From an uncultured Planctomycetota bacterium (lineage in GTDB: Bacteria > Planctomycetota > Planctomycetia > Isosphaerales > Isosphaeraceae), in the NCBI GenBank assembly GCA_963845755.1, contig CAWJTV010000036.1, positions 320,001-384,000 on the forward strand: a stretch of DNA of 64,000 nt, in the 5' to 3' direction. Below are positions 1-64,000 of this stretch, one piece after another; position 1 is the stretch's first letter; every line of letters starts with the position of its first letter. The notes beneath the pieces are model-generated. The model had not been told where the DNA came from. It did no database searches and worked only from the letters and a program-made list of their open reading frames with translations. A program made the translations under genes and the position numbers.

Positions 1-2013
1 AAGATCCTCTGGGCATCGTCGCGACCGGAGATCGCCGCGACGATCCTGGGAGCGACGCGGTAGTAGTCCCGGATCAGGAGGAGTCCGCCCGGTTGCGCTC
101 GGACATACTCATCCCGAAACCGTCGCAGCGTGGTCAGTTCGTGGCAGTCATCCGGAAGACCCCGGGCAACCGTGCAGGCCGTGGTGATGAAGCAATCGAC
201 CTTTTCTTGGGGCTGGGTCGGCGTCTGCTTCTGCGTTTGGGGCGCGGATGTCTTCTCGTCCTTTTTTTGGGGCTGGGTCGGCGTCTGCGTCTGGGGCGCG
301 GATGTCTTCTTCTTAAAGGCGAAGGACGGGGCCTCGGTCAAGACCGACGCCTTCTCCAGCAGTTGAGACATCTCCTGTTGTTTCGCCTTGTAATTACCAA
401 GAATCCTGTCCACATCGAGCTGTTGCTTGATCTGATCGGCGTTGAGCGCCAGCGATTCCTCGAAGTTGAAAATCCGCGGATCCTGATCCTTGAGCAGGTC
501 AACCGCATAGGTTTTTATGTCCGCTTCGTAGGACTTCTTGAACGCCTCCACCTCCTGGGCATTGAGGATACCACTGCCCTTCAGGATTTCGACCAGCAGA
601 TTGTAGGCCTCGTTCTGACCGAAGACCAAACGGGCGTGATCATGAACGGCGCTTACCCCCCCATGAATTCCCAAATGGAAGTGTTGGTCTTCAATATATC
701 GTGAGACCTCGCTCAAAACGCCGCCGCTTGCGATTTTGCGGAGGCCGACGATGAACGCGGGCATTTGCATCGCATGGATCGCCCATTCGTGTGCCATGAC
801 CTGGAGGGGATGCATTTTGGCATCAAGAGAAGCCATCGACGCGTTGATGCTGATCTTGATCGTCATCGTCTCATTGGAAAGCGATCTCAACGCATTCCCG
901 CCACGCTCCTTCACGTACCCCCTGATGTCGGATATCGTCGATATGTCCTGTCCTTCGATCATCAACTGTGTCGTACCGAGGGAACCCTGCTGGAGATCGA
1001 AAACCAGGTCGGTCCGGTTGCCTTCGTTTTCGACAAAATCGATGAGATTGCGAAGTTGCGAACTTGTCTTAATGGCCGCCAACAACTTCTCGTAGTGGGC
1101 CATCATGTCCCCGCTTTTTGAGAACGCGCCCGATGGCCCGAGGAATTTGGCCTGGAGGATGCGCACCCGGCCCTGTCCTTGGAGGAAGGACCTCCGTTGA
1201 GGTCCGGGCAGTGAACCTGCTGCTGGAGCCGGGCGGCTGGGGACACGGGCCGGGAGGATGGCCTTGGTGACGGGATGGGTAGGAGGCACGGCGACGCTGC
1301 GCAGTCTGGGCAAGGTTCGTCGCGGGGAAGATCGGCCCTTTCGTAGTCCGGCCGGCGGCAATGGGCGCGGCGAGCTTCGCCTGAACGATCGCGGGCATCG
1401 ATGCCGCTTGCAATCCCATGCGTTCGGCTTCCGCCTCGAGTGCTGCGTCTTGCACCACCGCGAGTCCCGCGCCGAACGGATTTCGGACCCGGCCAGCCCG
1501 CTGTTGCAGGACGTGGGCCAGCTCGTGTCCCAGGAGTCTCTGGCCCTGGGCGATGGTGGGGTTATAGTGTCCCGGCCCGAAATAGAGGTCGGCTCCGTGC
1601 GTGAAGGCCAGAGCCCCGATCGCCGGCACCTCGTGCCCGACGTGCACGCGGACGTCGGCGAAGTCCGCGCCGAAGAAGGCTTCCATCTTCCGCTGCACGG
1701 CCTCGGGCAGGCGTTGCCCGGTGCCGCGGGGCCTCAAGGCGAACCCCGGTGGCAGCGGGAACGCACCCTGGCTCGATGGCGGAACGGTACTCCGAGGCAG
1801 GATCGGCCCGGATGTCGAGGCGGGGCGGATCGGCGTCAAACTTCCGGGAGCCGCCGGCCGGGCCCGACTCGGGGCTGGGGCCGCCGGTCGCGTGACGGAC
1901 GCGGAGGCAGGACCGGGGAGCCGGGGCTTGCCTCCGACGAAGGAGCCCTGGATCACCCCGGGACGAACGCCAAGGGTGGGGGGCAGGGTCGGGTGTCGCG
2001 TGGGAGGGTTCAT
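1..2013 (-). CDS. DUF4157 (eCIS core) protein with HExxxH-containing middle domain and C-terminal CFI-box-CTERM; one frameshift near 1290; runs off left edge
   Basis: ORF 1069..2013 has DUF4157 (FGADFADVRVH...ALAFTHGADLYF...LLGHELAHVLQQ). A second minus frame translated by hand continues GPSGAFSKSGDMMAHYEKLL...VMAHEWAIH...KVDCFITTACTVARGLPDDCHELTTLRRFRDEY to the window edge. Confidence 0.8.
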
Positions 2014-2076
2014 CGGTTCACACTCGGTCCGGGACGGTTCGGCTCTAAACGCGATGCGATCGATCCGGTCGCAGAC

Positions 2077-4164
2077 TCACGCCCATCGGTTGAATTCCTC
2101 GGTCAGGAGATCCCAGAATCGCGAGCCCTGATTCAACTTCTGGGCGACCGCCACCCTTGTTGGCTGTACGCACGGCTTGTTGAGATACCATAACACGGCC
2201 ACATAGAGCCTCGGATGATCATTGAGAACGGTGTTCAGGACGGTGATCGATGCGAGGGTCTCGGGGCTCTGTTTGAACTTGAAGGAATCCTCATCGCGCC
2301 GGAGGGCGGACTGGACGTACGTTTTCAGGGTCTGATTCCCCTTGCCGAGAGCGGGCGGGATCACGCCATACATCCCGTTGCCTAGGTCATAAAGGATTCC
2401 CGCGGCCACCTTGCGTTGAGACTCTTCCTCGCGCTTCGCCTTGTAGAGGGGGATCGCCTGGGCAGCCTCCTTGTTCGCGATGAAAGTCTGGTAGCCGGCC
2501 AGCCCGAGGTCGTCCTTCATCCGGTCGATGAGGGGCGTCGGGTCGCTGAAATAGAGGGGACCGTATCCCGCCTCCCCATTCATGTTGTAGAGGGTGAGTA
2601 GTTTGTTAACAACCTGGCGTTCCAAATTATAGTAGTCGTCGCTGAGGGGGATGCCGGCTTCGGAGCAGACCGACCTCGCGATGGTTTCCGTCAGGCCCTC
2701 GTTGAAGATAGGACCCAGACTCGCCGCCAGGCCCGGGACGGAGAGCATGTGGACCAGTTCATGAACGGCGATATGCAGATCGGCCGCGCCCTGGCGGAGG
2801 TGGATCCGGCCCCCGTGCTCGAACGCGATGGTCTGATCGATGCGCCGGGCATGCTGGATCTGGAACTCCCACCCTTTGGACCCGCCGAGAAACTGCAGAC
2901 TCGAGGGGTCGTACTTCGGATTCACGGAGAGCTGCGAGCGGAGATGGGCGTCCCTGAAGCCCGCGTCGCCGAGGAAGGTGAGTGCGGCCTTGATGTCCTC
3001 GAGGCTCAGTTTGCGTTTGGCGTATTTCGCGAGGAACGTCGAATTCGAGAGGGTCTTATGCAGTCCCGTCGCCACCTCATCCTCGTAGCTTGGACTGTGG
3101 CCTTTCGCAGCTAACCCGTGCTTATCGAAGAGTTTGAGGACTTCACGTAGGGTGCGCACATCGGGGATGGGACGAAGGACCAGAAACTCGGCCAGGGCAA
3201 GCGTATCGTCCGGTCCGGGACCAACTCCGGGAGAGCGTTGGTCCAACCACAGCTTCATGACCTCGACCTCATCGGGTTTCAATTGATCCAACGCCTCTTT
3301 CATCGTGATGCGCTGGACGACGCCGTTCCGAGCCGTCGGACGCCGCGCGGGGCCGACGCTCGGGACCAGGGGGCCGGCGAGTGCCGGGTTGGTCGCCGGG
3401 CCACTCCGCGCCTGAGCTACCGAAGGGCGGGACGCGGCGGGCTGGATCGCCCGGTGGCCGGGGAGCTGAGCGGATGGAATTCCCGGACGCGTCGCCGGAG
3501 TGGCCCCGTGCAACTTGGCCTGGATGCCCGGGGAGACCGGCGTCGGGGCGAGGATCGCGACGGCGCGGAGGCCCAGCCGTTCCGCCTCGGACTCGAGCGC
3601 CCGGTCCTGGACCACCACCAGGCCGGAGCCGAAGGGGTTTCGGACTCGGCCGGCCCGCTGTTGCAGGACGTGCGCCAGCTCGTGGCCCAGGAGTCTCCGG
3701 CCCTGGGCCGTATCGGGATTGTAGTGTCCCGGCGCGAAGTAGAGGTCCGCGCCGTGCGCGAACGCCAGGGCGCCGATCGAGGTGGCTTCCGGCCCGACGT
3801 GAACGCGAACGTCGGAGAAGTCGGCCCCGAGCGCCGCCTTCAGCTTGCCCTGGATCAACCCCGGCAACGGTCGACCCATGGCCCGAGCCTTGAGTGGAAA
3901 CGTGGGTGGCAGGGGAAAAACGCCGTCGGTGTGGGCCTGGGCGGCGACAGGGCGAGAGGCCCGCGGCAGGATCGGCCCGGACCGAGGCGGCACGGGGCCG
4001 GGTCGAGACGGAGCCTGTGCCGCAGCCGCGATCGGCAGGCCCGGGCTCGGCACGGGGGCCTGCCCGGAGAATCGGGGCTTGTGGTCCAGGAAAGAGCCCT
4101 GGATCACGCCCGAGCGGCCGGACGCGCCGGAGACCAGGATCGGACGATGGGAGGAGGGATGCAT
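2077..4164 (-). CDS. DUF4157 (eCIS core) protein with C-terminal zincin-like metallopeptidase domain
   Basis: DUF4157 motif LLGHELAHVLQQ; C-terminal IAVHELVH...FNEGLTE (HExxH plus downstream Glu). Start chosen at MHPSSH. Confidence 0.85.
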   Translation of the reverse strand: MHPSSHRPILVSGASGRSGVIQGSFLDHKPRFSGQAPVPSPGLPIAAAAQAPSRPGPVPPRSGPILPRASRPVAAQAHTDGVFPLPPTFPLKARAMGRPLPGLIQGKLKAALGADFSDVRVHVGPEATSIGALAFAHGADLYFAPGHYNPDTAQGRRLLGHELAHVLQQRAGRVRNPFGSGLVVVQDRALESEAERLGLRAVAILAPTPVSPGIQAKLHGATPATRPGIPSAQLPGHRAIQPAASRPSVAQARSGPATNPALAGPLVPSVGPARRPTARNGVVQRITMKEALDQLKPDEVEVMKLWLDQRSPGVGPGPDDTLALAEFLVLRPIPDVRTLREVLKLFDKHGLAAKGHSPSYEDEVATGLHKTLSNSTFLAKYAKRKLSLEDIKAALTFLGDAGFRDAHLRSQLSVNPKYDPSSLQFLGGSKGWEFQIQHARRIDQTIAFEHGGRIHLRQGAADLHIAVHELVHMLSVPGLAASLGPIFNEGLTETIARSVCSEAGIPLSDDYYNLERQVVNKLLTLYNMNGEAGYGPLYFSDPTPLIDRMKDDLGLAGYQTFIANKEAAQAIPLYKAKREEESQRKVAAGILYDLGNGMYGVIPPALGKGNQTLKTYVQSALRRDEDSFKFKQSPETLASITVLNTVLNDHPRLYVAVLWYLNKPCVQPTRVAVAQKLNQGSRFWDLLTEEFNRWA

Positions 4165-4210
4165 CGGATGGCCTCGGCCTCTACGATCGGAGGAAAACCT
4201 TGAGCCAGTG

Positions 4211-6347
4211 TCAGAGCTTCTCAGGTGGGATGCAGACCGGGCCGCCCAGGTCACCGACATTGACGTAAGAGAAGGTACTGGAAGACGTCGAGGTCAGGCT
4301 CGTCGAGGAGTTCGAGGAGGATTTCTTGGTCTTGCCGGCTCGGAAGTCTTCGATCGCATCCATCAACCCTGGACGCGCATTCAGGAAAGAAAAGAAGCCT
4401 TGATAAAAAGTCATCTCATCAAAACCCTGACTCTTCAGGTACTCGATGAGCGTTTGAACTTCCTGCCTCTCCCGCGGATAACACGGCCTCTTGCACGTCA
4501 TCCCGGCTTCCTGCATGATGATCAACGTGAGATGTTCGGTGAGGCCCTCGTTCAGATCGCTGCCCAGAGTCTTCTTCGTCATGTGGTTGGAGAGACTGTG
4601 CAGGAACTCGTGGATCGGAACGTGCAAGTCGTCGGTCGTGCCGCTGCCGAGACGGAGGTAGAACGTGTCTCCGACCCGCGCACCGAAGGAAAAGTCCATA
4701 TTCAGCAACTGTGATTGGACCGTAAGTTCACGCTGTTTGGCCTCGACCAGGAGGGCCGCCTCGATATCACGGGCTTCGGCGATCTGGATCGCGTTCGAGA
4801 CCATCTTCTTGAGGGATTCGAGACCCCCTTGTAACTGCGGGCCCGCGGCCTTGAGCAAGGTCTGGGATTTCAGGAGGGCCGGCGGGACCTCGCTCGCGTA
4901 AAAATCCCTGAGGAACTCCTTCGCATGAGGGATCGGCTTGGAAAACATGCTTCCGAACGTAGGGCCATTATCCTTCCAAATCTTATTGACGATGAACTTG
5001 GAGTTCTGCTCATGGAGTGCATATTGCTCGACGGAGTCTCGCAGTCTCGCCATTTCGAAGGGCCGGATGATCTCGTCTAACGGCAGGTTTGTCACCGCCA
5101 TTTTTTGTTCGATCCAGACCTTGAACTTCCGCTCGAAAGCCGAATCCTTCTCCAGCTCAAGCATGAGCTCCTCGATCGGCACGCACTGGACGACTGCGGG
5201 ATGGCTCCGCTTGGCCGCGTTTGGTGCGGCGCCAGGAGTCACCTTACGGGGGAGGATGGGGGAGGCGTGCAAGGCTTCCCGGCTGCGCAGGATGCTCGGC
5301 TTGATCGGGAGGATCGGTCGGGGCATCTGCCGGACCGGGGTGGGGATGGGACCTGGAGGACGTGTCGCACCGTGCGCCGGGGTTGGGCCCGGGAGAATCG
5401 CGCCCCGTTTCGGCTGGACCGACCCGATCGCGGCATCCGGGCGGCGGGCGGGTGAGATCGGACGGGCGACAGTGGGCAGGATCGGGGGACGGGCGGCCGG
5501 CGTCGAGGCGGATGGCGCAGGGTGCTGGGCCGTCGCGAGTCCGCGGGGAGGAGGCGCCCGGTCCGGGAGGCATCATCTTGGCCTGGACCGGCGGCACGAA
5601 CGTCGCGGCCCGTTGCCCCATCCGCTCCGCCTCGGCCTCCAGCGCCTGATCCTGGACCACGGCAAGTCCCGAGCCGAAGGCGTTGCGCACCCGGCCGGCT
5701 TGCTGCTGCAAGACGTGCGTCAACTCGTGCCCCAGCAGTCGCTGTCCCTCCGAGGTCGTGGGACGGTATTGCCCCGGGGCGAAGTAGAGGTCCGAACCGT
5801 GAGTAAACGCCAGGGCGCCGATCGACGGCGCTTCAGGCCCGATGTGGACCATCACGTCGGAGAAGTCGGCCCCGAAGAATGCTTCCATCTTCCGCTGGAC
5901 GGGCTCGGGCAGTCGTTGCCCCGTGCCATGGGGCTTGAGGGCGAACGTGGGCGGCAAGGCGAAGGTATTGCCGGAGAGGCGCTGTACCGCGATCGCTCCG
6001 AGGTGCCTCGCGCCGGTCGCGGGTTGGACGGACTGTGCCAGGGCCGGGCCGGGAAGGATGCCGTGTTGCGGCCGTCCTGGGTTCGGCGGGACCGCTCCGA
6101 AACTCGGGGGATGGATCGGACCGGATGCCCCGCCGAGCCGGGGCTGGGCCGGTTTCTGCTGGAGCGGTGCCGGCGGATGCGGAGACGGGCGGACCGGTGA
6201 GGTTGGAGGGGTCCCAGGCCATCCTCTTGCCGCCGGGGTGCCCGTCTGACGGGCCGCGGGCAACATGGGATCGATTCTGCCGGGAAGTCCGCCTGGGAAG
6301 TAACCTTGGATCACATTTCCACCGGAGAGCCCTACACGCGGAGACAT
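4211..6347 (-). CDS. DUF4157 (eCIS core) protein with C-terminal zincin-like metallopeptidase domain; frameshift near 5560
   Basis: DUF4157 in ORF 5244..6452; C-terminal half in ORF 4211..5326 with IHEFLH...LNEGLTE. ATG at 6347 (MSPRVGLSGGNVIQG). Confidence 0.8.
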
Positions 6348-6623
6348 GAGCGCAGCCTCGGAACATGAAGGTCTCACGGCGATGGACACGGCGCCCGAGC
6401 ACGTATGATTCCAAATATACTCTTGCCAGGACGGCGAGACAAGGTTGTGCAAGCGCCCCTTCGGCCCGCCGCCTCGATCGTCCCCCGCGAGGCATGTGAG
6501 AACCGCTCGGACAGACGCATGGTAGACTTAACCAAAAGATCAAGGCTGTGAGCCGCGCGTTTCGATCAAATTCGGCACCGATTGTCGGCGCGTGCTTGAA
6601 CGGGTGGGAGACGCTGCAAGGCC

Positions 6624-7277
6624 ATGAACGAGTCATTCGTGGAAGTGGACGAAGAGCCGAGCCTGGGGGCTTTGCGACTTGAGGCAACCCCGATCGTCTG
6701 GCGAGACGCATTGCGCGAGGATCTGGCCCGGACGATCGAGCGTGGGCACGGCCGGTGGTCGCGGGCGTTGGTGGCGATGGCGTGGATTCACCTGGGGAGT
6801 TTCCTCGGCTGCCAGGCGCTCCATGACCCCAGCCTCCAGAGCGACCCTCGCCTGGTCCTCGTGTGGGGTGCGGAGCTGGTCGCCGTGATCGTCGCATTGC
6901 GCGCGATCGTCGGGCCGCGATGGTTCGCGGCGTCACCGGCCGTCGGCGTCGTGACCCGGTTGTGGGCGACCTTCCTGATCCTCTCGTTCAACCTGGTGAT
7001 GCTCAACGCCTTGACCGGCTGGGAATCCCGATGGTACAAGCCGGCCTGGGGGACCTTGAGCACGTTCTTCTTCGCGTCGCTGGCCTGGCTGTTCACGCCC
7101 AAGTTCTTCATCCCAGCCGTCCAGATGTACTTCACCGCGCTCGTGATGGTCCACTTCCAGGACGAGGAAAACCTGGTTTATGGCGTGTCGTGGTGGGTCG
7201 CACTCATGAGTATCGCCGTGACGCTCCGGCGGCAGGAACGTCGATGGGAAAACCGTAGCTCAGGCTTTCCATCCTGA
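6624..7277 (+). CDS. Hypothetical multi-pass membrane protein
   Basis: 217-aa ORF with about six hydrophobic segments. Confidence 0.7.
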   Translation: MNESFVEVDEEPSLGALRLEATPIVWRDALREDLARTIERGHGRWSRALVAMAWIHLGSFLGCQALHDPSLQSDPRLVLVWGAELVAVIVALRAIVGPRWFAASPAVGVVTRLWATFLILSFNLVMLNALTGWESRWYKPAWGTLSTFFFASLAWLFTPKFFIPAVQMYFTALVMVHFQDEENLVYGVSWWVALMSIAVTLRRQERRWENRSSGFPS

Positions 7278-7320
7278 CATCGGGGGAGTCGGGCGGGAAA
7301 GCCCGACCTTCGCCGGGCTC

Positions 7321-9336
7321 TCACCGCGCCGGGGCCGGGTCCGTCGTCGGCGCCATCGCGGTCCCGAGGTCCAGGCTGGGCCGTTCGCGCTCTCGGATCG
7401 GCGTCGGGTTCCAGACCGGCAAATCGCAAAGGCCGCCGCCCAGGTAGATGTGCTGCCAGAGCTGGGTCGCGATGACGCAGGTCAAGCTCAGGTCCATGAT
7501 GATCCGTTTGGGAGTGATCGTGGGGAACCGCACCTGGGCGGCGCGCTCGCGCGCGATCCCTTCCGGGTCGAACCAGCCGGTGGCTCTGAGCGACTCGGGG
7601 CTCAGGAGCTGGTCGACCCAGGCCGGGCGGTCCGGGGCGAGGAAGGCTTCGGACCGGCTGGCGCGGAACATCGTCTTGGGGCGGTTGGCGATCCGGGTCG
7701 GGAGCGTCCGCGCGGCCACCTGGCGCAGCAGCCACTTGTCGGTCCGGCCACGCAGCTTGTACTCCGGGGCGATCGAGGCGCAGAAGGCGATCACATCGTC
7801 GTCGAGCAGCGGATACCGCGCCTCGACCGACGAGTTCATGGCGATCCGGTCCCCCTTGGCCACGAGGAGCAGTCCGGCCAGCATGACCTTGTAGCCGACG
7901 TAGAGCGACTGATTCAGCGGAGCCCAGTGCGGGAATCGGTCGTGGATGATGCCCAGGTCGTCGAAGGCCGCATGACCGGCCACGCGGTCCCAGAGTGCAC
8001 CGGAATAGACGAAGGATCGCCCCTGGGCCATGAGGTCGTAGACATCCTGCTGGGCCGTGCGCACGCCCCGGATGCCATGGCGCGGCGGCACGTGCGCCGG
8101 GTTGCCGCGCATCGAGCCGAGCACCAGCCGCCGGAACGCCGGGTTGATGAACCCCAGCGACCAGCGATTGAGCCGCTCGCGGATCGACTGGGTCTTGAAC
8201 CAGGCGTAGCCGGCCAGCGCCTCGTCGGCCCCCTCGCCGGTCAGCACGACCTTGTAGCCCTGACCGTGCACGGCGCGGGCCAGCCGCATCAGGCAGGCGC
8301 AGGAGGAGTCCATCACCGGCCCTTCGGCGGCGCGGATCAGCTCGGGATAGGCCGCGACGATGTCGGCGCGGTTCATCGTCACGGTGGTCAACTGCGAGCC
8401 CAGCGCCGCGGCCGATTCGGTCGCGTGCGACCGCTCGTCGGGGCCGGCGCGGTCCAACCCGATCGTGAACGACGGCACGGCCGAGCCCCGCTGTCGCGAG
8501 CTAAGCCCCAGCACGACCGTCGAATCCAGCCCGCCGCTGATATAGCTGACCACCGGCACGTCGCCCCGCAGCCGGCGCTCGACCGCCTGCCGCATCCGGG
8601 ATTCCAGCTCGTCGATCAGCGGCGTCGGATCGTCCAGCCGGCGCTCCTGGCCCGCGTCGGGGAAATCCAGGTCCCAGTAGAGTTTGCTCTCGACCCGCCC
8701 GTCGCGGACCCGGAGGTAATGGCCCGGCGGGATCGATTGGATCCCTTCGAAGAACGTGCGCGAGGTCCCGGCGCAGAAGGTGTGGAAGAACAGGTCGATG
8801 CCCTTGGGGTCCGGCCGGGCCGCGACCAGGCCCGACGACAACAGGGCCTTGATCTCCGAGCCCCAGAGCAACCAGCCATCGGCCATCGTGTAATACAGCG
8901 GGCAGATCCCCACCCGATCGCGCCCCAGGATCAGCGTGCGCGTGTTCCGGTCCCAGAGCGCGACGGCGAACTGGCCGCGGGCCTTCTCGAAGAACCCCTC
9001 GCCCAGGTCTTCATAGAGGTGGACCCACAGCTCGGTGTCGCACCGGGTCGCCAGCCGATGCCCCCGCGCCGACAGCTCGGCTTGCAGCTCGGGGTATTCG
9101 AAGAGCTCGCCGTTCTGCGTCGCCCAGATGGAACCGTCCTCGTTGCTGATCGGTTGGCGGCCTCCGGCCAGGTTGACGATCGACAGCCGCCGCGCCCCCA
9201 TCGCCACGCCCGGTTCGAGATGGACCTGTTCGTCGTCCGGGCCGCGATGCGCGATCGCGCCCGTCATCGCCAGCAACCGCGCGGCGGAGAACTCGCGATG
9301 GCCGTTCAGATCGATCGCACCCGCGATGCCGCACAT
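7321..9336 (-). CDS. asnB: Asparagine synthase (glutamine-hydrolysing)
   Basis: N-terminal MCGIAG, HRGPD, NGELFEY, SGGLDS, LTGEGADE, VEARYPLLD motifs. Confidence 0.92.
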   Translation of the reverse strand: MCGIAGAIDLNGHREFSAARLLAMTGAIAHRGPDDEQVHLEPGVAMGARRLSIVNLAGGRQPISNEDGSIWATQNGELFEYPELQAELSARGHRLATRCDTELWVHLYEDLGEGFFEKARGQFAVALWDRNTRTLILGRDRVGICPLYYTMADGWLLWGSEIKALLSSGLVAARPDPKGIDLFFHTFCAGTSRTFFEGIQSIPPGHYLRVRDGRVESKLYWDLDFPDAGQERRLDDPTPLIDELESRMRQAVERRLRGDVPVVSYISGGLDSTVVLGLSSRQRGSAVPSFTIGLDRAGPDERSHATESAAALGSQLTTVTMNRADIVAAYPELIRAAEGPVMDSSCACLMRLARAVHGQGYKVVLTGEGADEALAGYAWFKTQSIRERLNRWSLGFINPAFRRLVLGSMRGNPAHVPPRHGIRGVRTAQQDVYDLMAQGRSFVYSGALWDRVAGHAAFDDLGIIHDRFPHWAPLNQSLYVGYKVMLAGLLLVAKGDRIAMNSSVEARYPLLDDDVIAFCASIAPEYKLRGRTDKWLLRQVAARTLPTRIANRPKTMFRASRSEAFLAPDRPAWVDQLLSPESLRATGWFDPEGIARERAAQVRFPTITPKRIIMDLSLTCVIATQLWQHIYLGGGLCDLPVWNPTPIRERERPSLDLGTAMAPTTDPAPAR

Positions 9337-9569
9337 CTCGAAACCCTTCTCACGAAACCTGTTCGGCCGATCCGTTCCCCGGGACGCCCGCCGATCCGCC
9401 GGCCGGCGGGATCGATCGGGACACGTTGTACTATAACATTCGCAGTCAACCCGGGACGAGCCGGCCGACTTCCGAGCGTCCCATCGCACTCTGGTTCGAT
9501 CGTTTCACTCGTTGTATCTTGAGACGAACGTGTGGATCGTCTCGACGCATTCTTCTCGGAGCCGTGTCG

Positions 9570-10600
9570 ATGGCCAAGCCCTTCGAGATCGAGACCGAGG
9601 ACTACGAGTTATTGATCTCGCCGTCGGCCGGAGAGACCAACCTGCCCAAGCCGGCCTCGACGAACGTTCATGCCGACGTCAGTGCGGTCTCGCACACGGG
9701 GAGGGTCCGGTTGCGGAACGAGGACCACTTTCTCGTCTCCCGATTCAGCCGTAAGCACGAGATCCTCCAGACCAACCTGCCCCAGGAGTCCCTCCCCGAA
9801 CAGACCGGCGACGACGGCTATCTGTTCATCGTGGCCGACGGGATGGGCGGAATGGCTGCCGGCGAGGTCGCCAGCCGGCTGGCGATCAGCACGAGCCTAA
9901 AGCTGTTCCATCGCTCGGAGAAATGGGGCTTCAAGGTCAACCATCGCGAGGCGCGGCGAACTGTTCGACCGGATCAATAGCGATCTCCAGGAGATCGACA
10001 AGGCGCTCACCGAGCAGAGCGCGGCCGACCGCCGCCTCCTGGGGATGGGCACCACCTTGACCGCCGCCTACAGCATGGGCGTTCAACCTGTTCATCGTCC
10101 ACCTCGGCGACTCCCGGGTGTACCTCTATCGCGACGGCACGCTCCGCCAGTTGACCAAGGACCATACCGTCGCCCAGGCCATGGCCGATGCCGGCCACAT
10201 CTCCCACGAGGACGTGCGGCATCACGTCAAGCGCAATGCGCTGACCAACTTCCTCGGCGGCCACAACGGCAAGGTCCGGGCCGAGTTCCGCTGGCTCCGT
10301 CTCGCCGATGGCGACCGCCTGCTGCTCTGCAGCGACGGGCTCAATGAGATGGTCGACGACGCCTCCATCGCCCGGATCGTCGGCCGGCGCGGCTCGGTCC
10401 GCGAGGTGGCACAGGCCCTCCTCACGGAAGCCCTCGACGGCGGCGGTAAAGATAACGTCACCATCATCGTGGCCGGCTACCAGATCTCCAACCCGGAACC
10501 CGCCCAGGAAGCGAACCTCAGCGAGGAGCTGACCAAGCTGGAATCCACCTCCGATACGAACCCTCCGTCGTTAGCCTTCCTGGATGAGACGCGGGACTAG
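9570..10600 (+). CDS. PP2C-family Ser/Thr protein phosphatase (two frameshifts, near 9960 and 10085)
   Basis: SHTGRVRLRNEDHF, VADGMGG, GMGTTLT, GDSR, LTKDHT, LLLCSDGL, GGKDNVT spread over three frames. Confidence 0.88.
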
Positions 10601-10645
10601 AGCGGTTCGATGTTGAGTTGCGCACGCTCGAAGTCCTCCCCGAAG

Positions 10646-11043
10646 AACCCCCCCGTACCCCCCCTTCGTAAGGGGGGGAAAGGAAATGGCCCGCTCCGTA
10701 GGTCTTTCTTCCCCCCTTACGAACGGGGGATACAGGGGGGTTCTGTCGCGTTGACCCTGGGGTGTGCGCAACGCAATCGTTACGCGCTCTCGAGCGTTCC
10801 AGGCATGGTTTGCGCACAGCTCGACACGAAGGACACTCATACGAACATGGATAGGTTGGAGTCCCGGCTTCAGCCGGCTTTTCCGCCTGAAGCCGGGACT
10901 CCAACCCGACAATGGAAGCCTGAGAGTCTGTCCCCGAAGGGGCCGGTCCGGGCGAGCGGGGGCGTCAGCCCCCTGTCTTGGAGGTCCGTCGCTCACCGGA
11001 CAGGGGGCTGACGCCCCCCGCTCGCCTTTCTGGGACAGACTCT
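10646..11043. repeat. Cluster of REP-like palindromic elements (three different inverted-repeat pairs)
   Basis: ccccccttcgtaagggggg / ccccccttacgaacggggg (10646-10742); ggttggagtcccggcttcag...ctgaagccgggactccaacc (10854-10906); agagtctgtccc...gggacagactct (10923-11043) enclosing gcgagcgggggcgtcagccccctgtc / gacagggggctgacgccccccgctcgc. Lies between convergent genes. Confidence 0.8.
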
Positions 11044-11052
11044 GAGAGACGA

Positions 11053-14000
11053 CTAGACTGGCCGCCTCCTCGGTACGCTCAACTCCTCCGTGAACCGCTC
11101 GAGAGCCACGTCATGGACCAGCTCGTGAGGCGAGGTCGAGTTGTCAATCGCCGACAGCGGTGCGACCGTGTTCCCGCTACGGGTGTCGAGTGTGCCGATC
11201 GCGGGGGTCGTCGGGGTGCTGACGGTTGTCATTCTGGGCGCGTTGTCCTGGCCGACTTCCACGGCGGCATGGGTCGCCGGAGGCGATGGGGTGACCGGAT
11301 CGATGAAGATCCCGCTGAGCACCGCGTTCACGCCGGCCTGGTGCGTGATCGTGATCGTCACATCGCCTTGCACCTTCCAATCCAGATACACGCCGTTCGT
11401 GAACGACGAGACCGTCTCGGTGTCCAGGATCTTCCCCGACCCCGCGTCGCTGATCTGGATCTGCTCGACCCGACTCGGCGAGCTTTGCAGGTCGAGGAAG
11501 TACAGCTCGATATCGTGCAGTTGCCCGTCGATCAGGTCCAGGTTCACCGTGAAGCTGGTGGGAGAGTACCAGCACTCCTCGATCCGGCCGGATCCGCCCG
11601 GGTTCTGGAGCGCCTGGGGAGCGGTCGTGCTGGCCGACCAGACGTGGGTCAATTCCCCGCTGGGCGAGACGGTGGCGTAGGGGGACAGGCTGGGCGTGTC
11701 GCCGATGACGTCGTAGCCCTGCGTGCCGTAAGTCTTGATCCAACTGCCCTGCGTCGTCGTGTCCGTCTTGAGGAACGTGGCCGAAGAGGAGGTCGTTGCA
11801 GCCGGATCGACGAAGATCCCGCTGAGCACCGCGTTCACGCCGGCCTGGTGCGTGATCGTGATCGTCACATCGCCTTGCACCTTCCAATCCAGATACACGC
11901 CGTTCGTGAACGACGAGACCGTCTCGGTGTCCAGGATCTTCCCCGACCCCGCGTCGCTGATCTGGATCTGCTCGACCCGACTCGGCGAGCTTTGCAGGTC
12001 GAGGAAGTACAGCTCGATATCGTGCAGTTGCCCGTCGATCAGGTCCAGGTTCACCGTGAAGCTGGTGGGAGAGTACCAGCACTCCTCGATCCGGCCGGAT
12101 CCGCCCGGGTTCTGGAGCGCCTGGGGAGCGGTCGTGCTGGCCGACCAGACGTGAGTCAATTCGCCGCTGGGCGTGACGGTGGCGTAGGGGGACAGGCTGG
12201 GCGTGTCGCCGATGACGTCGTAGCCCTGGGTGCCGTAAGTCTTGATCCAACTGCCCTGCGTCGTCGTGTCCGTCTTGAGGAACGTGGCCGAAGAGGAGGT
12301 CGTTGCAGCCGGATCGACGAAGATCCCGCTGAGCACCGCGTTCACGCCGGCCTGGTGCGTGATCGTGATCGTCACGTCGCCTTGCACCTTCCAATCCAGA
12401 TACACCCCGCCGGTGAACGACGAGACCGTCTCGGTGTCCAGGACCGTCCCCGACCCCGCGTCGCTGATCTGGATCTGCTCGACCCGACTCGGCGAGCTTT
12501 GCAGGTCGAGGAAGTACAGCTCGATATCGTGCAGTTGCCCGTCGATCAGGTCCAGGTTCACCGTGAAGCTGGTGGGAGAGTACCAGCACTCCTCGATCCG
12601 GCCGGATCCGCCCGGGTTCTGGAGCGCCTGGGGAGCGGTCGTGCTGGCCGACCAGACGTGAGTCAATTCGCCGCTGGGCGTGACGGTGGCGTAGGGGGAC
12701 AGGCTGGGCGTGTCGCCGATGACGTCGTAGCCCTGCGTGCCGTAAGTCTTGATCCAACTGCCTTGCGTCGTCGTGTCCGTCTTGAGGAACGTGGCCTGAC
12801 TGAGCTGCGCAACCATGATCGACACGGTCGCCGTGTTGCTCGTGGCGGTCCCGTCGGTGTCCTGGTATGTGAAGCTGTCCGAGCCGGTGAAGTTCGACGC
12901 CGGGGTGTAGGTGAATGACCCGTCGCCGTTGAGTGTGAGCGAACCGTGGGCGGGCCCGGCGACGAGTACCGCACCCAGCGCCGTGGTGTCGGGATCGGTG
13001 TCGTTGCCCAGCACACCGGGCTTGGCGACGGTCAGGGGCGTGTTCTCGCCCGCCGTGTAGCTATCGTTGCTGGCCACCGGCGGGGCCACGGTGAGGGTCA
13101 CGGTGGCCACATTGCTGCTGAAGTGGCCGTCGCTGGCCTGGTACGTGAAGCTGTCGGTCCCGACGAATCCGGGGTTTGGGGCGTAGACGAACGTGCCGTC
13201 GGAGTTGAGCAGGAGCTTACCGTCGCTCGGGTTGCTGATCAGACTCGCGGTGAGGGTCGTGCCGGGGTTGGGGTCGGTATCGTTGGCCAGCACGCTGCTG
13301 GGCTGCGCGATCGTGGTATTGAAGGCCACTTGACCGGTCAGAGGCGCGGTCGCCCCGTCGCTGTGCTGCACAAAGGTGGCGGCGAACGAGGTGATGGTCC
13401 CGGAGGAATTGTAGACCGCCTGAGATACCGTGAACTCGCCGGTGATGGAATCACTCCCGCGACCGTCGCCATACACGTCCAGGCCGGGGACGCCGGATGT
13501 CTGAGACGGGAAGATCGTGGCCCCGGTGTAGGTCCCCGGCATGAGCGGGCCCGAGTAGGGAGCCTGGAAGTCGAGCGTCCAGATTTCGCCGGACATCGAG
13601 ACCCCGATCTGGACCGTACTCGAGAAGGCTTGCGCGGTGATGGTGCTGTTGGCCGGCGTGAAGTCGTAAGGTATCCCCGCGCCGATGAAATCGCCCGGCT
13701 GGCTATTCATGACCACGAAAGTCGAGCCCGCGCCGGCCGGCAGCACCGAGTTCTCGGCGACGGAGTACGTGTCATTCTTGGCGGTCGGAGGAGAGTCGGG
13801 GGCCAGTGTGACCGTGGCGACGTTCGAGGTGCCCTGGCCGTTGTTGGCCATGTAGGTGAAGCTGTCGGTCCCCGAGAAGCCGGAGGTCGGGGTGTAGGTG
13901 AACGACCCATCGGTGTTGAGCGTGAGCGAGCCATGACTCGGCCCGCTGACCAGTTGTGCCGTGAGACTCGTGCCGGGCTGAGGGTTGGTGTCGTTGGCCA

Positions 14001-17000
14001 GCACACCGTTGGGCAAGTTGTTCGTGAAATTGAAGTCGACCTGTCCGGACAGCGAGGCGGTTGACCCATCGCCGTATTGAACGAAGCTGGCGGCGAACGA
14101 GACGATGTTGCCGGAGGCGTTGAATACCGCCTGAGATACCGTGAACTGGCCGGTGAGGGTGTTCGCCCCCCGGCCGTCGCCGCTGACGTTCAGGCCGGGG
14201 ACACCGGCCGCCTGGAATGGGTAGCGCGTGGCGCCGGTGTAGGTCCCGGGTACGAGCGAGTCCGGGGTCGGGGCTGCGAAATCGAGCGTCCAGGACTGGC
14301 CGGACGCCGAGACGTTGACCTCCACGGTGCTGGGAATCCCCCCGATCCAGAGGGACTGGGCGGTAATGGTGCTGTTGGATGCGGTGAAATTGTAGGTCTG
14401 CCCCTGGCCGATGAAGTCGCCCGGCTGGCTGGTCATCGTCAGGGAGGTCTGGCCGGCGGTCGTCGTCAGCGTCGAGTTCGGCGTGTACCCGTACGCATCG
14501 TTCTGGGCCAGCGGGACCCCCACCTCGAGGGTCACGGTGGCCACGTTGCTGTAGAGCACGCCGTCGTAGGCCAAGTAGGTGAAGTTGTCCGCGCCGATGT
14601 AATTGGTGGTCGGCGTGTAGGTGAACGACCCATTGCTATTGAGCGTCAGCGTGCCGTGCGATGGCCCGGCGAGGACCGAAGCGGTGAGCGCGGTGGTGCT
14701 GGGGTCGGTGGAATTGGTCAGCACGCCTGGGGCGGCGACCGTGAGCGCCTTGCTTTCCGCCGTCGCATAGCTTTGATTGGCCGCCACCGGCGGCTGGGCC
14801 ACCGTGAGGATCACCGTCGCCACATTGCTGTCGAGCTCGCCGTCGCTGGCCTCGTACGTGAAGCTGTCACTGCCGAGGTAATTGGTCGCCGGGGTATAGC
14901 CGAACGAGCCATCGGCGTTGAGCGTCAACGTGCCGTGCGATGGCCCGGTCACGAGCACGGCGGTGATCGGGTCGCCGTCCGGATCCTGGTCCGGGGTCAG
15001 CACGCCCGGGGCGACGACCGTGAGCGTGGTGTTCTCGGGGGCGGCATAGCTCTCGTTGTAGGCCACCGGCGCCGCGTTACCGCCGTAGACCACGATCGAG
15101 ACCGTGGCGACGTTGCTGTAGGCGATGCCGTCGAAGGCCTCGAAGGTGAAGCTGTCGGGCCCGGTCGTGTTCGTCGTCGGGGTGTAGGTGAACGAGCCGT
15201 TGGATTGGAGCGTGAGAGTCCCGTTCAACGGGGCGGAAACGAGGGAATAGGTCAGGGGATTGTTGTCGGGATCGTTGGCCGAGACCTGGCCGGTCAGGAC
15301 CGTGTTCTCGCTGGTGGTCGCGGCCTGATACGCGGCGATCGGCGGCGAGTCGGGGACGGACTGCGTCTCGAAGGCACCCATGTCGACGGCGCCGCTGGTG
15401 GGCCGGGGCAGACCACGCTGGTCGGTCGTGACGCCGCTGACGGCGACCCCGGCGCCGATGGCCGGACTGCCGGTCTGAAGGGCCATGGTCTGGGTGAGTC
15501 CACCGTTACTCGCCAGCGCGGCCAGCCCCGGGTTGGCGATGCCGACGAGGTTGCCGCCCATCCCACCGGTGATCCCGCCCGAGCCGCCGGTGCCGATCAG
15601 GTTATCGGTGCCGGCGACGCCGGTAGGATCGTTGCCGCCGATGTCGCTGGCGGCGCCGCCGGGGGCAATATTGCCGGCGACGATCGTGTCGGTCAGGGTC
15701 GCCGCGCCGGTGTAGCCGTAGAGGTTCAGGTTCGCGATGCCGCCCCCCGTGGCGGACGTATTGCCGCTGATCGTGCAGGCCGTCAGGGCCGTCGGGCCGT
15801 AGTTGGCCACACCGCCGCCGCCCACCAGCGCGGTGTTCCCGGTGATCGTGGTGTTGGTCAAGGTCGTGGTGCCGCTGCCGGTGCCCAAGCCGCCACCCCT
15901 CCCGGAGACGGAATTGCCGGTGATCGTGCTGCCGGTCAGGGTCAGCGGCCCGAGGCCGTTGACGCCGCCGCTGTAGGCCGCCGAGTTGCCGGTGAAGGTA
16001 CAATCCGTCAAATTCGCCGTGCCGAAGTCATTGAGGCCGCCGCCAACATTCGCGGTGTTGCCACTCAGCGTGCAGTCGGTCAAGTTCGCCGTGCCGGAGA
16101 ACCCGTTCTGGAGCCCGCCGCCAGAGGACCCGCTGCCGTTGTTCATGGCGGTATTGCTGCTGAGCGTGCAGTCGGCCAGGTTCACCGTGCCGTCGTTGCT
16201 GAGCCCGCCGCCATCTCCGAGTTGCCCCGCGGTGTTCCCGCTGATGGTGCAACCGGTCAGTGTGAGCATGCCGGTCTTCTCGTTTTCCAATCCACCGCCG
16301 AGACTGGAGCCGGTCGTGCCGGAGGTGTTGCTGGAGATCGCGGTGTCGATCAAGGTCGCAAGGCCGGCGTTATCGAAGGCGCCGCCGTTACCTTTGGCCG
16401 AATTCCCGCTGAGCGTGCAATCCAGCAGGGTCATCCAGCCGCGGTTGTACAGGCCGCCGCCATTGGTCCCCGCGGTGTTGCCGCTGAACGTGACGCTGGT
16501 GAACGTCATGAAACCGTGGTTGACCACGGCGCCGCCGGTGCCGGTGCTCGAGCCGCCCGAGATCGTCAGATCCGAGATCGAAGCCGTCTGTCCCCCCTGG
16601 GGAACGCCGTTCAAGGTGAAGACCTGGCCAAGCCCGCCGCCACTGACGGTCAGCGACCCGGCGCCCGGACCGTCGATGGCGAGCGCCCCGAATTGGTTGT
16701 CCAGGTCGAGGGGACCCTGGGCCAGGGTGATCGTCGCGGGATTACTCAGGTTGAAACTGATGGCGGCCCCCCCGGGGCTCGCATCCGCCTGCTCGACGGC
16801 CCAGCGCAGCGTCCCCTGGGCGGGGTTGTTGGCCGGGGCGCTGTCGGCCGTGCTGGTGACGGTGAAGCTCCCCGACAGCAGGCAGCGGTCCTCCAGCACC
16901 AACATCGCCGGCCTGACCCGGTTGCGAGCGCCGGCCCTACCCCACTTTCGCCCTCGTTTTTGGCCGCTCGCCCCGTTCCGCTCCGAACCCACCGCCGTAC

Positions 17001-17055
17001 CCATCCGCCGCCGGAACCATCCCGTGTGGCCGTTCATCGGTACTCTCCTCGTCAA
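11053..17055 (-). CDS. Large secreted adhesin-like protein: LEPR-XLL export motif, beta-helix repeats, choice-of-anchor-Q-like segment, tandem-95/Ig-like repeats, three C-terminal 169-aa repeats
   Basis: LVLEDRCLLS; GTLRWAVEQA; many GGGL.N.G..TL..CT.SGN repeats; TTDQRGLPR...VDMGAFE; repeated HGTLTLNADGSFTYTP...DSFTY..SDG..SNVATV. Confidence 0.88.
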   Translation of the reverse strand: MTRRVPMNGHTGWFRRRMGTAVGSERNGASGQKRGRKWGRAGARNRVRPAMLVLEDRCLLSGSFTVTSTADSAPANNPAQGTLRWAVEQADASPGGAAISFNLSNPATITLAQGPLDLDNQFGALAIDGPGAGSLTVSGGGLGQVFTLNGVPQGGQTASISDLTISGGSSTGTGGAVVNHGFMTFTSVTFSGNTAGTNGGGLYNRGWMTLLDCTLSGNSAKGNGGAFDNAGLATLIDTAISSNTSGTTGSSLGGGLENEKTGMLTLTGCTISGNTAGQLGDGGGLSNDGTVNLADCTLSSNTAMNNGSGSSGGGLQNGFSGTANLTDCTLSGNTANVGGGLNDFGTANLTDCTFTGNSAAYSGGVNGLGPLTLTGSTITGNSVSGRGGGLGTGSGTTTLTNTTITGNTALVGGGGVANYGPTALTACTISGNTSATGGGIANLNLYGYTGAATLTDTIVAGNIAPGGAASDIGGNDPTGVAGTDNLIGTGGSGGITGGMGGNLVGIANPGLAALASNGGLTQTMALQTGSPAIGAGVAVSGVTTDQRGLPRPTSGAVDMGAFETQSVPDSPPIAAYQAATTSENTVLTGQVSANDPDNNPLTYSLVSAPLNGTLTLQSNGSFTYTPTTNTTGPDSFTFEAFDGIAYSNVATVSIVVYGGNAAPVAYNESYAAPENTTLTVVAPGVLTPDQDPDGDPITAVLVTGPSHGTLTLNADGSFGYTPATNYLGSDSFTYEASDGELDSNVATVILTVAQPPVAANQSYATAESKALTVAAPGVLTNSTDPSTTALTASVLAGPSHGTLTLNSNGSFTYTPTTNYIGADNFTYLAYDGVLYSNVATVTLEVGVPLAQNDAYGYTPNSTLTTTAGQTSLTMTSQPGDFIGQGQTYNFTASNSTITAQSLWIGGIPSTVEVNVSASGQSWTLDFAAPTPDSLVPGTYTGATRYPFQAAGVPGLNVSGDGRGANTLTGQFTVSQAVFNASGNIVSFAASFVQYGDGSTASLSGQVDFNFTNNLPNGVLANDTNPQPGTSLTAQLVSGPSHGSLTLNTDGSFTYTPTSGFSGTDSFTYMANNGQGTSNVATVTLAPDSPPTAKNDTYSVAENSVLPAGAGSTFVVMNSQPGDFIGAGIPYDFTPANSTITAQAFSSTVQIGVSMSGEIWTLDFQAPYSGPLMPGTYTGATIFPSQTSGVPGLDVYGDGRGSDSITGEFTVSQAVYNSSGTITSFAATFVQHSDGATAPLTGQVAFNTTIAQPSSVLANDTDPNPGTTLTASLISNPSDGKLLLNSDGTFVYAPNPGFVGTDSFTYQASDGHFSSNVATVTLTVAPPVASNDSYTAGENTPLTVAKPGVLGNDTDPDTTALGAVLVAGPAHGSLTLNGDGSFTYTPASNFTGSDSFTYQDTDGTATSNTATVSIMVAQLSQATFLKTDTTTQGSWIKTYGTQGYDVIGDTPSLSPYATVTPSGELTHVWSASTTAPQALQNPGGSGRIEECWYSPTSFTVNLDLIDGQLHDIELYFLDLQSSPSRVEQIQISDAGSGTVLDTETVSSFTGGVYLDWKVQGDVTITITHQAGVNAVLSGIFVDPAATTSSSATFLKTDTTTQGSWIKTYGTQGYDVIGDTPSLSPYATVTPSGELTHVWSASTTAPQALQNPGGSGRIEECWYSPTSFTVNLDLIDGQLHDIELYFLDLQSSPSRVEQIQISDAGSGKILDTETVSSFTNGVYLDWKVQGDVTITITHQAGVNAVLSGIFVDPAATTSSSATFLKTDTTTQGSWIKTYGTQGYDVIGDTPSLSPYATVSPSGELTHVWSASTTAPQALQNPGGSGRIEECWYSPTSFTVNLDLIDGQLHDIELYFLDLQSSPSRVEQIQISDAGSGKILDTETVSSFTNGVYLDWKVQGDVTITITHQAGVNAVLSGIFIDPVTPSPPATHAAVEVGQDNAPRMTTVSTPTTPAIGTLDTRSGNTVAPLSAIDNSTSPHELVHDVALERFTEELSVPRRRPV
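11295..12797. repeat. Three near-identical 507-bp intragenic tandem repeats
   Basis: The same sequence recurs at 507-bp offset (for example antisense ORFs at 11735 and 12242), with only a few substitutions. Confidence 0.95.
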
Positions 17056-17670
17056 GGTGAAATGCTCTCAGCAACCTCTGGACGTGATCGCATCATTTGG
17101 AGCAGAACGGATCGCTCGTCGAGGGTCCGGTGCCGAAAATACGTCCCTGGATCGCCGCTGGCTCGGTCGCTGAGTCCCGGTCTCCAGAGGCCGTATTCCC
17201 AACGTTGTTGCGGGTTCCTTCGACGGACGCACCACTTCCCGGCTCCACCATGGATAGTATACTTACGTTCACTGTTCCTGGCAAGATCAAACTCGGGAGG
17301 TGCTGCGATTTTCCGATTCTTCGAGGGCTCCATGCCCGTCGTGGCCGTTGGATGTGTAAGAGCGATCACATGTCTGGGTGTCCGAGAAGCGACGTCGCTC
17401 CTGGCCCAGTTTCCGGGATCCTCTTCGGTTCCATAACCTCACGAAACAGGCGCACTTGTGGGCACGACCACACAAGAATTGAGGCATTGGAACAGAATGT
17501 CTCGGGGGATGCAAGGCATTAGCTGGATTCGTCAACAAAAAATTGACTTGAGACGTGACTTTCGCATCATCACCGGGAGCGCACGGGTTGCTCGCAGGAA
17601 CCCGAAGCGCCCGAAGCCGCGCAGGTGACGTTCCAGTCCGGGTTCCCCACTCCTGCCCAACCCAATCGCC

Positions 17671-18569
17671 TCACGCACTGCCGATCACGCCGAACCGGTG
17701 CCGGAGGCCGGCGATCCAGTCGGCAAAGTCCGCGGGCAACGGGGCCTCGATGCGCAGACCCGCACCGGTGAACGGGTGAAGGAATCCCAGCGCTTCGGCG
17801 TGAAGGGCCTGGCGTGCGAATGGGAAGGGAAAGGGCGGGCGGTCGGCGGGCCGGTAGACGACGTCGCTGACGACCGGATAGCCGGACTCGGCAAGATGGA
17901 TGCGAATCTGGTGGGTCCGCCCGGTCTCGAGCCGGCAGGCGACGAGGGTCGCTGCGGTGCCGAAGCGCTGGAGGACTTCGTAATGGGTGACGGCCGGCAC
18001 GCCCTGGCCGGCGACGCGGGCGGCCCCGCGGCGGCGGTCGCCGCGATCGGCCACGAGCGGCAGGTCGATCGTCCCGCTCGCCGGTTCCATCGCCCCCTCG
18101 ACGACCGTCAGGTACGCGCCGTTCGATGGTATGGGCGCGGAACAACGCCTGGAACGGCCGCAGTGCCCTGGGCGCGCAGACGATCAGGATCACGCCCGAG
18201 GTGTCGCGGTCCAGCCGGTGCACGATGCCGACATACGGACGGGTCTCACCCCGGGTACGGGCCAGGTAGCGCCCGGCGCGCTCCAGCAGCGTATCGGGCT
18301 CGCGAGCCGGCGTCGGCTGCGTCAGCAGGCCGGCGGGCTTGTCCACGATGAGGATCTGCCGATCCTCGTACAGCACCCGGATGCGCCGCGCCGCGGTTTC
18401 CGGCCGGGGCCGGTTCGGATCGTAATGGAACGCGATTCCGGACTCGACGTCCTGCCCCGGCTCGAAACACGTCTGACCGGCCACGTCCACCTGCCCCGCG
18501 CCTTACGGACTCCTGCGCCCTTCGCCGCGACAACCCGAACCGTTCCGAGACCAGTTTGTCCAGACGCAT
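17671..18569 (-). CDS. RluA-family RNA pseudouridine synthase with N-terminal S4-like domain (frameshifted)
   Basis: MRLDKLVSERFGLSRRRAQ, VDKPAGLL, IVHRLDRDTSG, LETGRTHQIRIHL, RQALHA across three frames. Confidence 0.9.
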
Positions 18570-18682
18570 CGCTCGCCTCTCGATCGGTCCGCCGGTCGGG
18601 TGTTCCGAGAGCACCGAATCCGCGGGCCATGGCCGATTCGGTGCTCACAGAGCACCCGACAAGAGGCTTTCTCGACACGCGC

Positions 18683-19090
18683 TCAGTCCTCGCGGCGACG
18701 ACGTCGCGGGCGTTCCTCCATCTCTTCGTCGCGGCCCTCCTCCGCATCCACGTTGGGCGTCGACGTCATGGCCTGATTCACCAAATGGTCTGCCAGCTTG
18801 GGATGGACCTTCAAGACCAGCTCCCGAACGATGACGTCGCTCAGGTGGCAGGCCGAGACGATCTCCTTCAGGTTCTCGCCGCCGGTCTTGAAGTAGGTCA
18901 GCAAGTACGTCCCCTTCTTGTGGCTACCGATCGGGTAAGCCAGCCGACGTTCATCCCACTGGCGAGACGCCACGATCTCCGAATGGTTCTTCATCAGGAT
19001 GTCGTGCACGTGCTTGACCGTGTCCTCCCAGGCCGTGGCGGCCTTGGAACTGTCCAGCAGAAACATTCCCTCATAAGTACTTGCAGACAA
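18683..19090 (-). CDS. rpsF: 30S ribosomal protein S6
   Basis: YEGMFLLD...WDERRLAYPI...KGTYLLTYF; downstream of rplY-pth. Confidence 0.93.
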   Translation of the reverse strand: MSASTYEGMFLLDSSKAATAWEDTVKHVHDILMKNHSEIVASRQWDERRLAYPIGSHKKGTYLLTYFKTGGENLKEIVSACHLSDVIVRELVLKVHPKLADHLVNQAMTSTPNVDAEEGRDEEMEERPRRRRRED

Positions 19091-19107
19091 TTGTTGGTTC
19101 TCCCTTT

Positions 19108-19176
19108 GTAGTAGTCAGTATTCAGTAGTCAGTAGTCAGTGGTTGGTAATCGGTAGTCGGTTGTCAGTAGTCAGTA
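19108..19176. repeat. Degenerate heptamer tandem repeat (TCAGTAG)n
   Basis: gtagtagtcagtattcagtagtcagtagtcagtgg...gtcagtagtcagta. Confidence 0.85.
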
Positions 19177-19544
19177 CATTCCCCGTCCTGGGTTAGAGAG
19201 TTCTTCAGTCCATTACTCAGGCGAGCGACCTCGTTTGTCAGACTGAACAACCCCGCGTGAAACCGTTCCGCCAGGTCGTTCAGACGGCATGCGATGATGA
19301 GCTGCGTTTCCACTTCCTGCAGCGAGCCGTACGCGATCGAGAGGTAGCGTAGAAAGTCTCGAGTCGCATGACGCCCCTACCCTTCGGCGATATTCGAGGG
19401 GACCGAGACAGCAGCTCGACGGAGCTGATTCGTCAAGCCGAACCGCTCCTTCGAGGGAAAATCTTCCGTCGTTTCGTATACGAGTACGACCAAATCCATG
19501 GCTTTCTGCCACACAATCAAATCTCGAAAATGTCTGACGCCCAC
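19164..19544 (-). pseudogene. Four-helix-bundle protein (23S rRNA intervening-sequence protein / bAvd-like family) with an in-frame TAG
   Basis: Hand translation from GTG 19544: [79 protein letters not shown] at 19377-19379. Not in the ORF track. Confidence 0.85.
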
Positions 19545-19555
19545 GGTTGCGTTTC

Positions 19556-19624
19556 CTACTGACCATTGACTTCTGACTCCTACGCCCTAACTACTGACTA
19601 CTGATTACTGACTACTGACTACTA
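19556..19624. repeat. Degenerate heptamer tandem repeat (CTACTGA)n, inverted relative to the 19108-19176 tract
   Basis: ctactgacc...actactgactactgattactgactactgactact. Confidence 0.85.
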
Positions 19625-20175
19625 TTAAAACGGTTCATCGCCACATCAACACCCTGGGTAACCCACACGGCGACAGCCTGGGTGGCGAGGATCTCGGCAT
19701 CGTCGATAATCGGTCGTTCGGAGCTTCGGAACCGGCTGAGGACAAAGTCCGAGGCGTCGCTGTTCTCGCGGTCGCCCAGGCCGATGCGAAGGCGGGGAAA
19801 CTGTTCGGTGCCCAGGTGGGCGGCGATGTCGCGGAGCCCTTTCTGGCCGCCGTCGGAGCCGCCCGGCCGGATCCGCAGCTTGCCGAGTGGGAGACTGAGG
19901 TCATCGCAGAGGACCAGGAGGTCGGCCGGCTCCAGCTTGTAGAACCGCATCGCCTGGCCGACCGAGCGTCCGCTGAGGTTCATGAACGTTTCGGGCTTCA
20001 GGAGCAAGACCCGGCGGAAGTCGATCTCGATCTCGGCGAGCAGGCCTTCGAACTTGCGGGCGAATGCCGGCCGGGCTCCTCCTTGCGCCAGGCGGTCGAC
20101 CACCTCGAAGCCGAGGTTGTGCCGGGTTGCCTGGTATTTGCTGCCCGGGTTACCCAGGCCGACCACTAATTTCAA
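19612..20175 (-). CDS. pth: Peptidyl-tRNA hydrolase
   Basis: LKLVVGLGNPG..Y..TRHNLGF, KPETFMNLSG, GGSDGGQKGL, RLRIG; TTG start at 20175. Confidence 0.93.
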   Translation of the reverse strand: MKLVVGLGNPGSKYQATRHNLGFEVVDRLAQGGARPAFARKFEGLLAEIEIDFRRVLLLKPETFMNLSGRSVGQAMRFYKLEPADLLVLCDDLSLPLGKLRIRPGGSDGGQKGLRDIAAHLGTEQFPRLRIGLGDRENSDASDFVLSRFRSSERPIIDDAEILATQAVAVWVTQGVDVAMNRFNSSQ

Positions 20176-20357
20176 CGTCGCCAACGCCGCGGCTCCGTCC
20201 CGACCGAACCGGACCCGACCCGAGCGAGGGCGGTCGGTCCCGACCCATCGCCAGGTCCGCGCCGCGGTGGTCAGGCTCGCGAGCCGGCGGACCGGGCCAG
20301 GCCAAACCAGGCCAGGCCAGGTCGCGCGGGGCGATCCGGACCACGACACGATCGGGA

Positions 20358-21014
20358 TCAGTCTTCTTTCTCTTTTTCTTTCCGCTCGGGCTTGATGACT
20401 TCGGGCTGCGTGAGAGACTCGGCGACCGCTTCGGTGGGCTCGGGGGCGGCGGCCCGGGTGACGACGTGGGCCAGCAGGACGTCGGGATCGGCGTCGACGC
20501 TGACATCCGTCGGCAGGGTCAGATCGCGGACGTGGACGCCCTGGTCGACCTGAAGGTGACTGACGTCGACCTTGATCGCGGACGGGATCGCCCCGGCCTT
20601 GCAGCGAATCCGCAGGCTCCGGACCAGATGTTCGAGGATCCCGCCCTCCGCGGTCCCGGCGGGCACGCCCCGAACTTCCACCGTCACTTCGGTCTCGATG
20701 ATTTCCTCGACATCGACCCGTGCGAAGTCGAGGTGCAGGACCTCCTTCCCGAGGTGGTCCCACTGGACGTCACGGATCAGGACGGTCTCGGTCGAACCTT
20801 GGCCCAGGTCGAGCTCGGCCAGGTGGCCCGGCGACTTGATCAGCCGCAGGACGTCGTCATGGGCCAGAGAGACCGGGACCACGGCCTGCTTGTGCCCGTA
20901 GATCACGGCGGGGATCCGGCCGACCTTCCGCATGCGCCGCGCGACGCGGGTACCCGTCCCCTTGTTCTTCGCCGAGTCGCGCAGCTCGACCCGGGTTTTC
21001 ACGGCTTCCGACAT
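20358..21014 (-). CDS. rplY: 50S ribosomal protein L25 / Ctc
   Basis: GRIPAVIYG, VLIRDVQWD...VLHLDF, and a C-terminal Ctc domain. Confidence 0.93.
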   Translation of the reverse strand: MSEAVKTRVELRDSAKNKGTGTRVARRMRKVGRIPAVIYGHKQAVVPVSLAHDDVLRLIKSPGHLAELDLGQGSTETVLIRDVQWDHLGKEVLHLDFARVDVEEIIETEVTVEVRGVPAGTAEGGILEHLVRSLRIRCKAGAIPSAIKVDVSHLQVDQGVHVRDLTLPTDVSVDADPDVLLAHVVTRAAAPEPTEAVAESLTQPEVIKPERKEKEKED

Positions 21015-21061
21015 CGATCGATCACTCTTTCCTTAACGCGGCCTTCGGCCGCAACCCAGGA

Positions 21062-21197
21062 GGAATTCCGAATTCCAGATTCGAGATTCCAGATTCGAGA
21101 TTCGAGATTCCGGAGTCGCGATTCCAGATTCAGAAATCCTCCCATCGGGAATCGGGAATGTTGAATCTGGAATCTTGATGATGGAATCGAGGATTCC
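21062..21197. repeat. Heptamer tandem repeats (GATTCCA/GATTCGA)n followed by an inverted tract
   Basis: gaattccagattcgagattccagattcgagattcgagattcc...gattccagattc then ggaatcgggaat...gaatctggaatc...tggaatcga. Confidence 0.75.
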
Positions 21198-21523
21198 CCA
21201 GATGCGCACGGCATTGTCAGGCGAGAAAGCCTGACCTCCGTGAAGACGCGCAGCCAGCCATTATCGGGATTTAACCCGCTGGATTCAAGTCCCGCGCCGC
21301 GAAAACAAGCCGTCGAAGCCGACCGTCTTGTATTCAAGGACGGCGTCACCTAGACTTTAATCCGACTTCAAATCGGTGCTCCGTATCGATCCGTCCGAAT
21401 CTCAATCCACATTCGCATTGAGTCCTTTTCTGGACGACGGTCGTCCTGTCGCCGGACTTGGCCTTCCGCCTGTACGTAGCCGATTGTGCCGAAAATTCGA
21501 TGACTCGTCTGTGGAGGCTGACG

Positions 21524-22949
21524 ATGAACGAGAGCAACTTCAGGATGCCGGCGTCTGTTTTCCTCGCTTGGACGATCGGCTTGTTGTCTCCGTGGAATGC
21601 CCGAGCCATGGAGCCTCCCAAGGCCGCTGACATTTCCACGAAGGTCGTGCTGATGGTGGTCATGACCCGGTCTGTGGGGATCCCGGGGCCGGAGCTCCAA
21701 GATCGTTGACGTCGTCAAGAAGGGGGTGGACGCCGTCAACAAAACGAGGCTTAAGGGGTATGACCTACGATTGATGTCCTGGGAGACGGCCGGAGTGCCG
21801 GCTTCGGGCAATAACTTCGTCATCGTTGGCGTTGACAATAACGGCCGGCTCCACATCCGAATCTTCGACGCCGGAGGTAACCGCGTCACGGACACGGACG
21901 AGACGAAACTCCCCGGTACGCAAGCCGAGGCGGTCTCGAGCCTCAAGCAGCAACTCCGGGATTGTTGCCCCCACACGTGCTGACCAGTGCCGAGAAGTCC
22001 CAGCTCATCGAGGCGACATCAATCGTCGATCCGCGTGTCGAAAGTTGGGCCCGAAACCTTATGTGAAATTGTTCGAGCCAGGGCAACTCAAGCCCGAGGC
22101 GTTCGATGAAGGATATCGCCAAACAAGATGTCGATAAGAATACGACCTTTATCTTTTACTACCTCGGGCACGCCATGTGGCAAAACCAAGGCCCTCATCC
22201 GGATCAGAACCGGGATAACCACCTCCTTGTGCTCGAACCATTCGAGGGTGGCCACTATCTGAAGAGGACGACCCTGCTCTCCCGACTGAAACTCCAAAAG
22301 GCCCAGTAATCGTCCTGATCACCGAGTGTTGTTCGACCCTTGTCCCTCCGCTGCCCGCGGGTATTAAGACCTATGGAGAGGACGAGGACCCGTGCCGCTG
22401 TTCCGCGATCTGTTCCTCAAGCCCAAAGGCACCGTCGACATCACATCCTCCACGGTCCATTTCGAAGAGAAGACCGGGAAGTTCGTTGACGAGGCGTCCT
22501 GGGCCCCGAAGGAGGGGGGGGCTGTGCTCTGTAACGCCTTCTCCTATCTGATGACCAAAGAGGATGGAGTCGCCGCTCTCGACCTCAACAAGAACAAGAC
22601 CGTCGAATGGGAGAAGGAATTCTTCCCGGCGCTTCGCCAACAGACCATGAAGAATTTTCGGGCATTCAAGCCCAACGAGTTGAGCTACTATAAGGGCAGT
22701 GAAGTTTTATTCAAAGATTACTACAATTATTTGCCCGATTGGGTCAAACGGCTGAACGAGCAGAAAGACCAGACACCACGATTGCTCAAGCTCGACTTGC
22801 TGAACTTTTTCGCCCGGTTTGATGGGCCGCTTCGGCGGACGCCGCCGACACATTACGCCCTCCCATCACATGAGTCCGCTACCGGGACTACCGTCAATAC
22901 GGAGAAAATGAGAGAAGGGGGTTGTCTGGTAGGTTCTCAAAGATTATAA
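21524..22949 (+). CDS. Secreted caspase-like (peptidase C14 fold) protein, multiply frameshifted
   Basis: GGAGG then ATG 21524 with a signal peptide; fragments FIFYYLGHA (His site), VLITECCS (Cys site), LFRDLFLKPKGTVDITSS, GGAVLCNAF. Confidence 0.6.
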
Positions 22950-23025
22950 TGCCTGCTTAGTTTAGACAAATTGCGTAATCTTGGAGGTCTCGCCGTCCGG
23001 TTTCCAGGTCTGCAGGGAGATTCCT

Positions 23026-24171
23026 ATGCATACGCCCCTGACTCGGCCGATCCTCTTGACGCTGTCTGCGATGGTGACTGTGGGAGTTGCCTGCGGTCAG
23101 GAATCAGATCCGCTCTCCGGATTCCCCGTCAACGGGGTCGTCCCGACGGTCTTCAAGACGAAACCGAAGCTCGAGAACGCCTTTTCCGGAGACCGCCGCA
23201 TTCGGCTCCGGAGGTTCCGCGCGATCTTTTTCTTCGACACCAATCATCCCAATCACAAGAATGCAGGTGAAAACCTCGAGGACTTGAGGTTCCTTCTGCA
23301 AAACTTCAACAATCAAGCGATCGGTGACTTTGAAGAGAAGGGGATCAGTTTCCCGATCAAGGACTTCCAAGTCGTGCCTGTAGAGCAGATCTTCCAGGGC
23401 GCAACCGCAACTCGCCGGAATCTCTACGATTATTTGGACAATTTGAAGAACAACAATCTCGTGAAGAAGGGCGACGTAGTGTTCTTCTGGGCAGAGGCGG
23501 AAGGCGGGATGGATGGCACGAAGCGGCTCTTGAAGCTAGCGAACGGGGAGTCGATCGACCGAGAGGATTTGTTAGAAAGGCTTGAGTTCTGGGATGCAAG
23601 CCCCGCCGGTGGGGACCCTAGCCGAAGAACTCATCTCACAGTGTTCATCACAGACAGTTGTAGCTCTCTCACCAATGTGGCGTCATCACCCCCCCAGAAA
23701 CCAATGAAAAAGCCGGGGACGATCTGGCGGGCCCTCTATTTTGGGCACTCCGGGACCGTGGACATCTCGTCGTCACGCGGAGGAAAACAGGCCCACTCGG
23801 ACGATTATGGCAAATCGCTATTCCTCCAGTCGTTCGCCGAGACCTTCGATGAGGGATTCGTCCATAAGCAGAAGCAAAGCCCCTCTGACACGAACTACCT
23901 GGACCTGAACGCCGACAACTTCGTCGAATGGCGGGCTGAATTCTACAAAGTGCTCGAGAAGCAGGTCGGGGATCGCTACGACGCACAGTTGAGCGAGTAT
24001 TTCGCCTTTCGAGGCGGGAAACCCACGGACGAGAGCACGCCCAAGTACAAGACGGCCGACGACACCGTTCGAGGCGCGGCCGACGCGATGAAGGCCCGGC
24101 GCTTAAATGGCACCTACCTCCCGGATTTCATCCGCCCGGATCGCGTCCAGATCAATACACCCGAGCCATGA
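23026..24171 (+). CDS. Secreted caspase-like paralog lacking the catalytic His motif
   Basis: Signal peptide; DVVFFWAEAEG where the neighbour has FYYLGH; VFITDSCSS; LYFGHSGTVDISSS; LDLNADNFVEW paralleling the neighbour's LDLNKNKTVEW. Confidence 0.65.
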   Translation: MHTPLTRPILLTLSAMVTVGVACGQESDPLSGFPVNGVVPTVFKTKPKLENAFSGDRRIRLRRFRAIFFFDTNHPNHKNAGENLEDLRFLLQNFNNQAIGDFEEKGISFPIKDFQVVPVEQIFQGATATRRNLYDYLDNLKNNNLVKKGDVVFFWAEAEGGMDGTKRLLKLANGESIDREDLLERLEFWDASPAGGDPSRRTHLTVFITDSCSSLTNVASSPPQKPMKKPGTIWRALYFGHSGTVDISSSRGGKQAHSDDYGKSLFLQSFAETFDEGFVHKQKQSPSDTNYLDLNADNFVEWRAEFYKVLEKQVGDRYDAQLSEYFAFRGGKPTDESTPKYKTADDTVRGAADAMKARRLNGTYLPDFIRPDRVQINTPEP

Positions 24172-24300
24172 GCGGGTCCCCACGGCTTGGTGTTCGGTCC
24201 TGAAGTCGCCTCCTAAACCGGCCTGTCGGGACAGTCAGGACCCGACTACGGCGAGAGATTGCTCTTCAAGTCTCAGACAAAGACAAAACGAGGTGGGCTC

Positions 24301-24692
24301 ATGTCGCTACCTAGGACACGACTCCTACGGGCCTTGTTACTTTTCACTACCCTCGTGCGCTCCTCGCCGCCACGCCGGATTCCAGCCAGGCGGGCTGCTT
24401 CCATCGAGGGTTCTCGGGTCGCTTGTGGCGGCACGGCCAGTGCGGCTGCCGCGCATGTTGCCCCCAGATCTACACGCCACCCTGCACAATCTATGTGCTG
24501 CCTTGCGATCCAAGCATTCCGCCACGCGAGTCACAGCATGTTTGCAGTCGATACGTGGTGCTACGCGGCCTTCCCGATAGCCAAGGCTTTGGAATCGACG
24601 AGTTCTTCTCGGAATGCGGGGCTGCGGTCGCCCGGGCAAATGAAATTGCTGTCAAAGAAGGTGTTCCAGCCAAAGTCGAATGCGTCGATTGA
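24301..24692 (+). CDS. Small secreted cysteine-rich hypothetical protein (frameshifted)
   Basis: GAGGTG then ATG 24301, hydrophobic N-terminus; continues in ORF 24423..24692 (CGCRACCP...). Confidence 0.4.
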
Positions 24693-24790
24693 CGGCCGGT
24701 TCGGCCCGCCCATCGACGTGTGATGGCGCCATAGGGGCTGCCGATTAGACGCCATTGCGGGGGAGGCTGCAGCCCCTCTCGCCTGGCCGA

Positions 24791-25891
24791 TCAAGGAGGC
24801 AGTGGCCCTCCCAAAGCGGTGTCGCGAATCGGATGATTCCACAACTCCTTGCCGGTCTGGAGGTTGACTGCCCGAAGTTTGTCCGTCTCCTGGACCATAC
24901 CTTTCTCGGTCCGCCGAGAATAGGCTCTGGTCGTGAGGAGGATTCGGTGGTCGGTGACGACGAAAGGCGCCATTGCCACATGGCTCCTGAACTCCCCCAC
25001 ACGGTTCTTGCCGGCCCGGTCGTAGACGGTGAGTGTGTACTTGTCCCAGATGCGATCGTCGCCCATCCGCTTGCTGACCATGATGTAGCGGCCGTCCGCA
25101 GACGCAAACTGCGGCCCCGGGAACCCGGGGATACGATCGCTGGCGGGGAGCGTGGGAGCTGTCGCTGCCGCCGGTCCGAGGGCTGCAGCCCTCGGATCGA
25201 GGTCGATGGTCTTTCCCGTTCTGTGATCCAGCAGGAACGAACCCTGACTTTTCGAGGAAACGGCGCCGGGAGGGCCTAGAGAGATCGCGGCAGGCTGTTC
25301 CCTAGGGGGCTGGATCCGTTCCACCGTGCCTGAGGGGAAACCACGCTTCGTCGTCGGGGGCTGGATCCGTTCCACCGTGCCCTCGGGGAGACCACGCTTC
25401 GGGATCTGGCGGTAGTGCCAGGACACCCTGACGCCTGGCCCGGCCGGTTCGGCGGAGGCGATGAATTCGCCGTTCAGCGTCATAGCGACCGAGGGGATCA
25501 CACCGGCGGCGTTGAGTGGCTTCTCCGTCGTCAGCAAAGGCGTGCCATCCTGTGCCTTGAGCGCCACGATCTTCAGCGCGTCCCCAGCGCGGTCGGGCTC
25601 GGCTTGGCCGATGACCGTCTGGTCGCCTGCAACCCCCAGGGGTTTGGCGGCTGCCTTGGTGCTCCAGAGAGTCTTGCCATCGCTGAGCCCCACCGCATCT
25701 ATCCCACCCGCTGGACTCATGACGTAGGCCCGGCCTGCCGCCGTGTCAATCATCACACCGGGTCGGAGTTGGATCGCGGTTATGGGATGAGCCTCCTGGG
25801 CGTTCGACCATGACGCGAGGAGCAATACGAGAACGCCAGTCGTCAACGGCCAGTGAAGGACCTGGGGCCGTCGGAAACGAGATTCCCGCAT
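24791..25891 (-). CDS. Secreted hypothetical protein with PQQ-like beta-propeller repeats
   Basis: Signal peptide (..SNA-QE); IDAVGLSDGKTLWS and LRAVNLQTGKELWN repeats; internal 17-aa duplication KRG.P.GTVERIQPP. Confidence 0.7.
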   Translation of the reverse strand: MRESRFRRPQVLHWPLTTGVLVLLLASWSNAQEAHPITAIQLRPGVMIDTAAGRAYVMSPAGGIDAVGLSDGKTLWSTKAAAKPLGVAGDQTVIGQAEPDRAGDALKIVALKAQDGTPLLTTEKPLNAAGVIPSVAMTLNGEFIASAEPAGPGVRVSWHYRQIPKRGLPEGTVERIQPPTTKRGFPSGTVERIQPPREQPAAISLGPPGAVSSKSQGSFLLDHRTGKTIDLDPRAAALGPAAATAPTLPASDRIPGFPGPQFASADGRYIMVSKRMGDDRIWDKYTLTVYDRAGKNRVGEFRSHVAMAPFVVTDHRILLTTRAYSRRTEKGMVQETDKLRAVNLQTGKELWNHPIRDTALGGPLPP

Positions 25892-26021
25892 GGTTTGTGA
25901 TCTCCTGAACCGTAATGATCGTTGAGAAGGGCGTCTCGCACGATGTTCATCCCCTCATGCGACATATCGCGGACTCGGCCTTCCGGCCGGATGCCGATTG
26001 GTGCGGCAGCGCTCTCAAACT

Positions 26022-28398
26022 TCATTTCGCCCCGGTCCCGGCTGGCTGACCCGCCGGAGGTGTCGGATGGGCAAAGTTGACTTTCCATGCGCCACGCCCG
26101 AGCGTGCCTGCGAGGAGCACACGATCCCGAGGGTCGTACTCAAGATGGTAGACCGGCGCTCTGGGAAGGCCATTACCGAGCCGCCTCCAGTTGTCGAGGT
26201 TGGCACCCGACGCTTGGAAAACACTTGTCAGACTGCCGACTACTAACGCACCGCCGGGCAAATTAGCGTTGTGAGCGACTGATTGAAAGGTCCCCGGGTT
26301 GACCGTGCCCAGGTTGCCTGTGATATCCGTCCAGTGGAGTCCCGCGTCGGTCGTTCGGTATACGCTGTCCGGGTCGATGACGTATGCCGTCTGGGGGGCG
26401 TTCCGGTCGATGACTATACCCAATACCGTCCCGCCGGTATAAGCGGCCGATCGAGTCAGAGGTGCGGGGTCGGCGGCAGTCCGAACAAACACGCGAGAGC
26501 CAGCCCCCACGTAGAGCATGTCCTCGTTCCCCACCGCGCCGTAAGCGATGGGATTCGGACCGCTGCTATTGACAGTGATCCCCGGCCCGATCTCATTAAT
26601 TGTATCGCCTTGGTCCAGCGATTCATAGACCGCGTTCTGGGCCCCGATGATCAGTCGCGTCGGCGTCACCGTGTTGAGCCTCAGAGGCGTGTAGAATTGC
26701 GGCGCGAGGGCGTCACCGTTATTGAGGACCATTAATTGGGGATAGACCTCGCTCTGGAGGACATTGGAGCTGTCGTAGACCTGTGCCGAAACTTGAAGAA
26801 ATCGTAGAAACTCGTGTACCGCGTCGATAGCCCGGCGGTCGTGACGGTGTCCACGGCGACGACCCCGCCATCCCCAGTGCTTACGCTTTGCCACTTCACG
26901 TTATTCGGAATGAGTTGTTCCGGGCTGCCGGTGTCCTGGGCTCCGCCGATGACGGTGTGTGTGTTGGAATCCCAGGCAACGGCGTGGAACTCGCTGGTCT
27001 GGAGATCGCCATTCAAGGAGAACCAGTCCCCAGTATTGGTCCGCGGGCTGGACTGTCGATAGACGCCCCCATCGCACCCCAGGTACAGCCCGCCGTGGGC
27101 CGCGTCCATGTCGCGCGAGTCGGCGTGGGGCGAGCCTTGGTGGCCGTGTTACCGTGGGTCAGGGGTGTGGCTTGGGTGCCCGCCGGTTTCGAGGCATCGA
27201 CCCGGAAGATCCGCCCTGAGTAGTCGCCGGCACCGATCGAGTTCGGCCAAGGCGGGATGGTCGGGTGGTTACAGCCGACACTCTCGGTGAAGCACGGCTG
27301 GCGATCACCGGCGACGTAGGCGAGGTTGGGGTCGGGGTCGGCCGCGAGGGCAAGATGAAGGCCTCCCTGACGGCCAGGATGGATGCCGTAGCGGGCGCCG
27401 CCGTTCTCCACCGTTTCCGGGATGTCGAGCTTCGTCCACGACGGCAACGGCATGATTGCGCCTCCCATTCCCCGACCGGTAGAGTCCGGCCAGGATGCCG
27501 TCATTGACGATGGCAACGTAGACATTGTCGCTCCGACCCACGGCAATTCTCATGTTGTTGGTTAGGCCGATCACCGCGTCCATCGCGGAGTCGCTGACTT
27601 TCAGCCAGATGGCCCCGGCGTTATCGCTGCGGTAAACCCCGCTCGGGTTGGCGGTATAGAGTCGGTCAGTCTTGATGGGATCCCATGCGAGGTCGAAACA
27701 GTCGCCGGCCGGCAGCCCCGATGCGCCGCTCCCCGAGACGTGGGACCACGTGGAGCCGGTGTCGGTGCTCCGCCAGATGCCCGAGTTCGCAGGATCGTCC
27801 GCGGTGTTCGCGGAGAGGACAATGATGGAGCCCCGGGGCGCGAGACCCGACACGTTGAGGCCCTTCAGCACCCCACCACCATCGATGGCCGTCCAACTCT
27901 TGCCGCCGTCCGTCGTGCGTAGGAGGCCCGATCGGTGGCCGCCGACGCCGAGTAGGCTGCTGAACCGCCCGACCCCCGCGACGAGCGTCTGAGCGCCAGA
28001 GTCGGTGGGGTCGAATTCCAAGGCACCGATCGAGAGTGACGCCTGGGTGTCGGTCAGAACAACCCACTGGGGGTGGGCAGCCGTGGCGTTCTCCGTCTTC
28101 CACACTCCTCCGTTGACCGACCCTATATAAACGGTGTTAGGATCGGTTGGGTGTGGAGTGACCGCATGAATGGCTCCAATCACTTCACCGTCCGGAATGA
28201 CGTTTTCGACCTGACCCCGAATGTTCGGCGCGGGCCCGGCGGCAACCCAAGTCGGAGCGGGCTGGCGAAGGCACTAGGATCAAGGAAGACGGCTACGAGG
28301 AGCATCCCCGTAGCACTTGCTGCTCTGGGAAAGCCTCGCAAGAAACGGAGCATCCCGGGGAGCAATCGCCTGATTGAGTACTCTGATCGATCTTTCAT
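26022..28398 (-). CDS. Secreted BNR/Asp-box beta-propeller protein (sialidase/VPS10-like), multiply frameshifted
   Basis: HPTDPNTVYIGSVNGGVWKT, RTTDGGKSW, RSTDTGSTW, GCDGGVYR, GGAQDTG, LLAGTLGRGAW over five ORF fragments. Confidence 0.82.
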
Positions 28399-28540
28399 GA
28401 TTCTCAAGCCAATCGGGTGACTTAGCGACGGGACCGCCATTGGGGAACGTGCGAATGATCTTTCTATATCCGTTTAGAAACCACATTTCAAGAAAAATAG
28501 GAGCTGACGATTGCTGACGACCCGCAATCGATCCAACCGT

Positions 28541-29017
28541 TCACGGATTGCGAAGCCTCTTGAGGACCTCCAGCGCCTCGCCCACATGCCGCCAGGGCTG
28601 GAACTGGGAGGAGAAGACATGCCGGACGATCCCCTCCCGATCGATCAGGTAAGTGACGCGACCGGGGACCAGCCCGAATGTTCGGGGAACCCCATACTTG
28701 GCCCGGACCGCATCATTGCGGTCGGCGAGCAACCGGAACGGCAGTCGAAGCCGCCGGGCGAACACCTGATGGGATTCTTCGGAATCGGCGCTAATCCCGA
28801 TCACCTCGGCCCCGGCCTCGCGGAACGCCTCATAACTATCGCGGAACGAGCGGGCTTCCATCGTGCAGGCCGGCGAGTTGTCCTTCGGGTAGAAGAATAG
28901 CACGACCTCCGCCTTCCCGCGAAAGTCCGAGAGCCTGACGATCTCGCCGCCGGCCGCCGGCAGTGCGAACTCCGGCGCGGGGTCTCCGGCACGCATACGC
29001 TTTCGATCGGCCATCAT
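28541..29017 (-). CDS. bcp: Peroxiredoxin (Bcp/PrxQ family)
   Basis: VVLFFYPKDNSPACTMEA, VIGISAD, GRVTYLID. Confidence 0.9.
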   Translation of the reverse strand: MMADRKRMRAGDPAPEFALPAAGGEIVRLSDFRGKAEVVLFFYPKDNSPACTMEARSFRDSYEAFREAGAEVIGISADSEESHQVFARRLRLPFRLLADRNDAVRAKYGVPRTFGLVPGRVTYLIDREGIVRHVFSSQFQPWRHVGEALEVLKRLRNP

Positions 29018-29408
29018 TGCCTCCTATGCAAGGTGCTCTTTGAGCTCCGATCGTCGCCGGCGCGGTGCGCGAAACGCGAAGAAGCATCATAACCACGGAA
29101 AAACTGGAAGGACACAGAAAGGGGATTAGCGGCTGGTTCAGCAACGTTCTTGTGACCGAGCCGTGCTGGATACTCCGCGGCTGATCTCTTCGAGCATGCG
29201 ACGACGGATCGGATCAGCCGACCGCACATCACGGCCCAAACCCGGTCTTCTTGCAGCTCTTCGAAAGTCTTTTCGGTTGCAGCATATCGGCGATCGGCGC
29301 CGACCGACTTGCCTCGGGTTTGGTACCATGAAGAGCGCCTATACTGGAATCTCGAACTCCGGATTCCCATTCGATTGTAGCAGAGAGCCGCCTGTCAGGA
29401 GAGCCGAC

Positions 29409-31547
29409 ATGCGAACGGCCACCGGCATCATGGTCGCCGTCGTGACACTGACCCTGTGGCTCGCCGAGGCCGCCACGCGGGCTTGGGCCGCGGCACCCGT
29501 GGTGAACCCGGGGTCCGTTGATTTCTTCGTCTCTCCACAGGGCAGGGACGAGTGGTCAGGGAAATCGGCCGATCCGGGCAAGGTTGACGGGCCATTTGCG
29601 ACGGTGGCGCGCGCTCGCGAGGCCATCCGGGTGTTGCTCGAGACGCTGAAAGAGCCGCGACGCGTGCGCGTCGTCCTGCGGGGCGGGACCTATGATCTCG
29701 ACGCCCCGCTGGAGTTTGGCTCCGAAGATTCAGGGACGGAGAAAGCTCCGGTGGTCTACGCTGCCGCGGCGGGAGAGGACGTGGTCCTCAGCGGCGGGAG
29801 ACGCCTCCATGGCGGTCGCTGGGGCGAAGTCCACGGTCGCAGGGCCTGGGTGGTGGACATTCCCGAGGTGAAGGCAGGCCGATGGCGCTTCCGGCAACTC
29901 TTCGTCAACGGCGACCGCCGACCGCGGACACGTCTGCCGAAGCGCGGAGAATACCGCATCGAATCGCTGCCGGGCTATACCGGCGACTTCCTCAGGAGCC
30001 CGACGAAACAGTTCGTCTACGCCCCGGGCCATATCGTGCCGACCTGGCGCAACTTGCCTGACGTGGAAATTGTGGGGATCACGCGGTGGCTGGACAACCG
30101 GCTGCCGATCGAGAGCGTCCATGCGCAGACGCGCACCGTCACCTTCGACCGCCCGAGCTTGTTTGCCCTTCTCTCAGGAAGCAAGCCCGGGCCCTACTGG
30201 GTGGAGAACGTCTTCGAGGCGCTGGAGACTCCCGGCCAATGGTATCTCGATCGTCCACGGGGCGTGCTGTACTATCTGCCCCGTCCGGGCGAGGAAATGG
30301 CTTCGGCCGAGATCATCGCACCGCGGTTGTCGCAGGTCCTACGGGTGGTCGGCCGCGCGGGCAGCCCGGTCCACGACCTCCGGTTTGAAGGTCTGACTTT
30401 TGCCCATACGGAATGGCAGCCGCCGGCCGACTATGCCTCGTCGCTCCAGGCCGGAATCGAAGTGCCCGGCGCGCTGGTGTTTGATTACGCCGAACGATGC
30501 ACCGTCACCGGCGGACGTATTGAACATATCGGCAACTACGGCATCGAGGTGAACGTGGGCTGCGCGGACATCGAGATCGCGCGCAACCGGATCACGGATA
30601 TCGGTGCGGGGGGAATCCGAATTGGCCACTTTTTCTCGTGGGAGACGGACGGCTCGGGCCAACTAACCGAACGGGGACGCCGGCGCATGGCCGCCATGCC
30701 GAAAGGCCCTCACAGCCGGAGGATCACCGTGGCCGACAACGAAATCGCCCACTGCGGACGGTTCACTCCGGAAGCGGTCGGCGTATTCGTGGGCGACAAT
30801 GCGAATAACACGATCATTCACAATCACATTTACGACCTGTTTTACTCGGGCATCTCCGTGGGCTCCGTCCAGGACTTTGGGCCAGGCCAGGCCACCGGCA
30901 ATATCATCGAATACAATCACGTGCACGACATCGGCCACGGCATGCTCAGCGATCTGGCCGGGATTTACACGTGCAGTACGCCCGGCACGGTCATCCGTCA
31001 CAACCGGGTGCACGATATCTCGCGGCGCGACTACGGTGGCTGGGGAATCTACCCGGATGAAGGGAGCCACGACCTGCTGGTCGAAAAGAACCTCGTCTAC
31101 CGTTGCCAGGACGGCGCCCTGTTTGCACACCACAACCGGAATATCACGGCGCAGAACAACATCTTCGCTCTCAATGGGTCAGCACAGGTCGAACGCGGCG
31201 GTATCGGCGGCTTCGAACTCACCTGCCGGCGCAACCTCGTCTACTACAACGAAGGGAGGGCCGTGGGGGACTATGGTAGCGAGCATTGCGGGCGCGACGT
31301 CTGTGCGTTCGACCACAACCTGTACTGGAACGCGTCCGGCAATCCGATTCTCTTCGGGACAAGGAGCCTCGCCGAGTGGCAGAAGTTGGGACAGGATCAC
31401 CACAGTCTCATCGCCGACCCGTCGTTCGTGGATCCGGAGAAGGGCGATTTCCGGATGCGCCCCGGTTCTCCAGCGACAAAGACCGGCTTCGAGCCGTGGG
31501 ACGTCTCGGCGGTCGGCCCGCGCCCTGGTGCCGTGGCGCCGAAGTAA
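29409..31547 (+). CDS. Secreted right-handed parallel beta-helix protein (possible carbohydrate-active enzyme)
   Basis: Signal peptide; FFVSPQG.D..SG..DGPFAT, LRGGTY, RQLFVNG, repeated I.HN.I.D motifs, GWGIYPDEGS, IADPSFVDP..GDF. Confidence 0.82.
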   Translation: MRTATGIMVAVVTLTLWLAEAATRAWAAAPVVNPGSVDFFVSPQGRDEWSGKSADPGKVDGPFATVARAREAIRVLLETLKEPRRVRVVLRGGTYDLDAPLEFGSEDSGTEKAPVVYAAAAGEDVVLSGGRRLHGGRWGEVHGRRAWVVDIPEVKAGRWRFRQLFVNGDRRPRTRLPKRGEYRIESLPGYTGDFLRSPTKQFVYAPGHIVPTWRNLPDVEIVGITRWLDNRLPIESVHAQTRTVTFDRPSLFALLSGSKPGPYWVENVFEALETPGQWYLDRPRGVLYYLPRPGEEMASAEIIAPRLSQVLRVVGRAGSPVHDLRFEGLTFAHTEWQPPADYASSLQAGIEVPGALVFDYAERCTVTGGRIEHIGNYGIEVNVGCADIEIARNRITDIGAGGIRIGHFFSWETDGSGQLTERGRRRMAAMPKGPHSRRITVADNEIAHCGRFTPEAVGVFVGDNANNTIIHNHIYDLFYSGISVGSVQDFGPGQATGNIIEYNHVHDIGHGMLSDLAGIYTCSTPGTVIRHNRVHDISRRDYGGWGIYPDEGSHDLLVEKNLVYRCQDGALFAHHNRNITAQNNIFALNGSAQVERGGIGGFELTCRRNLVYYNEGRAVGDYGSEHCGRDVCAFDHNLYWNASGNPILFGTRSLAEWQKLGQDHHSLIADPSFVDPEKGDFRMRPGSPATKTGFEPWDVSAVGPRPGAVAPK

Positions 31548-31577
31548 GATTTGGGGGTTCAGGTCCGATACCTATGA

Positions 31578-32060
31578 CTATGCTCGGTCTCCATCCGGGG
31601 AATCGACCTGCCGGACGGCTTCGAACACGGCGATCGCCACCGCATTGGCCAGGTTGAGGCTGCGGGCCTCGGGGCGGATCGGGATGCGGAGGGCGCGGTC
31701 GGGGCGGTCGGCCAGCCAGCGCGCGGGGAGGCCGCGGCTCTCGGGGCCGAAGAGGAGGGCGTCGCCGGGTTGATAGGCTGCGTCCGTATAGACCCGCTTC
31801 GCCTTGGTGCTGAACGACCAGAGCCGCTCGCAGCCCAGGGCGGTGACCACTTCATCCATCCCGTCGACGACCCGGTAGTTCAGGTGCGGCCAGTAATCCA
31901 GCCCGGCGCGGCGGAGATACCGGTCGTCCAGGCGGAAGCCCAGCGGACGGACCAGCCAGAGCATCGCCCCGGCCGCCACGCAGGTCCGGCCGATCGAGCC
32001 GGTGTTGGCCGCGATCTCGGGCTCCAGGAGGACGACGTGCAGCCTTTCGTCATGAGTCAT
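31578..32060 (-). CDS. trmL: tRNA (cytidine(34)-2'-O)-methyltransferase
   Basis: PEIAANTGSIGRTC, RRAGLDYW, LLFGPESRGLP, RSLNLANAV. Confidence 0.92.
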   Translation of the reverse strand: MTHDERLHVVLLEPEIAANTGSIGRTCVAAGAMLWLVRPLGFRLDDRYLRRAGLDYWPHLNYRVVDGMDEVVTALGCERLWSFSTKAKRVYTDAAYQPGDALLFGPESRGLPARWLADRPDRALRIPIRPEARSLNLANAVAIAVFEAVRQVDSPDGDRA

Positions 32061-32081
32061 CGGTTAACCCGTCGGAGGGTT

Positions 32082-35000
32082 TCACGCGGAGACGCGGACG
32101 GAAGGGAGGGCTCTAATGACTCGCATGCGTCGGAGCGTGGGGATGGGCGACCCCATGACCGTGCCCCTTCCCGTGACCGGCGCCGTTCCCATTCCCGTCG
32201 GCCGCCAGGGCGAACTCCGGGCTGAGATGGCCGTCGTGGCCGGAAGGCCGTCGTGGGATTTCTCCGGCTCCCCTTCGTTGTCCTCGTCATCCGCCGGGCG
32301 AGCCGCGGCGCGTCGGTCGCTGAACCACTGGATGACGTAGTAGAACACCGGGGTCAGGAAGATGCCGAACAGCGTCACGCCGAGCATGCCGCTGAAGACG
32401 GCGATGCCGAGCGTTTGCCGCATCTCGGCACCCGCGCCGACGGAGACCATCAGCGGGACCACGCCGAGGATGAAGGCGAACGAGGTCATCATGATCGGCC
32501 GCAACCGGAGCTCGCAGGCTTCGAGCGTGGCCGCCTCGCGGGTCGAGCCGGCCTCGCGCTGGGCCTTGGCGAACTCGACGATCAAGATCGCGTTCTTGCA
32601 CGCCAGCCCCACCAGCACGATGAAGCCGACCTGGGTGAAGATGTTGATGTCCATATGCGCCAGGTTCACGCCGACGATCGAGCAGAGCAAGCACATCGGC
32701 ACGACCAGGATCACCGCCAGGGGCAGCGACCAGCTTTCATACTGGGCCGCCAGGACCAGGAAGACGAGCACGACGGCCAGGGTGAAGGCGAACATGGCCG
32801 TGTTGCCGGTCTGGAGCTGCAAGAGCGCCAGCTCGGTCCACTGCGGGCGCATGGCCTGCGGCAGCTCCTGCTGGACGAGCTTCTCCATGGACTTGATCGC
32901 CTGGCCCGAACTGGTGCCCGGTGCCGGGTTCAGGTTGATCGTCGACGAAGGATACAGGTTATACCGGATGATCATCACCGGGCCGCTGACGTCGCGAACC
33001 GAGGCAATGCTGCCGATCGGCACCATCCCGCCCGTCTCGTTCCGCACCCGCAACGCCGTCAGGTCGCTGATCTGCTTGCGGAAGTTGGCGTCCCCCTGGA
33101 CGTTGACCTGCCACGTACGGCCGAACAGGTTGAAGTCGTTGACATACAGCGAGCCCAGGTACACTTGCAGAGTATTGAACAGCTCGGCGATCGACACACC
33201 CGCCAGCTTGGCCTTGTCGCGGTCGATGTCCAGATACAGCCACGGGGTATTGGCCCGGAAGCTGGTGAACAGCCCCGAAAGCTGTTGCGCAAACGGCGGC
33301 TCCTGCGAGCCGGCGACGATCCGGTTGGCGACGCCTTCGATCTCCTGCGAGCCCAGGTCGCCGCGATCCTCGACGACGATCTTGAAGCCGCCCGCGGTCC
33401 CCAGGCCGTCGACCGGCGGCGCCTCGAAGACGTTGACCAGGCCGTCCTTGATCTCCTGCTGGAGCGCGGCCTCCAGTTTCGCGGCGATCACGGGGCCGGT
33501 CAGGCCCTCGTGGGCCCGGTGGTGGAAGTCGTCGAGCATCACGTACATCGCGCCGAAGTTGGGCGCGTTGGCATTCATCAGGATCGACTGGCCGGCGATC
33601 GACAGCGTGTGCGACACACCGGGCAGGTCCAGTGCCAGCCGCTCCACCTGGGCCATCACCTTTTGGGTCCGTTCCAGCGATGACGAGTCGGGGAGCTGGA
33701 CGTTGACCAGCAGGTACCCCTTGTCCTGCGGGGGGATGAACCCGGTGGGGGTCTGGGTCATGCCCCAATAGGTCAGACCCAGCAGGCCGCCGTAGAGCAA
33801 GAGCACCAGGGCGCTGATCCGCAGCAACCCCCCGACCACGCGGGTATAGATCGACGTGGCGGCGTCGAACCCCTTGTTGAACAGGTAGAAGACCCAGCCG
33901 AAGGCGCGATTGAGCAGGCTGCTAACCAGCCAGCCGGCGGCCGCGCCGGCGGCCAGCCCGGCGAGCTTCGCCGTCAACGCGGCCGACAGCCAGGCGCTGC
34001 CCAGATGCAAGCCTCGCGACTCGGCCAGCCTGAGCAACTCCGGACCGAGCAGCGCATAACCCGCCCAGCCGCCGACCGCCACGAAGGCCGGCCACGGCAA
34101 GGCCTGGAAGACGCCCTTGACCCGCGGCTTCAAGAGCAGGGCCGCCAGGGCGGGGCTCAGGGTCAGCGAGTTGAACGCCGAGATCACCGTCGAGGTCGCG
34201 ATCGTCAGGGCGAACTGGCGGTAGAACTGGCCGGAGATCCCCGTGATGAACGCACACGGGATGAACACCGCCGTGAGCACCAGGCCCACCGCGATCACCG
34301 GCGACGAGACCTGGGTCATGGCCGTGATCGTCGCCTCGCGCGGGGCCAAGCCCAGCTCGATGTGGTGCTCGACCGCCTCCACGACGACGATGGCGTCGTC
34401 GACCACGATGCCGATGGCCAGCACCAGCCCGAACAGCGTCAGGTTGTTGAGCGAGAAACCCAGCGCGGCCATCACGGCGAAGGTGCCGACGATCGCCACC
34501 GGCACCGCCACCAGCGGGATCAGCGCGGAACGCCAGTTCTGCAAGAACAAGAGCACGACGAATGCGACCAGGATCACGGCGTCGCGGAGGGTATTGAAGA
34601 CCTCGTTGACCGACTCGACGATGAACGGCGTCGTATCGTAGGCGATGGCGTAGTCCACCCCCTCGGGAAACCGCTCCTTGAGCTCCTTCATCTTGTCGCG
34701 GACCAGCTCGGCGGTCTCCAGAGCGTTGGAGCCGGGGCGCTGGTAGACCGACAGCGCCACCGTGGGCTGGCCGTCGAGCGTGCACGCCTGGTCGTAGCCC
34801 TGGGCGCCCAGCTCGACCCGCCCCACGTCGCGGAGCCGCACCACGCCCCCCTGGGTGTCGGTCTTCAGGATCATCTCCGAGAACTGGTCGACGTCCCTGA
34901 GGCGGCCCAGCGTCGTGATCGTGAACTGGAACGCCTGCCCGGTGGGGACCGGAGGCTGGCCGAGCTGGCCGGCGGCGACCTGGATGTTCTGCTGAGTGAT

Positions 35001-35621
35001 CGCGTCGACCACGTCCGAGCTGGTCAGGTTGCGGAACGACATCTTCTCCGGGTCGAGCCAGATCCGCATGCTGTAGTTTCGCTGGCCGATGTAGGTGATG
35101 TCGCCCACGCCATCGAGCCGCGCCAGCTCGTCGCGAAGCTGGATCGTGGCGTAGTTGCTCAGGTACAGGTTGTCCCGGCTGTTGTCGGGCGAGAAGACGT
35201 TGACGATCATCAGGATGCTGGGCGACTTCTTCTTGACCGCCACCCCGCGCCGCTTGACCAGGTCGGGCAGGATCGGCTCGGCCAGCGACTCGCGGTTCTG
35301 CACCAGCACCTGGGCCATGTTCAGGTCGACGCCGTGCTTGAAGGTGACCGTCAGGGTATAGTTGCCGTCGTTGGTGCACTGCGACGACATGTACATCATG
35401 TTCTCGACGCCGTTGACCTGCTGCTCGATCGGCGCGGCGACGGTGTCGGCGACCACCTGGGCGTTGGCGCCGGGATAGTAGGCCGAGACCTCGACCGTGG
35501 GCGGCGTGATGTCGGGATACTGGGCCACCGGCAGCGTGTACACGCTGATCCCGCCGGCCAGCGTGATCACGATGGACAGCACCGCGGCGAAGATCGGCCG
35601 GTCGATGAAGAAGCGAGACAC
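32082..35621 (-). CDS. RND efflux permease (HAE1 family), second copy; 3' end uncertain
   Basis: GTG start VSRFFIDRPIFAAVLS after AGGAG; GIVVDDAIVVVE, KNAILIVEFA, RLRPIMMTS. Confidence 0.9.
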   Translation of the reverse strand: MSRFFIDRPIFAAVLSIVITLAGGISVYTLPVAQYPDITPPTVEVSAYYPGANAQVVADTVAAPIEQQVNGVENMMYMSSQCTNDGNYTLTVTFKHGVDLNMAQVLVQNRESLAEPILPDLVKRRGVAVKKKSPSILMIVNVFSPDNSRDNLYLSNYATIQLRDELARLDGVGDITYIGQRNYSMRIWLDPEKMSFRNLTSSDVVDAITQQNIQVAAGQLGQPPVPTGQAFQFTITTLGRLRDVDQFSEMILKTDTQGGVVRLRDVGRVELGAQGYDQACTLDGQPTVALSVYQRPGSNALETAELVRDKMKELKERFPEGVDYAIAYDTTPFIVESVNEVFNTLRDAVILVAFVVLLFLQNWRSALIPLVAVPVAIVGTFAVMAALGFSLNNLTLFGLVLAIGIVVDDAIVVVEAVEHHIELGLAPREATITAMTQVSSPVIAVGLVLTAVFIPCAFITGISGQFYRQFALTIATSTVISAFNSLTLSPALAALLLKPRVKGVFQALPWPAFVAVGGWAGYALLGPELLRLAESRGLHLGSAWLSAALTAKLAGLAAGAAAGWLVSSLLNRAFGWVFYLFNKGFDAATSIYTRVVGGLLRISALVLLLYGGLLGLTYWGMTQTPTGFIPPQDKGYLLVNVQLPDSSSLERTQKVMAQVERLALDLPGVSHTLSIAGQSILMNANAPNFGAMYVMLDDFHHRAHEGLTGPVIAAKLEAALQQEIKDGLVNVFEAPPVDGLGTAGGFKIVVEDRGDLGSQEIEGVANRIVAGSQEPPFAQQLSGLFTSFRANTPWLYLDIDRDKAKLAGVSIAELFNTLQVYLGSLYVNDFNLFGRTWQVNVQGDANFRKQISDLTALRVRNETGGMVPIGSIASVRDVSGPVMIIRYNLYPSSTINLNPAPGTSSGQAIKSMEKLVQQELPQAMRPQWTELALLQLQTGNTAMFAFTLAVVLVFLVLAAQYESWSLPLAVILVVPMCLLCSIVGVNLAHMDINIFTQVGFIVLVGLACKNAILIVEFAKAQREAGSTREAATLEACELRLRPIMMTSFAFILGVVPLMVSVGAGAEMRQTLGIAVFSGMLGVTLFGIFLTPVFYYVIQWFSDRRAAARPADDEDNEGEPEKSHDGLPATTAISARSSPWRPTGMGTAPVTGRGTVMGSPIPTLRRMRVIRALPSVRVSA

Positions 35622-35628
35622 GGGATCG

Positions 35629-38600
35629 TCACTCCTGTTCCACGAACTCGAGCGATTGGGACTCGGACTCCACCGCGGGGGACAGCTCCGGCAAAGCCGC
35701 CGGCTTGGACGTCGGTCCCTCCGACAAGGGCGCCGGCCTGGACGGTTGCCACTCGGCCCATCGCGACGGCCGCCACAGGTAGCTCGAGGGTGAGGATCCC
35801 CAGGGCGATCGAGGCGATGCGCCGCACCCGGGGCGAGGCGAAGAAGTGGGATTCGCTCACCGAGTCGATCAGGTAGAAGAACACGGGCGTCAGCAGGATG
35901 CCGAAGAACGTCACGCCCAGCATGCCGCTGAAGACGGCCATGCCCAGCGAGCGCCGCATCTCGGCGCCGGCGCCGTGGGCGAACAACAGCGGCAGCACGC
36001 CCAGGATGAAGGCGAACGACGTCATGATGATCGGCCGCAGCCGCAGCCGGCACGCCTCCAGCGTCGCCTCCCGGATCGGATGGCCCGAGCGGCGGATCAC
36101 CTTGGCGAACTCGACGATCAAGATCGCGTTCTTGCTGGCCAGGCCCACCAGCACGACCAGGCCGATCTGGGTGAAGATATTGATATCCAGGTGGGCCGCA
36201 TTCACCCCGATCAAGGCACCCAGGACGCACAGCGGCACCGACAGGATCACGGCCAGCGGCATCGACCAGCTCTCGAACTGCGCCGCCAGCACCAGGAAGA
36301 CCATGACGATCGAGAACGCGAAGACGATCATGGCCGTGTTGCCGGCCTGGAGCTCGAGGTAGGCCAGCTCGGTCCACTCGTAGCTCATCGACTTGGGCAG
36401 CTCTTCCCGGGCGAGCTGCGACATCACGTCGATGGCGCGCCCCGAGCTGACGCCGGGCCGCGCGTTGCCGTTGATCGAGGCCGCCGGGTACATGTTGTAC
36501 CGGGTCAAGACCAGCGGGCCGTTGACCAGTTGAACGTCGGCCACCGCGCCGATGGGCACCATCGTCGCCGCCCGAGTTGCGCACCCGCAGCCGGCGGATA
36601 TCGTCCATCTGGTCGCGGTACTTGGCCTCGGCCTGCGCGATGACCTGCCAGGTGCGGCCGAAGAGGTTGAAGTCGTTGACGTACAGCGAGCCCAGGTACA
36701 CCTGGAGCGCCTGGAAGACGTCCTGGATCTTGACTCCCTTGAGCATCAGCGCCGTGCGGTCGACATCGAGGAACACCTGCGGCACGTTGGCCCGGAAGAC
36801 CGAGGTATTGCCCCCGGGTACCAGCTCCGGTTGCTGGTTGGCCAGGTCCACGATGTTCTCGGTCTGCGCCTGGAGCGGCCGGGGCCCCAGGTCGCCCCGG
36901 TCCTCGACCATGATCATGAAGCCGCCGGCCCGGCCCACGCCCCGCACCGGCGGCGGGCCGAAGATCATGATGGTGGCTTCGGGGATCTCCGCGCCGAGCC
37001 GTGCCCGCAACTTGTTGGCGATCACCTCGTAGTAGAGGTCGTCGGTCCTCCGCTTGTCGAAGGGCTTGAGCGTGACGAACATCGTGCCGAAGTTCGACCC
37101 GAAGGCATTCAGGAGGATCGACTGGCCGCAGATCCCCACCGTGGCGTTGACGCCCGGGATCTCGTGAGCGATCCCGTTGATCCGGTCGATCACGGCTTGC
37201 GTCCGCTCGAGGGCGGCCGAGTCGGGGAGCTGGATGTTGACCAGCAGGTAGCCCATGTCCTGCGACGGGATGAAGCCGCGGGGCGTCTTGGTGAAGCCCC
37301 AGTAGGTCAGGCCCAGCAGGCCGCCGTAGACCAGGAGCACCAGGACGAAGACCCGCAGCATGCCCCCCACGAACCGGGAATAGCCGTTGGCCGTGGCCGT
37401 GAACCCGCGATTGAACCGGTCGAAGACGACCCCCAACACCCGGTTCGCCGGCCACATGACGACCAGGCAGGCCACCGCCCCCGCCAGGAGCGAGCCCAGC
37501 AGGGCCGCCCGCTCCCGCGGGATGCCGGCATCCTTCGCCAGCTCGAAGCCGCGCGCGATCGCCGCCCCGACACCCGCGGCGTGCGACGCCCCCTCGCCCG
37601 AGTGCTCCAGCACGTAGGGCAACATCCACGCGTAGCCCGCCCAGGCCCCGACCAGCACGAACGCCGGCCAGGGCAACCTGTCGTAGACTCCCTTGCGTCG
37701 CGGCTTCAGCAGCATCGCGGCCAGGGCCGGGCTCAGGGTCAGCGAGTTCACGGTCGAGATCACGGTCGACGAGGCGATCGTCAGCGCGAATTGCCGGAAG
37801 AACTGCCCGGTGATCCCCGAGATGAACGCGCACGGGATGAACACCGCGGAGAGCACCAGCCCCACCGCGATCACCGGCGCCGAGACCTCGCTCATCGCCT
37901 TGAGCGTGGCGGCGCGGGGCTTCAGCCCGTGCTCGATGTGGTGCTCGACCGCCTCGACCACCACGATCGCGTCATCCACCACGATGCCGATGGCCAGCAC
38001 CAGCCCGAACAGCGTCAGGTTGTTCAGCGAGAACCCCATCACCAGCATCACGGCGAACGTGCCCACGATCCCCACCGGCACCGCCACCAGCGGGATGATC
38101 GCCGACCGCCAGTTCTGGAGGAACACCAGCACGACCAGCGCCACCAGCATCACCGAGTCGAGCAGCGTCTTGAACACCTCCTGGATCGACTCGCGGATGA
38201 ACGGCGTGGTGTCGTAGCGGATCATGTAGTCGAGGCCTTCGGGGAAGTCTTTCTTCAGCTCCTCGATCTTGGCCTTGACGATGTCGGCGGTGTCCAGGGC
38301 GTTGGCATCGGGGAGCTGGAAGATGGCCAGGTTGGCCACCGGCTGGCCGTCGACCTTGCTGCTGGTGTCCTGGTTCTTCGCGCCCAGCTCGACGCGGCCG
38401 ACGTCGCGGATCCGGACGATCCGGTCCTCGGCCGTCTTCTTGACGATGACCTTGGCGAACTGTTCGGGATCGACCAGCCGGCCCAGCGTCGTCAAGGTGA
38501 TCTGGGTCTTCTGGCCTTTCATCGTCGGCGACTGCCCGATCTGGCCGGCGGCCACCTGGAGGTTCTGCTCGCGCAGGGCGGCCACCACGTCGCCGGCGGT

Positions 38601-39200
38601 CATGTTCCGGATCGCCAGCTTGTCCGGGTCGAGCCAGATCCGCATGCTGTAGTCGCGCTGGCCGAACATCCTCACTTCGCTGATGCCCGGCAGCCGCGAC
38701 AGCTCGGGCTGGAGGTGGATCAGCGCGTAGTTGCTCAGGTAGAGCTGGTCGAACCGGCCGTCGGGCGAGTAGATGCCGATCGCCAGCAAGATGTCCGGCG
38801 ACTGCTTCTTGGTCGTGACCCCGGTCGCCTTGATCACGTCGGGCAGCAGCGGCATGGCCAGCGCGACGCGGTTCTGCACCAGCACCTGCGCCAGGTTCAT
38901 GTCGATGCCGTGCTTGAAGGTCACGGTCAGGCTGTAGTTGCCGTCGTTGGCCGACGTCGAGGACATATACATCATGTTCTCGACGCCGTTGACCTGCTGC
39001 TCGATCGGCGCGGCCACGGTCTCGGCGACCACCTGGGCGCTGGCGCCGGGATACTGGCAGGTCACGCTGACCGTCGGCGGCGAGATCGGGGGATACATCG
39101 CGATCGGCAGCGCCCAGAGCGAGAGCCCTCCGGCGAGCGTGATCGCGATCGACAGCACCGTGGCGAAGATCGGCCGGTCGATGAAGAAGCGAGAGAACAC
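35629..39200 (-). CDS. RND efflux permease (HAE1 family), first copy; frameshifts near 36565 and in the tail
   Basis: MFSRFFIDRPIFATVLS...; C-terminal part in ORF 35567..36562 (KNAILIVEFA, RLRPIIMTS). Confidence 0.9.
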
Positions 39201-39313
39201 GGGAAGGGCTCGCTCCGTGGGTCGGTGGTCAGTGGTCAGTGGTCCGTGGAGACGGAATCGCTCCTCCGCCCCGTGCCACTGCCTACGTGTCGCCTGAGGA
39301 TTGGGAGCCGCGC

Positions 39314-40678
39314 TCAGTGGGCGGTGCGGGAGTCTTGGCGGGACTGGCTCGACTTCCCGCCCGCCGGCCGGATCGGGGCTGTCGGCCGGGTTGCCGAGTC
39401 CTGGCCGATGCCGAAATCGCGCTCGGAGGGCTTGGCCGTCTCGGCGGCCTTGGTCGCGACGGGCTTGGCTTTCTCGGCGGCCTTGGCCTTCTCGGCGGCC
39501 GGCTTCTCATCGTACTTCTCGACCTTCACCTCGATCCCGGGGCGGAGCCGCTGCAACCCCGCGACGACCACCCAGTCGCCCGGCTCGATCCCCTTCTCGA
39601 CCTCGCGGTATCCGTCGCGCAGCACGCCGACGTTCCCGACATCGCGCACCATGGCGAGTTGGACCTTCTTGCCCTCCTTGTTCTCCTGCTCCTTGACGAC
39701 GTAGACGGTCTTGCGGCCCTGATCGGACACCAGCGCCTGCTCGCGGATCATCAGCGCGGGGTGGGGATCGCCGATCGGCAGCCGCACCTTCACGAACAGG
39801 CCCGGCACGATGAAGCGGTTGCCGTGGGCGTCGGCGGGGTTGTCGATCCTGGCCCGGAACCGTAAGGTGCCGGTGTTGAGGTCCACCCGGTTGTCGGTGA
39901 AGTCGACGACTCCTCGGTGCGGGAAGTCCGACTCGTCGGCCAGGCCGATCTGGACGGGCACCGCTTTCTCCCCCTGGGCCTGGAGCTTGAGCTTGCCCTC
40001 CTGCATCAGCCGCTTGATCCGCAGCATGGCCTGCTCGTGGACGTCGAAGTAGACGTAGAGCGGATCCAGGCTGACGATCGAGGTGAGCACCGTGTCGTCG
40101 GCCTTGATCAGGTTGCCGGGATCGACCATCCGCCGGCTGAGCAGCCCGGCGATCGGGGCGCGGACCTCGGTCCACTCCAGGTTGAGCGCGGCCAGGTCGC
40201 GGTTGGCCTTGGCGACCTCCAGGTTGGCCTCGGCTTCGTCGTAATCGGCCTTGTAACGGTCGTGCTCTTCCTGGCTGACCGATCGCGAGCCCAGCAGGTT
40301 CTTGGCCCGAACGTATTCCTTCTTGAGCCGCTCGACGTGGGCCTCATATTGTGCCACGGTCCCCTGGGCCCGATGCAAGTCGGCCTGGTACATCCGCGGG
40401 TCGATCTGGAAGAGCTTGGTGTCCTTCTCGACCATCGTGCCGTCCTTGAAGTAGACCGGGTCGTTCAGGTAGCCCGACACCCGCGCCCGAACCTGAATCG
40501 AATAGGGCGTATCGATGTCGCCGGGGAACTCCTCGTAATCGGTCACGACCTGCGTGATCGGCAGGTCATAGACGGCGATCGGGTTCGTCTTGACGGGTCC
40601 CGACTGCGCCTGCTGACATCCGGTGGCCGCCGCACTGGCCATCGGCAAGATCAGGACCATCCACCAGCGTCGATTCAT
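39314..40678 (-). CDS. RND periplasmic adaptor (membrane fusion protein), lipoprotein
   Basis: MNRRWW...AATGC lipobox; VRARVSGYL, LFQIDPR, VRAPIAG, DNRVD..TGTLRFRA. Confidence 0.9.
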   Translation of the reverse strand: MNRRWWMVLILPMASAAATGCQQAQSGPVKTNPIAVYDLPITQVVTDYEEFPGDIDTPYSIQVRARVSGYLNDPVYFKDGTMVEKDTKLFQIDPRMYQADLHRAQGTVAQYEAHVERLKKEYVRAKNLLGSRSVSQEEHDRYKADYDEAEANLEVAKANRDLAALNLEWTEVRAPIAGLLSRRMVDPGNLIKADDTVLTSIVSLDPLYVYFDVHEQAMLRIKRLMQEGKLKLQAQGEKAVPVQIGLADESDFPHRGVVDFTDNRVDLNTGTLRFRARIDNPADAHGNRFIVPGLFVKVRLPIGDPHPALMIREQALVSDQGRKTVYVVKEQENKEGKKVQLAMVRDVGNVGVLRDGYREVEKGIEPGDWVVVAGLQRLRPGIEVKVEKYDEKPAAEKAKAAEKAKPVATKAAETAKPSERDFGIGQDSATRPTAPIRPAGGKSSQSRQDSRTAH

Positions 40679-41399
40679 GGGTATTCGCGCCTCCGAAGAG
40701 TCTCTTTTCCGATGCCGGGATCCGTGATGTCTCTGGCTCGCGGGCCGGCGGGCTGCTCGAAGTCCCGCAGGCGCGGTGCTGCCGTTCTTCGTGGGACAAG
40801 ATTCCCAGGAAGACGATGTCGAGGATTTCCTTCGCCTGGACATCCGGCGGCTTGGTCTCGCCATTGAAGAAGTTGGTGACCATGATGCCATACAGGACAT
40901 TGCTGACCACGTTGGTGATCTGCTCGACCGGCATGTCGCGGATCCGCCCCTGGGCGATCATGTCGCGATAGAGCTGCCGCCACCGCTCGATGTTGATGTC
41001 GCGGTGCTCGAAGTACGTTGGCCGTTTGCGATCCTTGAAATAGGCCCGCTCCTGGATCAAGAGCTCGACGAATGCGGGGTGCTCCGCGAAGAACTTCAGG
41101 AACGTGGCGATCGCCCGCTCCAGTCGCTCCAGTCCGTCCTGGACGTCCACGACCGCCGCGTTGACCTCTTCCTGGAGCCGGCGCATCACCCGATCCGTCG
41201 CGGCCAGGAACAGCGCCCGCTTGCTGGGGAAGTGGCGATAGATCGTCCCCTTGCCCACCCCCAGCCGCTCCGCCAGCGCCTGGGTCACCGCGTCGGAGAA
41301 CCCGTGCTCGGCGAACAGTTCGGTCGCTGTCTCCAGGATCTCCTCCTGACGCGCCAGGTTCGCTTCTTCGGAGCAACATCTCGTCTTTTTTTCGATCAC
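40566..41399 (-). CDS. TetR/AcrR-family transcriptional regulator (true stop uncertain)
   Basis: ILETATELFAEHGF....LAERLGVGKGTIYRHFPSKRALF. Confidence 0.9.
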   Translation of the reverse strand: MIEKKTRCCSEEANLARQEEILETATELFAEHGFSDAVTQALAERLGVGKGTIYRHFPSKRALFLAATDRVMRRLQEEVNAAVVDVQDGLERLERAIATFLKFFAEHPAFVELLIQERAYFKDRKRPTYFEHRDINIERWRQLYRDMIAQGRIRDMPVEQITNVVSNVLYGIMVTNFFNGETKPPDVQAKEILDIVFLGILSHEERQHRACGTSSSPPAREPETSRIPASEKRLFGGANTHESTLVDGPDLADGQCGGHRMSAGAVGTRQDEPDRRL

Positions 41400-41426
41400 G
41401 GTTCCAATTCACCCCTTCTGGCATGC

Positions 41427-41474
41427 GGACTGACCGGTCAGTCCACATTGTAAGTAGCGACAATTGGACGTCAA
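41427..41474 (-). promoter_or_regulatory. Sigma70-type promoter and TetR operator of the efflux operon
   Basis: Minus strand TTGACG-16 nt-TACAAT (41474..41447), followed after 2 nt by the perfect 18-bp palindrome GGACTGACCGGTCAGTCC (41427-41444). Confidence 0.8.
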
Positions 41475-41582
41475 TGGCCCGAGAAACGCTTTTTTCCGCA
41501 GAGTCGGCACTTCGGCGTGGAAAAACGATGTAAGTCTAAAAATATCAGGGACTTAAAGACTGTCGTAATGACACCGAGTCAT

Positions 41583-41895
41583 CTCGTTCCCATGCTCCCA
41601 CGTGGGAATGCCGTCCTGGCCGCTCTGCGGCCCCGGCGACGCGGAGCGTCACACCCGGACGTTCCCATGCGGAGCATGGGAACGAGGATTCCGTGGGCGT
41701 CACGACGAAGACCTCACTCATTGAGCCTGGTTCCGTCGCTACAGTCGCGGCATTTATTTCGTTGCACCGAAAAGGGTTGTCGAGCATGGCCCAGGGTCGC
41801 GCAACGCACCCTGGGAACATAGGGCAAGCTTTCGGTGTCTTTACGCCGAAGGCATGACGTGGCCAAGCCCAGTGTCTCGCAGCACACTCTGGGGC
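41583..41895. repeat. REP-like palindromic elements
   Basis: ctcgttcccatgctcc...ggagcatgggaacgag inverted pair; cccagggtcgcgcaacgcaccctggg and a degenerate copy. Confidence 0.75.
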
Positions 41896-41953
41896 GTACT
41901 CGCGCCGGATGGAGAATACGGAGAACATTTCCCACGAATCGAGGGCGGGAACC

Positions 41954-42349
41954 ATGATTGAGGCGATGATCATCAAGGTCGGTCGAACCCCGCGAATCGA
42001 GGGCTTGCGGATCACGGTCTTCGATGTCCTGGACTATCTCCAGGGGGATGGGACCCGATGGAGATCGCGCTGCTCTTCCGCCTGAGCACGCGCCAGGTTG
42101 AACGCGGCGGTCCGCTACATCGAGGAACATCGCGACGAGGTGATGGCGGATTACCAGCGGATCCTCGACCGTGACGCCCGTGGCAATCCCCCCAAGCTTC
42201 AGGCGAAGCTGGATGCCGGCCACGAGCGATTCCTGGCCATGGTCCGAGAGCGCCGCGAGGCCAAGAAGCGGGAGGGGCTGGATGCGGGCGGAGCCGAGGA
42301 AGTGGTAGGATATCCTGAAGAGTTCCACGATTGGGGGCGGAAATCATGA
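41954..42349 (+). CDS. DUF433 antitoxin-like protein, copy 1 (frameshift near 42047; no adjacent toxin)
   Basis: MIEAMIIKVGRTPRIEGLRITVFDVLDYL...AAVRYIEEHRDEVMA...GNPPKLQAKLDA. Confidence 0.78.
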
Positions 42350-42699
42350 ACGAGGCGATGATCGTTGAAGCCGGTCGTAATCCCCGAATCGCGGGGACAC
42401 GGATCACGATCTACACGATCTTGGAGTACGTTCAAGAGGGTTGGCGCCCCGAGGATATCGCGTTCGGACTTCGTCTCACGAGAGAGCAGGTTGAGGCCGC
42501 GACCCGATATATCGAGGAGCATCGCGACGAGGTGATGGCCGAATACGCGAAGATCCGGGAGCGGATCGATCGCGGTAATCCGCCCGAGCTCCAGGCCAAA
42601 CTGGATGCCGCCCACGAGCGGCTCCAGGCCATGGTTCGCGACCGGCAACGATCGAATGGCCAGGAGGTCCATCATGCGGGGCATCCTCGCGGACAATGA
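42346..42699 (+). CDS. DUF433 antitoxin-like protein, copy 2
   Basis: PRIAGTRITIYTILEY..GW..EDIA...LTREQVEAA.RY. Confidence 0.85.
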   Translation: MNEAMIVEAGRNPRIAGTRITIYTILEYVQEGWRPEDIAFGLRLTREQVEAATRYIEEHRDEVMAEYAKIRERIDRGNPPELQAKLDAAHERLQAMVRDRQRSNGQEVHHAGHPRGQ

Positions 42700-43081
42700 C
42701 GTCGAGGGGCTCGTGGTGCTCATCCACGCGATCTGGCTCTCCGATCCGTGGCGCGACTTCTGGAACGACCTCGGCCTCTCGATGCAGAGACTCCCCGACG
42801 TTGGACTCTCCCGATCATCTCCGGATGCCGTCGTCTGGAGGACCTGTCAAGAACAGCGCCTCGTCCTGGTCACGGGGAACCGCAACGCAGAGGTTCCGGA
42901 CTCGCTGGAGATGGTCATCCGCAGCGAGAACCAACCGGACAGCCTGCCCGTCGTCACCCTGGCGAATCCGCAACGCATCCTGCGGGACCGGCTCTATGCC
43001 GAGACGGTCGCCGAGCGGCTGCTGGAGAAGCTGATCGCCATCGACGACTTCCGCGGTACGGGGCGGATCTACGTACCGTGA
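42674..43081 (+). CDS. DUF5615-like PIN-domain toxin
   Basis: MRGILADND...GLSRSSPDAVVW......LVLVTGN; overlaps the DUF433 stop. Confidence 0.75.
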   Translation: MRGILADNDVEGLVVLIHAIWLSDPWRDFWNDLGLSMQRLPDVGLSRSSPDAVVWRTCQEQRLVLVTGNRNAEVPDSLEMVIRSENQPDSLPVVTLANPQRILRDRLYAETVAERLLEKLIAIDDFRGTGRIYVP

Positions 43082-43333
43082 GCCGATGGACCACGCCCGA
43101 CTGGCCAGGAAGGACCAGCGCGGCCGAGCGTCCCCGGCTCCCCGTCGGTCCCGATCCCGACCCGTCGCCCCGCCAGGATGTGATCCGAAGCCCGGATCCG
43201 CGGACGACTCTTGAGCGGGGTCCTCTCGTCGGGTTCAGGCTCGTGCTTCATTCGACGCGTGCGACGGCGGCTCATTTCGCGTGTCCGGACGGCTGCGGTT
43301 CCAACCGCGGCCGACCCGGCACGATTCGCGGAG

Positions 43334-45749
43334 TCAGGAGCCTTCAGGACGCATGGCCTCGATCAGCTCGTTCATCTGCTGATGGATCTGCTCTTCGGTC
43401 CTCCCAATCGCTCGCAACAGGCCGACGTAGTTGGCCCGGCGGATGCGGAACCCCGGGTGTTCGTGCCCGGTCTGGCGCTGGAACGCGATCGAGATCTGCA
43501 CCGCCCGCCGCATCAGGGGCTCGGCCTGGTCCAGGCGGTTGGTGGCCTGGAGCAATCGAGCCAGGTTGTTGAGGTCTCGGGCAACGTCGGGGTGGTCCGG
43601 GCCGTAGCTTTGCTCAGCGATGAGCAGGGCGCGGCGCGATCAGGGGCTCGGCCTGGTCCAGGCGGTTGGTGCCGTAAAGCAACGTCACCAGGTTGTTGAG
43701 TCGGATGGCGACTGTGGGGTGGTCCGGGCCGTAACTGTGCTCATCGATGAGCAGGGCGCGGCGGATCAGGGGCTCGGCCTGGTCCAGGCGGTTGGTGGCC
43801 TGGAGCAATTGAGCCAGGTTGTTGAGGTATCGGGCGACTTCGGGGTGGTCCGGGCCGTAACTGTGCTCAGCGATGAGCAGGGCGCGGCGGTAGAGCGGCT
43901 CGGCCTGATCCAAGCGGTTGGTGGCCTTCAGCAACTGAGCCAGGTTGTTGAGGTCGATGGCGACTGTGGGGTGGTGCGGGCCGTAGCTCCGCTCGGCGAT
44001 CGCCAGCGCCCGACGGAACAGCGGCTCGGCGACACGAAACTGGCCGCGGGCCTGCCAGTACAAAGCGAGTCGATCCATCAATCGGGAGGTCGGCTCGGCG
44101 ATCCCGGCCTCGTCCGCGGACCGGCTGACCGCCTCCGCATGCGCCGCCAGCGGCGTCCAGACCTCCCAGGTGCGGACGTCCTCGAGCTTCGTACTGGCGC
44201 GAAGGCGTTCACCGCGTCCAGGGCAACTTGCAAGATCGCCGTGCGGTTCGTCCGCGGGAATGCGGCCGCGGGTGATCTCCTGGACCAGCCGGTGGACCAG
44301 GACCGCGTCGCCCGAGGTGTCGAATCGCGCCAGCGAGAACCCCGCGAGGCCCGCCAGTGCTTCGCGGGGATCGGGAATCGCTTCAACCAGCGGCGCAGCG
44401 CCGAATAAGGATAGCGAAACGGGCTGTGGAGCGAGCCACGCCAGAACGTCGAGCAGTCTCCGCTCAGCCTCCGCCAACTGGGCGAACGTCGTCTCCCAGG
44501 TCACGGCCACACTGGCCGGGTACTTCATCAGCCGCAGGTCGTGCCAGCGGAGCACCTCGGGGCGCTTGGCCTCCCAGTGCTGGAGGTACTCGGAGAACGA
44601 GAGCCTCAGCTTGTCGATGTGCGCCCCGGCTTGCTCCAACGCCAGGGCCAGGCCGTCCAGCTCCTGGGCGATCGCAGCGGCCCGAGTAGCGTCATCGGCC
44701 GCCTTCCTCCGGTGTGGCGTCCGGTCCAGGAGGAACGCCTCGGCGTCGGCCCGCGCCAGGACGTCCAGCTCCAGCGGCTCGACGCCCGCGCCCCAGTTGC
44801 CGATCCGCGAGGTGATGAGCACGTGACCCTTCTGCAACCGCGCCAGCAGCTCCTCGATCGCCTCGGCGGTTTCCTCGGTGTTGACGTTATCGACGATCAG
44901 CAGCCAACCCGGATTCGCCTCCAGCCAGCCGAGGACCTGCGCCAGTTGCTCGTCGACCGAAGCCGTTTCCACCGACGTCCCCAGCACCGCAGCCAGGTTC
45001 GCCAGATTGGCCATCAGTTCCGCCACCGTGGGTGCCGAGACGAACAGCAGCGCGGTGTAATCACCGGCGTACCTCCAGGCATACTCGACCGCGACTCGCG
45101 TCTTGCCCACGCCACCCAGGCCATGGACGGCCAGCCGGTTCACGATGGCCGTCGCCCGCCCGTCGGGCACGCCGAGCCGGTTGCGGAGGTCGTCGAGGAA
45201 GGCCTCGCGGCCTTTGAAGAGCTTACCGATCGTGGCCAGCGGCAGGTTGCAAGGCTCATGCTCCGGATGCGCCGGCTCCCAGGGGAAGCGCAGCTCGGCG
45301 AGCTCGGCACGGAGCTGGTCGATGCTGGCGAACGCTCGCCAATCCTGGTCGCGCGAGACCTCGGCCCGGTAATCCTTCTGGAGCTGCCGGAGTTCGTCAC
45401 TCTCCCGCTTGTGCCTGTCGAACTTGGTCTTCTCGTCGGCCAGCAGCAAGTACACCGGCTTCTTGAGCTCGCGGGCGAGGTAGTACTCCCACTGGGTGTA
45501 CGAGCGCCGGGGCTGATCGGGCGGACGATCGGACGGCTCGGCGCCGTAGACCCAGCCGATCAGGCAGACGACCGCGTCGCACTGCGCGATCCGCTCCTTC
45601 AGCATCGTGTGGATCTGCTGGAAGGTGAGGTGGAAGAGCTCCTGGTAATCGACCGGATAGCCACGCTTCATAAACGACTTGCTAGCCAACTCGCGATAGC
45701 TTTTCAGGTCGCGGCTGGTGGCGCTGATGAAGATGCGTTCGTTCCGCAT
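43334..45749 (-). CDS. DUF4062 - NB-ARC-like STAND NTPase - TPR protein, copy 1 (frameshifted)
   Basis: RIFISATSRDL...SYTQWEY; Walker A GLGGVGKT; Walker B LLIVDN; LDGLALALEQAG; five 42-aa TPR units. Confidence 0.85.
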
Positions 45750-45969
45750 GGCAAGCCGGTGCCTTCCGACGCGGGAGTCGGCCGGCGCCGCGACCACGCC
45801 CGGGTCGCGGGCGCTTCGGCGGCGATGGGATCGGGGCCGCGTCGGGTTGATTCTACGGCAGGGTCAGGCTGGGAGAAACACGCCAGGGCGTTAACTGAAC
45901 GAGGGGACCCTGGGAAATCCGCTGGATTTTCGAGACGTCGCGTGCCAGACCACCGCGGGTCCGGAGTCC

Positions 45970-46115
45970 CTCGTTCCCACGGTCCCCGTGGGAATGCCGT
46001 CCTCGACGCTCCGCGTCGTCCGACCGGACCGGCAGAGGCGGGAAGGGCTCAGGCGGCAGGGACGCAGAGCGTGGGAACGAGCAAGAAGCCCAGTGTCCCG
46101 CAGCGCACCCTGGGA
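45970..46115. repeat. REP-like palindromic elements homologous to 41583-41895
   Basis: ctcgttcccacggtccccgtgggaa...gcgtgggaacgag; cccagtgtcccgcagcgcaccctggg. Confidence 0.72.
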
Positions 46116-46175
46116 GCGTACTCGCGCCGGAAGTAGAATACGGGGAAGGCTTCCCACGAATGGAGGACTGGGCCG

Positions 46176-46529
46176 ATGCGTGAAACGAAGATCATCAAGA
46201 CTGGCCGCGGGCCGGAGATTGCCGGCACGCGGATCACGGTCTACGACGTCATCGAATACTACAAGACGGGATGGCACCGCGACATGATCGCGGCCATCCT
46301 GAGCCTCAGCTCGCACGAGGTCGAGGCCGCGATCCGGTACATCGAGGAACATCGGGACGAGGTGATGGCGAGCTACGAGAAGAACATGGAGCGGATTCGT
46401 CAGGGCAACCCGCCCGAGCTCCAGGCCAAGCTCGACGCCGGCCATGAACGGTTTCTCGCCATGGTCCGAGAGCGCCGCGAGGCCAAGGAGCGGGAGGGGT
46501 CGGATGCGGGGCATTCTGGCGGACATTAA
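46176..46529 (+). CDS. DUF433 antitoxin-like protein, copy 3
   Basis: PEIAGTRITVYDVIEY..GW....IA..L.LS..EVEAAIRY. Confidence 0.85.
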   Translation: MRETKIIKTGRGPEIAGTRITVYDVIEYYKTGWHRDMIAAILSLSSHEVEAAIRYIEEHRDEVMASYEKNMERIRQGNPPELQAKLDAGHERFLAMVRERREAKEREGSDAGHSGGH

Positions 46530-46912
46530 CGTGGTCGGACAGCAGCGACGCGCTCCTGGCGATCTGGACATCTGACAACTGGCGCGATTTCTGGAATAGC
46601 CTGGGATTGGTCGCGGAAAGCTTCCGGACTCTGGGGTTGTCCCACAACGAATCCGATGCAGTAATCTGGCGAACCTGCCAGCGAGAGGGGCTGGTCTTGA
46701 TCACAGGGAATAGGAACGACGATGGCCCGACTTCCTTGGAGGCGACGATCCGCAATGAGAACCAGCCGGACAGCCTGCCGGTGATCACCATCGGGGACGC
46801 CGATCGCGTGCTTCGAGATCGTATCTATGCCGAGAAGGTCGCCGAGCGGTTGCTCGACTACCTGATGCGGATCGACGAGGTCCGCGGCACGGGGCGGATC
46901 TACGTGCCGTGA
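46504..46912 (+). CDS. DUF5615-like PIN-domain toxin, copy 2 (frameshift near 46550)
   Basis: MRGILADINV... joined to ORF 46607..46912, ending GTGRIYVP like copy 1. Confidence 0.75.
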
Positions 46913-46941
46913 CTCCCCTCGCGGAAGACGGAGGGACGCCG

Positions 46942-47325
46942 ATGTACCGGTTCCGCTGGCGACTGCGAACGTTCATGGTTTTCATCGTCGTGGTCGCCGT
47001 CGAGTTGGGGATCCACGTCGAGTTGAGGCGGCGCGGCCAAGCCTACCGCCAGGCGGCCGAGTATCACCGCAGTGCGAGCTTCCAGCTCGACGGGGACCAT
47101 CGGAGCGGTCTCTGTTCCCGCGGCCGATCGCAGAAGCAGAGGGACGCGGAGGACCCCCGCCAGGCCGCCGAGCGAAAGGCGCCCACGAGGCATCCGAATA
47201 CCACGCCCGGCTGGCCCGGAAATACCAGCGCGCGGCCGAGTGTGCCTGGCTTCCCGTCGTCCCCGACCCGCCACCCCCGCCGGGGAGTTATCCGAAGCTC
47301 GTCTCCGCGGACGACTATTGAGCGG
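46942..47325 (+). CDS. Small planctomycete-type membrane-anchored hypothetical protein (frameshifted; end approximate)
   Basis: MYRFRWRLRTFMVFIVVVAV... and, in another frame, EYHARLARKYQRAAECAWLPVVPDPPPP. Confidence 0.55.
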
Positions 47326-47786
47326 GGTCCTCTCGTCGGGATCCGGCTCGTGCCCCTAGCGCCACACGGATCGGTTGCGCACACGATGACGGCCGATCTC
47401 CGGCGGCCCAACGGGCCGCGGGAGCCCAGCCCCGGGTGAAACCCGGGGGGCGTGACCAGACCCCCCGACCACCGGCGGCCTGAAGGGCCGCAGGCGAGTC
47501 GCCGACACCCCTTCCGTGTGCCCGACGGGGTGCGATGCAATCGAGCCCCGGGGAGGCTCACCGGGCTGGGCTCCCGCGGCTCGTCGGGCCGCCCGAAGAC
47601 GTTCGACAACCTCGGCCACAATGACCCCAACGCCGACCCGCACTCGGACAGCACGATTCGAGTACGCGCGTCGGGTGCTCAACCTAATCGTGGGTCGCTC
47701 TCACTCGACGCGTGCGACAACGTCTCATGTCGAGTGTTCGTGCGGCTGCGGATCCAACGGCGGCCTACCCGAAACGATTCGCGGAG

Positions 47787-49975
47787 TCAGGAGCCTTCGG
47801 GACGCATGGCCTCGACCAGTTCGCTCAACTGCTGCTGGATCTGCTCCTCGGTCTTCCCCATGGCTTGCAGAAGGCCGACGTAGTTGGCCTGGACGGTGCG
47901 GAAGTTTCGGGTGCTCGTGCCCGGTCTGGCGCTGGAATGCGATCAAGATCTGCACCGCCCGCCACATCAGCGGCTGGGCCTGTTCCAGGCGGTTGGTGTC
48001 CTGCAGCAACTGAGCCAGGTTGTTGAGGTCGATGGCGACGTCGGGGTGGTCCGGGCCGTAGCTGGTGCTCATCGATGAGCAGGACGCGGCGATAGAGCGG
48101 CTCGGCCTGTTCCAGGCGGTTGGTGTCCTGCAGCAACGGGCCAGGTTGTTGAGGGCGGTGGCGACGGTTGGGGTGGTCCGGGCCGTAACTCCGCTCGTCG
48201 ATCGCTAGCACCCGACGGAACAGCGGCTCGGCCGAGAGGAACTGGCCGCGGGCTTGCCAGTACAGACCCAGTTGATTCATCAACTGGTCCGTCGGCTCGG
48301 CGATTCCGGCCTCGTCCGCGAACCGGCTGACCGCCCCCGCATGCGCCGCCAGGGGCGTCCAGACCGCCCAGGTGCGGACGTCATCGGCATCGGTCGGGGC
48401 CAAGGCATTCACGGTGTCCAGGGCGACTTGCAGGGCCTCGATGCGCTCGGCCGCGGGGATGCGGCCGCGGGTGATCTCCTGCACCAGCCGGTGGACCTCC
48501 ACGGTGTCGGCCTCGGCCGCGGACCGCACCAGCGAGAATCCTTCCAGGTCCGCCAGGCGGTCCCGCGCCTCGGGCACGGCCGCCGCCAGCGGCTCCGCCT
48601 CGAAAACCCGGAGCGGGATCGGCTCCGGGGCCAGCCAGGACAGCACCTCGAGCAGCCGCCGTCCGCGCGCGCCGACCTGGGAGAAGGTCGTCTCCCAGGT
48701 CGCGGCCACGCTGAGCGGATACCCCATCACCTGCTCGTCATGCCACGTCAGGACGTCGGCCCGCTTCGCCTGCCAGCGCCCGAGATACTCGGCGAAGCTC
48801 AGCCGTAGCTTGTCGATGTAGGCCCCGGCCTGCTCCAGGGCCAGGGCCAGGCCGTCCAGCTCGCGGGCGATCTCGGCGACGCGGGCCGCGTCGTCGGGCT
48901 TGTGGCGGCGGTGCGGGGTCCGCTCGAGCAGGAAGGCGACGGCGTCGGCCTGGTCCAGCAGGTGCAGCCCCAGGGGCTCGACGCCGGCCCGCCAGTTGGC
49001 GATCCGCGAGGTGATCAGGACGTGGCCGGCGCGGAGCTGGGCGAGGAGCCGATGGACCTCCCCGGCGGCCTCCGCGGTGTCGACGTTATCGAGGATCAGC
49101 AGCCAGCCGGGATGGGCGTCGAGCCAGCGGAGGACCTCGGCCAGGCGCGGCTCGACTTCGGTCTGGGCCGTGGCGATCGCCAGCACGCCGACCAGGTCGG
49201 CCAGTCTGGCGCGGAGCTCGGCGGCGGAGGGGGCCGACACGAACAGCAAGGCGGTATAGTCGTCCCCGAACCGCCAGGCGTACTCGATGGCCGCGCGGGT
49301 CTTGCCGACGCCGCCGAGGCCGTGCACGGCCTGTCGGGCGACAATCGCCGTTGCGCGGCCCTTCACGGCGCCGAGCCTGTGCCGCAGGTCGTCCAGGAAC
49401 GCGTCCCGCCCTTTGAATAGCGTGCCCAGCGTTGCATCAGGCAGATTGTTCGGCCTGCGGTCCGGATCACGCACCCGGAAGCCATCGCGGAGCGCCAGGC
49501 GGCAGAGTGCGTCCAGCGATCCGAACGGGTTGCGATCTTCGCCGCTGTTGTGGATCGCGGCGAGAAACGCCTGTTGCAGCTCCGATTGCTCCGCCGTCTG
49601 TTCGGCCGGGGGAGCATGCGCCTTGAGGTAATCCGCCGTCGCCACGTAGACATGGATGTCCTTGCGTGGGGCCTTCGAGCCGTCCAGGCGTTCCCCCAGG
49701 GCGAAGTGATACTCCCACTGCGTATACGATCGCCGTGGCCGTCCCTGGGGCCGAGCTCCTGTCTCCGGCTCGTACCCGTATGCGTCGCCCACCAGGGCGA
49801 TCACGCGGTCGCAGCCGGCGATGTAGGCTTCGAGCTTCTCCAGCAGGGTCCGGCCGTGCTGCTGGAAGTCCTCCTGCACCGTGACCTCGACCCCCACCGC
49901 CCGCAGGTCGCTGGCCAGCGCATTGCGGCAGTCGCGGAACTGGCTCGATACTGCGGACAGGAAGATCTTCATCAT
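47787..49975 (-). CDS. DUF4062 - NB-ARC-like STAND NTPase - TPR protein, copy 2 (frameshifted)
   Basis: KIFLSAVSSQF...SYTQWEY; GLGGVGKT; LLILDN; three TPR units; same C-terminus (..EAMRPEGS*) as copy 1. Confidence 0.85.
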
Positions 49976-50641
49976 TGGGGATGCCCACCCCTCGACCTCG
50001 AGGCGCGACCACGGCGATCTCCCGGTGGAACGTGGCCCCGGCGCTCCATCGGCCGATCAGACCGCTACCACCAGGATATCCAGCTTCGAAATCGGTCGCA
50101 CAATCCGCCATTCGCCCCCGAGGGAACCCACCGCCGGTGCTTCGCTAAACCACAGGCTTTAATTTTTTTCCAAATTTTTTAACCCCCGTCATGGTCGAGA
50201 GTTCGGAAGCAAGACTGAGCAAACGGCGCGATAGGTGCATTTAAGAAAATCAAAAGTTGAGGCATCCTGATAATTAGAGTCACGGATTGTGCGCGCGGGA
50301 GTGGTCCGGCGCCGCTTGTGGCATGATCCCATCCCGCCTTCGCTGACGACTCACCGATGACCCATGACCACGGTTCCAGGCCCCGCCGCAATCTGCGAAC
50401 CGTGACGAGCCAGGCAGGGGAGGCCTCGCTTAAAAGCTGCCACCTTGTGCCATTCTCGGCTATCAATTATTCGCCCGAAATTGAAGAATTCATTGAGGTT
50501 AACTCGACGATGCCGGTGTGGGCCGGCCGACCCCCAGTGCCAACGGCTGTCTCCGCCCGTTTGGCGGTTTTCGTTCGAGAGTCGGAAATGCCGGATCGAG
50601 GCGTCGAGCCGCGGCGCCGTGCATGCAGGGAGCTGCCAACG

Positions 50642-53628
50642 ATGAGCCGATGGTCGATGCGCGTCGCGTTCTGGTGCGTGATCCTCCTGTCCACGGCGAA
50701 CGCCGCGGCCCGTGGCCAGGAACCGGGCAAGGCCGGTGGGTTCACACCGGAAGAGGCGGCAAAGCGGATGGTTGTGCCGGAGGGGTTCCACGTCGAGGTC
50801 TTCGCAGCCGAGCCGATGGTGCGTCAGCCGGTGACCGCCAGCTTCGACGAGCGGGGGCGGCTCTGGGTCGTCGAATACTTGCAGTACCCCAACCCGGCCG
50901 GGCTCAAGCCGGTGACGGTCAACCAGTATCTCCGGACCGAGTACGACAAGATGCCCGAGCCGCCGCCTCGGGGAGTGCGGGGTGCGGACCGGATCAAGAT
51001 CCTGGAGGACACCGATGGCGACGGCCGCGCCGATTCGGTCAAGGTCTTCGCCGAGGGGTTGAACCTGGCCTCGGCGCTGGCCGTCGGGCATGGCGGCGTG
51101 TTCGTCGGCCAGGCACCTTACCTGCTCTTCTACCCCGATCGCGACCACGACGATCGGCCCGACGGCGACCCCGAGGTCATGCTCACGGGGTTCGGGCTCC
51201 AGGACGCACACGCGGTGGTCAACTCGATGACCTGGGGGCCGGACGGCTGGCTGTATGGAGCCCAGGGGAGCACGGTCACCGCCCAGATCCGCGGCTACGG
51301 GTTCCAGCAAGGCATCTGGCGATATCATCCCCGGACCCGCCAGTTCGAGCTCTTCGCCGAGGGGGGCGGCAACACCTGGGGACTCGACTTCGACCTTGCC
51401 GGCAACGCCTTCGGCAGCAGTAACGGCGCGTACATCACCTTTCACATGGTCCAGGGCGGATATTACCTCAAGGGCTTCGCCAAGCACGGACCGCTCCACA
51501 ACCCGCACGCTTATGGCTATTTCGGCCCGATCGCCTACCAGGGGACCAAGCACGGCGGACACGTCACGCCGGGCGGGATCATCTACAAGGGCGACGCGTT
51601 GCCGCCGTCGTTTCGCGGCACCTTCATCGGGGGCAACCTGCTGTCGAACGCCGTCTACTGGCACGTCCTGGAGCGAAAGGGCTCGACGTTCGCCGGCCGG
51701 CACGGTGGGACGCTCATCGATTCTCGCGACCGGTGGTGCCGGCCGATCGACCTCCTCGCCGGGCCCGATGCCGCCATCTATGTTGTGGACTGGTACGACA
51801 AGCGCACCGCCCATCTCGACCCCCGCGACACCTGGGATCGGACCAATGGGCGGATCTATCGCGTGGTCTATGGGACCCGGCGGAAGATCGAGCCCTTCAA
51901 CCTGGCGAAACGGACCTCCACCGAACTCGTCGCCTTGCGGACCAGCACCAACGACTGGTTCCCGGCGGAGGCCCGGCGACATCCTCGCCGAGCGCCGGGA
52001 TCCGTCCATCGTGCCCCTGTTGAAGCGGATGCTGACCTCTGACCGCGACGAGACCGTGGCTCTCCGCGATCTCTGGGCGTTGCATGTCAGCGGCGGGCTC
52101 GACGACGCGACGGCGATGCAGCTCTTGGAGCATCCAGTCGCGGGCGTGAGGCGCTGGACCCTCCGGCTGCTGGGCGACGATCATCGGATGAACCGGGATC
52201 TCCGAGCGAAGCTCGAGGCCCTGGCGACCACGGAGCCCGACGCGATGGTCCGAAGCCAGCTCGCGTCGAGTTGCCAGCGATGGGAGGCCAACGACGCACT
52301 GTCGATCCTGGACGGACTGGTCCGGCATGACGAGGATCTTCAGGATCCCTATATCCCAAACCAGGTCTGGTGGGCATTCGAGCGACAATTGCGACAGGAT
52401 CGCGACGCGGTGATCGCCCTGCTGTGTACGGCGGACCTGGCCCACACCCCCCTGCTCCGCGTCGCAGTGCTCGAGCGCGTGGCACGGGCCCTGGCGTCGG
52501 ACGGTTCCGACGGCGACTACGGGGCGTTGGCCCGCCTGTTGGCGGCCGCGCACGGACCGGATTCGGTCGCTCGGATCCTGACCGGGATGGAGAAAGGACT
52601 TGAGGGCCGGAAGCTCGCGCGGACGCCCACGCCGCTCGTCGAGCCCCTGGCGCGGATCTGGTCCGCGGGGCAACCTGCACCGGGCGCGGACCTGATCCGC
52701 CTGGCCGCCCGGATGGGGGATGCTCCGGCGATCGAGGCGGCGGTCCGCAAGGCTCGCGACTCGCGCCGCCCCGTCCGACCGGATCACCATGATCGAGCTC
52801 CTCGGCCAGCTCGGCCGATTCGACGACCTTTCCACTCTCCTCGAGATCCTCAACCGTGACCCGAATGCGACCATCCAGCTCGCCGCGGTTGCTGCATTGG
52901 GGGGTTACTCCCAGCCGACGATTGCTCAACCGCTGATTGAACGCTACCGGTCGGCCACGGCCAGCATTCGCGCCAGGATCCTGGGATTACTCGGCACCCG
53001 ACGGCCGTGGGCTGCCGCCTTGCTGGATGCGATCGAGCGCCGACAGATCGCCGCGAAGGACTTGAGCGCCGCGAACGTCCAGCTCATCGCGCGGTTGTCC
53101 GACCCGGCACTGCTGGCCCGGCTGGAGGCCGCCTGGGGAAAGATCCCCCGCGTGGGCTCGCCCGAGAAGAAGCAGCGGATCGCCGAGATCCGCGGCCTGC
53201 TCCCCGAGGGCGATAAGGGAAACGCCGCGCGCGGCAAGCCGATCTTCAAAGAGAACTGCGCCGTCTGCCACAAGCTCTTCAACGAGGGGGAATCGATCGG
53301 TCCGGATCTCACCGGTTCCGAGCGCGGCGACCTCGATTTCCTCATGGCCAGCCTGGTGGATCCCAGCGCGCTGGTCCGCAAGGAGTACCAGTCCCAGACG
53401 CTCGCCCTCCGCGACGGCCGGGTCTTGACCGGACTGGTCGTCAACGAGAACGACCGGTCTTTGACACTGGTCGACAGCAACCGACAGAAGACGGTCATCC
53501 CTCGGGAGGCGGTCGAGGAGGCCAAGGCGTCGGAGGTCTCGCTCATGCCGGAGGGTCTGCTCGACAAACTGACCGAGCCGCAGATCCGCGACCTGTTCCG
53601 ATACGTCCAGAGCTCGGGCGGGCGTTGA
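50642..53628 (+). CDS. PVC-type heme-binding CxxCH protein (membrane-bound dehydrogenase-like propeller + HEAT repeats + cytochrome c), two frameshifts
   Basis: VPEGFHVEVFAAEP, FDERGRLWV, WGPDGWLY, RPIDL..GPD..IYVVDWY, CAVCH, IGPDLT, SLMPEGL. Confidence 0.88.
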
Positions 53629-53759
53629 GGTGGCCCAGCGAGCATACCCGCCAGCCGCAAAAACGAATCACCGTGGTGCTGGATCAGCCAATTTCTACAC
53701 TTGCCGAATTCGTGAATCTGTGCAGTCCTCACCGTAGTCTCGCACCTGGCGGTCCATCA

Positions 53760-55203
<1,444 letters not shown>

Positions 55204-55358
55204 GGGTTCGATGGCTAGGGCCTGTGTCGCGCCATCCTCGCCGAGGGGGGTATCCGGCCCTTGTAAGGTGGGTGAAACCCACCGGCATCGGGGGGCCGAT
55301 CCTCGTTGGGTTTCACCCACCCTACGGGGAGGCGCTGATCGTCACCGGCCCGTCGCAA

Positions 55359-58310
55359 CTACTCCATAAACATGAATTCGTTGGTCAACAACAACACCTG
55401 TGTCAACTGTTCCCAGGGAGAGAGTGGCGGGTCGGCGAGCGAGCCGCCGGTCTTGCCCTTCATGATCTGCTTCCAGCCGTCGAGCCGGGGCGCGGACGGT
55501 CCGGCCTCGCAGCGGAGGAACTCGGCCGCCAGCGCGAGCTCATCGGCATCGGGCGGGCGCGCGAGGACGCGGCGGTAGAGCCGGCGGATGCCGTCGGCCG
55601 GGTCGGCGGACGCGTCCTGCCCGATCGCGGCCGACAGCCGTCGCGCTTGCTGGTGCAGGAACGGGCTGTTCATCAGGAAGAGGGCTTGTTGCGGGACGGT
55701 CGTCACGAACCGTCGCGGGCTGGTCGCGTCGGGGACGGCGAAGTCGAACGTGCGATAGAGTCCGTCGAGGTTCTGGCGGTCGATGAAGCCGTAAACCGTG
55801 CGACGGGTCGAGAACGGGGCCTCGGTGATCGCCACCGGCCGGCCTCCGATCGCGGGGTCCAGGTCGCCCGAGACCGCCAGGATCGAGTCGCGCATCGCCT
55901 CGAAATCGAGCCGCTGGGGGCTGAACCGCCAGACCAACCGGTTCTCGGGGTCTTTCGAGGCGACATCCGGCCTCGGGGCGCTGCTCTGTTGATAGGTGCG
56001 GGAGAGCATGATCCGGCGGTGCATCGCCTTGATCGACCAGCCGTCGGCCTGGAACCCGGCGGCCAGGTGATCGAGCAGTTCGGGGTGGGACGGCGGGTCG
56101 CTCCGCAGGCCGAAGTCGCTGGGCGTGGTGACCAGTCCCTTGCCGAAGTGCCAGTGCCAGACGCGGTTGACCAGCACCCGGGCCGTGAGTGGGTTCCTGG
56201 CGTCGGCGATCGCCTGTGCCAGCTCGAGCCGGCCGCTCCCCTTGCGGAACGGCGGCGGCTCCGGCCCGGCGAGTACGTGGAGGAACCGGCGCGGGACCGC
56301 CTTGCCCGGCCGTCCCGGGTTGCCGCGGAGGAAGACATGCGGCTCGACCGGCTGGGGTGCATCGTTGAGCACCATGGCCCGAGCGGGGGCCGACGGATCG
56401 GTCGCATTCAGCCGATCGATGGCGCCGTTGAGCTGAGCGAGCTGATTCCCTTGCGTTTGGTCGAGGTAAAGGCGCCGGGGATACTCCGAAGCGGCAAGAG
56501 GCCCGCCCGGTCCGAAGAGTGCCTGGCGGAACGACTCCCATTCGGGCTCAGGAAGAGGCGTCGCGGACTGGGACTTGACCGACTTTTGCGCGACCTCTGC
56601 CTTCTGCCTCGCCTCGAGCTGGCCGAAAAGACCGACATACCGCGCGACAACCTCACTCATGCTCGACGGAGGCGAACCACTCAATAACGCCCGCGCGATC
56701 AGGGGATGAATCGCCTTGGCCGCCGCGATGGCCGGGTCCCGGTGGACGTCCGCCGCCCTGGTAACGAAGCGCTCGCGGGGCAAGGCGGCGAAGGCCAGCC
56801 AGGGGGCCAGGATCGGGTCGGACTTCGAGGCCGTCGCATCCAGACGCTGTTTCCAGAGCATCATCACGCCGCGAAGTCGTCGCGCATTCAGCTTGTCGGC
56901 CAGGGCGCGCTCCTCCAGTCGCGGGTTCCTCGTGTTGAAGTCGAGCTCATAACCGGCCTTCAGATACTGAGAGAACCGCGCGGCGAGGTCTCTCTGGACG
57001 TCGTCGCGACGCGCCGTGAGGTAAGCGTCCCGCTTCTTCTTGGCCGCCTCGAGTTTGCGCAAGAAGTCGGCGGATCGGTCGGCCTTGCCGGCCCCGGGCC
57101 AATCCAGCGCGGGGAGATCGGCCGGCTCGGTCGAGCTGGCGAAGACGCCGTAGAGCGAGTAATAGTCGTCGGTCGGGATCGGGTCGAACTTGTGATCGTG
57201 GCATCGGGCGCAGGTGACCGTCAGGCCGAGCAGACCGCGGCTGACGACGTCGATCCGATCGTCGATGATCTCATTCTGGTCCAGGAGGAACCTCCGGCCG
57301 ACCGTCAGGAACCCCATGGCGGCCAGGGGCCGGGTGTCGCCGTCCTGAGGGAGTTGATCGGCGGCGAGCTGCTGGATGATGAACCGATCGTAAGGCAAGT
57401 CGGCGTTGAAGGCGTTGATGACGTAGTCGCGATAGGTGAAGGCATAAGGATATCGGCGTTCCTGGGTGAAGACATAGCCCTTGGTATCGGCGTAACGTGC
57501 GACGTCGAGCCAGTGCCGCCCCCAGCGCTCGCCGTATCGCGGCGACGCCAGGAGTCGGTTGACCACGTTGGCGAAGGCGTCCGGCGACGCATCGGCCTCG
57601 AACGCCTCGACCTCGTCGGCCGTCGGAGGAACGCCCCAGAGGTCGATCGTGGCGCGGCGGATCAAGGCGCGCTTCCCGGCCGGCGGCGACGGAGCGATCC
57701 CCGCGGCTTCCAGCCGGGCCATGATGAACGCGTCGATCGGCGATTCACCCCAGCTCTTGTCATGCACTGGTGGCGGAAGGACCGTCCTCAACGGCCGGAA
57801 GGCCCAGTGGGCCGGCGCGTTGGCCGAGTGAGACATCGCCGCATTCTTGGCCGTATCGTCCGGCCAGGGCGCACCGAGGGAGACCCATCGCGTCAGGAAC
57901 TGCACGTCCGCGTCGGAGAGCTTCCCGTTCGGCGGCATCTTCAACTCGTCGTGCCGGTAAGTCACGGCCTGGACCATCAGGCTCGCCTCGGGCTTGGCCG
58001 GTACGACCGCCGGCCCGGTATCACCCCCCTTGAGCGCCGCTGCCTGGCTGTCGAGCCGCAGGCCCGACGACTGCTTCCGAGGCCCGTGGCACTTGACGCA
58101 CCGTTCGACCAGGATCGGCCGGACCCGCGCCTCGAAGAACTCGACCGCCTCCGGCGATGGCGAAGTCGCGACCGGCTTCGGCTCATCGGCCCGAGTTCGC
58201 AGGGCACCCAGGCCCCCGCTCTCCGCGATCACGGTAATGGCCAGCGCCAACCGGCAGAAACGTCCGATCCGGAATCTTCTCCCCAATCGCTCAGGTCGAT
58301 CTCGGTCCAT
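55359..58310 (-). CDS. PSD1 and planctomycete cytochrome c domain protein (DUF1549/DUF1553)
   Basis: CVKCH, YGERWGRHWLDVARYAD, CARCHDHKFDP, NPLTARVLVNRVW, PSHPELLD, PQQALFLMN. Confidence 0.92.
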   Translation of the reverse strand: MDRDRPERLGRRFRIGRFCRLALAITVIAESGGLGALRTRADEPKPVATSPSPEAVEFFEARVRPILVERCVKCHGPRKQSSGLRLDSQAAALKGGDTGPAVVPAKPEASLMVQAVTYRHDELKMPPNGKLSDADVQFLTRWVSLGAPWPDDTAKNAAMSHSANAPAHWAFRPLRTVLPPPVHDKSWGESPIDAFIMARLEAAGIAPSPPAGKRALIRRATIDLWGVPPTADEVEAFEADASPDAFANVVNRLLASPRYGERWGRHWLDVARYADTKGYVFTQERRYPYAFTYRDYVINAFNADLPYDRFIIQQLAADQLPQDGDTRPLAAMGFLTVGRRFLLDQNEIIDDRIDVVSRGLLGLTVTCARCHDHKFDPIPTDDYYSLYGVFASSTEPADLPALDWPGAGKADRSADFLRKLEAAKKKRDAYLTARRDDVQRDLAARFSQYLKAGYELDFNTRNPRLEERALADKLNARRLRGVMMLWKQRLDATASKSDPILAPWLAFAALPRERFVTRAADVHRDPAIAAAKAIHPLIARALLSGSPPSSMSEVVARYVGLFGQLEARQKAEVAQKSVKSQSATPLPEPEWESFRQALFGPGGPLAASEYPRRLYLDQTQGNQLAQLNGAIDRLNATDPSAPARAMVLNDAPQPVEPHVFLRGNPGRPGKAVPRRFLHVLAGPEPPPFRKGSGRLELAQAIADARNPLTARVLVNRVWHWHFGKGLVTTPSDFGLRSDPPSHPELLDHLAAGFQADGWSIKAMHRRIMLSRTYQQSSAPRPDVASKDPENRLVWRFSPQRLDFEAMRDSILAVSGDLDPAIGGRPVAITEAPFSTRRTVYGFIDRQNLDGLYRTFDFAVPDATSPRRFVTTVPQQALFLMNSPFLHQQARRLSAAIGQDASADPADGIRRLYRRVLARPPDADELALAAEFLRCEAGPSAPRLDGWKQIMKGKTGGSLADPPLSPWEQLTQVLLLTNEFMFME

Positions 58311-58690
58311 GCCACGATCCTTGAGTTAGCGAGCTTCCGGGTCTGTAGGTCGTCCGGTCACGGTGGGATGGCTCGGTTTGGGGGAGGCAGCCGGGCGGGT
58401 CTGGGGTTCTCAATCGTCGATCAACCCCAGCAAGAGATCGGCCACCGCGAGCCACTGTCAGCCGATCGGTCATTAATCGATATTCGACCGCCTTCATTAT
58501 TCCTTCCTCCACTCACGCTGGCAACCCCCGAGAACGGTGCTGCCCGGTTTGCCCCGCCCTCACCGACCTGGGCTCGCCTGGCGCGTTTTGGGGATGACCC
58601 GCCGTGAGTTCGTTCGGCGCGACCCAGGGGTGACTGGCAATTTCCCTTCATTTGATAAATTCGATTCATTTTACCTATTCTTCCTAATTT

Positions 58691-58842
58691 TGGGTTCGTT
58701 TCGTTGATTTCGTACTCTTCGGACCCGTGTCCTGGCTTCGTTTCGTCGATTTCGTGTTCGGGCGACCGCGTGCTCTGGGTTCGTTTCGTCGATTTGGCGC
58801 GGGTCGGCCCGCCCGACTGGGTTCGTTTCGTCGTTTTCGTTT
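58691..58842. repeat. Four copies of a ~21-nt motif (GGGTTCGTTTCGTCGATTTCG consensus) at 42-43 bp spacing
   Basis: Copies start at 58692, 58734, 58777 and 58819 with dissimilar intervening sequence. Confidence 0.8.
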
Positions 58843-59436
58843 CCGATGATCGCCGAGCGCTCCGCCGCCCGATTTCGATCCAGGTCTTCATGCTACCACT
58901 CACTCTCTTCGCCTTTTTGCGCACCCCGAACGCCGCCAGGAAGTCCCGATACCTTTTATTAATGGACACTTTTGAAGAATTAGCAACTCGGCTCCGGGAA
59001 TTCGTGAGATGGGTTCGGGTGTTTGGAGACGACCATCGGCTCCGATCGCAGGAGGACTTCTCCTCAATAGAGCGAGGGCATCTTGGCGTGAACGTGGAAC
59101 ACGATTTGAAATCAACTTGTTGGTATTATGGGTGCGTGCACGGATGTTTCATGGGTTTCCTGGAGAGCAGTCATGACTAGCGGCATACCGGTACACGCCC
59201 TTTTTTGGTTTTTCGGGAATTTTTTTTGGGGATGACAGTAGAAGTCCTACCCCTCGTCCTACGATGCAGTTATGATCGGACGCTGAGGGGGGTGGATGAC
59301 CCCACGCAACCCACGAGGACGGAGTCTCGACGGAGCAAGATCGGGCCACGGTGAAGGTGAATCACTCCACACTCAGAACCTGACGTCGAGTCGAAAGCCG
59401 CGTTGAAGGTGTGGGTGCTCCGGAGGAGTTCGGGCC

Positions 59437-60421
59437 ATGTATAAGGCCGCGCGACCGCCTGTGCGGCGGATGATGGTGATTGACCAGGCGCTGCGGGCCA
59501 ACCGGTGGCCTAACTCCACAACGCTCGCCAGGGAGCTGGAAGTCACCATCCGGACGGTCCGGCGCGACGTCGCCTACCTGCGGAATCAATTGCGCGCGCC
59601 GATTCGATTCGACCCACGACGCAACGGTTATCACTACACGGAGCCGACCTACCGGTTACCCCTCTTTCAGCTCACCGAGGGGGAGCTCATCCGCTCTACC
59701 TGGTCGAGCGGCTCATGAGGCAATTGGAGGGGACGCCGTTCGAGTCGGACTTGCGACAGGCGATTGCCAAGCTGGGCGAGTTGCTCCCCGACGGCGTGTC
59801 GATCCGCCTCGACGCGATGGCCGACATGCTGTCAATCCTCCCGGCGGTCCGGCCGTATTACGACCCGGAATCGTTCTGCGCCCTCACGACGGCCGTCGCC
59901 TGCCGACACCGGGTGGAGATGGTCTACTGGACGGCGAGCCGGAACGAGACGACCCGGCGCACATTCGACCCGTACGATCTGGTCCTGATCGAAGACGGCT
60001 GGTATGCGGTCGGCTATTGCCATCTCCGCGCGGAGGTCCGGACGTTCGCCGTGCAGCGCGTCCGGTCGTTGCGCGCGACGGGCGAGACGTTCGACCGCCC
60101 GGCCGACTTCCGGCTCGAGGACTACATGAGAGGCTGCTTCCGGCCGTCCGCGGCGACGGTGATCATCGAGGTCGTCCTCCGCTTCACGCCCGACGTCGCT
60201 GGCCGGATCGCCGAGAAACAATGGCACCCGAGCCAGACTATCGAACACCAGCCCGACGGCAGCCTGATCGTCCGGTTCCGGCTTTCGAGCCTCGTCGAAG
60301 TGAAGCGATGGGCGATGTATTGGGGGGAAGCATGCGAGGTGATGGGCCAAGTGTTCTGCGCGAGGCCATCGCGGAGGAAATCGAGAGAATGGCGGCAACT
60401 ACCTATCTGAAAGGCGTTTAA
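59437..60421 (+). CDS. wHTH-WYL-WCX transcriptional regulator (frameshifted)
   Basis: LARELEVTIRTVRRDVAYLR; RRTFDPYDLV...GWYAVGYCHLRAEVRTFAVQRV; WHPSQ; EVKRWAMYWG. Confidence 0.9.
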
Positions 60422-60532
60422 GGAAAATGGCGTGTCGTCGAGCGAAAAAGGAGGCCCTTCTTGGGGTCGAGATCACGTATTACAAGATGTGGAGAGAGTG
60501 TTGCTTGTAGTTTCCAAGTAGTGAGGTCTGCC

Positions 60533-61029
60533 ATGACATCGTACGAGACATCGGTCGTCATGAGACTTTGGATGCTGGTCGTCCGTTTTCTCCGTCGGAA
60601 GGGTTTTCAGGAGAGCGTCGCTGAGGACATCGCAAGCGCAATGCGTGTGAGCATGATCGAGAGACATTCGCAATTCTTGCAGGGAGGATATCCCTCGAAA
60701 CTACCTCGTTGCCTGTCTCGGGAAGCCCTATCCAGAGCCTCCGTTGCATTGAAACGATCACAACGAGTAAAGAATCTAGATCCTCATGACATGGATATGA
60801 CTCTGAATTTCGAGGCCAATGCAGCCAAAGCAAGCTTTCTTCGTGTCAGGAAGCGCGATACGACGGCCTCAGGATGTTTCTCAGCGAGGCAAAGATCAAG
60901 AAATTGGAGGAGTGCACTTCCGCCTGCGGCGGCGAGAAACCGAGGCAGTCTGATCTGGCCAGATCGATTGGCATGAAACGGAAGAAGTGGAAAGCTCTAC
61001 GAGACAAGATGAGAGCATTCCTAGCCTAG
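60533..61029 (+). CDS. Divergent ECF sigma-70-like / HTH protein (~165 aa if one frameshift between about 60790 and 60850 is corrected)
   Basis: GAGGT then ATG 60533. N-half VRFLRRKGFQESVAEDIA...LSREALSRA...LKRSQR resembles sigma region 2. Alternate frame open 60790-61029 gives LSEAKIKKLE...RQSDLARSIGMKRKKWKALRDKMRAFLA*, resembling region 4. Confidence 0.5.
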
Positions 61030-61153
61030 ATTTGTGATTTCCATAATAACAAGGATTGAAACCTTGTGAGTTTTCAAGCAGGAACGAACCCCAGCGATTC
61101 GTGCCCGACTCGGGCACGGTCGCCCGTCGGTTCCATCAGAACCCTATTCACAC
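61026..61153 (+). CRISPR. Mini-array / crRNA-like RNA: one 37-nt type I-B-style repeat, one spacer, a hairpin and a degenerate second repeat
   Basis: Repeat CTAGATTTGTGATTTCCATAATAACAAGGATTGAAAC (61026-61062); spacer from 61063 CTTGTGAGTTTTCAAGCAGG...; hairpin CGTGCCCGACTCGGGCACG (61100-61118); degenerate repeat GTCGCCCGTCGGTTCCATCAGAACCCTATTCACAC (61119-61153). Directly upstream of cas6. Confidence 0.75.
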
Positions 61154-61172
61154 GTTGAGATCGGAGGCAGAT

Positions 61173-61848
61173 TTGACAGGCGTCGTCGACAAGACGATCG
61201 ACTTCATGAGCATCCAGCATGATCTGGGCGTTCGGCTCACAATGTCGCATGCCCGTTGGCTTCGCGGGGCAGTCATTCGGCGCGCCAACCGGCCCGAATT
61301 TCATCAGCATGACGACGATGGGGTGATCTATCGCCATCCACTGATCCGCTACGACGTAAGCACGGGCTCGGCGAGATCGCCGGCCTCGCCGAAGGTGCTT
61401 TACTACTCCGATCCATGCCTGCCCTTGAAGCGTTCTCGCTAGGAGGCGAAACCTTGAGAGTCCGGCAGCGAGATGTCGAGGTGACCCGCGTCGAGATCGG
61501 CCCCACAACAGATCCGATCCATTATTCGTTTCAGACCCCTTATCTGGGCTTGAACCAGCAGAACCACCACGATTGGGACGCAGCTCCGATCCGGAACGTC
61601 GGTGTCTGCTCAGTCGGATTGTGATCGGTAACCTGCTCTCGCTGTCTAAGGCAATCGGGCTGCACGTCTCCGAGCGTTTGCATGCTGAGGTTGACTTGGA
61701 GCCCTGCGGGATGCAGACTCTCAAGCCCGGTCTCGCTTTGCTCGGCTTCCGAGGCTCGGTCCGGATCAACTTTCGGTTGCCGACCCGGTGGGGGATCGGC
61801 AAGAGCAGCGCCCGCGGTTTCGGGACCTTGGTTGTTCAGGAGGCGTGA
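61173..61848 (+). CDS. cas6: CRISPR-associated endoribonuclease Cas6 (Cas6b-like), two frameshifts
   Basis: GGAGG then TTG 61173; LRGA...FHQH....IYRHPLIRY, TPYLGLNQQN, IVIGNLLSLSKAIG, Gly-rich GIGKSSARGFG. Confidence 0.88.
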
Positions 61849-61849
61849 G

Positions 61850-63844
61850 ATGGCCAAATCCAAGTCTTCATCCGGTTCCGTCTCGAACGTGGCCATCGAG
61901 TTTCCACGGACGGGTAATCCCTGGACTGATGCCGGGACCGTCGGCCTTTACCGCATATTGAACCGAGGGAAGTCGAGTTACGTCGACCCGCCGGCTGATC
62001 TTGACTTCGATCTCGTTCAAGCGTCACGGTTCCCTGATGTCCGATTCGACGAGCTGCAGCAAGATCGGTTCGTGATCAGGGGACCGACGGACCAGGTTCA
62101 AGCCTGCCTGGAAGCGGCCTATGAGCGCCTCGTGTCAATCTACTTCAACGTATCGAGCAAGAAGCAAAAGGAGGAGAAGGGGACCTACAATTTTTATTAC
62201 TGTCGCTCTGAGCAGGACTTCATCTCATTCGCCAAGAAGAAAGCGGCCGGAGCGGCGCTGCTACTCTTCGATAAGGCCGCGAGGCCATCCCGGGATCAAG
62301 CGGAGTGGGGGACCTTACCCGATGCGCGCGGCAAGCCCGTCCGGACAGCCGGTCGGATGCCACCAGATTATGCCCACCTCCAGGAGAAGCTTGATGAGTT
62401 TCTGACTCGTGAAGGTCTCAAGCCTGGGCCACCGGCCGGCCTGCTCATCGACGGACCCAACCAGGTCCGGCCCAAGGTCGAGATCCGCGTCGCTGACCAT
62501 TCCGCCAAGCCCAAGTCCTTCTGTTTCTTGAGCGGTGACCCCGGCTCCACGTTCGTCGAGGCCAAGGAGACGGCATTTCCGCTCCTGGGAGGCAGCCGGT
62601 CGTTCATCAATGGCGTCGCTGACTGGCCCCGCATGGGTTGGAAGATCGACTTCGTCGGGAAGTTCGTCCCTGCCGTCTCGTTCTTCTATCTCCAGGGTGA
62701 GGATATCCACGTCTTTTTTCCGGAATCGACCAACCTCCGGCGCATCGATGCACTGGCCGATATGCTGGCGGGCATGGTCCAACTCGAACCGAACCTCTTC
62801 AGGAATTTCGAGTTGTTGCTGAGCTCACCGAAGCTCCGGCCCTTCTTCCAGCGCCGCTCCGAAGTGGCTCTGGGGTTTCTATACACCGTGTTCGTCAAGC
62901 TCAGCGAACATCAGTCGCCCCCGATTGCCACGAAGCAGGGCGATTCAGCCGTCGGCTCGCGGCTCGTCTCGCTCGACGACGAGCCGGAGACACCCGAAGG
63001 ATCGGAGGAGGCCGAAGAAGAGCCGATCTCGATCGACGCCGTCTTCGGTGCCCTGCAAAGAGAAGGGGCGACAAGCTTCACCGTGGTCTCGGCTTCGAAG
63101 AAGGGGAACGTCTGGATGGCCCGCGACTTCACGACGTTTCGGGACATCGAGCGTCTGGCCCGGCTCTTCGCCCGCATGCAAAGACGGATCCAGATGAAGG
63201 ACGGGCGCGGCCGGTACGAGTGCGACCCGAAGAAGCTCATGGCTGCGCTCATCGACTTCGAGGCCAAGGCCGAGTCTCGTACCTTGCTCCGCGACAAAGT
63301 CTGTGAATCGCTCCTTCAGGGCGCAAGCGTACTGCCGCTACTGGAGCGGCATGCTTTTCACATCAACCCCCATGCCGATACGAGTCAGGCGCGGTCCGTT
63401 GGACCGCTGCTCGAATTCGCCCGGCTCTACGAACCGGAATTGCGGAAAGGAACTGATATGGAAGAACCCTATTCGCAGATGGTGAAAACCGCGACCTGGC
63501 TTGGCGACTCGATTGGCAAGGCACTCGCCCAAGCGGTGCTGGGAAGGAGCGATGACCAAGCCGAGGAGGGGCAGGCCAGAGAAGCCGCTCAGAAAGAGAG
63601 CCCGGGGCGGGCCAAGGGCGGTCTCTTCCGCTTGCGGAAGACTCGCACCATCGCCGACTTCGTCAACGAACTGGCCCGGCTCCAGTTTCGATACAAGATC
63701 GACGTTCCCAAGGAGGTGCTCGACGGCGATACGTTCTGCCCCGATCTCTTCGAGGAGTTTCGCGGGTTTTGTGTCGTCGCCGCGTTGAATCGGTTCCAGT
63801 ACCTGACCCGCAAGCGTACGCAGGCGCCGAACACGACCAACTGA
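61850..63844 (+). CDS. cas8: Type I-B large subunit Cas8 (Cst1/Cas8a1-like)
   Basis: N-terminal TGNPWTDAG.VGL motif; ~664 aa; lies between cas6 and cas7 with tight coupling. Confidence 0.75.
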   Translation: MAKSKSSSGSVSNVAIEFPRTGNPWTDAGTVGLYRILNRGKSSYVDPPADLDFDLVQASRFPDVRFDELQQDRFVIRGPTDQVQACLEAAYERLVSIYFNVSSKKQKEEKGTYNFYYCRSEQDFISFAKKKAAGAALLLFDKAARPSRDQAEWGTLPDARGKPVRTAGRMPPDYAHLQEKLDEFLTREGLKPGPPAGLLIDGPNQVRPKVEIRVADHSAKPKSFCFLSGDPGSTFVEAKETAFPLLGGSRSFINGVADWPRMGWKIDFVGKFVPAVSFFYLQGEDIHVFFPESTNLRRIDALADMLAGMVQLEPNLFRNFELLLSSPKLRPFFQRRSEVALGFLYTVFVKLSEHQSPPIATKQGDSAVGSRLVSLDDEPETPEGSEEAEEEPISIDAVFGALQREGATSFTVVSASKKGNVWMARDFTTFRDIERLARLFARMQRRIQMKDGRGRYECDPKKLMAALIDFEAKAESRTLLRDKVCESLLQGASVLPLLERHAFHINPHADTSQARSVGPLLEFARLYEPELRKGTDMEEPYSQMVKTATWLGDSIGKALAQAVLGRSDDQAEEGQAREAAQKESPGRAKGGLFRLRKTRTIADFVNELARLQFRYKIDVPKEVLDGDTFCPDLFEEFRGFCVVAALNRFQYLTRKRTQAPNTTN

Positions 63845-63857
63845 GGAGACCGCAACC

Positions 63858-64000
63858 GTGCCGACGATCAAGCAAGCTAAGGCCTTGACGATCACGTTTC
63901 TGACCCCGGTGTCGCTCGGCTCGCTCAACGGAAGCGACAAGGAAGCCGACAACCTGAGCAGCATCAAGAAGCTGACGCGCGGAACGAAGACCTATCCTTA
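63858..64000 (+). CDS. cas7: Cas7 (Cst2/DevR family), 5' part only
   Basis: GAGGAG then GTG 63858: VPTIKQAKALTITFLTPVSLGSLNGSDKEADNLSSIKKLTRGTKTYP; SLN...N...IKK....YP pattern. Confidence 0.8.
   Translation, partial: MPTIKQAKALTITFLTPVSLGSLNGSDKEADNLSSIKKLTRGTKTYP

Follow-up and report, generated by a model that had tools for sequence, protein, structure and literature searches.

The cas operon and its first gene

The window, by which we mean the whole 64,000 nt stretch of planctomycete DNA analysed here, contains a CRISPR-Cas locus in which a small sigma-like gene, a mini-array and the genes cas6-cas8b-cas7-cas5-cas3 follow each other in this order on the plus strand. The first-pass annotation had read the gene behind the mini-array as cas6. 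This assignment holds, as the gene carries the Pfam domains Cas6b_N and Cas6b_C. The system is of type I-B: Cas6b, Cas8b, Cas7/Cst2-DevR, Cas3, Cas1 and Cas2 were found using Pfam, NCBIfam and PADLOC. cas6b (61173..61848, plus strand) has a TTG start which is common to the genomes G084 and G085. It is interrupted by two frameshifts here, with the Pfam domains distributed over three ORF fragments and three colinear matches to the Cas6 of G035. cas8b (61682..63844, plus strand), coding for the large subunit that reads the PAM, is recognised by the PADLOC model Cas8b (CAS-I-B) with an E-value of 1.3e-15 and is 54.5% identical to its G035 homologue. Cas5 was identified by no model; an ORF of 340 aa is located at its expected place.

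The assembly had been suspected of frequent single-base deletions. It is indeed rich in indels, with one frameshift in rpoB and two in rpoC. Apart from the two frameshifts in cas6, there are several in cas3 and one in cas1. Given that many frameshifts in cas genes the system could be decaying, but rpoB and rpoC are frameshifted too. Reads of the soil metagenome run X1 (0.20 of sampled words) on 60001-62000 give relevant coverage at 60666-60816 and 60886-61036. They show two other letters in the former interval and none in the latter, and no indels in either. Among the listed runs that contain this DNA, none is registered as RNA.

The ORF at 60533..61029 (plus strand) is the first gene on the cas strand and bears one frameshift in this assembly (~60797 to 60840). 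The identity of this ORF, like the conservation of the module described below, lies beyond what the first-pass annotation saw. Using tblastn, the intact homologue of G085 matches the ORF in two frames with 55% and 47% identity. With about 150-190 aa the sigma-like protein is short, and it showed no additional domain for docking. The Pfam model Sigma70_r4_2 scores above its cut-off of 25.7 in two of five intact homologues (G024, 28.4 bits; G064, 27.2 bits); it gives no match in the homologues of G085, G035 and G002 or in the fragments of the window itself. A model of sigma region 2 matches neither the window fragments nor the intact homologues. The best matches of the ORF profile in the PDB are sigma-H, a sigma factor and SigL, colinear over both regions with E-values of 0.005-0.014. 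Moreover, three of four checked matches of the same profile elsewhere in genomes are true ECF sigmas. Foldseek returned no match at an E-value of 0.001 or better; among its first 16 rows, sigma factors occupy 15 (ranks 1-7 and 9-16), most being of the ECF type, with E-values of at least 0.17. The AlphaFold model of the protein is moderate (pLDDT 71.8, pTM 0.40, alignment of 5 rows), and a search for homologous proteins with the ORF returned the query alone. Judged by these comparisons, the gene, which lies between the target site and the guide described below, seemingly codes for a divergent ECF-sigma-like protein.

Its putative promoter region would be located at 60444..60500 (plus strand). 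Candidate elements are a GC-rich ..GCC(C/G)CTTCTT.. at ~60453-60462 and a TA-rich stretch at ~60478-60483; by eye, comparable elements are found at comparable distances in most of the ten related loci. A sigma-70 consensus scan of 60300-61300, which does not cover the promoter types of this phylum, predicted no promoter on the plus strand. The sole site it proposed is on the minus strand and was taken as chance.

A solitary degenerate repeat and the leader match of its spacer-like stretch

As claimed before, a solitary repeat of 37 nt precedes cas6. This degenerate, repeat-like 37-mer (PsiR1) is located at 61026..61062 (plus strand), overlaps the sigma-like gene at its stop codon and ends with AACAAGGATTGAAAC. 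Comparison with the main array, which the earlier reader had asked for, revealed that the last 15 of the 37 nt equal the consensus of a 177-copy array downstream (C36:390438-403700; 177 repeats, 175 spacers). The 15-mer at the repeat end is present once in the window and 178 times in the genome, i.e. 177 times in the array plus the solitary repeat. The 5’ part of the solitary repeat has diverged from the array consensus, and the 3’ part is conserved across the ten loci. Its last 8 nt would represent the 5’ handle of a crRNA. Rfam gives a weak match to CRISPR-DR7 at 61030-61062 (23.3 bits compared to a gathering score of 37).

The repeat is directly followed by a spacer-like stretch, CTTGTGAGTTTTCAAGCAG at 61063-81, the guide part of which (PsiS, 61063..61080, plus strand) matches the target. 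The latter was found as proposed, with TTG at 60501-03 and then CTTGTAGTTTCCAAGTAG at 60504-21. Recounting gave the same 16 identities in 19 positions, guide position 6 falling on a gap of 1 nt and positions 12 and 17 being mismatched, and the same distance of 11 nt between the end of the match and the ATG at 60533. The protospacer-like site (60504..60521, plus strand) thus lies in the leader of the sigma-like gene, close to a GAGG at 60524-27 which it abuts. Past position 19 no matching of guide and site is observed in the window. The guide is located ~560 nt downstream of its own site, within the unit that it would repress. If every sixth position is left out, guide and site agree at 14 of 15 positions over 17 nt adjoining the TTG. 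Among 300 first-order resamples of the upstream 2 kb the highest score was 13 and none equalled 14; chance does not explain the match. A search of the organism's own genome at 2 mismatches gave seven matches, which is not above a chance figure estimated by hand.

The PAM-like TTG (60501..60503, plus strand) precedes the target at its 5’ side, as read on the strand with the same sequence as the guide. None of the 175 array spacers has a full-length match in the organism's own genome, and the array gave no protospacer in phage and plasmid collections. The three protospacer candidates obtained give the PAM little independent support, as two near-full ones (33/37 with TTG and 32/36 with TTC) stand against a perfect self-match (35/35) with GCG. 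Short spacer matches in the family genomes were mostly GC-rich partial or repeat-like and were rejected as protospacers.

An extended imperfect hairpin (61081..61134, plus strand) begins where complementarity to the site ends. The minimum free energy of 61026-61175 is -46.7 kcal/mol (z -3.05), and none of 200 shuffles folds as well. The hairpin sequence is conserved in G084 and G085, with compensatory changes in 0 of 21 pairs. It may have a role in setting the 3’ end or in stabilising the RNA. A possible remnant of a second repeat (PsiR2) is located at 61131..61153 (plus strand), the likeness being seen by eye in the alignment of ten loci. Within the window this likeness falls short of significance (local score 7, with 344 of 500 resamples as high), and a proper second repeat was rejected.

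Co-variation of guide and site among related loci

Relatives of Cas6 are present in 15 of 121 genomes of the family, in type I-B loci of Planctomycetota / Isosphaeraceae MAGs. Ten of the 15 Cas6-bearing loci show a solitary repeat upstream of cas6, and the module is found at the same place in these ten loci of seven genera. In each of them the best match to the bases following the repeat lies 526-684 nt upstream on the same strand and is preceded by TTG (six loci) or TTA (four loci). No mini-array was found upstream of cas6 in G098, G108, G003, G015 and G012. G098 has a different regulator-like ORF at that place, WYL-like by eye, and in a locus of another MAG (L051) cas2 directly precedes cas6.

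Guide and site vary between the ten loci yet match within each of them. Guide positions 1-5 match in all ten loci and position 6 in three. Positions 7-11 match in 9, 9, 10, 10 and 9 loci, respectively, followed by position 12 with none, and positions 13-17 in 8, 8, 8, 8 and 6 loci, followed by position 18 with three. Further positions mostly match in one to four loci except for position 22 (8/10). Overall, 135 of 150 cells match at positions 1-5, 7-11 and 13-17, although 13 of these 15 core positions are variable between loci. The mean score of cognate guide/site pairs is 13.5/15 compared to 7.81 for non-cognate pairs. In a permutation test none of 100000 permutations reached the observed sum, whereby the kin are not independent and represent ~5-6 distinct guide lineages.

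The covariation of spacer and target that the first-pass annotation had named as a check is thus found over ten related loci and follows a 5-1-5-1-5 pattern. This is the every-sixth-base signature expected for Cascade pairing. For type I-E of E. coli, a seed of 5 bp plus PAM was reported to suffice for Cascade binding, with every sixth base flipped out (PMC5904413). Co-variation, 5-1-5-1-5 pattern and the TTG/TTA flank in 10/10 loci support the earlier idea that Cascade would be guided to the leader of the upstream ORF. Recent gene conversion was rejected as the source of co-variation, since it predicts identity at positions 6 and 12 and the latter never matches. The lineage hence provides natural evidence of unusual quality, with guide and site drifted between species and matched within each locus, and with the bases flipped out by Cascade as the only ones free to change.

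Pairing is ungapped in eight of the ten loci. Gaps are restricted to G000 and G024, which are both indel-rich assemblies. The caveat raised before, namely that the gap at position 6 may be a single-base deletion of the assembly, is reasonable. If the gap was real, only 5 contiguous seed pairs would be left in register, and the locus would show whether Cascade tolerates a target without the flipped-out base.

The same pattern is found in a locus of Desulfococcaceae (L058), with a score of 15/15, a TTA flank and positions 6, 12 and 18 mismatched. Its site lies just 66 nt upstream, with no intervening gene.

Proposed mode of action and alternative readings

What is observed, i.e. the anatomy of the locus, the relation of the solitary repeat to the array, the PAM-like flank and the co-variation with every sixth base free, is best read as a CreR-type mini-CRISPR of a type I-B system in a soil planctomycete, by which Cascade would repress without cutting. 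We assign this reading a probability of roughly 0.78. The region 61026-61153 would be transcribed, probably within a transcript that starts upstream of 60501. Cas6b would cut the degenerate repeat 8 nt from its end, resulting in an RNA that begins with AUUGAAAC (61055). Cascade (Cas8b, Cas7, Cas5) would load this RNA and read the TTG at 60501-03, whereupon guide positions 1-5, 7-11 and 13-16/17 would pair with the template strand at 60504-21. Since pairing stops after ~18 nt, the R-loop would be incomplete and Cas3 not licensed, such that Cascade would sit on the site without cutting it. The site is predicted to be flanked by the presumed promoter of the sigma-like gene on one side and by its ribosome-binding site on the other. 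Based on this position and the gene order on the same strand, bound Cascade would exert a negative feedback, reducing transcription of both the sigma-like gene and its own guide and probably also that of the cas genes. Loss of free Cascade, be it due to many crRNAs or to anti-CRISPR proteins, would lift the brake. We infer these steps, from expression and processing to binding, repression and absence of cleavage, whereby repression, RNA processing and any anti-anti-CRISPR role are modelled on published work on CreR/CreA.

Self-regulation of CRISPR-Cas systems of the CreR type was described in 2021-2023, mostly for a few model strains. This kind of self-brake is already known (Liu 2023; Shmakov 2023); new here is the sigma-like first gene. 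A gene resembling a sigma factor is placed directly under putative control of a guide RNA. If its product serves cas or CRISPR promoters, Cascade occupancy would be translated into a transcriptional programme. If true, this is a new link between CRISPR surveillance and RNA polymerase specificity, and simple reporters could test it. As a tentative extension, rather doubtful at present, the sigma-like protein might be a dedicated CRISPR sigma factor gated by the guide RNA. Cascade and CreR would then act as an anti-sigma at the level of transcription in a two-step relay: once crRNAs titrate Cascade or anti-CRISPRs block it, the sigma-like protein would be made and redirect RNA polymerase to cas, CRISPR and other defence promoters. 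The extreme form, in which it docks on Cascade for RNA-guided transcription as in dCas12f-sigma-E, seems highly improbable to us.

The same binding could also hold down a toxin of the CrePA/CreTA type, which we regard as unlikely. The sigma-like protein would tie up RNA polymerase and stop growth upon loss or inhibition of Cascade, whereby the cas genes would become addictive and elements with anti-CRISPRs would be expelled. Repression of a protein toxin by a CreA RNA has been published for type I-F (10.1101/2024.01.05.574328), and toxin-antitoxin genes are reported to be enriched between mini-arrays and cas genes in types I-B, I-E, I-F1 and I-D (Shmakov et al., PMC10120712). Moreover the gene under putative direct control is a non-cas gene here, and its product could possibly compete for core RNA polymerase. 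However, Pfam assigns no toxin family to the sigma-like protein, and PADLOC gives no match for the G085 homologue and a weak match in the HTH region alone for the G024 homologue. Its nearest relatives are ordinary ECF sigma factors, and the gene is the same-strand first gene of the operon rather than a separate unit.

Alternatively, the mini-array might be a functionless remnant, namely what is left of a decayed array, its final repeat plus a spacer acquired in the past from host DNA. Solitary repeats with no match of at least 12/15 behind TTN within 8 kb do exist in G001, G014, G012 (contig 59) and G032, and the frameshifts in the cas genes of this assembly would fit as well. But the module resides in the same place in ten loci of seven genera, and guide and site change together, the only mismatches being at sixth positions and in the PAM-distal part. 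Co-variation with its source is not expected of a self-spacer in decay; a remnant is thus strongly disfavoured and very improbable.

Nor does it seem probable, to a similarly small degree, that guide and site represent a duplicated promoter element or binding site for a protein, e.g. the sigma-like one, with no pairing of RNA and DNA. ECF sigma factors commonly recognise the promoter of their own gene as well as that of a target operon, and the two copies indeed precede the sigma-like gene and cas6. Duplicated operators or promoters do not account for a match that begins exactly at the first base past the conserved repeat handle, nor for the period of six with position 12 never and position 6 in 3/10 loci matching, nor for the TTG/TTA flank at the upstream copy only.

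It is just as hard to believe that Cascade and the guide recruit the sigma-like protein and RNA polymerase in order to start transcription. This is known for dCas12f with a dedicated ECF sigma, and the rpoE-dCas12f locus is itself among the targets of its guides (PMC12259090). In 10/10 loci with a guide RNA, a gene of the ECF-sigma-like kind is in tight linkage with it, and one weak Foldseek row is an RNA-guided transcription complex (9n9q_C, E 2.5). In contrast, 11 nt separate the site from the start codon here, and 7-16 nt in seven of nine loci (counted by hand), such that a start site plus a ribosome-binding site would not fit in past the R-loop. Transcription by dCas12f is described to start 45-48 bp after the TAM (PMC12259090). 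Also, the short sigma-like protein has no extra domain for docking detected.

Self-repression of the CreR kind is moreover in line with known systems. CreR/CreA RNAs were reported to repress cas promoters via partial complementarity (Liu et al., 10.1101/2023.03.10.532045), and mini-arrays of type I-B to be enriched upstream of cas6 with predicted targets at the cas6 promoter (PMC10120712). Like the CreR/CreA described for types I-B, I-E and V-A (10.1101/2023.03.10.532045), the locus combines a degenerate repeat retaining the handle with a short, PAM-proximal partial complementarity to a site with a PAM-like flank heading the cas operon; binding without cleavage and an autorepression that senses free Cascade are predicted in both cases. 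Compared to the examples described there, the site is directly followed by a small gene of the ECF-sigma-like kind instead of cas8 or cas6, the guide resides ~560 nt downstream of the site inside the unit that it would repress, and the spacer-like stretch enters a long hairpin where a clear second repeat would be expected. A further difference is the planctomycete host.

Repeat-like sequences next to cas6 in type I-B (27%), with predicted targets in the cas6 promoter region and the right PAM, are likewise reported by Shmakov et al. (PMC10120712), as are mini-arrays that seemingly control non-cas 'cargo' including transcriptional regulators. The latter are described for type I-D, where the cargo is downstream of the mini-array, unlike here. 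In the main text of PMC10120712 the terms sigma, HTH and Planctomyc have 0 occurrences each, whereby the lineage may figure in its supplement. CrePA/CreTA (Shu et al., 10.1101/2024.01.05.574328) resembles the predicted circuit in that a crRNA-like RNA keeps down a non-cas neighbour of the cas genes by acting on promoter or leader, but the controlled protein is sigma-factor-like here and no toxin family was found for it by Pfam and PADLOC. An ECF-type sigma tied to a CRISPR-related locus is shared with DdvS/DdvA of Myxococcus xanthus (PMC6061681) and with dCas12f-sigma-E (PMC12259090). DdvS, however, is described to be controlled by a membrane anti-sigma and not by a guide RNA (PMC6061681), and dCas12f-sigma-E activates at a fixed distance from its site (PMC12259090), whereas the geometry here argues for repression.

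The guide, its site and the cas operon

A solitary 37-nt repeat-like element (61026-61062, + strand) is followed by the spacer-like stretch CTTGTGAGTTTTCAAGCAG, here called the guide. On the same strand a matching site, CTTGTAGTTTCCAAGTAG (60504-60521), lies directly behind a PAM-like TTG (60501-60503), with 11 nt between its end and the ATG at 60533. With a 1-nt gap at guide position 6, guide and site are identical in 16 of 19 letters, the differences being at positions 12 and 17. The first-pass annotation had described the repeat, the bases following it, the TTG, the site, its spacing to the ATG and the 16/19 match, and all of these were recovered letter for letter. Within the window the 19-mer pattern is found a single time (0 expected). 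Leaving out every sixth position, 14 of the 15 core positions (1-5, 7-11 and 13-17) match in the first 17 nt of the guide. In 300 first-order resamples of the upstream 2 kb this score was never attained, the maximum being 13.

The window covers C36:320001-384000 of the host genome (G000), which comprises 14.3 Mb with 64% G+C. Just beyond the window on the same contig lies the main array (C36:390438-403700, 177 repeats, consensus GTTGACGCGACCAATCCACCACAACAAGGATTGAAAC). Comparison with this array had been proposed earlier, and the two repeats are indeed related: the last 15 nt are common to both and the 5’ part of the solitary element has diverged. As judged from sequence, this is the anatomy of the degenerate repeat (PsiR) of CreA/CreR, crRNA-like RNAs guiding Cascade by partial match and repressing without cleavage. 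The Rfam CRISPR-DR7 match to 61030-61062 is weak (23.3 bits versus a gathering score of 37). The genes lying between solitary element and array constitute a type I-B operon. The first cas gene, cas6b, starts with TTG at 61173, preceded by GGAGG. Cas8b (PADLOC, E 1.3e-15), cas7 (Cst2/DevR, 207 bits), a 340-aa ORF occupying the cas5 position, then cas3, cas1 and cas2 in this order and a putative cas4 (resemblance by eye) make up the remainder, with an AT-rich leader and the array at the 3’ end. Near the distal end of the array, a spacer at C36:403486 (13180-13230 of locus L037) is a low-complexity GGAGACGC-type repeat matching many places in its own and related genomes.

Guide-site complementarity stops at ~61080. 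Downstream, a long imperfect RNA hairpin is possible (61081-61134, z -3.05). Its sequence is kept in the related genomes G084 and G085, and comparison with these two yielded no compensatory changes. Of a second repeat there is at most a faint trace.

Conservation and co-variation in relatives

A Cas6 query against 121 genomes of the same family found relatives in 15, and in 10 of these a solitary repeat ending ..AACAAGGAT(T/C)GAAA(C/T) stands shortly upstream of cas6. In each of the ten loci the bases after it match best at a point 526-684 nt upstream on the same strand, where the directly preceding flank is TTG (six loci) or TTA (four). Across these loci, guide equals site in 10, 10, 10, 10 and 10 of 10 at positions 1-5, in 3 at position 6, in 9, 9, 10, 10 and 9 at positions 7-11, in none at position 12, in 8, 8, 8, 8 and 6 at positions 13-17, in 3 at position 18, and in 4, 3, 1, 8, 1 and 2 at positions 19-24. 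The eight matches at position 22 may be a coincidence with the ribosome-binding region.

The pairs co-vary, as the first-pass annotation had suggested checking in homologous loci. Of the 15 core positions 13 vary between loci, and cognate guide/site pairs score 13.5/15 on average versus 7.81 for non-cognate ones. The observed cognate sum was reached by 0 of 100000 permutations, which is not a formal probability because the loci are kin; visual inspection suggests some five or six separate guide lineages (the window’s own genome G000; G084/G085; G035; G002; G069; G024/G064/G081/G086). Cascade pairing leaves every sixth base flipped out, as described in PMC5904413; a six-base period with free sixth positions is therefore a prediction of Cascade. 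Such a period is expected neither from a self-spacer in decay nor from duplication of a protein-binding site. The element and its match are real and conserved, and almost certainly form a guide/site pair for Cascade.

A wider scan of 80 Cas6b-bearing contigs placed the relatives in Planctomycetota, Isosphaeraceae and 'Planctomycetaceae' MAGs. One further clear case is a Desulfococcaceae locus (L058) scoring 15/15, with mismatches at 6, 12 and 18 and a TTA flank; its site is only 66 nt upstream, with no intervening gene. One more possible case (L055) scores 14/15 behind ACC.

Solitary copies of the repeat 3’ end also occur away from cas6 relatives in G001 (L009), G014 (L010), G012 contig 59 (L012) and G032 (L013-L015), the three copies in G032 sitting on an apparent repeated element. 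For none of these copies did a guide-like target emerge within 8 kb. Additional repeat-like matches are located at G081:C128, G013:C25, G083:C545 and G001:C2.

The putative PAM and the apparent gap at position 6

Beyond the flanks of the ten sites, independent evidence for TTG/TTA as PAM is thin, coming from few protospacers. A G000 spacer matches a relative’s genome in 33/37 positions behind TTG, and a G035 spacer matches a congener in 32/36 behind TTC. Another G035 spacer (array L017:1-5400) matches its own chromosome in 35/35 positions (L131, G035:C10:179755-179918). The 5’ flank there is GCG and not TTN, and self-targeting is thus probably tolerated.

In the assembly cas6 is spread over three frames, cas3 over several, and cas1 and the ORF at 60533-61029 over two each. 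Essential genes are affected as well (rpoB one frameshift, rpoC two; G000:C34:79366-83015 and C34:567489-571586). The breaks are not confined to homopolymers, at least one in rpoB/rpoC being a single-base loss outside of one. Since even rpoB and rpoC are broken, most frameshifts in the locus are probably assembly errors rather than decay, and gene calls in this genome require frameshift-aware handling.

Among the ten loci the position-6 gap is required only in G000 and G024. The guide of G064 equals that of G024 over the first 11 nt, and its site carries a T at the gap place; G081 and G086 carry an A there. The G024 assembly consists of one 8-Mb contig with a completeness score of 58%, and that of G000 is likewise indel-rich. 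The one sequencing run aligned to this region has no reads across the site. Two independent errors at the identical guide position would be a striking coincidence, and we give roughly even odds to a genuine gap and an assembly error. With a real gap, binding would still be possible through the five initial seed pairs and the PAM by analogy to E. coli, where PMC5904413 describes these as sufficient; the remaining pairing would need a one-base bulge at the flipped-out position.

The sigma-like gene and the putative circuit

Between site and guide lies an ORF (60533-61029, + strand) with one frameshift near 60797-60840, whose two frames are 55% and 47% identical to the intact G085 homologue of 154 aa. 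It is present at this place in 10/10 loci: a profile search detects it in eight, five of which built the profile, and in G069 and G081 it was seen by eye in translations. Neither Pfam nor NCBIfam recognises the window’s own ORF fragments; in G024 and G064, the homologues score above the Pfam threshold for Sigma70_r4_2. A motif of the type (A/S)(E/D)D(V/I/L)(A/V) is common to all homologues (alignment, by eye) and stands at the place of region 2 in ECF sigmas. The best PDB matches of the five-row profile are sigma-H, a sigma factor and SigL, with E 0.005-0.014 and colinearity across both regions. An AlphaFold model is all-helical (pLDDT 71.8), and sigma factors, mostly ECF-type, occupy 15 of the top 16 Foldseek rows (ranks 1-7 and 9-16), none with E < 0.17. 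Taking Pfam, motif, profile, model and Foldseek evidence together, we call the product a divergent ECF-sigma-like protein; membership in the ECF family is plausible but not established. Three of four weaker profile matches checked elsewhere in the family genomes carry Sigma70_ECF above cut-off, i.e. are ordinary ECF sigmas.

In G084 (L020, 795-1289) and G069 (L023, 811-1317) the C-terminal helix-turn-helix of the sigma-like ORFs is immediately preceded by a change of frame, located in G084 close to a Lys-Lys (KK) stretch. Either an error of assembly or a genuine slip site may lie behind this; the two records are apparently of the same MAG series as others. Upstream of the site, three + strand ORFs of 633, 158 and 313 aa (56706-60421) gave no match in Pfam, NCBIfam or PADLOC. 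By eye, the sequence preceding the site in G084 and G085 is similar to the part of the 313-aa ORF that encodes its C-terminus, hence this ORF may belong to the locus.

The best-supported reading of the locus is a putative CreR-type autorepression circuit, a counterpart of which is described in 10.1101/2023.03.10.532045. According to Shmakov et al. (PMC10120712), type I-B is enriched in repeat-like elements beside cas6 whose predicted targets lie at the cas6 promoter, and non-cas cargo, transcriptional regulators among it, can be under the control of mini-arrays. The terms 'sigma', 'HTH' and 'Planctomyc' have 0 occurrences each in the main text of that paper. Here, in contrast, the first controlled gene would be sigma-like, the guide lies ~560 nt downstream of its own site, and a hairpin replaces the second repeat. 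The locus would represent a type of system already known, in a novel arrangement and in a phylum new for it, with binding and repression predicted. In the simplest reading one transcript would run from the sigma-like gene through the mini-array into cas6 and beyond. A scan of 60300-61300 yielded no + strand sigma-70-type promoter, so that both a promoter upstream of the site and the mode of transcription of the mini-array are inferred.

The putative sigma-like protein may drive cas or CRISPR promoters, may, by analogy, be a toxin like CreP as described in 10.1101/2024.01.05.574328, or may have another role. RNA-guided activation like that of dCas12f-sigma-E (PMC12259090) is a less probable reading and fits poorly with the geometry, the site abutting the ribosome-binding site.

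In a G098 contig (L049, 905-1820) an ORF looking by eye like a WYL-type regulator replaces the sigma-like gene and mini-array, and in L051 (2550-2850) cas2 abuts cas6 at the corresponding place. Regulators thus seem to be swapped in the region ahead of cas6.

Follow-up and report, generated by a model that had tools for sequence, protein, structure and literature searches.

Which gene lies between the WYL regulator gene and cas6 of this planctomycete CRISPR locus, and is it controlled by the very CRISPR system in which it is embedded? The stretch of DNA analysed (henceforth the window; 64,000 nucleotides, G000:C36:320001-384000) ends within a cas locus in which the WYL gene, the gene in question (X), a degenerate repeat, cas6b, cas8 and cas7 follow one another (Table 1), and which continues beyond the window with cas5, cas3, cas1, cas2, cas4 and the array (cas2 and cas4 being genes that we take to be such from their translations by eye). 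As the relatives' Cas7 proteins score above the Cst2/DevR cut-off, the system is of type I-B; besides this Cas7, Cas6b, a Cas5t-like protein (below its cut-off) and Cas3 were found, and the cas8 product matched no model in NCBIfam or the other libraries. The true array, with 177 repeats, lies ~9 kb downstream and outside the window (G000:C36:390413-403634), and its leader carries a housekeeping-like TTGCGG-17-TATAAC. The frameshifts in the WYL gene and the two in cas6b are likely assembly errors, and the WYL protein of the related locus L004 gave a PADLOC WYL match (1.6e-42).

Table 1. Features of the cas locus within the window (positions in the window; psiR, degenerate repeat; psiS, short guide).
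Feature	Position	Strand	Remarks
WYL-operator-like box (TGACA...AGTCC), candidate, with -10-like TACGAT	59233..59265	+	upstream of WYL gene
HTH-WYL-WCX transcriptional regulator	59437..60421	+	Pfam HTH_11, WYL, WCX; frameshifted; L004 relative intact
PAM-position TTG	60501..60503	+	
Target (protospacer)	60504..60521	+	begins 29 nt upstream of the ATG of X
Gene X, degenerate ECF-sigma-like, ~165 aa	60533..61029	+	sigma2-like three-helix domain, linker, HTH domain
Lone degenerate CRISPR repeat (psiR)	61026..61062	+	24/37 identical to array repeat
Short guide (psiS)	61063..61081	+	~17-19 nt complementary to target
Long hairpin	61081..61134	+	directly 3' of guide, in place of second repeat; z -3.3
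cas6b	61173..61848	+	Pfam Cas6b_N, Cas6b_C; two frameshifts
cas8 (large subunit), intact	61850..63844	+	assigned by position; 82% to L004 protein
cas7 start (Cst2/DevR, type I-B)	63858..64000	+	relatives' Cas7 above TIGR02585 cut-off

Gene X is real. The sequence-only reading had described a low-GC ORF whose C-half lies in a shifted frame, and this observation was confirmed: the GC content is 0.51-0.52 over 60400-61149, against 0.63-0.68 in the WYL gene and ~0.55-0.65 in cas6 and cas8 (0.50-0.54 for X genes as a group), the AEDI helix and LSREALSRASVALKR both stand in the frame of the N-half, which opens at the ATG at 60533, and QSDLARSIGM and the stop codon (TAG 61027-61029) are read in another. 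Both frames are matched by an intact relative of 154 residues at L004, which shows the two halves to be one gene; the frame break falls between ~60790 and ~60832. Seven of the eight locus genes tested in the same assembly (all but cas8), and rpoC as well, are split between frames; indel errors are therefore pervasive in it, and because of these splits and of the intact relatives the frameshift in X is very likely a long-read error. Short-read contigs (run X1) cover two pieces only, 60666-60816 (two substitutions, no gap) and 60886-61036 (identical). Intact copies of X were found in seven relatives (L004, L007, L019, L063, P0004, P0009 and P0010), and dN/dS amounted to 0.24-0.33 in all six pairs compared, as opposed to 0.13-0.24 for cas6 and 0.17-0.22 for the WYL gene; X evolves fast but under purifying selection, and appears as a degenerate derivative of an ECF sigma factor. 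The family is small, with 7 matches at E ≤0.001 among 1.84 billion representatives (two of them long, spurious-looking proteins) and 10 matches in a profile search. Viral contigs held no relative of X, and six viral matches to the repeat pattern were rejected as arrays or unrelated stretches with neither X nor cas6. One relative (L018:45-510) has an in-frame TGA inside the HTH and keeps the repeat and the guide.

We define as the cassette the promoter with the target, X, the degenerate repeat, the short guide and the hairpin, altogether ~700 bp. A search for cas6 in 121 genomes of the family yielded 14 matches, nine of them with the cassette; in G305 a very close cas6 stands directly behind the WYL gene without it, and four genomes with more distant cas6 genes also lack it. 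Among 11 metagenome cas6 loci, three have X and the repeat, and L024 is an empty locus; in this survey the list from the X profile is complete and the upstream DNA of a few distant loci lay outside the comparison. The close relatives L024 and L061 have neither degenerate repeat nor sigma-like gene, and in empty loci the WYL gene runs straight into cas6. Only the last 32 residues of X are present at L017, whose score by the C-domain profile is circular and was excluded from the evidence. A second clade of cassettes is found where Cas7 is nearest to CT1132/Csh2 (below cut-offs) and cas2 lies upstream of the cassette, so that the cassette occurs with two I-B Cas7 subtypes and in two gene contexts. 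A sigma-like gene stands in front of the degenerate repeat in 12 of the 12 loci that have such a repeat before cas6. No anti-sigma gene was found within the cassette.

X had been proposed as the target of CRISPR control with the guide left unspecified; guide, target and PAM can now be defined, and they co-vary over nine loci. The degenerate repeat retains the TCC-N10-GGA stem-loop and the 3' ATTGAAAC, the predicted source of an 8-nt handle, its 3' part is invariant in seven aligned loci, and it gives a weak match to Rfam CRISPR-DR7 (E 0.24, below gathering). The overlap of the stop codon of X with a CRISPR repeat stands in so far as the TAG lies within 61026-61062, although the element is a lone degenerate copy and not a repeat of the array. 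Guide and target match at 14 of 16 positions in the window, with guide position 6 unpaired, a score reached by 0 of 200 shuffles. Over the whole genome (14.3 Mb) two sites combine PAM and seed, of which the target is the better (16/18 versus 13/18); the other, on C21, extends poorly, is without counterpart in relatives and was taken as chance. A guide-target match behind TTG or TTA recurs in all nine loci, of the 12, that have enough upstream DNA to be testable, and in each of them 0 of 200 shuffles reach the score; the PAM position, which was not scored, reads TTG in six and TTA in three. TTN is a PAM of type I-B systems. None of the 174 array spacers led to a protospacer in their own genome that could be used to derive a PAM.

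Where guide and target align without gaps (seven loci), 13-14 of 15 scored positions match, and position 12 is mismatched in 7/7 and position 6 in 5/7. Every sixth base of the guide is flipped out in Cascade, and the mismatches thus seem to fall mostly at positions that would not pair in the complex. The matches of the window (14/16) and of L067 (15/16) can be aligned only with one base bulged at guide position 6, which may be a sequencing error or a tolerated bulge; by comparison with relatives, the window has an extra guide base (61063-61070) and L067 lacks a target base. Among L004-L007 each guide scores best on its own target (14 versus 6-12), and the four loci found with cas8 all share the layout and differ in their guides. 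In each of four relative genomes (G223, G354, G227 and G002) the PAM-plus-seed site is unique genome-wide and lies upstream of X, and the distance from target to X start ranges from 17 to 46 nt across loci. The cassette loci are kin and hence non-independent; yet they carry different guides, and both Cas7 type and gene context are different in the second clade.

Downstream of the guide, the hairpin that takes the place of a second repeat was strong in six of the eight loci folded (z of -5.2 to -6.1 in five relatives; not significant in L006 and L007), with compensatory changes at 0 of 14 pairs in four sequences, and its probable role is to bound or terminate the guide RNA. In L007 a second degenerate repeat is present; in L063 and the second-clade loci, repeat and guide are both enclosed by a long stem. 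A sigma-70 scan returned no plus-strand promoter and, with it, none that would serve guide and cas6 separately. The standalone, handle-keeping repeat and the seed-matched guide with a constant motif at the PAM position would make the RNA part of the cassette CreA/CreR-like.

Is X derived from a sigma factor? Several lines of evidence, each of them weak, concur in favouring an ECF-sigma origin. In sequence searches of Pfam, NCBIfam, PADLOC, PHROGs and the PDB, clade-1 X (the clade of the window) had no significant match, and five X proteins had none in PADLOC or PHROGs. The best Pfam model for clade 1 was Sigma70_r2 (E 0.058-0.12, below cut-off), with no region 4 match. Clade 2 passes the Sigma70_r4_2 cut-off in L070 and L067 without matching region 2, and reaches E 2e-6 to 6e-5 with TIGR02937 (below cut-off). 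X appears to be sigma-derived, yet by these results it lacks the joint Pfam sigma2 and sigma4 domains by which ECF sigma-70 factors are recognised in the available part of PMC7826278. The cargo of the second clade is more plainly sigma-like than clade-1 X, and hhalign probabilities between clade-1 and clade-2 sigmas were 3-7% (18% for L063). When the X profile was run against 401 genomes, the next matches included two ordinary-looking ECFs (E 2e-5 and 5e-4), a third weak match being unrelated. Against a profile built from 171 ECFs of the host genome (G000), with 100 shuffles for each piece, the N-half of the window's X beat 100/100 shuffles and 9/13 pieces did likewise, aligning end to end; the window's C-half, P0003, P0010 and L063 did not beat all shuffles.

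Structural comparisons pointed the same way for the N-terminal domain. In the Atlas, the nearest clusters to the N-half were sigma-70 region 2 (0.94-0.95; 145-155 shared features, where same-family pairs typically have 170), and the C-half reached 0.76, a lead only. In a check of fold against sigma regions 2 and 4, as suggested in the sequence-only reading, the first 11 Foldseek rows for the AF2 model of X (pLDDT 80, pTM 0.49) were sigma-like, but none was significant (E 0.25-1.1; no E <0.001 with this model or that of the C-domain), and the C-domain resembled only HTH domains in general. In VIA, ECF sigma2 domains (Z 6.2-6.4; SigL Z 6.4, rmsd 3.3, 76 aligned) tie with Set2 SRI (Z 7.2, rmsd 2.9, 80 aligned). 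The C-terminal domain was modelled as a four-helix HTH (pLDDT 84.5), for which sigmaA region 4 (Foldseek E 1.6; VIA Z 4.0, rmsd 3.2, 59 aligned) ranks among generic HTH matches.

The region 2.2 glutamine and region 2.3 tryptophan, present in 98% and 88% of the 171 host ECFs, remain in 2/13 and about 1/14 rows of clade-1 X (the tryptophan column being approximate), and the typical promoter-opening residues thus appear lost. The absence of the DxxQ glutamine, as read from the window's X, holds for that copy but not for the P0011/L007 subfamily and most second-clade proteins, which have it. An acidic residue occupies the place of the DAED aspartate in all 13 X rows that cover it. When X was modelled with the beta' clamp of the same genome (beta' residues 1-345), the score was 0.82 in three runs, compared to 0.10 for the best control, with at least 42% of contacts shared between runs and a partner pLDDT of at least 66; the mark applied is reached by 116 of 157 solved pairs and 2 of 215 mismatched pairs. 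The modelled contacts join E31, D32 and D36 of X to R268, R272 and R275 of beta', which is the textbook interface of sigma and polymerase; the pass therefore shows likeness, not binding by the window's copy, and may stem from solved sigma-polymerase complexes remembered by the predictor. According to the available text of PMC8999054, DAED contacts beta'. X keeps the acidic core-binding motif of region 2.2, and binding to core polymerase is predicted from the model.

Taken together, the best reading of these features is that Cascade is guided by an RNA of CreA/CreR type and represses X, probably together with the downstream cas genes. In this reading, a mobile cassette sits in front of cas6. 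As in known I-B processing, Cas6b would cut the degenerate repeat to give the 8-nt handle and a ~17-nt guide, with which Cascade would bind the TTG-flanked site 29 nt before the start of X, a pairing for which the co-variation is observed and the binding presumed. The short match would block transcription without triggering cutting by Cas3; the position of the target just upstream of the start fits blocking, and repression of X would probably extend to read-through into cas6-cas3, because the WYL gene runs straight into cas6 in empty loci. Once Cascade is lost, inhibited by an anti-CRISPR or swamped by ordinary crRNAs, X would be made. We hold this part of the scheme, from guide processing through repression to the release of X, to be highly probable. 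In the model, the acidic region-2.2 motif of X would then dock on the clamp helices of beta' and so attach X to core RNA polymerase; in what is the least certain step, X might tie up the polymerase and thereby slow or arrest the cell, as a protein counterpart of CreT/CreP in an addiction or abortive module. The chain as a whole, with a polymerase-sequestering toxin at its end, is tentative and slightly more doubtful than probable. We judge it rather probable, in more general terms, that Cascade, through a single-repeat guide RNA, has repeatedly become the 'anti-sigma' of a captured ECF sigma, its loss setting free either a polymerase-binding decoy toxin of a new class or a reprogrammer for backup defence.

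Still, the toxin is favoured over a second possibility, itself doubtful, that X works as an alternative sigma factor, albeit a divergent one, whose anti-sigma has been replaced by RNA-guided repression, so that Cascade depletion would turn on defence or cas genes as an anti-anti-CRISPR alarm. The two are not exclusive, growth inhibition at high X levels being compatible with an active sigma. The main point against a toxin is that no separate promoter was found for the guide and cas6; X may therefore be co-transcribed with the cas genes, which limits how toxic its basal level can be. Both domains and the conserved HTH are moreover kept under purifying selection, as for a working sigma; the CRISPR-linked sigmas on record, CASP-sigma and DdvS, are activators; L018 keeps its guide despite the stop in its HTH; and the matches of the window and L067 are bulged. 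An active sigma would also accord with the end-to-end alignment to the host-ECF profile, with the second clade, where two proteins pass the Sigma70_r4_2 cut-off and DxxQ is mostly kept, with the modelled core binding, and with precedents described in the available text of PMC10028731 (CASP-sigma motifs upstream of cas1) and of PMC6061681 (DdvS, which drives a III-B locus). Against it, clade 1 has lost the typical tryptophan and glutamine and has no protein at a sigma cut-off, and cas3 adjoins cas1 directly in the locus of the window, where the array leader is housekeeping-like. No X-specific promoter motif was found, with a search pattern that missed even the cassette's own sites. Finally, a CCGC-TT motif upstream is common to clade 1 and the second clade although their recognition helices differ, which counts against self-recognition by X.

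Could the guide simply be a CreR for autoregulation of the cas operon, acting at the promoter ahead of X, with X being a co-regulated DNA-binding regulator or passenger, neither toxin nor sigma? The WYL gene runs into cas6 in empty loci, which places the cassette on the route of the cas transcript; toxin-free CreR is common according to the available part of bioRxiv 2023.03.10.532045; and the fold search with the C-domain gave generic HTH matches only. We nevertheless consider this unlikely, given that the degenerate repeat always comes with a sigma-like gene (12/12), under two Cas7 subtypes and in two gene contexts, and that the core-binding residues are kept. Far less probable still is the suggestion, raised in the sequence-only reading, that guide-loaded Cascade recruits X for transcription at sites chosen by the RNA, in the manner of dCas12f-sigmaE. 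The pairing of a short guide with a sigma-like gene that has no anti-sigma, and the likeness of the short match to regulatory guides, would suit such a role, but the sole PAM-plus-seed site in each of the four relative genomes lies just upstream of the sigma start (17-46 nt before X across loci), Cas3 is retained, and X is without the C-terminal extension that the available text of PMC13472631 reports for dCas12f-linked sigmaE; with the TAM-to-start distance of 45-48 bp given there, transcription would start inside X in most loci. That X is a decaying sigma remnant with a genuinely broken frame is equally improbable, for although frame breaks occur in the window, L005, L006 and L069, a stop in L018, and the short reads lie off the window's break, the breaks fall at differing places, and the assemblies concerned split cas genes and rpoC too, seven relatives have intact copies, and dN/dS is 0.24-0.33. 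The sequence-only reading as a whole is partly supported, the polymerase-sequestering toxin that it also proposed being plausible.

Repression of X by a CreA/CreR-type RNA has close parallels among known systems. Akin to CrePA and CreTA, as far as described in the available part of 10.1101/2024.01.05.574328, the X cassette combines a small gene with a degenerate mini-CRISPR before the effector genes, and has a partial-match guide and a proper PAM ahead of the gene (the CrePA guide matches the first 19 nt except the 12th). According to the same text, CrePA is an Acinetobacter I-F system with two repeats, a target ~120 bp from the start and a toxic KilAC protein as cargo, compared to planctomycete I-B, one repeat plus hairpin (apart from the second degenerate repeat in L007), 17-46 nt and a sigma-derived protein of putative toxicity in the case of X, which, when scanned against Pfam with E values of up to 1-5 allowed, gave no KilAC (CreP) match. 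The available text on CreR and mini-arrays (10.1101/2023.03.10.532045; 10.1101/2023.03.03.530964) likewise describes, in type I-B, standalone repeats near cas6 with partial guides to a site upstream of the effector operon, and predicts mini-array control of cargo genes mainly for I-D; the first controlled gene in the X cassette loci is, in distinction, always sigma-like. The word 'sigma' is absent from the main texts of both and from two supplementary files of the latter. Sigma factors of ECF type also sit in or control CRISPR loci and are tied to defence in the case of CASP-sigma of III-E (PMC10028731), DdvS of Myxococcus (PMC6061681) and CalpS; in the accounts available these type III-linked factors are held by protein anti-sigmas (Csx30, DdvA and CalpT, respectively), whereas control of the far more degenerate X is apparently transcriptional and exerted by an RNA-guided type I complex. 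The dCas12f-sigmaE system, in the available text of PMC13472631, similarly links a sigma gene to an RNA-guided complex with a short guide; the X locus differs from it in its type I Cascade, Cas3 and large array, and X ends with the HTH, with no C-terminal extension. A Cascade-repressed sigma-like gene did not come up in full-text literature searches judged by title and the opening of the abstract, and the locus tables of the CreR and mini-array papers might list such genes.

The known cargoes repressed by Cascade are thus small toxic RNAs and a KilAC protein, and the known CRISPR-linked sigmas are held by protein anti-sigmas. The cassette would join both, as RNA-guided repression of a sigma-derived protein with two Cas7 subtypes, in a system that is small (~700 bp) and testable, its guide, target and PAM being defined. 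If the degenerate sigma is a toxin, its mechanism would be new among toxins; if it is active, it would serve as a transcriptional alarm for anti-CRISPR attack; and the sensing of anti-CRISPRs would, if the scheme is correct, be linked directly to RNA polymerase. The co-varying pairs further predict a TTG/TTA PAM and a minimal guide of one repeat plus hairpin for uncharacterised planctomycete Cascades.

Some minor observations concern the surroundings of the cassette. Sequence similar to the candidate box of the window occurs upstream of the WYL gene in L004, L005 and L006; we take this box to be of WYL-operator type, with a presumed role in regulation. TGAC...GTCA-like palindromes lie upstream of the WYL gene in the window and upstream of cas6 or the cassette in L020, L021 and L063, possibly as WYL operators providing a second layer of control. 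The T-rich intergenic DNA before the WYL gene contains, at 58691-58845, a repeat of the GGGTTCGTTTCGTCG type in two to three copies, likely a REP-like element, and the genes at 50357-58310, presumably for planctomycete-type large dehydrogenase/cytochrome-like and DUF1501/DUF1553-like proteins, are also frameshifted. The same-genus genome G001, which had no match in the cas6 search, has a standalone, near-intact repeat after a TGACA...TGTCA palindrome (L049; G001:C17:237401, minus strand) with no target within 1.5 kb, a possible RNA anti-CRISPR or orphan guide. About 3 kb upstream of its WYL/cas1 region, the cassette-bearing locus L073 (G035:C8) has an ECF sigma of canonical appearance with a long gene downstream of it. 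In the genome of the window, spacer s172, near the far end of the array, has many repeat-like genomic matches and is probably not a true spacer, and a cluster of 54 GGATTGAAAY motifs on G000:C19 is probably another CRISPR array.
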